DNA of 64,000 nt from Convolutriloba macropyga (GCF_964194025.1 NC_134478.1:9858001-9922000), one strand, 5' to 3'; shown: positions 1 to 64,000, counted from the first letter of the stretch. Notes: generated by a model from the sequence alone, not told the origin. Made by a program: numbers and translations.

Positions 1-24218: not shown

Positions 24219-25854
24219 CTAAAAAACATAAATTATTGGATTAAAAAAAAACAATTTACGAATTATACCTTCACGTTGAAACGCAAGCAGACGTTTGAGA
24301 AATGATCGGCGTGAAAACCAGTCCCCCCCACCTCCAAAAAACTGCTTATCAATCATTTTATATCTTAAATTGTTTTCATTTCGTTAAATCTTATCCTCAT
24401 GAATTTGTCATCAAGGTCTGTCATTGATTTATGTTAACTTTTTAGATTATACGTCAGTAGTAACAAACCTATACACCCTAGACCACTTTTTGGCACATTT
24501 TCCCCAAACATGTTCGATCATGCGCGCGGATGAAAAGTTCTTGGCAATTATTCCCTGTATGTTAGGATTGTTGCCTGAAAATTTAATGGACTTACCATTT
24601 TGAACAGGACATGTTGGCTTGCCTCATTAATAAGGTATATAAACACACTGTGGAGAATACTGTATGTAAACCCGGCAAATGCCTAAGGGCTTTAAATCCA
24701 CTCTATATTTGTCATGAACACTTTTGCGTAGAAATCTGGGCTTCTAATGTGAATAAACTATATATTGGTATTGCGTAATCAGGGTTAATTCCTGCATACG
24801 CAACTTTGAAGCACACAAGTTTATAAGTTTATAAGGGATATTTAAACCCTGTGAAGAAGATTGTTTGTATACAAACGTTTGCAGGCTATAAATCCAGTGA
24901 AAACTTTTGCGCAGTAGCAGAAATCTGGGTGTCTAATGTAAATAATCTATGTATTGGTATTGCGTATGCAGTCTCACGTTGAAGATTTTGTTTTTTAACT
25001 ACATGTGAAACGTCTGGGTAGGAAGCGTTCTACTTTCTGATGAAATTATTACCTAAGGGCTATTTTTAGAACACAAACTCAAACTCGAACTCGTCTGGCT
25101 CAGACTGTTAATAGACTTCCCTTTCATTTATTACACAATAAGCCATATGATTCAGACGTATTACATTTTGACAAAATTCGTATCCGAAAACAACAAGTTC
25201 GAACACGATAAAAGGAAGTAATTGATTCTTCAATAGAATTTATATAAAAAAGGAACAAAAAAGCATTCTGAAAGATAAAAATTTACTGAAACTTTGACCT
25301 CATCACTTGTTGTTTTGTCCAGCAAAGACCCATTGACAGGGAAGACAATCTTCGATTAGAAAGAACACAAGTTGAGAGTAACTTCTACCCCCGCAATTTA
25401 AATCAGGTTAATTCATCATTTGAATGAAAAGAAATCATCGTTTGAAGTTGTACTGAGAGTGAAGTCCTTGAGGAGTAAGAAAAGTATAGAAACATATTGT
25501 TTTTAGTTTTGAAGGATCTATCAGAATAACGAGTAGTGTCAAGAAGAACAGTTGGGTGGAACAACATCTTGTCACTTTGGTTGCAGAGAATACAAAGACA
25601 AAAAAGACGGAAAAAACCTTGTTTGAATTCCGAGCGCTTCAAAAACAAATCAGGAAGCAAAAAAAGGAGAAAATCTGGAAACCAGATGAACAGCATTTTG
25701 TTTGCCTGTCATCAGAGCGCATCCCTAAGCAAGAGGAGTGTTTCAAAACAGAAAACGTGTGCAAAGTAAGTTAAAAACTTCTTTTGTCTTCATGTAGCTC
25801 CTCCATCATTTCAACCTATATAACTCATCCACGGATCAAAACATGGTAGTCGGA

Positions 25855-28240
25855 AAACATCAATTTTGCTCACATAGTATACATATGAGTCATCAAAGGT
25901 CAATTGTACATCATTTTTTTCCTCTTAATGTACAAGTCCTAGAGAAAAGTTTCTTAAGAAAAGGTTGTTCCATTAGTGAAAACTAACACAAAACTACTTT
26001 AAAAAACATCAATTTTGCTCACATAACATATATATGAGTCATCAAAAGTCAATTGTACATCATTTTTTTCCTTCTAATGTATAAGTCCCAGAGAAAAGCT
26101 TCTCAAGGAAAAGTTGTTCCAATAGTAAAAACTCACTCAAAATTACTTTAAAAAACATCAATTTTGCTCACATAATATATGTATGAGTCATCAAAGGTCA
26201 ATTGTACATCATTTTTTTCCTCTTAATGTACAAGTCCTAGAGAAAAACTTCTTAAGGAAAAGTTGTTCCAGTTGTAAAAACTAAAACAAAACTAATTTAA
26301 GAAACATCAATTTTGCTCACAACATATATATGAGTCAACAAAGGTCAATTGTACATCATTTTTTTTCCTCTTAATGTACAAATCCTAGAGAAAAGTTTCT
26401 TAAGGAAAAGTTGTTCCATTAGTGAAAACTAACACAAATATACTTTGAAAAACATCAATTTTGCTCACATAACATATATATGAGTAATCAAAAGTCAATT
26501 GTACATCATTTTTTTCCTTCTAATGTACAAGTCCTAGAAAAACTTCTTAAGGAAAAGTTGTTCCAGTTGTAAAAACTAAAACAAAACTAATTTAGGAAAC
26601 ATCAATTTTGCTCATATAACATATATATGAGTCATCAAAGGTCAATTGTACATCATTTTTTTCCTCTTAATGTACAAGTCCCAGAGAAAAGTTTCTTAAG
26701 GAAAAGTTGTTCCAATAGTAAAAACTAACACAAAACTACTTTAAAAAACATCAATTTTGCTCACAACATATATATGAGTCATCAAAGGTCAATTGTACAT
26801 CATTTTTTTTCCTCTTAATGTACAAGTCCTAGAAAAACTTCTTAAGGAAAAGTTGTTCCAGTTGTAAAAACTAAAACAAAACTAATTTAGGAAACATCAA
26901 TTTTGCTCATATAACATATATATGAGTCATCAAAGGTCAATTGTACATCATTTTTTTCCTCTTAATGTACAAGTCCCAGAGAAAAGTTTCTTAAGGAAAA
27001 GTTGTTCCATTAGTGAAAACTAACACAAATATACTTTAAAAAACATCAATTTTGCTCACATAACATATGTATGAGTCATCAAAGGTCAATTGTACATCAT
27101 TTTTTTCCTCTTAATGTACAAGTCCTAGAAAAACTTCTTAAGGAAAAGTTGTTCCAGTTGTAAAAACTAAAACAAAACTAATTTAGGAAACATCAATTTT
27201 GCTCATATAACATATATATGAGTCATCAAAGGTCAATTGTACATCATTTTTTTCCTCTTAATGTACAAGTCCCAGAGAAAAGTTTCTTAAGGAAAAGTTG
27301 TTCCAATAGTAAAAACTAACACAAAACTACTTTAAAAAACATCAATTTTGCTCATAAAACATATGTATGAGTCATCAACGGTCATTTGCACATCATTTTT
27401 TTCCTCTTAATGTACAAGTCCCAGAGAAAAGTTTCTTAGGGAAAAGTTGTTCCAATAGTAAAAACTAACTCAAAATGACTTTAAAAAACATCAATTTTGC
27501 TCACATAATAAATGTATGAGTCATCAAAGGTCAATTGTACATCATTTTTTTCCTCTTAATGTACAAGTCTTAGAGAAAAATTTCTTAAGGAAAAGTAGTT
27601 TCATTAGTGAAAACTAAAACAAAAACTAATTGTAGAAACATCAATTTTGCTCACATAACTTATGTATGAGTCATCAAAGGTCAATTGTACATCATTTTTT
27701 TCCTCTTAATGTACAAGTCCTAGAGAAAAACTTCTTAAGGAAAAGTTGCTCCAGTTGTAAAAACTAAAACAAAACTAATTTAAGAAACATCAATTTTGCT
27801 CAAATAACATATATATGAGTCATCAAAGGTCAATTGTACATCATTTTTTCCCTCTTAATGTACAAGTCCTAGAGAAAAGTTTCTTAAGGAAAAGTTGTTC
27901 CATTAGTGAAAACTAACACAAATATACTTTAAAAAACATCAATTTTGCTCACATAACATTTGTTTGAGTCATCAAAGGTCAATTGTACATCATTTTTTTC
28001 CTCTTAATGTACAAGTCCTAGAGAAAATTTTCGTGAGGAAAAGTTGTTCCATTAGTGAAAACTAACATAAAACTACTTTGAAAAATGTCAGTTGCGCTCA
28101 CATTACATATATATGAGTCATAAAAAGTCATTTGTACATCGTTTTTTTCCCATAAATGTACAAGTCCTAGAGAAAAATTTCGTGAAGAAAAGTTGTTCCG
28201 TTAGTGAAATTTAACACAAAAATGTTATAAAAAATAACAA
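25855..28240 (+). repeat. 149-bp satellite array, left arm (about 16 units; degenerate units continue to about 29850)
   Basis: Anchor caattttgctc recurs at 25861, 26010, 26159, 26308, 26456, 26603, 26752 ... 27940, 28089, 28238. Confidence 0.96.
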
Positions 28241-31200
28241 TTTTGCTAACATAATTGATATATAAGTCATCAAATGTAATTTGCACATTTTTTTTCCTCT
28301 TAATGTTCAAGTCATTGAGAAAAACTTCAACAATTTTTCAACAATTTCATAAAAGAGTCAACAAAGTTTATTTGTACCTCAGTTTTTTCCTCTTAATTTA
28401 CAAATCTAGCGGAAACTTTGTTTTGTTGAGGTTGTTTCCTTAGTGAAAACTAGTAATAAAATACTAAAATTGTCAGTTTCGTCAATACAAAATATCTATT
28501 TTGTATTAGTCCCGTAAAGTTAATTATACTCATTTTTTTCCTTTTTAAATTACAAGTTCCAGAGAGAAAACTGTTTCGTAGTGAAAACTAAAACAATACT
28601 TGAAAAAGTATCACTTTTGTTTACATGAAGTATAAATAAGTCATCAAAGTTTGCTTGTGCATCGCCCCTCCTAAATTTACAACACCAGAACAAAAAAATT
28701 CTCATGTAAAAGTTGTTTCATGTGTCACCATGTGTCATCTAAATTTATGTGAGAGTCATCATAAGTACATCTCTTTCTCTTAGCTTACTAGTTGCAGTGA
28801 AAAGTTCCTTCTATAAATTTGTTTTGTATCTAAAGATAGCATAAAAAACCTAAAAGTGTATCAATTTTGCTCATAAAAGGTAAATATGAGTATATGTGAA
28901 ATAAAAATCAAATAAAATCATTTCTTTCTTCTTAAAGAACAAGTCTTGGAGAAAATCACAGGTAAAAAAAGTACATTCATTTATGAAAAATAAAGCGGGA
29001 TTTTTTAAAATGTTTTAGTTTGTGTCAAAAAAACATACAATGAGTCATCAAAGGTTTATTGTACATCGTTTTTTTCCCTCATAATGTACAAGTCGCAGTG
29101 AATAATTCATCAAACAAGAAACTCTTTCATTGGCAAAATTTAACAAAAACTTGCTTTACTTTGTATAAGTTATTTTCATATAACATATGTACGAGTCAGC
29201 AAACGTCAATGATCATCATTTTATTCCACTTTAGGTACAAGTATCGGGCAAAGGTCTTTCATTAAAAGGTTTTTCGTAAATTAGAACTCATACAAAACTA
29301 CTTGAAACTTTACGCAAACTAAAATGAGACTCAATTTCCCTTCATAATACACAAATCTCTGAGAGAAACCTTCAGAGACAAAATTTGTCAAGAAAATCTC
29401 GATCAATCAGCAAAAAAAACTAACAAAAAATACTCAAAAGAGTATCAGTTTTGTTCACGAAAACGTAAATGAGTCCCTAAAAGTCGTTTTTAAATCATAT
29501 TTCTCCCTCTTAATGTACCCAGAGATTAGATATTTAGAAAAAATAAAGACATAGATATTTAAAAAAATGTCCTGGAGAAATAATTCCTGAGTAAAATTTG
29601 ATTCATGCGGAAAAAATAACTCAAAATCTTTTCAAAAAGTATGAACCTCGGTCATATAAACTATAAATGAGTCATTACTAGTAAACAAAAGATCATTTAT
29701 TATATTTCAATGTACAAGCAGTAGAGTGAAACTTATTCAATGAAAATGAGTTTTCTGAAAAAAAAATGTTCAAAGGAACATCTACTTTATGCACGTACAT
29801 TACGTATGATTCCTCCAGGCTCAGAAATACACTATCTTAGATCACATAATGTACCATATTACAGCATTTTTTTTTGAAATTTTTTTTACTAGAGAGTTGT
29901 TTTGAAAGTAAGTTTGTCAATGGAAGCTTAAAAGAAATCAATTTCGTGCTCATTGCCAAGAAAGAAATGTTCGATTGTTTATATTTTCCTATCTCTCAAG
30001 GTACATGTGTTATACCAAAAAATACTTGATGATAATTTCTTAAGGGTGAATCCCGAAGCCGAAACATTTAATGGCGCTTCAATGTCAAGCTCATACGCTA
30101 TTTTTAATTAATCAAAATTTAATTAGACCTCGCTTGATAAGTCTTCGGTGATAAATTTACGTTAAAAAATTCTCCATTAAGATTTAACAAAAAAAATTGA
30201 TTGTACATGTAAAAACTCAATTTCTTTGTTATAGGCGTCGCACAGCAATTTTTTTTGTTACAAAGATTTGTATCATGGATATTTACGTTGACAAGTTATA
30301 CAAAACAAACATGAATAATTGACATAACTAAAATTGATAAATTGATTGAGCAATAGCTCTTTTATACTTTAATCCATAAGGTTAACGGAACAATACTTCA
30401 AGACAGACGCTTCAATGCTTAAAGTTTATCAATATTGTCTACAAGCGCTGATCCAAAGTATTCAAAGATCAGCAGTAATTATAATTTTTTGAAGAGTGAG
30501 AACTCAGACCAAATTGTGTTAATTGTTACTATGTATGAGTTGTAATTATCCTATTTACGTTTTACTCAGTGTTAATTTTTTTTGTATAAGTAGCTAGAAG
30601 ACATCAACATTTAAGAGTTTTGCATAAAACAAAGTTAGGAATTTTTTTCCAAATATGGTAGTCAAAAGATTTGTTGTTGACTGTGCAAACTGGTTTTTCG
30701 TAACATAATTTTAACGAGACAAAGTTACGCACTTGCAACTAAAATCATTATCTGTTTTCCTTTTTTTTTTGAAAAACGAAGCAATCAACCTTGCATGCAC
30801 TTAGAGTTCTTTCTGGTAGGTTTCTGTGCATGCATGGTTGATTGCTTCGTTTTTTAAAAAAAGAAAAACAGATAATGATTTCAGTTGCAAGTGCGTAACT
30901 TTGTCTCGTTAAAATTATGTTACGAAAAACCAGTTTGCACAGTCAACCACAAATCTTTTGACTACCATATTTGGAAAAAAATTCCTAACTTTGTTTTATG
31001 AAAAACTCTTAAATGTTGATGTCTTCTAGCTACTTATACAAAAAAAATTAACACTGAGTAAAACGTAAATAGGATAATTACAACTCATACATAGTAACAA
31101 TTAACACAATTTGGCCTGAGTTCTCACTCTTCAAAAAAATATAATTACTGCTGATCTTTGAATACTTTGGATCAGCGCTTGTAGACAATATTGATAAAGC

Positions 31201-33199
31201 TTAAGCATTGAAGCGTCTGTCTTGAAGTATTGTTCCGTTAAACTTATGGATTGAAGTATAAAAGAGCTATTGCTCAATCAATTTATCAATTTTAGTTATG
31301 TCAATTATTCATGTTTGTTTTGTATAACTTGTCAACGTAAATATCCATGATACAAATCTTTGTAACAAAAAAATTGCTGTGCGACGCCTATAACAAAGAA
31401 ATTGAGTTTTTACATGTACAATCAATTTTTTTGTTAAATCTTAATGGAGAATTTTTTAACGTAAAATTATCACCAAAGACTTTTCAAGCGAGGACTAATT
31501 AAATTTTGATTAATTAAAAATAGCGTATGAGCTTGACATTGAAGCGCCATTAAATGTTTCGGCTTCGGGATTCACCCTTAAGAAATTATCATCAAGTGTT
31601 TTTTGGTATAACACATGTACCTTGAGAGATAGGAAAACATAAACAATCGAACATTTCTTTCTTGGCAATGGGCACGAAATTGATTTCTTCTAAAATGCTG
31701 TAATATGGTACATTATGTGATCTAAGATAGTGTATTTCTGAGCCTGGAGGAATCATACGTAATGTACGTGCATAAAGTAGATGTTCTTTTGAACATTTTT
31801 TTTTTCAGAAAACTCATTGTCATTGAATAAGTTTCACTCTACTGCTTGTACATTGAAATATAATAAATGATCTTTTGTTTACTAGCAATGACTCATTTAT
31901 AGTTTATATGACCGAGGTTCATACTTTTTGAAAATATTTTGAGTTATTTTTTCCGCATGAATCAAATTTTACTCAGGAATTATTTCTCCAGGACATTTTT
32001 TTTAAATATCTATGTCTTTATTTTTTCTAAATATCTAATCTCTGGGTACATTAAGAGGGAGAAATAAGATTTAAAAACGACTTTTAAGGACTCATTTACG
32101 TTTTCGTGAACAAAACTGATACTCTTTTGAGTATTTTTTGTTAGTTTTTTTTGCTGATTGATCGAGATTTTCTTGACAAATTTTGTGTCTGAAGGTTTCT
32201 CTCAGAGATTTGTGTATTATGAAGGGAAAATTGAGTCCCATTTTAGTTTGCGTAAATTTTCAAGTAGTTTTGTATGAGTTCTAATTTACGAAAAACCTTT
32301 TAATGAAAGACCTTTCCCCGATACTTGTACCTAAAGTGGAATAAAATGATGATCATTAACGTTTGCTGACTCGTACTTATGTTATATGAAAATAACTAAT
32401 GCAAAGTAAAGCAAGTTTTTGTTAAATTTTACCAATGAAAGAGTTTCTTGTTTGATGAATTATTCACTGCGACTTGTACATTATGAGGGAAAAAAACGAT
32501 GTACAATAAACCTTTGATGACTCATTGTATGTTTTTTTGACACAAACTAAAACATTTTAAAAAATCCTGCTTTATTTTTCATAAATGAACGTACTTTTTT
32601 TACCTGTGATTTTCTCCAAGACTTGTTCATTAAGAAGAAAGAAATGATCTTATTTGACTTTTGTTTCACATATACTCATATTTACCTTTTATGAGCAAAA
32701 TTGATACAATTTTAGGTTTTTTATGCTATCTTTAGATACAACTTTTACATGAGAATTTTTTTGTTCTGGTGTTGTAAATTTAGGAGGGGCGATGCACAAG
32801 CAGACTTTGATGACTTATTTATACTTCATGTAAACAAAAGTGATACTTTTTCAAGTATTAATTTAGTTTTCGCTACGAAACAGTTTTCTCTCTGGAACTC
32901 GTAATTTAAAAGGAAAAAAATGACGTATAATTAACTTTACGGGACTAATAGAAAATAGATATTTTGTATTGACGAAACTGACAATTTTAGTATTTTATTA
33001 CTAGTTTTCACTAAGGAAACAACCTCAACAAAACAAAGTTTCCGCTAGATTTGTAAATTAAGAGGAACAAACTGAGGTACAAATAAACTTTGTTGACTCT
33101 TTTATGAAATTGTTGAAAAATTGTTGAAGTTTTTCTCAATGACTTGAACATTAAGAGGAAAAAAAATGTGCAAGTTACATTTGATGACTCATATATCAA

Positions 33200-35160
33200 T
33201 TATGTTAGCAAAATTGTTATTTTTTATAAAATTTTTGTGTTAATTTTCACTAACGGAACAACTTTTCTTCACAAAATTTTTCTCTAGGACTTGTACATTT
33301 ATGGGAAAAAAACGATGTACAAATGACCTTTTATGACTCATATATATGTAATGTGAGGGCAACTGACATTTTTCAAAGTAGTTTTATGTTAGTTTTCACT
33401 AATGGAACAACTTTTCCGTACGAAAATTTTCTCTAGGACTTGTACATAAGGAGGAAAAAATGATGTACAATTGACCTTTGATGACTCATATATATGTTTT
33501 ATGAGCAAAAGTGATGTTTCTTAAATTAGTTTTGTTTTAGTTTTCACTAATGGAACAACTTTTCCTTAAGAAATTTTTCTCTAGAACTTGTACATTAAGA
33601 GGAAAATAGTGATGTACAAATGACCGTTGATGACTCATACATATGTTTTATGAGCAAAAGTGATGTTTTTAAAGTATATTTGTGTTAGTTTTTACTATTT
33701 GAACAACTTTTCCTTAAGAAACTTTTCTCTGGGACTTGTACATTAAGAGGAAAAAAAATGATGTACAAATGACAGTTGATGACTCATACATATGTTTTAT
33801 GAGCAAAATTGATGTTTTTTAAAGTAGTTTTGTGTTAGTTTTTACTATTGGAACAACTTTTCCTTAAGAAACTTTTCTCTGGGATTGTACATTAAGAGGA
33901 AAAAAATGATGTACAATTGACCTTTAATGACTCATACATATGTTATGTGAGCAAAATTGATGTTTTTTAAAGTATATTTGTGTTAGTTTTCACTAATGGA
34001 ACAACTTTTCCTTAAGAAACTTTTCTCTAGGACTTGTACATTAAGAGGAAAAAAATGATGTACAATTGACCTTTGATGACTCATATATATGTTATGTGAG
34101 CAAAATTGATGTTTCTTAAATTAGTTTTGTTTTAGTTTTTACAACTGGAACAACTTTTCCTTACGAAGTTTTTCTCTAGGACTTGTACATTAAGAGGGAA
34201 AAAATGATGTACAATTGACCTTTGATGACTCATACATATGTTATGTGAGCAAAATTGATGTTTTTTAAAGTATATTTGTGTTAGTTTTCACTAATGGAAC
34301 AACTTTTCCTTAAGAAACTTTTCTCTAGGACTTGTACATTAAGAGGAAAAAAATGATGTACAATTGACCTTTGATGACTCATATATATGTTATGTGAGCA
34401 AAATTGATGTTTCTTAAATTAGTTTTGTTTTAGTTTTTACAACTGGAACAACTTTTCCTTAAGAAGTTTTTCTCTAGGACTTGTACATTATGAGGAAAAA
34501 AATGATGTACAATTGACCTTTGATGACTCATACATAAGTTATGTGAGCAAAATTGATGTTTCTTAAATTAGTTTTTGTTTTAGTTTTTACAACTGGAGCA
34601 ACTTTTCCTTAAGAAATTTTTCTCTAAGACTTGTACATTAAGAGGGAAAAAATGATGTACAATTGACCTTTGATGACTCATATATATGTTATGTGAGCAA
34701 AATTGATGTTTCTTAAATTAGTTTTGTTTTAGTTTTTACAACTGGAACAACTTTTCCTTAAGAAATTTTTCTCTAAGACTTGTACATTAAGAGGGAAAAA
34801 ATGATGTACAATTGACCTTTGATGACTCATACATATATTATGTGAGCAAAATTGATGTTTTTTAAAGTAATTTTGAGTTAGTTTTTACTATTGGAACAAT
34901 TTTTCCTTAAGAAACTTTTCTCTGGGACTTGTACATTAGAAGGAAAAAAATGATGTACAATTAACTTTTGATGACTCATATATATGTTATGTGAGCAAAA
35001 TTGATGTTTTTTTAAAGTAGTTTTGTTTTAGTTTTCACTAATGGAACAACCTTTTCTTAAGAAACTTTTCTCTAGGACTTGTACATTAAGAGGAAAAAAA
35101 TGATGTACAATTGACCTTTGATGACTCATAAGTATACTATGTGAGCAAAATTGATGTTTT
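33200..35160 (-). repeat. 149-bp satellite array, right arm (about 13 units, reverse orientation)
   Basis: Anchor gagcaaaa(t/g)tgatg recurs every ~149 bp from about 33503 to 35143, plus the same two degenerate inner units as the left arm. Confidence 0.96.
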
Positions 35161-36834
35161 CCGACTACCATGTTTTGATCCGTGGATGAGTTATATAGGT
35201 TGAAATGATGGAGGAGCTACATGAAGACAAAAGAAGTTTTTTAACTTACTTTGCACACGTTTTCTGTTTTGAACCACTCCTCTTGCTTAGGGATGCGCTC
35301 TGATGATAGACAAACAAAATGCTGTTCGTCTGGTTTCCAGATGTTCTCCTTTTTTGCTTCCTGATTTGTTTTTGAAGCGCTCGGAATTCAAACAAGGTTT
35401 TTTCCGTCTTTTGTGTCTTTGTATTCTCTGCAACCAAAGTGACAAGATGTTGTTCCACCCAACTGTTCTTCTTGATACTACTCGTTTTTCTGATAGATCC
35501 TTCAAAACTAAAAACAATATGTTTCTATACTTTTCTTACTCCTCAAGGACTTCACTCTCAGTACAACTTCAAACGATGATTTCTTTTCATTCAAATGATG
35601 AATTAACCTGATTTAAATTGCGGGGGTAGAAGTTACTCTCAAATTGTGTTCTTTCTAATCGAAGATTGTCTTCCCTGTCAATGGGTCTTTGCTGGACAAA
35701 ACAACAAGTGATGAGGTCAAAGTTTCAGTAAATTTTTATCTTTCAGAATGCTTTTTTGTTCCTTTTTTATATAAATTCTATTGAAGAATCAATTACTTCC
35801 TTTTATCGTGTTCGAACTTGTTGTTTTCGGATACGAATTTCGTCAAAATGTAATACGTCTGAATCATATGGCTTATTGTGTAATAAATGAAAGGGAAATC
35901 TATTAACAGTCTGAGCCAGACGAGTTCGAGTTTGAGTTTGTGTTCTAAAAATAGCCCTTAGGTAATAATTTTATCAGAAAGTAGAACGCTTCCTACCCAG
36001 ACGTTTCACATGTAGTTAAAAAACAAAATCTTCAACGTGAGACTGCATACGCAATACCAATACATAGATTATTCACATTAGACACCCAGATTTCTGCTAC
36101 TGCGCAAAAGTTTTCACTGGATTTATAGCCTGCAAACGTTTGTATACAAACAATCTTCTTCACAGGGTTTAAATATCCCTTATAAACTTATAAACTTGTG
36201 TGCTTCAAAGTTGCGTATGCAGGAATTAACCCTGATTACGCAATACCAATATATAGTTTATTCACATTAGAAGCCCAGATTTCTACGCAAAAGTGTTCAT
36301 GACAAATATAGAGTGGATTTAAAGCCCTTAGGCATTTGCCGGGTTTACAGACAGTATTCTCCACAGTGTGTTTATATACCTTATTAATGAGGCAAGCCAA
36401 CATGTCCTGTTCAAAATGGTAAGTCCATTAAATTTTCAGGCAACAATCCTAACATACAGGGAATAATTGCCAAGAACTTTTCATCCGCGCGCATGATCGA
36501 ACATTTTTGGGGAAAATGTGCCAAAAAGTGGCCTAGGGTGTATAGGTTTGTTACTACTTACGTCCCCATTTGAATGTAATTTTGTATTTATCTGGAGAAT
36601 TAACGTATTTTTTTCTTGTTTGTCGCTCCAGTGGTAGAACATAGTGCCATTCCTCGACATGTACAAACGAAAATTCTGATCTCGACTTTTTTTGGGTTAA
36701 AAAAACAGACCTTCGTAGTGAAGGATTTAACATAAGCTTAAATAACTTTTACAGAACAGCTGCGCTAGCTGCGTAAATTATTTTGAAACAAATGCTTGCG
36801 TTTCAACTTTTAATCACGGTTTATAGAAAAATAC

Positions 36835-37180
36835 CTGATTGGTCATAAGGCTTTGACTTATTGCTCATTTGAGAGGCTGTTCTAGATTGTTGCTGAGTAG
36901 GAACTGCCCTGTCACTAAATTTGACAGCTGCTGTAGTCCCTACAGACGACAGAATAGCCGGCCGTCTCTCCCGATCTGTTCTCGCCGTGGTCATTTCATC
37001 GCCTCCAACTGCAATTGAAGCAACGCTGCTGTCCTTCACTGCACTTTTGGCAGTTTCTCGGTTCGATGCTGGTACTGGTGGCTTCCGATTGCTCCCTTTA
37101 ATTATCTGTTTTGAAGCTGGTTTTGATTTCGGTTTGGGTTTTGGTTCTGGACGCTGTTGTTCAGCTGTTGGGCGGGACCC
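36835..37180 (-). CDS. Internal exon, low-complexity P/K/S-rich peptide (GSRPTAEQQRPEPKPKPKSKPASKQ...SKPYDQS)
   Basis: ccattttag| acceptor, CAG|gtattt donor, 346 bp open, GC-richer than flanks. Confidence 0.7.
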
Positions 37181-37730
37181 CTAAAATGGAATCAAATTTA
37201 ATTTGTCAAAAATGCTAAAGTTGTACAGGTATAGCTCTTAAACACAAACTGCGCAAAAAGTTTTTGGAATACTGAGAAAATGAATATCGATAAAACAGTA
37301 AAGATGGAGTGCTAAAATTGACCAGCCAGCAGTGATTTAAAAACAATCAAATGTCCTTATAATGATTGAGCTATAACTACAAAAAATACGTCACTGATTA
37401 TTTTCTGAACTAAGCAGACTGGATATCCAAAAAAATAGCATACAGTGATTCTCGAAACACCGACTCCAACTTAACTAAATTAAAGATATTTTCCTAGAAA
37501 CCCATTCCTGTTTTGAAAATAACGTGTGAAACATTGTTGTGAAACAAAAAAAAATAACTAGACAGGAAGGCATAAACAATTTTGCAATATTCAAACATAA
37601 CCGACTAACGTCGGAAGAATTGCTCACGAACGACTAGTGGGAGCTCTAATCAATTGCAGCCTGCTTCAGTCAGGGGGGGCTGAAGTCACTAGGGGCTTCG
37701 AATAACATCATTAGAGGTTAACATATACCA

Positions 37731-37918
37731 GGATCTTTTCCGTTTGTGCCCCCCAGCTTAGTGAGCGCATATTATTTGCCCCCCCCCCCCGACGCACGTG
37801 CAATATTTTTAGATGATGATTTATTGATGAATTTATATGATGAGTTACTATGTAATGACACGAGCTCTGTAACTGGGGGGTAAATAGCGAACTGGGGAAG
37901 CACAAAAGGAAAAGATCC
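37731..37918. mobile_element. MITE (188 bp), TSD ATATACCA
   Basis: TIR ggatcttttcc / ggaaaagatcc, perfect 8-bp TSD. Confidence 0.92.
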
Positions 37919-38104
37919 ATATACCACTATAAAGATTTAAAGTGAAAAAATGGGCGCACTTATCATTTGAAATTTAGTATTAAACTTCCGCCAAATGAGT
38001 TCAGCTGCTTGAAAATATGAATGAGAAAGAAGCTTAGATCACGCAAAACAGAGAAAGTCAAGCGGAAAAGTCACTCGAAAAGTCAAAACACGGTCAAGCA
38101 AAAT

Positions 38105-38685
38105 TTTTGCAAACGACCTTTTAACCTTGAATAATACCATCAATTCTTACTTACTATAAATTACAATGTTATCTACTTTTAAAGCCCATTGTTCCAAAAG
38201 AGAAGTAAACGTTCGAAAACAAAATTTGAATTTCAAGTCACGACTTCAGCTGAAAAACAAGATTACAGGAAACGACTCAAAGAATCGTGCAAAAAACTCT
38301 TCTCTAACGCTGACTATTTCAGAAATAAGAGAGAATTCAAAACAACAAACAGCGTGAAAAAATCAATTTTGGGATAGAAATGTGGGCAGGTAGGTGGGGG
38401 GGCATTTGGAGGCGGGGTAGTTATGGTGAGGGGTTAGGTGTTTGTGTGTGCGTGTGAGTGTGGTGGGGGGGGGGGGTAGTTTAGACAGGTTGGAGGGACT
38501 TATATGGGATCAACAATTCGCAAAATGACCTTTTAACCTTGAATATTACCATCAGTTCTTAATTACTATACATTACAAACTAAGCTACTTTTAAAATCCA
38601 GTGTTCGAAAACAGAAATCAACGTTCTAAAATAGAAGTCAGCGTTCGAAAACAAAAGTCAAATTTCAAGTCACGACTTCAGCTTT
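38105..38685. repeat. Diverged ~150-bp direct repeats (about 38105-38252 and 38516-38683) flanking a G-rich tract
   Basis: gaccttttaaccttgaata.taccatca...tttcaagtcacgacttcagct present twice. Confidence 0.75.
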
Positions 38686-39388
38686 AAAAAATCTGTAGAA
38701 TCTATGCTCCTCTTCGAGTCGTAAAAACCTGTAGAATACAAATACTCCTCTTCGAGTCTTAAAAAGAAACAATTGCTTCTCTTCGAGAGATATTAAAAAC
38801 CTAAACTTTGCTAAAGTATGGATTGTTCACATTCGAATTGAGTTTGCAAGAAATACATTTCAAAAAAATTTCCTAGAAAAATTTTAAGCCCCATTATATT
38901 TCGACGTTCTATTTTCTCTCGAAAATTGCAATTAATTTTTTTCTCTCAAAAAATGAAAAAAAGTTAAAATAAATCATAAGTGATAGAATAAAAATAAATT
39001 TTTCTTTTGCTTTGAGACTACTGGGAGATCAAACAGTAACGCAATAGTAACAGAAAGATGTTTCATCCCTGCAAAATCATGTATTGACATAAAACGAGAA
39101 GAAAATCAAAAATTTTAAACAGTTGCTGATAAAGCTACTTAAAATCATAAAATTTACCTACCAGTGGTCCCAGAAAATTTTTTCACCAAAACCAGATAAA
39201 TTGAACATCAATGTGGTATGAACAGTAAGAGTATATGCTAGAAATCGTCAAGCGCAGGTTATATTATCCCTCTTCTCTAAGCGAAAAGCAAAATAATGTC
39301 ATTCAAAATTTTTATTTATGAATGTACAATTTGGCATTATTTACATGGATGTATACTATTTAGAGCAAAATTATTAACATACTTATTT

Positions 39389-40443
39389 TTATACATGTGC
39401 TAATTGGTTTATATATTCAGCAAATAATTCCATTCCTTTAAAATACTGAAACTGATCCAATTTTTCATTTTGTGAATGAGTAGCGTCATCGCAGAGGCCC
39501 ATTGGTATCATAATAACATTTTTGCCCAACGCTTCTTGGAAGTAGAGCGTAACTGGGACTGTCCCCCCGTCTCGGATCAAATCTGGCTCGACCCCGAAAA
39601 TCTTTTTGACAGCAATTCGAGCGGCTTTGTATTGGGGACCGTTAAAATCCGAAACCCACGCTTTCACGCCATGATCTAACACGACTTCTAATTTATTGCA
39701 ACTTTCTATTTTCAAAAACTCGTTTTCTAGATAAGATTTCACAAGATGTTCAACTTTGTCAAGCTCCATGTTTGGAACTAATCGGATTGAAAATTTGCCG
39801 GTTACTTTTTTGGGAATTACGGTTTTACACCCAGAATCGTTAAACGCGCCCTCAATTCCATGAATTGACAATGACGGATAACGCCACAAACCCATAGCCA
39901 ATTCTTCCTTAGAATCATGAATTAATTTAGGAGCGCTGATATCTCTTCTGAACTGTTCAGGATCAAATTCCAGGCTAGAGTACACTTTTTCTTCATCTTC
40001 TGTTAATGGAACAACCGAATCATAAATTCCAGGAATTAAAATATGGCCTTGAGAATCGACCAATTTTGACATCAAGGTCATAAGGTCAACCATGGCCTCT
40101 GAAACTGCGCCTCCGTAAACACCAGAATGTAGATCTTTTTTGGCGCATTGAACAGAAACAAAAAAGTAAGCCATACCTCTTGCTCCATATGCCAAACAGG
40201 GTTTTTGGGTCCCCAACCACTCGTTGTCCGAGATACAAACATAATCAACGTCTTTCAGAAATTTATCTTTCTCATCGTGAATTAATTTCTCAAGTCCAAC
40301 AGATCCGCATTCTTCCATACCTTCAAAAATGAACTTGATATTGACGGGAATTTCGACGTCGCTTTTTTGGAATGCTTCGATAACATTGAGCCATGCAAGA
40401 GCTGGACCTTTGTCGTCAGAAGCTCCCCGGCCGAACATCCGGC
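39389..40443 (-). CDS. CNDP2: M20 family cytosolic non-specific dipeptidase (carnosinase-2-like), exon 2
   Basis: GRGASDDKGP, FEGMEECGS, ISDNEW, DLHSGVYGG, RYPSLSIHGIEGAF, GKFSIRLVP, HSQNEK; ctag|GC acceptor in phase with exon 1. Confidence 0.93.
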
Positions 40444-41514
40444 CTAGATAATTTCGCAAGCACAACATTACGTAAAGTAAGAACTTGACTTAATGAGTTT
40501 TAATGTGAAAGCCTACATGAATTTGAGGTTAGGAACTTTTAAACTATTCTGGCTTATTTTGTCAAGTTAATTGTGGCCAACCGATGCCTCTTTTTGGAGA
40601 TGACTAGAAGTGAAATCATCAAAAAGTGATTCTAAGCGAAAAAATGAAAAAGAATTGATTTCATTGTTGAAGAGACGTTACTAATGTTCTGGTTTCTTCC
40701 GCAACGATTGAGGGCTACATTTTGTGCAAAATGTTCAATTTTCCCTCCTTTACAAGCTTCAATTTTTTCAACAGCAAAAAATTTAATTGACAATTAACTT
40801 GGTTAACATAACGGTGGTTATCAATACAACCGATTAACAGTTTATGAATCACATTTCATCAGTCTTTTTCATTTTTCAACAAGTAAAATGATTGCTTTTA
40901 TTCTCCCCGCTTTGTAACAATTTTGTATCAAAAAGAAAAGCTGCGCCTTTTATCACCTTTGTCGTATATATTGACATCTTAAACGGTTTCCACTCATCAT
41001 AATTCAAAACGGCGAATCCATCCTCAAATTTTGCTGAAATCAACTTATTTTAGTAGTTTCTTTTAATAAAAGAAAAGCTGCTTGAAACAGCGCTCTTCAA
41101 TGGTGCGTTTTCATCAAGAATGCTATTTTGACTGGGAAGAGAAACATTGAAAAATTGTTTTTATTTATAGCCCGATCTTTGTATTTGCAATACTGCATCT
41201 TTCTACCAAATAAACGAGCTTCAAATTCGAACGCATTATTTCTTCACGAAACTTTTATCCCTCACATTAAAAATATACTTCAAATGAAGCTATGCAATTC
41301 GTCCTAAAACAGTGAAAACTTTTACTGATAAATGAAAATTTTTAGCTTTTTGATGGGAATTTTGTTTGTTACTAGCCTGTCATTCCAGTGTAAAACCGCA
41401 CATAATTTCTACTTCAGAAAAACTTCAATATTTAACAACCACAAACATTTTTATAGACTACCATTATATTCTATGCTATGCTGCTATTAAGCGCAATGTT
41501 ACTCATTATATGAC

Positions 41515-41881
41515 CTTTGTCATCGATGGACAGTTTGAACGGGTTCGTTTTCCATCCATCAGAAATCAAAGCGGGCTGAACATCCACGTGACCATAAAGA
41601 CAAACAGTCTTTTTATTCGCGTCATTTCCAATTTGCCCGAATAAAACCGGAGGCAGCGGGATAACTTCGTCTGCAGTTTCTTGGAATCCGATGTCTTTTA
41701 TAATGGTATTCGCTCCCAGTTTATCCCATTCTGTTTTTGCGATATTGACCATACGAATAACGTCAGGTCGTAACTTGGGGTTTGACGACACGCTTGGAAT
41801 TGAAACCCACTCTTTGAGCCTTTTCAAGTAAGTATCACTGTTTTCTCTGATGTATCGTCTAACATCAGAAATATCGGCCAT
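41515..41881 (-). CDS. CNDP2: M20 dipeptidase exon 1; spliced CDS 1422 nt, 473 aa
   Basis: LKEWVSIPSVS, PLPPVLFG, KKTVCLYGHVDVQPA, DGWKTNPF; AAAG|gtcata donor. Confidence 0.93.
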
Positions 41882-44800
41882 TGTTGAAATTTTTCTATGT
41901 TATAACTTAGTATCTGAAACTGCCAAATTAGATATTGAACTGTATATAAACGTTTTAATCAGTAAGCAAGTTTATTATATTACGAAATTAAACTGTCAGA
42001 AAAAACTGGCAAAAAACAAAAGCTTGACCAATTCTGCTCTAGTGAACTATTGCAGTATGTAAGTGTCAACTGAAAGAGTTAGATAAGTTCATTAAGGCCT
42101 CCATAGGAAGTCATTGGGACCAGTAATTATTTAGAATATGCCATACGACTACAGAAACCATCAACTATAGGCAGAAATAATAAATTTGAATACAATTTGC
42201 GAGAAAGGTGTCGATGCCATTAACAAGGTAACCTATTCACTGAAAAGCTTATATATGTAAACTTTTGCTTCACTTCACAAAGTCATTAATATGACTCAGC
42301 TACAAGATGACAGAAATAAGGTTTAAAAGGTCGCGAATTTCAAAATTTCACATATCATTTTTCAACACAATTACATTCAAAGTCATAAGAGCCATTAGTT
42401 AGAACAAAACCAATATACAGAATATTTTTTTCGTGAGAAAGAAGATGGGACCAGCCATAAATGAGACTAAGGTACAAGTTGACAGACATATTGTTAAAAA
42501 GGTGGCAAAGAACAAAAAATCGATTATAATTTTTTGAAAGAAATTTATTCAAAGACATCAGAGCCATTAGGTATCAATTCAAAAAATACTGCATAGTTTC
42601 AAATAAACCCCTTTAGATAGCGAACTACACCGTTAATTAGTGAGACTGTCATAAGGCTAAAAAAACACAAATGCTGGTAAACTAATAAAAAATTTCATTA
42701 AGAAATTACGAAAACACTACTTTGTCGGAACCATAAAACCATGGGCTTTGCTCCAAAATTAAAACAGTTTTGTTCATTGGGCCTCACTTTTTAACCTCTG
42801 AATGAAAACAGACCGATCTGTGGAATGTATAAATATGCAAAAAGGTTTCAAAAATGACAATGCCTCAATACAATCCGATTCCTTTTTCATTGTAAAATAC
42901 ACGACGAGGCCAAAACTGGCCTTGCTATCGCTGAGTGTTTGTTAAAAACGCATTTGTTCCAATTAGTTGCGTAAAAGATTATTCGGCAGACGGAATTCTG
43001 AATACATAACAAAAAAGGATATTTTTTGCTAAAAATCGATTTAAATTAGCGAACGGCAGGAAAATGTTAGTACCAGAACACTTTCTCAGGAAACAGATAA
43101 AAATGCCTTCCACTGAAAAAACAAGGATTATGTCAGCAGTTATTATGTCTGTACTATCGGTAAATTTGGACAAAGTAGGAAAGTAAGCTAAAGAAGCATA
43201 GTTGGTGCCCTCTTTTATGAAAAATGCTCAATTTTCAAAGAATAAGCCAAAAATTTAGTTAAAAGAATCGGCTCAAAGAACTCAGGAACTCTTTTTTATC
43301 TTTCGACGTAAAACTAATAACACTATCGTCTACAACTTTTATCATATTTTAATTAAAATTGATCAAAAATTGAGCATAAATTACAAAAATGCGAACAACA
43401 CAAAGGAAATGAGGCCAAAGTTCACCATAAATTAAACCTCGATAAATCCACGGAACATATGAAGTCAAAAAAATCTAAATTTGATATTCTACGCTTGATA
43501 AGCTTTCTAATAATACCACTCACAACTGCAAAAATTGACTGAACAAAAACAACCTAATTCCTTCTCCCAACTAAGATTTTTTACCCTCAAAATAGGCGAA
43601 TAAGATATTCTAAGCAAGTCATAAACAGAACTCACAACGCATGTGTATTTCATTAGCACTCAGTCAAATTCAGATATAATTGACCAACAGTAGCAAGAAC
43701 ACGATTCTGACCTGAAACCTAAAGGCCGAACCCTTTATCTTAATGATTTTTGTCATCAATAATAAACAAAAAATATAAACCTTTTTAAACCAGATTTTTC
43801 ACTGTTGTTTAGAAAAGAACGTGGTAAAAAAAATGAACGATCAAAATGCTGGATCTAAAATCAAATAAGAGTGCTGAGATGACACTAAAAATAATCGTAT
43901 ATGAAAGAAAAACAAAGAAATAGGCGGTGAACTGAAAAGCAGCATACAACAAAAAGCTTTTGGACGACAATAGCACAATTGAACGAATAGATATAAGAAT
44001 CAGCACATGCTGTTCTTATTGCAGCAAATGCTCCAAAAAAAGTTGTTTACATATAATAAGAACAAGCTCGATTTCAATATGATAGCTGAATTTCGAGATT
44101 GCAAACCACCTCAGGGTTACAAAAAAGACGACTAGCCGAAACTCTGCGCGGCAAAATACGCCTCAAGGTGGTCAAAAACTTCGTTGTATTCGGAGTTGCG
44201 AATTTTTCAGACTGTCAGTTGTTCGAAGCTCAAAATGAAGCATTTTTTTGCATCATTGAACAATTTTTGTAATTTGCATTTCAGAACCATTATGTTAATA
44301 TAATTTTAGCAGACGAAAAACCAATTGCTGGTCAATTATTTTGCTATGAATATCTGATTTTCCCAGAGTCTTACAGTTCAAAAAGAGCACAAAATTAAAA
44401 TTTGACGTTAAAAGAAAAAATGAAATAAAAATTGCATTAGAATATTGTTTGAAGTTCTATTTTGGGTAAGTAATAAGTTAAATTCAAGTTATTTTTTTTT
44501 CAAGTGTACTATATCCGCAAAATTATGACATTACAATTTAAAGCGAACCAAAAAAGAGATTTTCTTCTTTTTAAAGTTTTACAAATCGAAAATGTAATTT
44601 TCTACATAATTTTTTAGTTGAAAACAGACGTTTTTGTATATCAATTAATTCAAGATGGTGGATTTTGGTGTATGTTGAATTCATGTTTTAATAATTTTTC
44701 CTTCAATTGGAGATATTAAAAAGTCAACGAAGCATCAGACGAGAAGAAGAGAGCATTTTTGAAACACAATTTGTTTTTAATTAAATTTATTTTTTTTCTG

Positions 44801-46559
44801 ATGTTGTTTCAAAGTTTCTATATCTAATCAGTGGAATGAAACCAACACTACTCCGTCAAATGGAGAACAAAAAAAATTTGTATGTCATTGTAAAAAATTT
44901 GTTTTTTTTTCATTAATTGAATTAGTCAAATTGAATGTACTGCGAAAATCCATTGGCTCGGACATCAAGCTAATTGGAATGCCAATCTGAATGGGTCCAA
45001 CTGGACATGACGAGCCTTAAAGAAAAATTGAGCGTCTAAAGTCAGAGAAAGTTAAAAAAGAAAAATATTCAGCTTGCAGTTTCTTTTCTCATGTTTTCAA
45101 TTAAGCTTTAAGCACCTCTGCTAAATTTCTTATATGTCGATTTTCAAATGAACTATCAGATGTGCGCTTAGCGTAAGTGCACCCAGAATTTTTTTCCTTG
45201 AATTTCGTTTGATCTCTATAATAGCACGTTCCCGAAGAGAGAAAAATCACCATAAGGATGAGTTAAGTTCTTCAATTTTGATTTGTCTTTTCCTAATTGT
45301 CTGGAAAAAATGTTTGATTTATTTTTCGTGTCCAAAATTGCTCAATTGGATTGGGCTAAAAGTGAAAAATTTCAGAGAAAAGAACTATACGGTACCAAAG
45401 TGTTTAGCTAATAGCTTTAGAGTTGAAAGGAAATAAGAAAGAAATTATAAAGTTTTCGTTTCTTTTTCCAATTATAAAGCCTTAGCGTCTTTCGTTCAAG
45501 TGGATTCTATTTCAACTTTTTATCACGTTTTTCTGTATTCCTTACATCAGAAAGACGTTGAACTGACAAATGTTTTTTTTTTAAAAAAACATCCTTATAT
45601 GGCAATAACGAATTTGGCCTATGAAATTTTTAATTTGATTTTTAATTATATTTTTATTTGTCTTCTGAATGCACAAGTTTTGAAAAAAGTAAAAAGAAGG
45701 TTGCTTTGTTGTGCTAAAGGAACAACAACATAACCAAAAAATAGAGAAATTGCCGCCGTTGATCCCCTTTGAGCACATCCGGATTAAAACCCGAAACAGA
45801 AATAAGAAGAGATAAATTTTGACTGAATTTTTTACGTGTCAAAGTGTTCTAATTTGATGTGCAGTTTCAATTAAGTTCTATGAAAAATGATCTTCAAAAT
45901 TGCAATATATTCAGCAAATACCAATTTCAGCTGGCAATCGCTCTAATGAACTTTGATAACCTAATGCACTATGTCTTAAAACAGGGTTTTCTGTTTGTCT
46001 CATTTTTGATTTTGCTCTTTTTACCTTTACCATATTCACTACCTTGCGTAATTCTTTGAGTGAAATAAATCAACATTAATTCAGTTGAAACAGTGAGTGA
46101 GGTAAGTCAGGAGTCGAACGTAAAAATCGTGAGTTTCATAAACCGATAAATGCGATCGAAAGACAAAACGAAATAAAAAACATAGCATGACAAGTCGAGA
46201 CACAATTCAAAGAATTTTATTTTGATTAGACAAAATCATACATTGAATGGACAACAAATGATCGAGAAAACCACTTTGAAAAGGGTATGTTATAAAAATT
46301 GAAAAGTCAAAGTCAAATTGCCGCATGTGAACAAAAAATCACAACCGAGAATGCGAATTGTTGTTAAGACATCGTTTTCTCACTCCTTGAAATTGCAGTG
46401 AGAAATTCACGACGCAAAACCCCTCTTATCGGCCTCGGTCACCGAGTCTTGGCAAATCTTGTTTCCCATGCAATTGTTCCCCTCAAAACGCAAACATACT
46501 TTTCCTCGACAAAAATAATGTATGTCATTAAAATCTAGCATAATGTTATCTCGATAAAT

Positions 46560-46960
46560 TCCTGCTTTAATGCAAAAAATGGCATTAGACAGCGCTATAC
46601 TACCATTGATGCTCTCACTGAATTTTTTGAGAAGATTCCTCCTAAATATTAATGGAAATTTGACTAGTTTTTGTCCATGGAATTAAAAAGCTTTTGATAC
46701 AGTTGAACACGGTATCATTCATAAAAAATACTATGAATGTCGTTCGAGAGGTATTAGCCTTTTTTGAATAATACAAAGCAGAAAGAAACAAAACAACGCG
46801 TTAAAGTAAATGAGGTCATGGGTGAAAACGAATCCTAGGGTTTCGCAAGGTTTAATTCTGGGTGTGTTATTGTTCCGCATACAAATAAATACCTTCAACT
46901 ATTATGTCGTTCCACAAAAATAATGATATTTGCTGAAGACATTAACGTAACAGGCATCAT
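46560..46960 (+). pseudogene. Highly decayed LINE reverse-transcriptase fragment
   Basis: Remnants KAFDTVEH (about 46686), G.SQGLILG.LLF (about 46838), IFAED (about 46927). Confidence 0.6.
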
Positions 46961-47044
46961 AACTAACGCAAAAAATAAAACAAAAAACTTCCTTTTCAAA
47001 AAATTCACTGTGCACTAAAGTCATCCAAATTCAGCCTCTTTGCA

Positions 47045-47282
47045 AGTGATCAGTTCTTTTGAGAAAATAGATAAATTTCAGAACATTTCTTGGGAAGGTA
47101 GATAGAGCGCAATGCATAAAATAGAGCATCCTTACACCAAAACACCAGACATAATAGTAGGGTTGACCTTTCTTACTACTTAGTCGGGTGTTTTGGTGTA
47201 CGAGTGCTTTCGCTTTAATGCGCTGCGCTCTATCTACCTTCCCAAAAAGTATTCTGATATTTATTTATTTTCTCTGATCACT
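47045..47282. mobile_element. ~240-bp palindromic (foldback) MITE; left-truncated duplicate at 48992-49199
   Basis: gggaaggtagatagagcgca...acaccaaaacacc pairs with ggtgttttggtgt...tgcgctctatctaccttccc; outer agtgatcag / ctgatcact. Confidence 0.8.
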
Positions 47283-50200
47283 GCGACAAAACAAATTTAC
47301 ATTGAATTGTCCACTGTCTATGAGTTAAATGTGTGAGCGCTACTCAAGTTTTTCTGTTTTCTCTAAAATACGGAAATTTGAATCTTTTTGTCTACATCCG
47401 ATTGTTCCAAGAGTACGAGAAAATCAACAATAATCTACTTCGTGAGCGACTCTTTAAGCATACTATTCAAATCCAATATAATTCCTTCACACGAACTAAA
47501 ACTCTCAATTATTATTATTGATATTATTATTATTGTAAAGAATTTAATGATCTAAAAATCATAAACGACACTGTCCCGTTTCAGTTCAGTTTACGTCAGG
47601 CATTCAAAAGTCTACAGTTTTTGAGATTGCAGTCACAGGCCATTCGCCATGTACATGAGTCCAATTCAATGTAGCACTGCTCAAAGTGTCTCCACGTCCA
47701 TTGGAGTATATTACTCTACGCGTCCATGTCGGTTATCTTGATGAGGTTGGATAATTGGTTCGCTAATTGTTGAGAACGAAACCAGAAGTTTTGTTCCGCA
47801 ACAGCGAGCACTGGTCTGTGGCATTCGTACGTACGGTTTTTAGCCGACCGAGTAATAGAGCCGGCATCATGATGCTTCAGATTAACAAAGCAGAAATTGC
47901 AGTGAAGAAATTGTACTTTTTGCGAAAAAAAGGCCAAGTAACTGTAAACAACATGGTACAGGGAGGAAATTCAACTTCACTAAAACAGACTTGTAGTCAG
48001 CTTGTCGAAGGACCCATTTACAAGCTTTTCTCTGAATGCGCTCGACAAAATTATACCTTCAACGTTAGGGTAGTAATCAACCGACGAGTAAGTAATAATG
48101 CGCAGTATCATGCTCTTGTAATAAATAAGCTTGTTTCTACAGTTTAAATAATATGGTGTATTGCGCTTGAGCACATAAAGAAAATTCAAGCCTTTCGAGG
48201 CTCTTTGCTTCAAATGAGGGATCCAGTTAAGATTGTTGCTAACGATTACGCCTAGGTATTTTTCTTGGTTTGAATGTTCTAGAGAATGACCATCAAGATA
48301 TAACTTTCATTGCTCGTGCTACTGATTGATAACTGCGCATATTTGTCTAGATTGCAAGTCATTCTATTCTGTTCTCAACGCTCCATTGGTGTCATTAGAT
48401 GTCATTTAATTAATCCTGGAAGTTTAATCCACCATTTCTAAGAAATATAAATTTTACGTCATCGGCAAAGAGAAGAGGTTCAGAGAGGCAACAAAGAGTA
48501 GGTAAATCATTAATAAATCCAGTGAGCAGTAACAAAGATAAAATATACCCTTGAGGAACACCACTGCCAGCAATAAAGGAAGATGAAACACAGTTTTCTA
48601 CGTTTGCACATTGAGATCGATGTGGGAGGTATCATTCAAGTAGTTTTAAAAGTTTCCCCGAATACCTGTTCCATGCAGTTGTGTTAGAAGCCCATGATTG
48701 ACACGATCGAAGGCCTTTCCGAAGTCAGTGTAAACTATATCGATTTGTTTATGTTGCAAACAGCCTTGTAGTTTTTGTCGAGATATACTACAAGATTCAC
48801 TGCACAAGAGCAACCTCTTCGAAAACCAAATTGGCTGTTGTGGAGATAGGGTTTGTAGTGGGGATATAAATTGCAAAACACGCAAAACTCTAGGACCTTT
48901 TCAGAAGTGCTTAATAAAGATACCAGTCGGTAATATTCAACGTTCACTTTATTTCCCTTTTTGATAATTGAAGTGAAAACAGCACTTAAACTTCAGAACA
49001 TTTCATGCGAAGGTAGATAGAGCGCAATGCATAAAAAGTAGAGCATCCTTACACCAAAACACCAGACTGAATAGTAGGGTTGATCTTTCTTACTACTTAG
49101 TCTGGTGTTTTGGTGAACGAGTGCTTTAGCTTCAATGCGCTGCGCTCTATCTACCTTCCCAAAAAGTATTCTGATATTTATTTATTTTCTCTGATCACTG
49201 CGACAAAGTTAATTTACATTAAATTGTCCACTGTCTATGACTTAAATGTGTGAGCGCTCCTCAACTTTTTATGTTTTCTCAAAAATACGGAAATTTGAAT
49301 CTTTTTGTCTACATCCGATTGTTCCAAGAGTACGAGAAAATCAACATTAATCTACTTCGTGAGCGACTCTTTAAGCATACTATTCAAATCCAAAATAATT
49401 CCTTCACACGAATAAAAATTCTCATTTATTATTATTATTATTATTGTAAAGGATTTAATGATCTAAAAATTATAAACGACACTGTCCCGTTTCAGTTCAG
49501 TTTACGTCAGGCAATCAAAAGTCTACAGTTTTTAAGATTGCAGTCACAGGCCATTCGCCATGTACATGAGTCCAATTCAATGTAGCACTGCTCAAAGTGT
49601 CTCCACGTCCATTGGAGTATATTACTCTACGCGTCCATGTCGGTTATCTTGATGAGGTTGGATAATTGGTTCGCTAATTGTTGAGAACGAAACCAGAAGT
49701 TTTGTTCCGCAACAGCGAGCACTGGTCTGTGGCATTCGTACGTACGGTTTTTAGCCGACCGAGTAATAGAGCCGTCAACATGAATCTTCAGATTAACAAA
49801 GCAGAAATTGCAGCGAAGAAATTGTACTTTTGGCGAAAAAAAAGGCCAAGTAACTGTAAACAACATGGTACAGGGAGGATATTCAACTTCACTAAAACAG
49901 ACTTGTAGCCAACTTGTCGAAGGATCCATTTAGAAGCTTTTCTCTGAATGCGCTTGACTAAATTATACCTTTAACGTTAGGGTAGTAATCAACCGACGAG
50001 TAAGTAATAATGCGCATTATCATGCTCTTGTACTAATTAAGCTTGTTTCTATAGCTTAAATAAAATGGTGTATTGCGCTTGAGCACTTAAAGAAAATTCA
50101 AGCCTTTCGAGGCTCTTTGCTTCAAATGAGGGATCCAGTTAAGATTGTTGCTAACGATTACGCCTAGGTATTTTCCTTGGTTTGAATGTTCTAGACAATG

Positions 50201-50898
50201 ACCATCAAGATATAACTTTCATTGCTCGTGCTACTGATTGATAACTGCGCATATTTGTCTAGCTTGCAAGACATTCTGTTCTCAACGCTCCATTGGTGTC
50301 ATTAGATGTCATTTAATTAATCCTGGAAGTTTAATCCACTATTTCTATGAAATATAAATTTTGCGTCATCGGCAAAGAGAAGAGGTTCAGAGAGGCAACA
50401 AAGAGTAGGTAAATCATTAATAAATCCAGTGAGCAGTAACAAAGATAAAATATACCCTTGAGGAACACCACTGCCAGCAATAAAGGAAGATGAAACACAG
50501 TTTTCTACGTTTGCACATTGAGATCGATGTGGGAGGTAACATTCAAGTAGTTTTAAAAGTTTCCCCGAATACCTGTTCTATGCAGTTGTGTTAGGAGAAG
50601 CCCAAGACTGACACGATCGAAGGCCTTTCCGAAGTCAGTGTAAACTATATCGATTTGTTTATGTTGCAAACAGCCTTGTAGTTTTTGTCGAGATATACTA
50701 CAAGATTCACTGCACAAGAGCAACCTCTTCGAAAACCAAATTGGCTGTTGTGGAGATAGGGTTTGTAGTGGGGATATAAATTGCAAAACACGCAAAGTTC
50801 TAGGACCTCTTCAGCAGTGCTTAATAAGGATACCAGTCGGTAACTTTCAACGTTCGCTTTATTTCCCTTTTTGATAAATGAAGTGACAACACAGCACT
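47077..50898. repeat. Tandem duplication of ~1.91 kb (47077-48987 / 48992-50898) covering the LINE 3' part and ~430 bp of its flank
   Basis: Paired ORFs 47333/49250, 47767/49678, 48646/50553; same disabling lesions in both copies. Confidence 0.95.
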
Positions 50899-53460
50899 TC
50901 CAAGCCTAGGGAAAACTACCCCGCTGCAAACATTTGCGAATAATTAAAAAGATGGACTTTGATAAAGATGGCGCACGTTTTTGGAAAATTAGCGGAGGTA
51001 GCCCGTACCTTTACTAACACCTAACCCCTCGAAAACTTGTGACACAAGATTCTCTGTGATAACAATTAATTTGAGCAACGGAAAAAATGATTCCGCTGGC
51101 AGATTTGAAGACAAGAAGCTTATGGATTAGATAAAAACAGAAGAGAAAAAGATTGCGAAAAAAATGGCTTTATCCATTGGCGTTTCCGCTAGTCCCCCCT
51201 AAGGGTCATTGTTGATGGTAATTCACATTGATTGAGACAGCGAAAGTTGTGTATAGCTTGCTACTTGATCTGCTTGCTGCTAATTTCTCTGCGTAAGTGG
51301 TTAGGTCAATTGAAATCGCATGATTAACAGTTTCTCTGAGTCGCTAAACTTTAACGTGAGTGATGGAAAGTTTGCGACAGACAGTATTTAAATTGCTTAC
51401 TAAATTTGACGTGGAGGAGCTTATACAGGGGCCACCAGTACCAATTTCCAAACATAAGCTCAACGTTGGTCGAACCATATGGTAAGTATCAATCGTGTCC
51501 AATAAGGTCATTGAAAGGAAACAAATCAACGTTACAAAAGCTTAAAAAACGCTGCGAATTTTCAAGGAAGGCGATTACTTTGTCGTGTTTGATCAGTATT
51601 GAGGTTAGAATGGGCTTATGATCAGACTTTATGTTACATAGGTCAGAGGCATTCATCAGATTTTGGATGTCAATTCCTCTTGAGGTGAAGATAAGATCGA
51701 GTACGTTTGAGTTCGTAGTGAGAAAGTCAATCTTCTGTTCGAGTTGCAAGCTATCCATGATATCAATGAATGATGACTCGGAGGCTTTTGGAGAACTGTT
51801 TTCCCTCCAATCAATACTAAAGTTAAAATCTCCCCAGAGAAAAGTTTTGTCACATTTATATTTGTTTAAAAACTCAAGAAGTTCTCTTTGATCTGAGTCA
51901 TTTAGTGCATTAGGACTGTTTGAAGGTCGAAGGTAAATGCAGTCAATAAGAACTTTTTGATGGCATTTGTTGTGTCACATACACAATACCAGTCACACTT
52001 GGAAGGCAAGATAAGCTGTGAAAATGAGTAAAAGAGTTTGACTGCAAGTAAAACCCCCACCATGAGTTGTACCACCTTGAGCAATGGCGGGTCGATGCGA
52101 TTGAGGACCCGCAAAATAGCTTAGAAAAAGTTCTGAGTCCGATACTTGATCCGCCAGCCATGCTTCGCAGAGAGCCAGAACATCGATCATGTTCGCCAGA
52201 CCAAATTGGGAGCTTTTTACGCTTTGTTCCATTTAAAGGACTTCTTGAGTTGAAGTGAAGTATATTTTTGGGACTTTTAACAGTAATCTCTGAAGAGTCA
52301 AAATTTTAGGTTGACTTCTTAATCTTCCACGTACAGCTTGAGATTGCGGATTTTAATTTTTTCACTGGTATATCCATGGTCTAGAAGTTCTCTTCGCTTC
52401 TTCGGTGCTTTGATTTGAATCTCCTGTTCTTCTTTACTTAAAGACCGTTTGGATCTATTCTGTTTCGCCCCCAGTGTTTTTTACGCCCCCCATTTACAAA
52501 TTATATAATGTCTTATAGCACGTTACTATGTAAAACATGGCACGTGCGCCCTGGGGGCGTAAAAAATATACGGCCAACTCAGCTGGGGGCCGAAACAAAA
52601 TAGATCCGACCGTTCAATCAATATACCATGTGCAGCAGTTTCTTTTGGGAAATCTTTGAGCTTTGAGGCACAAGCTAACAGTTTCTGTGCAACCAGCTCA
52701 TATTTCAGCTTAACGAGTACTGTTAAAAGCTCCAAGTCGAAGAAACGTTTCAATTTCGCGTTAACACAACCGAAGTGATTTAATATTTCAGTAAGCTGGT
52801 AATCGTTCTTTCTAGGTTTGGCTGATTTTCCTGTAGGGAGCTCGGGTATCCCAGAAAATTTTATTTCAAACTCACGGTCGTTTTGATTACTGGCATTTAC
52901 TTTTGTTGAGTTTACTAGTGCATCTCTGTAGTTGGTCGGGTTTGGAGTTTCTGATCGATCCGAGAAATTGCGCTTAACGTCATGCTGAATGTCGTTCAGT
53001 TGCTTAGTGATCGTTTCAAAGCTAGTCTGAGAGCTGTCATTGTCTCGAAGTCTGGCGACCAGTTCTCGGACCAAACACGACATATTTTCCTTCTTTTTTT
53101 TTGCTCAGGAATTTGTTCAGCTCATCGTCAGATGCTTGTAATACTTCGGGAACAGTAGGGTACTAGTTGTTGTCTACAGATCCAAAGCCTGTTCTTAACT
53201 TGGAAGAATTCTCACTACCAGACATACTTGAGGATTATTGACGGTTAGGGAGAATTGGAGAGATAAATTTTGATAGTATGTAAATCGAAGAAAAAGGAAA
53301 AAGAAAGAAAACGAGGCAGCAAGGTTTCCTAGCTTGGAGCAATGATGAGCGAAATAACTTAGGCTCAGTGCGTAAGCAAAGAAATCTTTTGCCAAGGGAT
53401 GGGCAGAGAAAAACGGAGAAAATAGGAAAATAACGAACGAAAAGAAAGGAAAAAAATATT
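49425..53460 (-). mobile_element. Decayed near full-length CR1/L2-group LINE (ORF1, APE endonuclease, RT, (AAT)n tail); duplicated 3' part at 47505-48987
   Basis: ORF1 remnant REFEIKFSGIPE; APE GDFNF, NVLDLIFTS, SDHKPI; RT YRLVSLL, QFGFRRG, DIVYTDFGKAFDRV, SGVPQG, LFADD, YLGV; many stops and frameshifts. 5' boundary approximate. Confidence 0.9.
52451..52607. mobile_element. MITE (157 bp) inserted in LINE ORF1
   Basis: TIR ggatctatt / aatagatcc; flanks gaccgttt / gaccgttc. Confidence 0.88.
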
Positions 53461-53971
53461 TCAATGTGGATTTGGAGGCAAATTATGTTACACGGACATT
53501 AAATTGCGATTGTAGTCCTCATAAGAATTTCCTCGCAAGGAACTCAGTTTTCACCGAATCGAGTTCGCAAATTTCTACTGGGTACCATCATCACAATCAA
53601 ATCATCTCAAGGAACTGTACTTACTGTAGAGCTTTGAGTTAACTTGCTGCAGAGCTGAAATCAGCTGAAATTTCTCCAGACTGATTAACTCATCTCCTTT
53701 TACTACTTAAACTGATCAAATAATGAAAAACAAATTAATCCAAAGTTAGGTAGCAAAAAGGAGAGCTGGTTATTGAAAACGCGTATTCCATACAATGACA
53801 AAATAGCCTTCGCTTAATTGATGTAGTCTATCGTGTGAATATGGAAATAGCATGAGAAAAAACGAGGGAACGGTGAATGCTGGCAAAAGTATTGGGTTAA
53901 AAAAATAGATTGCTGAAAACAGCGTCATAGCAGAAACAAATTAGACGAGATTTTATCAGAACTCATCTAAC

Positions 53972-54626
53972 CTTGCATTGTTTCCAATTTCCTGTAGCTT
54001 TCCCCTCCATCAAGACATTAAGATGGCCGATCTTTAATGTCTCCCTGCTAGGTATGACTCCCATAACGGTCTTTTTGACTAAGAAGTCTTCATCACCTGA
54101 ACAGAAAGTAAAAAATTCCTGTGCTTTACGGGATTTATTAAAGTCTGCTATGACATAAGAAAAACAATGTAAATTAAAATGTTACCATGGTTTTCAATCT
54201 CGTGGCTGACTGGTCCCTGATTTGGTAGAAGAAACTCGTCGTGATTTTCAATGGCACCAAATAATGTAGTCTCCTATTAATAGTCAAACATATAAATTAA
54301 ACAATGTAAAGTCAAAATCATTGTTGAAAAGAGATCACTTAATTTATTTGCTAGATTGAAGCACCTAATTAGGCACGTTGCCAGTATACAGGACTAGTTT
54401 TAATGCAAAGAAACTCACATATCTACTAGTCAGGCCGTCGTCATAGTTACGGAAGTCGTGATTTCTAAAAGAGCAGCGTCGTTACATCACAAGAAAAATT
54501 TTCTAACATATGCAATAGAAGGATTAAAATCATGTACATTTTTTCAACTGCTTGTATGTCGTCCACTGTTGAACTTTCGATCAAACCAGCCAGCTCCTGC
54601 AACTCTCTTTTTATGTCAATATCCAT
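53972..54626 (-). CDS. First four coding exons (54538-54626, 54419-54464, 54186-54273, 53972-54096) of a probable PH-domain protein
   Basis: All GT-AG junctions splice in frame to MDIDIKRELQELAGLIESS...ETLKIGHLNVLMEGKATGNWKQCK; the K-x-G-x-L...W-K pattern resembles the first strands of a PH domain (inference). Downstream exons not resolved. Confidence 0.65.
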
Positions 54627-54992
54627 GCTACTAAATGATAATTTGCATAATTCAAGTCAACTGAAAAAAGCTAATATAATGAACAGCAACAGAAATATAA
54701 TGAAATATTTTGATGATAAAAAGGTGCATAAGGTACATTAAAAAACTATTGCTTCCGTAGTTCCTTGTATCTTTGCCTTAATGCACCATTTACAGTTAAA
54801 TTAAAATTCCGTAATCAAGTTGAATAAAACATATTTTTTATTAAACTATTTTAAGAAAACCGAACCGTAGTTTGTTATGAATTAGAAAATAATAATGTTT
54901 GATTAAGAAATTTATAACATATAACATTAACCAAGTGGTTATTTTAATTTACATATTTCAGATTTAAATAAAGAAATAGTAACAGAAACGTC

Positions 54993-55138
54993 GTTATGCG
55001 CCCCCCCCCCAGTTACAGAGCACGTGCCATTACATAGTAAATCAATATGTAAAAATATGGTACATGCGTCTGGGGGATGCAAATAATATGCGCCCACTAA
55101 GCTGGGGGGGGGGGGGGGGGGACAAACGGAAAAGATCC
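54993..55138. mobile_element. MITE lacking its left TIR
   Basis: Family core cccactaagctgggg and right TIR acaaacggaaaagatcc; flanks gaaacgtc / taaacgtc. Confidence 0.8.
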
Positions 55139-55429
55139 TAAACGTCTGATAACATAAACGTTTGGTAAGTATCCAAAAAATACTTCTAGTTCAGTGACGA
55201 CAAAACCATCATCAGTAAACCAATGGATTACGCATATAAGGGCCTCAATATGGAATATGAGTGTACTGTAAGCGATATATTTCCTTTTACTCGGAATACT
55301 GCTGCATGATCATATCATCATAAGTTAACAAATAGCCAGAGGGCATTGTTCTCAAAGTACTACTAAAAGTTTATAGTTCGTTCCTTTAAGGGTCCCCATC
55401 TTCACTTAGTCCTGATTCATTTTTCAGTG

Positions 55430-55880
55430 TATAATACTAGATAGAATAAATGCTGTTTGCTTCCAGGAAAGCTATGTGGCAAAGCAATCATGTACACTAT
55501 CACCTTTTGTATGGAGCAAGGTAGTTAGTCATTTTCTTTCACCAGGTGATTCGTTTGCCGCTGATGGTTCTAACCTTTTGTCGAGGATTGAAGGAGTGGT
55601 CTGCGCACGGGCGTTTCTGGAGGAAGTCTGACACGAAGAATCGTAGTCTTCTTTTAGCAGTCACTTCGGACCACGGTTGTGTGTTGAACTTTCTTTATAG
55701 GTAAAAGAAACCATTTAATTTGTCAAATTAAAATTACTTCGATATTTAAAACAAAGGTTTCGAACTTTACGTTCATCGTCAGGTTAAAACTGTTTCACAA
55801 ATTGTTAAAGATAAAATGAATATGTATTTACATTTGTCTGAGACCACAATTAAAACAATTCTAGAAACTATTCTAAATAT
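55430..55880. repeat. Old local duplication, partner blocks at about 61145-61215 and 61670-61830
   Basis: ctagatagaata.atg...ttccaggaaagctat...tgtacactatca and taatttgtcaaattaaaa...tttgtctgagaccacaat occur at both places. Confidence 0.7.
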
Positions 55881-56114
55881 ATTTAATCGAAAATCTAGGT
55901 CTTAATTTCTCGCACGGTCCATCAGGCGTATTGATAGGAATGTTCGGAGGAATGTTCTTTGGGAGTATATCAATTTTCATTTTTCTCTTTGCTGCAAGAG
56001 ATTTTTTATGCAAATATTAAACATGCGCTTGAAATTTGGAAAGCTTTACACAACGAAATCTTCACTTACTCCTGATTAATTTTAAGTTTATAATGTAGAT
56101 ATAAAAATCAAGCA

Positions 56115-58539
56115 CTTACCGAAGCTTTTCAATGCTGTCAAGGCAAAGCACGTATGGTCCTGGGCGACGACTTCAATTGCAGACTTGACTCATCCGAAAG
56201 AGGCAACTCACTTTGCGAATTTTTAATTAATTGGAATCTTCATTGTGTTAACGATATTAAAGAGGTAACGTACGAATTTCAGTACGGTAAAAGCGTTATC
56301 GATTTATTTTTCGTAAGCAAGGAACTCCTAGAACATTTTAACGAGATAAAGATCAACAATTCATTGTTAACAGCACAAGCCGGTTTCTTGCTGCTTTGAT
56401 CTAAAACACAGACAAGATATAGCTGAAAGCAGAAAGAAGCAAATGCGTAAATTTGATATTGAACAATTGAACGAACGAATGAAAAGCGTTCAAAATCCAC
56501 ACGATAACAACGCATTGGACACATCGTATGACGAATTCGCCAAGGCTATTCAAGAATCGGCAACCGTTATGCATGAAAGAAAATCACCGAAATGGTTCAA
56601 AAGAGAACTGTACATATTGCACAAGCAGCTGAAAGCTGGATACAGACAGACATAAAGCAGATTGTGATTACTTTAAAATGAAAAGAGCCTTTAAGAAACT
56701 TTGCAGAAAACACAAACTGATGCATGAAATAGATCGCGAAAGTTTCATAATCAGAAAAGCGGAATCGGAAAGGCGAGAATTTTGGAAAATTCTGAAATCA
56801 AAGAAAGTTTTAACAAAAGTATCTGGAATTACAATTCCAGTTTTGGAATCATATTTCGAAGGTCTATTTAAAGCTGAGGGCGAAATATCGGATAAACTTC
56901 TAGACGAGCAAAACTTAGGAAACCACGATTATTGTTTTTCAAACTGGAAATATACCGGGTATTTGAATGATCCAATAACACTGGAAGAAATTACCGATGA
57001 AGCTTCAAAGTTAAAAGCTGGTAAGGCAGCGGGACCAGATGGAATAACCAACACTAGTATTAAATTAGGTTTTCATCCAATGCAAAGATACGTATTCCAT
57101 TTGTTTAACCTCTGCTTTGCGGAGCATAATGTACCCCGAATTTGGAAGTTATCATATATTAAACCACTGTACAAAGGCAAAGGGAGCAAAGCAGAACCAA
57201 GTTCCTACAGAGGCATTAGCCTATTATGTTGCATGTACAAGTTGTTCACGGGTATCATTTACCAGCGTTTGCGATCATGGGTCGAGAAAAATCAAATTTT
57301 ACCACCAAGCCAATATGGTTTTAGACGCAAACTGTCAACAATCGACGCAGTTTCGCACTTAAAAAGAGCAATCAAGCATAACATCAGCTGCAGTGGCAAA
57401 TACTATGCCTGCTTCATTGACTACGAATAAGCTTTCGACTTCGTGAATAGGAACCTGCTGCTTACAAAACTGATCAAAATGGGGCTCCATGGGAACATTC
57501 TACACACAATAAAATCAGTGCTAAAATGCAACTTTCAACAGATCCTTGATGGAGAATTCCTGTCAAACGAGATTGAACAGAAAACAGGAGTAGCACAAGG
57601 AGACAAACTTTCACCACTCTTGTTTAGTTTATTCATAGCTGATTTTTTTTTTGAGTTGAAATGCAAGGGTCTAGATGTTATATTTTACGCTGATGACTTA
57701 GTACTTGGGAGCCATAGCCAAGGCCAACTACAAAAAAGTTTGAATAATCTGAACACGTATTGTAGCAGGAATTATTTGAAAATTAATGTAAACAAGACAA
57801 AATGCATGAAATTTAGAAGAGGTGGCCGTTTAGCTGTCGATGACAAATTCTATATATCGAAAAAAGAAGTTGAATTTGCTAACACCTTCTGTTATCTAGG
57901 TGTAATTTTTTCGAGCACGTTATCTCCCAGTCATCATCTAAGCCATCTAATGAACAAAGCTTATCAATCAGTAGCTTCAATAAACCAGAAACTAAATCTG
58001 CAGAAAGTCAACTTCATTTCAGCACAACAACTCTTTAATTCAATTGTTTTTCCAGCCTCAACTTACGGATTAGAGACGTACATCGATGAACTTTTTGAAA
58101 TAGATATAAAACAACATTACCGGAAATCAGAAGCCGTTTTTTGGAAAAGTTGGTGCGGAGTAAGCAAGTACACCTCAACCACAACGCTTTTAAACAAATT
58201 GATGTTTCATGATATACACGGACTGAAGGACTGCCCGCCAAAACACAGGAGAATAATTGCAAAATTCTATGCCAATGGACTGCACAATAATTTTTGTTGT
58301 ATGGAAGGTTGTTATCAATGGGAAGAAAACTTATGTGTGTGCAGATTTTGCGAAAGAACTCTTTTGTCAACAGACCATATTCTTCATTGTAGTCACTTTT
58401 TAAATTTGACACCTTTACAGAAGTTCTGAAAACTCTTAAACAGTTAAATTTAATGCTCATTTCTGAATCTGTAAGTAATTTGGACAATTTCTCAGTGTGA
58501 TCTGATGTTTAATTCAATCTTCTTCTCTTCTTCTTCTTC
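56115..58539 (+). mobile_element. 5'-truncated non-LTR retrotransposon (APE-RT-C-terminal Cys/His motif; RTE-X/L2-like, clade uncertain), disabled; copy 1
   Basis: GDDFNCR, SVIDLFF, KAAGPDGI, YRGISLL, QYGFRR, FIDYE*AFD, GVAQGDKLSPLLF, FYADD, YLGV, CRFC...DHILHC; (TTC)n tail. Confidence 0.92.
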
Positions 58540-58552
58540 ATAATGTAGATAG

Positions 58553-59440
58553 TTCATAGCTGACTTATATGTTGAGTTTATATGCAAGGGGCTAAACATT
58601 ATATTTTACGCTGATAACTTAGTACTTTGGAGTAATAGCCAATGCTAACTACAAAATTTGAATAATCTGATCACGTACTGTAAACGAACTATTTAAAAAT
58701 CAATGTTAACAAGACAAAATGCATGAAATTCGGAAGAGGTGGCCATTCAGCTGTCGATGAAAACCTCTATACATCGAAAAGAGAAGTTGAAATTACACCG
58801 TCTGTTATCTAGGTGTAACTTTTACGAGCCTATCCCCCAGTCATCATCTAGAGCATCTAATGAACAACGTTTATCAGTCAGTAGCTTCAATAAACAAAAA
58901 ACTAAATCTGCAGAACTTCAACTCAACATCTTTTCAATTTAATTGAATCGTTTTTCCAGCCTCAAATTACGGACTAGAGACGTACGTCGATGAACTTTTG
59001 AAATCGAAATGAAACAAAATTATCGGAAAATAGAAGCCGTTTTTTGGAAAAGTTGGTGCGGAGTAAGCAAATACACCTCAACCACAACGCCTTTAAACAG
59101 ATTGATGTTTCATGATATACACGGACTGAAGGACTGCCCGCCAAAACACAGGAGAATAATTGCAAAGTTCTATGCCAATGGACTGCACAATAATTTTTGT
59201 TGTATGGAAGGTTGTTATCATTGGGAGGAAAACTTATGTGTGTGCAGATTTTGCGAAAGAACTCTTTTATCAACAGACCATATTCTTTATTGTAGTCACT
59301 TTTTAAATTTGACACTTTTACAGAAGTTCTATAAACTCTTAAACAATTAAATTTAATGTTTATTTTTTGAATCTGTAAACAATTTGGACAATTTGTCAGT
59401 GTGATCTGATGCTTAATTAAATGTTATTCTTCTTCTTCTT
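58553..59440 (+). mobile_element. LINE 3' fragment, copy 2 (tandem)
   Basis: Matches 57631-58539 with frameshifts; ends in (TTC)n. Confidence 0.9.
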
Positions 59441-59453
59441 ATAATGTAGATAG

Positions 59454-60004
59454 AAGAAGAAGACGAAGAAGATTGAATTAAGCATCAGATTACACTGACA
59501 AATTGTCCAAATTTCTTACAGATTCAGAAATAAACACTAAACTTAATTGTTTAAGACTTTAAGAGTTTATAAAACTTTTGTAGAGGTGTCAAATTTAAAA
59601 AGTGACTACAATAAAGAGCATGATCTGCTGATAAGAGAGTTTTTTCGCAAAATCTGCACACATAGGTTTTCCTCCCATTGGTAACAACCTTCCATACAAC
59701 AAAAATTATTGTGCAATCCATTGGCAAAGAACTTGGCAATTATTCTCCTGTGTTTTGGCGGGCAGTCTTTTAATCCATGTATATCATGAAACATCAATCT
59801 GTTAAAAAGCGTTGTGGTTGAGGTGTATTTGCTTACTCCGCACCAACTTTTCCAAAAAACGGCTTTTGTTTTCCGGTAATGTTGTTTTATTTCTATTTCA
59901 AAAAGTTCATCGACGTACGTCTCTAATCGGTAAGTTGAAGCTGTAAAAACAATTGAATTGAAGAGTTGTTGTGCTGAATTGAAGTTGACTTTATGCAGAT
60001 TTAG
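59454..60004 (-). mobile_element. LINE 3' fragment, copy 3 (inverted, tail-to-tail with copy 2)
   Basis: Minus-strand peptide VFWKSWCGVSKYTSTTTL; (GAA)n tail at 59454-59471. Confidence 0.9.
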
Positions 60005-60022
60005 ATAGGAATTTGTATATAG

Positions 60023-60124
60023 GAAAATAAGGTGGATACGAACATAATGTAGATAGGAACATAATGTAGATAGGAACATAATGTAGATAGGAACATAATG
60101 TAGATATGAACATAATGTAGATAG
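60023..60124 (+). repeat. 17-bp minisatellite (GAACATAATGTAGATAG) x5 plus a degenerate unit
   Basis: Units start at 60040, 60057, 60074, 60091, 60108. Confidence 0.95.
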
Positions 60125-61142
60125 GAAAATGCTACTCACAAAACAATCAGTGCTAAAAATCAACATCCAGCAGATCCTTGATGAAGAATTCCAGCCAAAT
60201 AAGGTTGGACAGTAAACAGGATTAGCACAAGGAGACAAACTCTCATCAATTTTGTTAAGTTTAATTATAGCTGACTTATATCTTGAGTTTAAATGCAAGG
60301 GGCTAGATGTTATATTTTACGCTGATGACTTAGTACTTTGGAGTAATAGCCAATGCCAACTACAAAATTTGAATAATCTGATCACGTACTGTAAACTAAC
60401 TATTTAAAAATCAATGATAACAAGACAAAATGCATAAAATTTGGAAGAGGTGGCCGTTCAGCTGTCGATGAAAACCTCTATACATCGAAAAGAGAAGTTG
60501 AAATTACACCGTCTGTTATCTAGGTGTAACTTTTACGAGCACATCCCCCAGTCATCATCTAGAGCGTCTAATGAACAACGTTTATCAGTCAGTAGATTCA
60601 ATAAACAAAAAACTAAATCTGCAGAACGTCAACTTCAACTCAATATCTTTTCAATTTAATCGAATCGTTTTTCCAGCCTCAAATTACGGACTAGAGACGT
60701 ACGTCGATGATCTTTTTGAAATCGAAATGAAACAAAATTATCGGAAAATAGAAGCCGTTTTTTGGAAAAGTTGGTGCGGAGTAAGCAAATACACCTCAAC
60801 CACAACGCTTTTTAACAGATTGATATTTCATGATATACATGGATTAAAAGACTGCCCGCCAAAACACAGGAGAATAATTGCCAAGTTCTTTGCCAATGGA
60901 TTGCTCAATAATTTTTGTTGTATGAAAGTTTGTTACGAATGAGAGAAAAAGTTATGTGTGTACAGAATTTGCAAGAGAACTCTTTTATCAACCGACCATA
61001 TTCTTTATTGTAGTCACTTAAAGTTGACATCTACACAAAAGTTCTATAAACTCATGAACAATCAAATTTTATGTTTATTTCTGAATCTGTTCATAATTTC
61101 GACAATTTGTCAATGTGATCTGATGCTAATTCAACCTTCTTC
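60125..61142 (+). mobile_element. LINE 3' fragment, copy 4
   Basis: Matches about 57450-58525 with a small internal deletion. Confidence 0.9.
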
Positions 61143-61229
61143 GTATATTACTAGATAGAATAGATGTAGTATGGTTCCAGGAAAGCTATCAGGTAAAGCA
61201 ATGTACACTATCATTTTTTGTTATCTGGG

Positions 61230-61650
61230 AGTCATTCTGGAACAATAGATGTTTTTTGACCAGTATGAGCTGGAATAGTGTCCCCCCAAACACAGTGATC
61301 TCAATGTTTTATTGAAACTGTCTGCACAACCATTTCTGCCGCAAGGAAGGCTGGGAGCTCTCATTTTAGCACACCCCCCAGCTTAGAGGTCAGATAACCC
61401 ATAGCAGCCCTCCCAAAAAGATTAATTATATCAAAATTGGGGTCAATAATTTTATGCGGAGCTGTTATGGGAAAGAACCAAAGGCCAATGCAAATGCCAG
61501 GAAAACTTGTGCGTCCAACTGCAAATTTTGTGAAAAATTATTTTATCAGATAATCATATACTTTATTGCGCTTCAATTTTAAAAGCGTCATCACTTCAAA
61601 AGTTCTAAAAATTGAATTAAACAATTATACTCTGTAAATAGTTGGCATTT
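61230..61650 (+). mobile_element. Very decayed LINE 3' remnant interrupted by a degenerate MITE (about 61360-61480) of the 22542 family
   Basis: ccccaaacaca...gtgatc...gaaactgt.tgcacaac shared with 63257-63309; ccccccagcttag.ggtcagataacc.atagca...atgggaaaga.cc matches the MITE. Confidence 0.55.
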
Positions 61651-62599
61651 TAAACGATGTAGAAGAAACTAATTTGTCAAATTAAAAATAATTCTGATAT
61701 TTAAACAAACGCTTTCAAACTTTACTTTCATCGTCAGCTAAAAATTTTCGCAAATTGTTAAATATTAAAATGAAAATCTATTTGTCTGAGACCACAATCT
61801 AAACAATACTAGAACCTATCTTAAAAAATAAATTGAATATTTTTCCATATATACATTGTTTAGCCTATTTACAACTCATATTTACATCTGTTATCAATTC
61901 CTTTTCAAACGTTCCTATAAAGGATTTTTCGATTCTGCCACGTTTTTGCTTTTCTAGGGTAATTCCGATTGTTTATACTATATGTAAATCTGTCTGTGGT
62001 ATCAGACGTTCAGTTCAATTTTCTTCTTCTATGTTTCCAGAAAGGATCCAGAAAAATTTTGGAAAGGACCAGTGTTTTTTGAATATCGGAAAAAATATCG
62101 AATCACTCAAGAAAACTATGTAATCGTAAAATCATAATCTTTTGAAAAAGATTTCCGGGGCATACGATAATCGAAGCAGTTGACTGCTAGATGGATACAA
62201 ATTGCAGTTAAGCTTGGGAGGCGTATTTCAAAGGAATATATGGGGCTAAAACAACAATCCCACAAAAACAACTTTTCCATTAGCGCAAGTTTTGGGGAAC
62301 CATGATTACGCTTTCTTCAAATGAATGTGTTTGTCCTAAATACCCAACTTACACTAATTGAAGGGTCGAAAAGCAGCAACGATATCCTATAGAAAAACTA
62401 GTTTGAAATTTTTTAGAAAATGTTCACGGGAATAATTTATCAACGTCTGCAAATGTGGACAGAAAACTGAGGAGTAATACCGCCAAGCCAAAACGGTTTT
62501 CTTCGTGGCCTGTCGACAAGACATGCGGCCTCCCATCTCAAAGAAGCAATCAAATTGAACGTGATACAATGTGAAAAGTTGTGCGCACGCTTAATTGAT

Positions 62600-63545
62600 T
62601 TTGAAATGACATTTGATCGGATTCTGTTGATAGAAAAAAAATTGTTAAAATGGAGCTCCGTGGGAACATTCTAACAACATTGCAAGGAGTAATTAGGTTT
62701 AACATGCAACAAGATTTGGATAAGGAAACGCCATTAGAAGAAATAAAACAATAAATTGGTTTTTCACCTTTACTTTGTGGTCTTTTTACTGCTGATCTAT
62801 ACTACGAGTTGAAAGGCGATGAATTAGTAATAATTATCTATGCGAACGAACTAGTACTCGGTAACAACATAAGTTTTTATTTACAGCAAAGTAGTGTTCT
62901 AAAAACGATTTCAAAATTAACATCTCAAAAGCGATCACATTCAGAAGAGGAGGTCGACTAGCAAAAGAACACTTTTTCTATTTTGGTAAAGGAATCATGT
63001 AGACTAATACTTTTGTTATCTAAGAGTCACCTTTGCAATTTTCTTATCAACAAGACACCATTTAAACCACTTAGTTAACAAACCCCATCAAGCCGTTCCA
63101 AACCTTAATCGAAAACTCAACTTGCGGAAAACCAGCTTTAATTCTTCACATCGTCTGTTGAATTCAGTTGTTTTTCGGGCGGCATCATATGGCCTCAACA
63201 CTAACACTGACGAAACAACTGATGTTCATTGACTAGAACGGGCTGAAAGATTGTTTCCCCCAAACACAGAAGAGTGATCGCAGTGTTTTATGGAAACTGT
63301 ATGCACAACAAATTGGAAGGTTGTTACAAGTGGGAGGAAAGTTGTCCGTCTGCAGATTTTGTGAAGAGACTGTTTTAAACAGATGATCATATACATTATT
63401 GCGCTTCTTTTTTTAAACTATCACCACTTCGCAAGTCTTAAAAACTCACAAAAAGAATGAAACAACTACACTCCATAAATATAATTCGCGTTGTAAATAC
63501 CATATGTATATCTCTGACGTTCAACTTATTTCAATATTCTTCTTC
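62600..63545 (+). mobile_element. Older, more diverged 3' fragment of the same LINE lineage (copy 5)
   Basis: aaaatggagctccgtgggaacattcta, ttcagaagaggaggtcgactagc, ggaaggttgttacaagtgggagg, ttcttcttc tail. Confidence 0.8.
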
Positions 63546-64000
63546 ATAGAATAGATGAGAGACAACGTGACAAGGCATCCCTACCAGTTTGCCTGCAGGA
63601 AATGAATATCACCCGCAATCTGATATCGCGCATAGTATGCGTGAGAATAGACATGTCAAAAGCGGTTTACTCGGTCCCAAGAAAATCCTAAGATCCTAGC
63701 AAAGATGAGTGGAAGAGGAGTAGACAAAGACAATCTAACAATCATCAAGTTACTTCTGAGAAAAATTTTTCTGCAGGTTAGGAAAGAAAAATCGAAAATT
63801 AAAAGCTCAGCATGGAAAACGGAGTTCCCCAGCCAGATATCTTATCCTCAAATTTGTTCATAGTTTATCTAGACAAAGCCCTGAGAGAAATTGATAACGT
63901 CCTGGACTCAGAGAACTCATCCACCCAGGAGAAGAACTGCCCAAACAACCAAGATCATGACTACAATGAGAAAGCGTGATCAAAAATATGCTGATGATGC

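Follow-up and report, generated by a model that had tools for sequence, protein, structure and literature searches.

Foldback elements are an architectural class of transposon in which long terminal inverted repeats (TIRs) make up nearly the whole element, with a short or absent middle and no coding capacity, and the foldback families described so far belong to the Mutator or P superfamilies. In Tetris, a foldback transposon of Drosophila virilis related to the MITE DAIBAM, the TIRs consist of a flanking domain, a domain of tandem repeats that varies in number, and an inner domain, and surround a short middle (PMC4079207). Only the outermost part of the TIR is shared with other non-autonomous families, few structurally complete copies exist, no autonomous partner is known, and Tetris, which is non-coding, is a source of satellite arrays. 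Galileo, a P superfamily element with 7-bp target duplications and P-type ends, includes 'two-TIR' copies that consist of long TIRs only, and tandem repeats inside the TIRs differ in number between the two arms of one copy, with TIRs lengthening and shortening over time (PMC3573991). Drosophila FB, placed in Mutator, is of similar build. FB has a longer target duplication than the one described below.

A different set of features defines the Maverick/Polinton virus-like elements, which encode a protein-primed DNA polymerase B (pPolB) and a retroviral-like integrase, together with capsid proteins, an ATPase and a protease (PMC8097293, PMC10748475). Vertebrate Mavericks carry the end motifs 5'-(AGT)2//(ACT)2-3' or (AG)3//(CT)3 and perfect 6-bp target duplications (PMC8097293, through which the end motifs of Kapitonov and Jurka 2006, PMC1450207, are cited), with TIRs of 46-1,447 bp and a published size range of 12.7-24.6 kb. 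Lastly, copy-back or snap-back defective genomes of linear replicons are inverted duplications around a short loop in which both ends are the same terminus; snap-back defective genomes occur in adenovirus, and palindromic derivatives occur in protein-primed linear plasmids. Such genomes arise anew during replication from a parental genome with which they are collinear, and are not known to be inherited as chromosomal families.

A locus combining foldback architecture with Maverick-type ends lies in a 64,000-nucleotide stretch of the acoel worm Convolutriloba macropyga (GCF_964194025.1, NC_134478.1:9858001-9922000), here called the window. An earlier note, made from the sequence alone, had described a 12.1-kb whole-element palindrome with Maverick/Polinton termini and a perfect 6-bp duplication, and that observation is confirmed and strengthened by the present analysis. 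The parts of the locus, in window coordinates, are as follows.

24450-24455, no strand: left copy of the 6-bp target site duplication (TACGTC), present once in the empty allele.
24456-36558, no strand: the whole palindromic foldback element (12,103 bp), without recognisable genes.
24456-24600, plus strand: left terminal module of about 145 bp, starting (AGT)2, the only part conserved in all relatives and the candidate cis-acting site.
24456-25853, plus strand: left flanking domain (region A).
25854-28323, plus strand: left array of the 149-bp satellite, 16.6 units.
28324-30800, plus strand: left inner domain (region C), parts of which are degenerate relatives of the 149-bp unit.
30801-30825, no strand: asymmetric 25-nt central spacer, the loop of the foldback.
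30826-33125, minus strand: right inner domain (mirror of region C).
33126-35160, minus strand: right array of the 149-bp satellite, 13.7 units.
35161-36558, minus strand: right flanking domain (mirror of region A), ending (ACT)2 and including the right terminal module at 36414-36558.
36559-36564, no strand: right copy of the 6-bp target site duplication (TACGTC).

The ends of the element read AGTAGTAAC (from 24456) and GTTACTACT (to 36558), and the 26-nt terminus occurs only at these two places in the window, in inverted orientation, against 0 expected by chance; no other copy or fragment lies in the window. The left arm (24456-30800) and the right arm (30826-36558) are reverse complements of unequal length, 6,345 against 5,733 bp. 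The flanking domain is 98.85% identical between arms (16 mismatches in 1,398 bp), while the inner domain is 97.9% identical with 10 indels, the left arm carrying 111 and 59 extra bases. The 149-bp arrays are 96.0% identical in register, mirroring each other unit by unit with three single-unit indels. The ACTACT hexamer was also seen in the consensus unit given by Tandem Repeats Finder, an observation on which no weight is placed. The centre, a short asymmetric loop flanked by a short natural palindrome, is predicted to fold as a DNA hairpin with z = -13.9.

No open reading frame in the arm exceeds 97 aa, and an exact look-up of the 97-aa frame found no record. None of the 20 frames of at least 40 aa in the flanking and inner domains of the left arm has a Pfam match at E below 0.01, and thus the earlier note's statement that no pPolB, integrase, ATPase or capsid gene is present holds at this sensitivity. 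The element is at most a non-autonomous dependant, not a Maverick proper.

The empty allele, which had been named beforehand as a check on the insertion, exists. A contig from a related assembly (ENA ERZ25071359, ctg19334; L001), with flanks 97.3-97.7% identical to those of the window, joins position 24455 directly to 36565 through a single TACGTC, an exact empty site without a footprint, showing that the whole palindrome went in as one unit. The insertion is thus recent, and still polymorphic.

The palindrome is not a one-off. A second copy at another locus (L006), about 12% diverged, has the same domain order and the same asymmetric spacer, and at least nine further loci share the terminal module, although all related copies come from one ENA assembly. 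Two loci, L004 and L007 (with its extension, L011), have the same end, flanking domain and array, and the left flanking domain of the window is 84-91% identical to L004, L006 and L007. A further two loci, L008 and L009, have the same end, another subterminal segment and then the array, whereas L010 has the same end and an unrelated interior, and a Pfam scan of 10 open reading frames of L010 gave nothing significant. Look-ups of protein clusters for the reading frames of related copies returned only singletons or one pair. Eleven proteins read across the terminus were found, each on a different contig, of which four were looked up. Six ends start AGTAGTAA and L006 starts AGTATTAA, all next to unrelated flanks. 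Six of seven independent loci start AGTAGT and one starts AGTATT; the six bases next to seven ends show no clear target preference. In an alignment of eight ends from seven loci, positions 1-8 are 88% invariant and positions 55-125 are 85% invariant, against 19% beyond position 144, and the terminal module is therefore conserved far above the rest of the element.

Repeat number varies both between arms and between copies, with 16.6 and 13.7 units in the window, 16.8 and 68.4 in L006, at least 66 in L004 and at least 56 in L011. The 6-bp duplication is measured only once, in the window copy, because the arrays of L004 and L011 run past the 10 kb examined, L006 ends before its right terminus and L010 holds one end only. 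The two arms of a copy evolve in concert: at 173 + 34 sites (207 in total) both arms of a copy agree while the copies differ, against 0 + 2 sites with the alternative patterns. The window arms are 98-99% identical and the L006 arms 90-94%, while the two copies are about 88% identical to each other.

The domain structure, the variable repeats and the short middle are those of Tetris, as are the lack of coding capacity, the sharing of only the outermost part of the TIR with other non-autonomous families, the small number of structurally complete copies and the lack of a known autonomous partner, and the element may likewise be a source of satellite arrays. Tetris, however, has duplications of 8-10 bp and is assigned to Mutator, and its TIRs reach 1.7 kb, as compared to arms of about 6 kb or more and a middle of only 25 nt in the present case. 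Neither the 8-10 bp of Mutator nor the 7 bp of P matches the 6-bp duplication observed here. In contrast, the (AGT)2//(ACT)2 ends and the 6-bp duplication correspond to the signature published for vertebrate Mavericks, and the length of 12.1 kb is close to the lower end of their size range; terminal inverted repeats and an animal host are further shared features. Among the superfamilies reviewed, Polinton gives 6 bp and Ginger 4-5 bp, while IS3EU/GingerRoot gives 6 bp but has TA..TA (rarely TG..CA) ends (PMC10045372), which differ from the AG..CT ends of this element. Dada, with duplications of 6-7 bp, has no TIRs and inserts only in small-RNA genes, namely tRNA or snRNA genes (PMC3706591), whereas this element is all TIR and its site is not in an RNA gene, the only Rfam or ARAGORN hit being a tRNA-Gly at 22401-22471, 2 kb away. 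IS3EU/GingerRoot and Dada are rejected on these grounds.

The best explanation is that the locus is a foldback-type, non-autonomous DNA transposon of a small, satellite-carrying, multi-copy family, probably moved by a Maverick-type integrase, a reading held at a probability of roughly 0.65. What the sequences demonstrate is that the element entered the chromosome as one unit with a 6-bp staggered-cut duplication, that the palindromic build and its centre are inherited by diverged copies, that the arms of a copy evolve in concert and then drift apart after insertion, and that array length changes by whole units. It is an inference, on the other hand, that the element encodes nothing and is moved in trans by an enzyme that reads the terminal module, as is the proposal that this enzyme is most probably the retroviral-like integrase of a Maverick/Polinton (about 0.65-0.7), the only superfamily among those reviewed that combines 6-bp duplications with (AGT)2//(ACT)2 ends. 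The Maverick link rests only on an end motif of six bases, reported for vertebrates, plus the duplication length. Moreover, TIRs of 6 kb are far beyond those reported for Mavericks, whose TIRs of tens to about 1,500 bp surround a 13-25-kb coding body, the inverted repeats here cover the whole element and the arms are filled with a satellite, and no remnant of a Maverick gene was detected in any arm or in L010. Also inferred are the causes of concerted evolution: either one arm is recopied or repaired against the other in a single-stranded hairpin intermediate at each round, or the arms undergo gene conversion in the chromosome. The first palindrome could have arisen by copy-back on a linear replicon, by foldback priming at a break, or by loss of the middle of a long-TIR ancestor. 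Literature searches for palindromic, foldback or non-autonomous Mavericks, and for Polintons in acoels, found no such description.

The alternative that survives best, although it is considered unlikely, is a foldback element of another or an undescribed cut-and-paste superfamily, whose transposase happens to make 6-bp duplications and for which the AGTAGT start is a coincidence. Consistent with this view, the architecture is that of Tetris, FB and Galileo, foldback structure is thought to arise independently in different lineages (PMC4079207), no Maverick gene lies near any copy, and the TIRs are far longer than in known Mavericks. Against it, the superfamilies reviewed that have 6-bp duplications are Polinton, IS3EU/GingerRoot and Dada, the last two with the discrepancies noted above; the first eight bases are kept in ends that are otherwise 10-16% diverged, and equal the commonest published Maverick motif; and the empty site is exact and carries no footprint.

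A more speculative possibility, thought improbable but compatible with the data, is that the family is a gene-less, satellite-carrying parasite of Mavericks whose palindrome is part of its life cycle. In this view, a single strand would snap back into a 6-kb hairpin at each round, or the element would exist as a half-length hairpin, and one arm would then be recopied or repaired from the other. New insertions would start with identical arms, giving an LTR-like clock, and the element would seed 149-bp satellite arrays around the genome. The 207 concerted sites against 2, the conserved loop, and the greater arm identity of the young copy than of the old one are compatible with such a cycle, but equally allow ordinary gene conversion between the arms of a cut-and-paste foldback element.

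The interpretation offered in the earlier note is only partly supported. It proposed that one Maverick end plus about 6 kb of adjacent sequence was copied back on itself during strand-displacement synthesis, and that the product was then integrated in trans by a helper integrase. The whole-length palindrome with a short asymmetric loop, the Maverick-type ends and duplication, integration as a unit, and the absence of recognisable genes all agree with the proposal. As a one-off event, however, it is very unlikely and is contradicted by L006, because the same build and spacer in a diverged copy at another locus indicate that the palindrome was inherited, not made for this insertion. Nothing shows that the arm is Maverick sequence; it has no detected coding remnant, is mostly the 149-bp satellite and degenerate relatives of it, and shares only about 145 terminal bases with all relatives. 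The architecture is the classical foldback one, as in Tetris, FB and the Galileo two-TIR copies. Copy-back remains possible only as the founding event of the whole family, which is itself regarded as doubtful. The note's further suggestion that the element is of packageable size has no support either way, other copies being at least 19.4 kb, with arrays of 56-68 or more units.

Two remaining explanations can be set aside. Palindromic chimeras are an artefact of long-read libraries, and the structure is described here from assembled sequence alone, but a chimeric read or mis-join is very unlikely given that the two flanks differ from each other and are contiguous, with exactly one TACGTC, in an independent assembly, that the arms differ by 1-4% and by 15 indels, and that an independent contig of another assembly has the same palindromic build. 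Insertion of a half element followed by foldback priming at a break, a process that makes inverted duplications in yeast and in cancers (PMC10622511), is contradicted by the duplication flanking the whole palindrome, the two intact outer termini, the empty site, and the presence of the same centre at another locus.

How Mavericks/Polintons move is known only from inference. If the Maverick link fails, the locus represents one more foldback family, in a phylum where few transposons have been described. If it holds, a gene-less family that keeps nothing but a Maverick-type terminal module of about 145 bp, and still inserts with a clean 6-bp duplication, would define the minimal cis-requirements for Maverick integration, would show that these virus-like elements support non-autonomous dependants, as cut-and-paste transposons do, and would add a third superfamily to those that have produced foldback elements. 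The presence/absence polymorphism, with its exact empty site, gives a dated and natural integration event, and the concerted evolution of the arms and the mirrored satellite arrays make this a tidy case for two wider questions: how large palindromes stay homogeneous, and how transposons seed satellite DNA.

The window is animal DNA and not human. G+C is 34%, and the three runs of N (9958-10157, 10973-11102 and 13362-13605) lie far from the element. The features recognised outside the element are the following.
3533-8815 (plus strand): a Ty3/gypsy-like retroelement body, in which a zinc-knuckle Gag, reverse transcriptase with RNase H, and an integrase zinc-binding domain lie in separate ORFs, so that the reading frame is interrupted at least three times; a further 421-aa ORF has no Pfam match, and the masked N runs follow the body.
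22401-22471 (plus strand): tRNA-Gly(CCC), 2 kb left of the insertion, the only RNA gene found in the window.
39392-40468 (minus strand): a long exon encoding a CNDP2-type M20 dipeptidase, read as one 359-aa open frame (about three quarters of the 470-480-aa protein without an intron) and lying 2.8 kb from the element's right end.
47070-50890: a tandem duplication of about 1.9 kb, with copies 94-99% alike.
56678-58429 (plus strand): two adjacent ORFs that each carry part of a reverse-transcriptase domain, hence one interruption, in a second retroelement.
The dipeptidase is 73% identical to the protein of Convolutriloba macropyga and 71% identical to that of Symsagittifera roscoffensis, both acoels, and 97% identical to a protein of ENA assembly ERZ25071359.

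The structure described in the earlier note holds. The element runs from 24456 to 36558, starts AGTAGTAAC and ends GTTACTACT, and has TACGTC on each side. The 26-nt terminus occurs only at the two ends, against 0 occurrences expected by chance, and the arms are reverse complements around a 25-nt spacer, with a centre that folds as a hairpin (z = -13.9). Each arm has three domains, which are arranged as follows.
24456-25853: left flanking domain, 1,398 bp.
25854-28323: left array of a 149-bp unit, 16.6 units.
28324-30800: left inner domain.
30801-30825: central 25-nt spacer.
30826-33125: right inner domain, the mirror of the left.
33126-35160: right array of the 149-bp unit, 13.7 units.
35161-36558: right flanking domain, the mirror of the left.

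The flanking domains are 98.85% identical between arms, and the inner domains are 97.9% identical, with 10 indels. Parts of the inner domain are 72-78% similar to the 149-bp unit, so they look like decayed satellite. Whereas units within one array are only 88-91% alike, the two arrays, when aligned in register, are 96.0% identical with three single-unit indels; the arms were therefore copies of one another down to the order of unit variants, and whole units were gained or lost afterwards. The hexamer ACTACT, which is the element's 3' end motif, occurs in about a quarter to two thirds of the 149-bp units, always in one orientation, both in the two arrays of the window and in the arrays of three related loci described below (L004, L006 and L011). 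This count was made on natural sequence, and about 0.06 per unit is expected from base composition, although the hexamer may reflect chance inheritance within the unit. No ORF exceeds 97 aa, and none of the 20 ORFs of at least 40 aa in the flanking and inner domains of the left arm matches a Pfam family.

That the palindrome is a true insertion is evident from the contig encoding the 97%-identical dipeptidase (L001; ERZ25071359, ctg19334). L001 is collinear with the window on both sides, its positions 1452-13919 matching window 48987-36559 and its positions 13914-15022 matching window 24455-23333, yet it lacks the 12.1 kb and reads a single TACGTC at the junction. It is thus the empty allele that the earlier note had named as a check, and it is also single-copy for the 1.9-kb tandem duplication at 47070-50890. 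The flanks differ by 2.3-2.7% in substitutions and the arms by 1.2-2.1%, which fits an insertion about as old as, or younger than, the split of the two genomes, if the arms were alike when it went in. The exact empty site also argues against an assembly artefact and against formation of the palindrome in place.

The element belongs to a family, and the palindrome is inherited within it. Two short ORFs of the flanking domain, which are probably not genes, served as handles in protein searches; the 97-aa ORF found two relatives, and the ORF that reads across the terminus found eleven, each on a different contig of the same ENA assembly. The loci examined among these relatives are as follows.
L006 (a whole contig of 19,380 bp): a second palindrome, consisting of an (AT)n flank, a flanking domain at 334-1760, an array at 1940-4440 (16.8 units), an inner domain, a centre near 6280, a mirrored inner domain, an array at 8419-18614 (68.4 units), and a mirrored flanking domain cut by the contig end.
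L004: the same end and flanking domain, then at least 66 units in one orientation (36-9858).
L007, extended as L011: the same end and flanking domain, then at least 56 units in one orientation (L011 11897-20169).
L008 (3305-4238) and L009 (3152-4359): the same end of about 140 bp, a different subterminal segment (93.6% alike between the two loci), then the array.
L010 (460-4643): the same end of 141-157 bp, then 4.2 kb unrelated to anything else here, with no array and no Pfam match.

The asymmetric spacer of L006 aligns with that of the window. None of the loci fetched carried a gene with a Pfam hit inside the element, and look-ups of relatives of the element's own short ORFs returned only non-coding copies. 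In the ENA assembly the 149-bp arrays reach 56-68 or more units, against 14-17 in the window and in the left arm of L006; the two arms of L006 differ fourfold. The same terminal module of about 145 bp is attached to at least two other interiors, namely the second subterminal segment followed by the satellite in L008 and L009, and the 4.2 kb with no satellite and no recognisable gene in L010. A short dispersed repeat, about 81% alike between occurrences, lies next to the L010 insertion (L010 194-302) and 1.3 kb left of the window's insertion (window 23022-23137; L001 15089-15166).

Six ends from five loci start AGTAGTAA, as does L010, whereas L006 starts AGTATTAA, and all lie next to unrelated flanks. 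Eight ends from seven loci were aligned, and the share of invariant columns was scored.
Invariant columns along the aligned ends, by element position
Positions 1-8: 88%
Positions 9-28: 40%
Positions 29-54: 77%
Positions 55-125: 85%
Positions 126-144: 34%
Beyond position 144: 19%
A terminal module of about 145 bp is thus the only part under visible constraint, and it is the natural candidate for the site read by the mobilising enzyme.

The identity of that enzyme is inferred from the ends and the duplication alone, whereas the insertion as a unit and the inheritance of the palindrome rest on the sequences themselves. Published hallmarks of Mavericks are perfect 6-bp duplications and the end motifs 5'-(AGT)2//(ACT)2-3' (the commonest) or (AG)3//(CT)3, with the repeated motif thought to serve jumping-back in protein-primed replication (PMC8097293). 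Duplications are 6 bp for Polinton, 4-5 bp for Ginger, 3-6 bp for LTR elements, and 6 bp for IS3EU/GingerRoot, but the last has TA..TA ends (PMC10045372). Dada has 6-7-bp duplications but no TIRs, and lives inside small-RNA genes (PMC3706591). Among known superfamilies only Maverick/Polinton fits both features, although this is a signature match and not homology, and TIRs of 6 kb are unlike those of known Mavericks (46-1,447 bp). A Maverick-type integrase is put at a probability of about 0.65-0.7.

The architecture is that of foldback elements. Tetris of Drosophila virilis has a flanking domain, a tandem-repeat domain, an inner domain and a short middle; it lacks genes, shares only its outermost TIR with the MITE DAIBAM, and feeds a satellite, but its duplications are 8-10 bp and it is assigned to Mutator (PMC4079207). 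Galileo, of the P superfamily, has two-TIR copies and unequal repeat numbers in the two arms, with 7-bp duplications (PMC3573991). No foldback or palindromic family with Maverick hallmarks was found in the literature searched.

The earlier note was right about the structure, the ends and the duplication, integration as a unit, and the absence of genes. Its interpretation, a copy-back defective Maverick of possibly packageable size, is only partly supported: the element is not a single copy-back product, and there is no sign that the arm derives from the body of a Maverick. A copy-back, a foldback-primed break, or loss of the middle of a long-TIR ancestor could each have founded the family, with no preference among them in the data. 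Size says nothing about packaging, because arrays differ fourfold between the arms of one copy.

The arms of each copy evolve in concert. Between copies the domains are about 87-89% identical, but within the window copy they are 98-99% identical, and within L006 they are 90-94% identical. In four-way alignments of the two arms of both copies, both arms of a copy agree while the copies differ at 173 + 34 sites, whereas 0 sites group the arms by side and 2 sites show the crossed pattern. Private changes number 43 in the window copy and 155 in L006, spread evenly over the arms. Two causes fit equally, either gene conversion between the arms in a chromosomal source copy, or a single-stranded fold-back or half-length hairpin stage in which one arm is recopied or repaired from the other. 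From these site patterns it follows that the palindrome and its loop predate the split of the two lineages, yet each lineage kept its arms alike until about the time of insertion.
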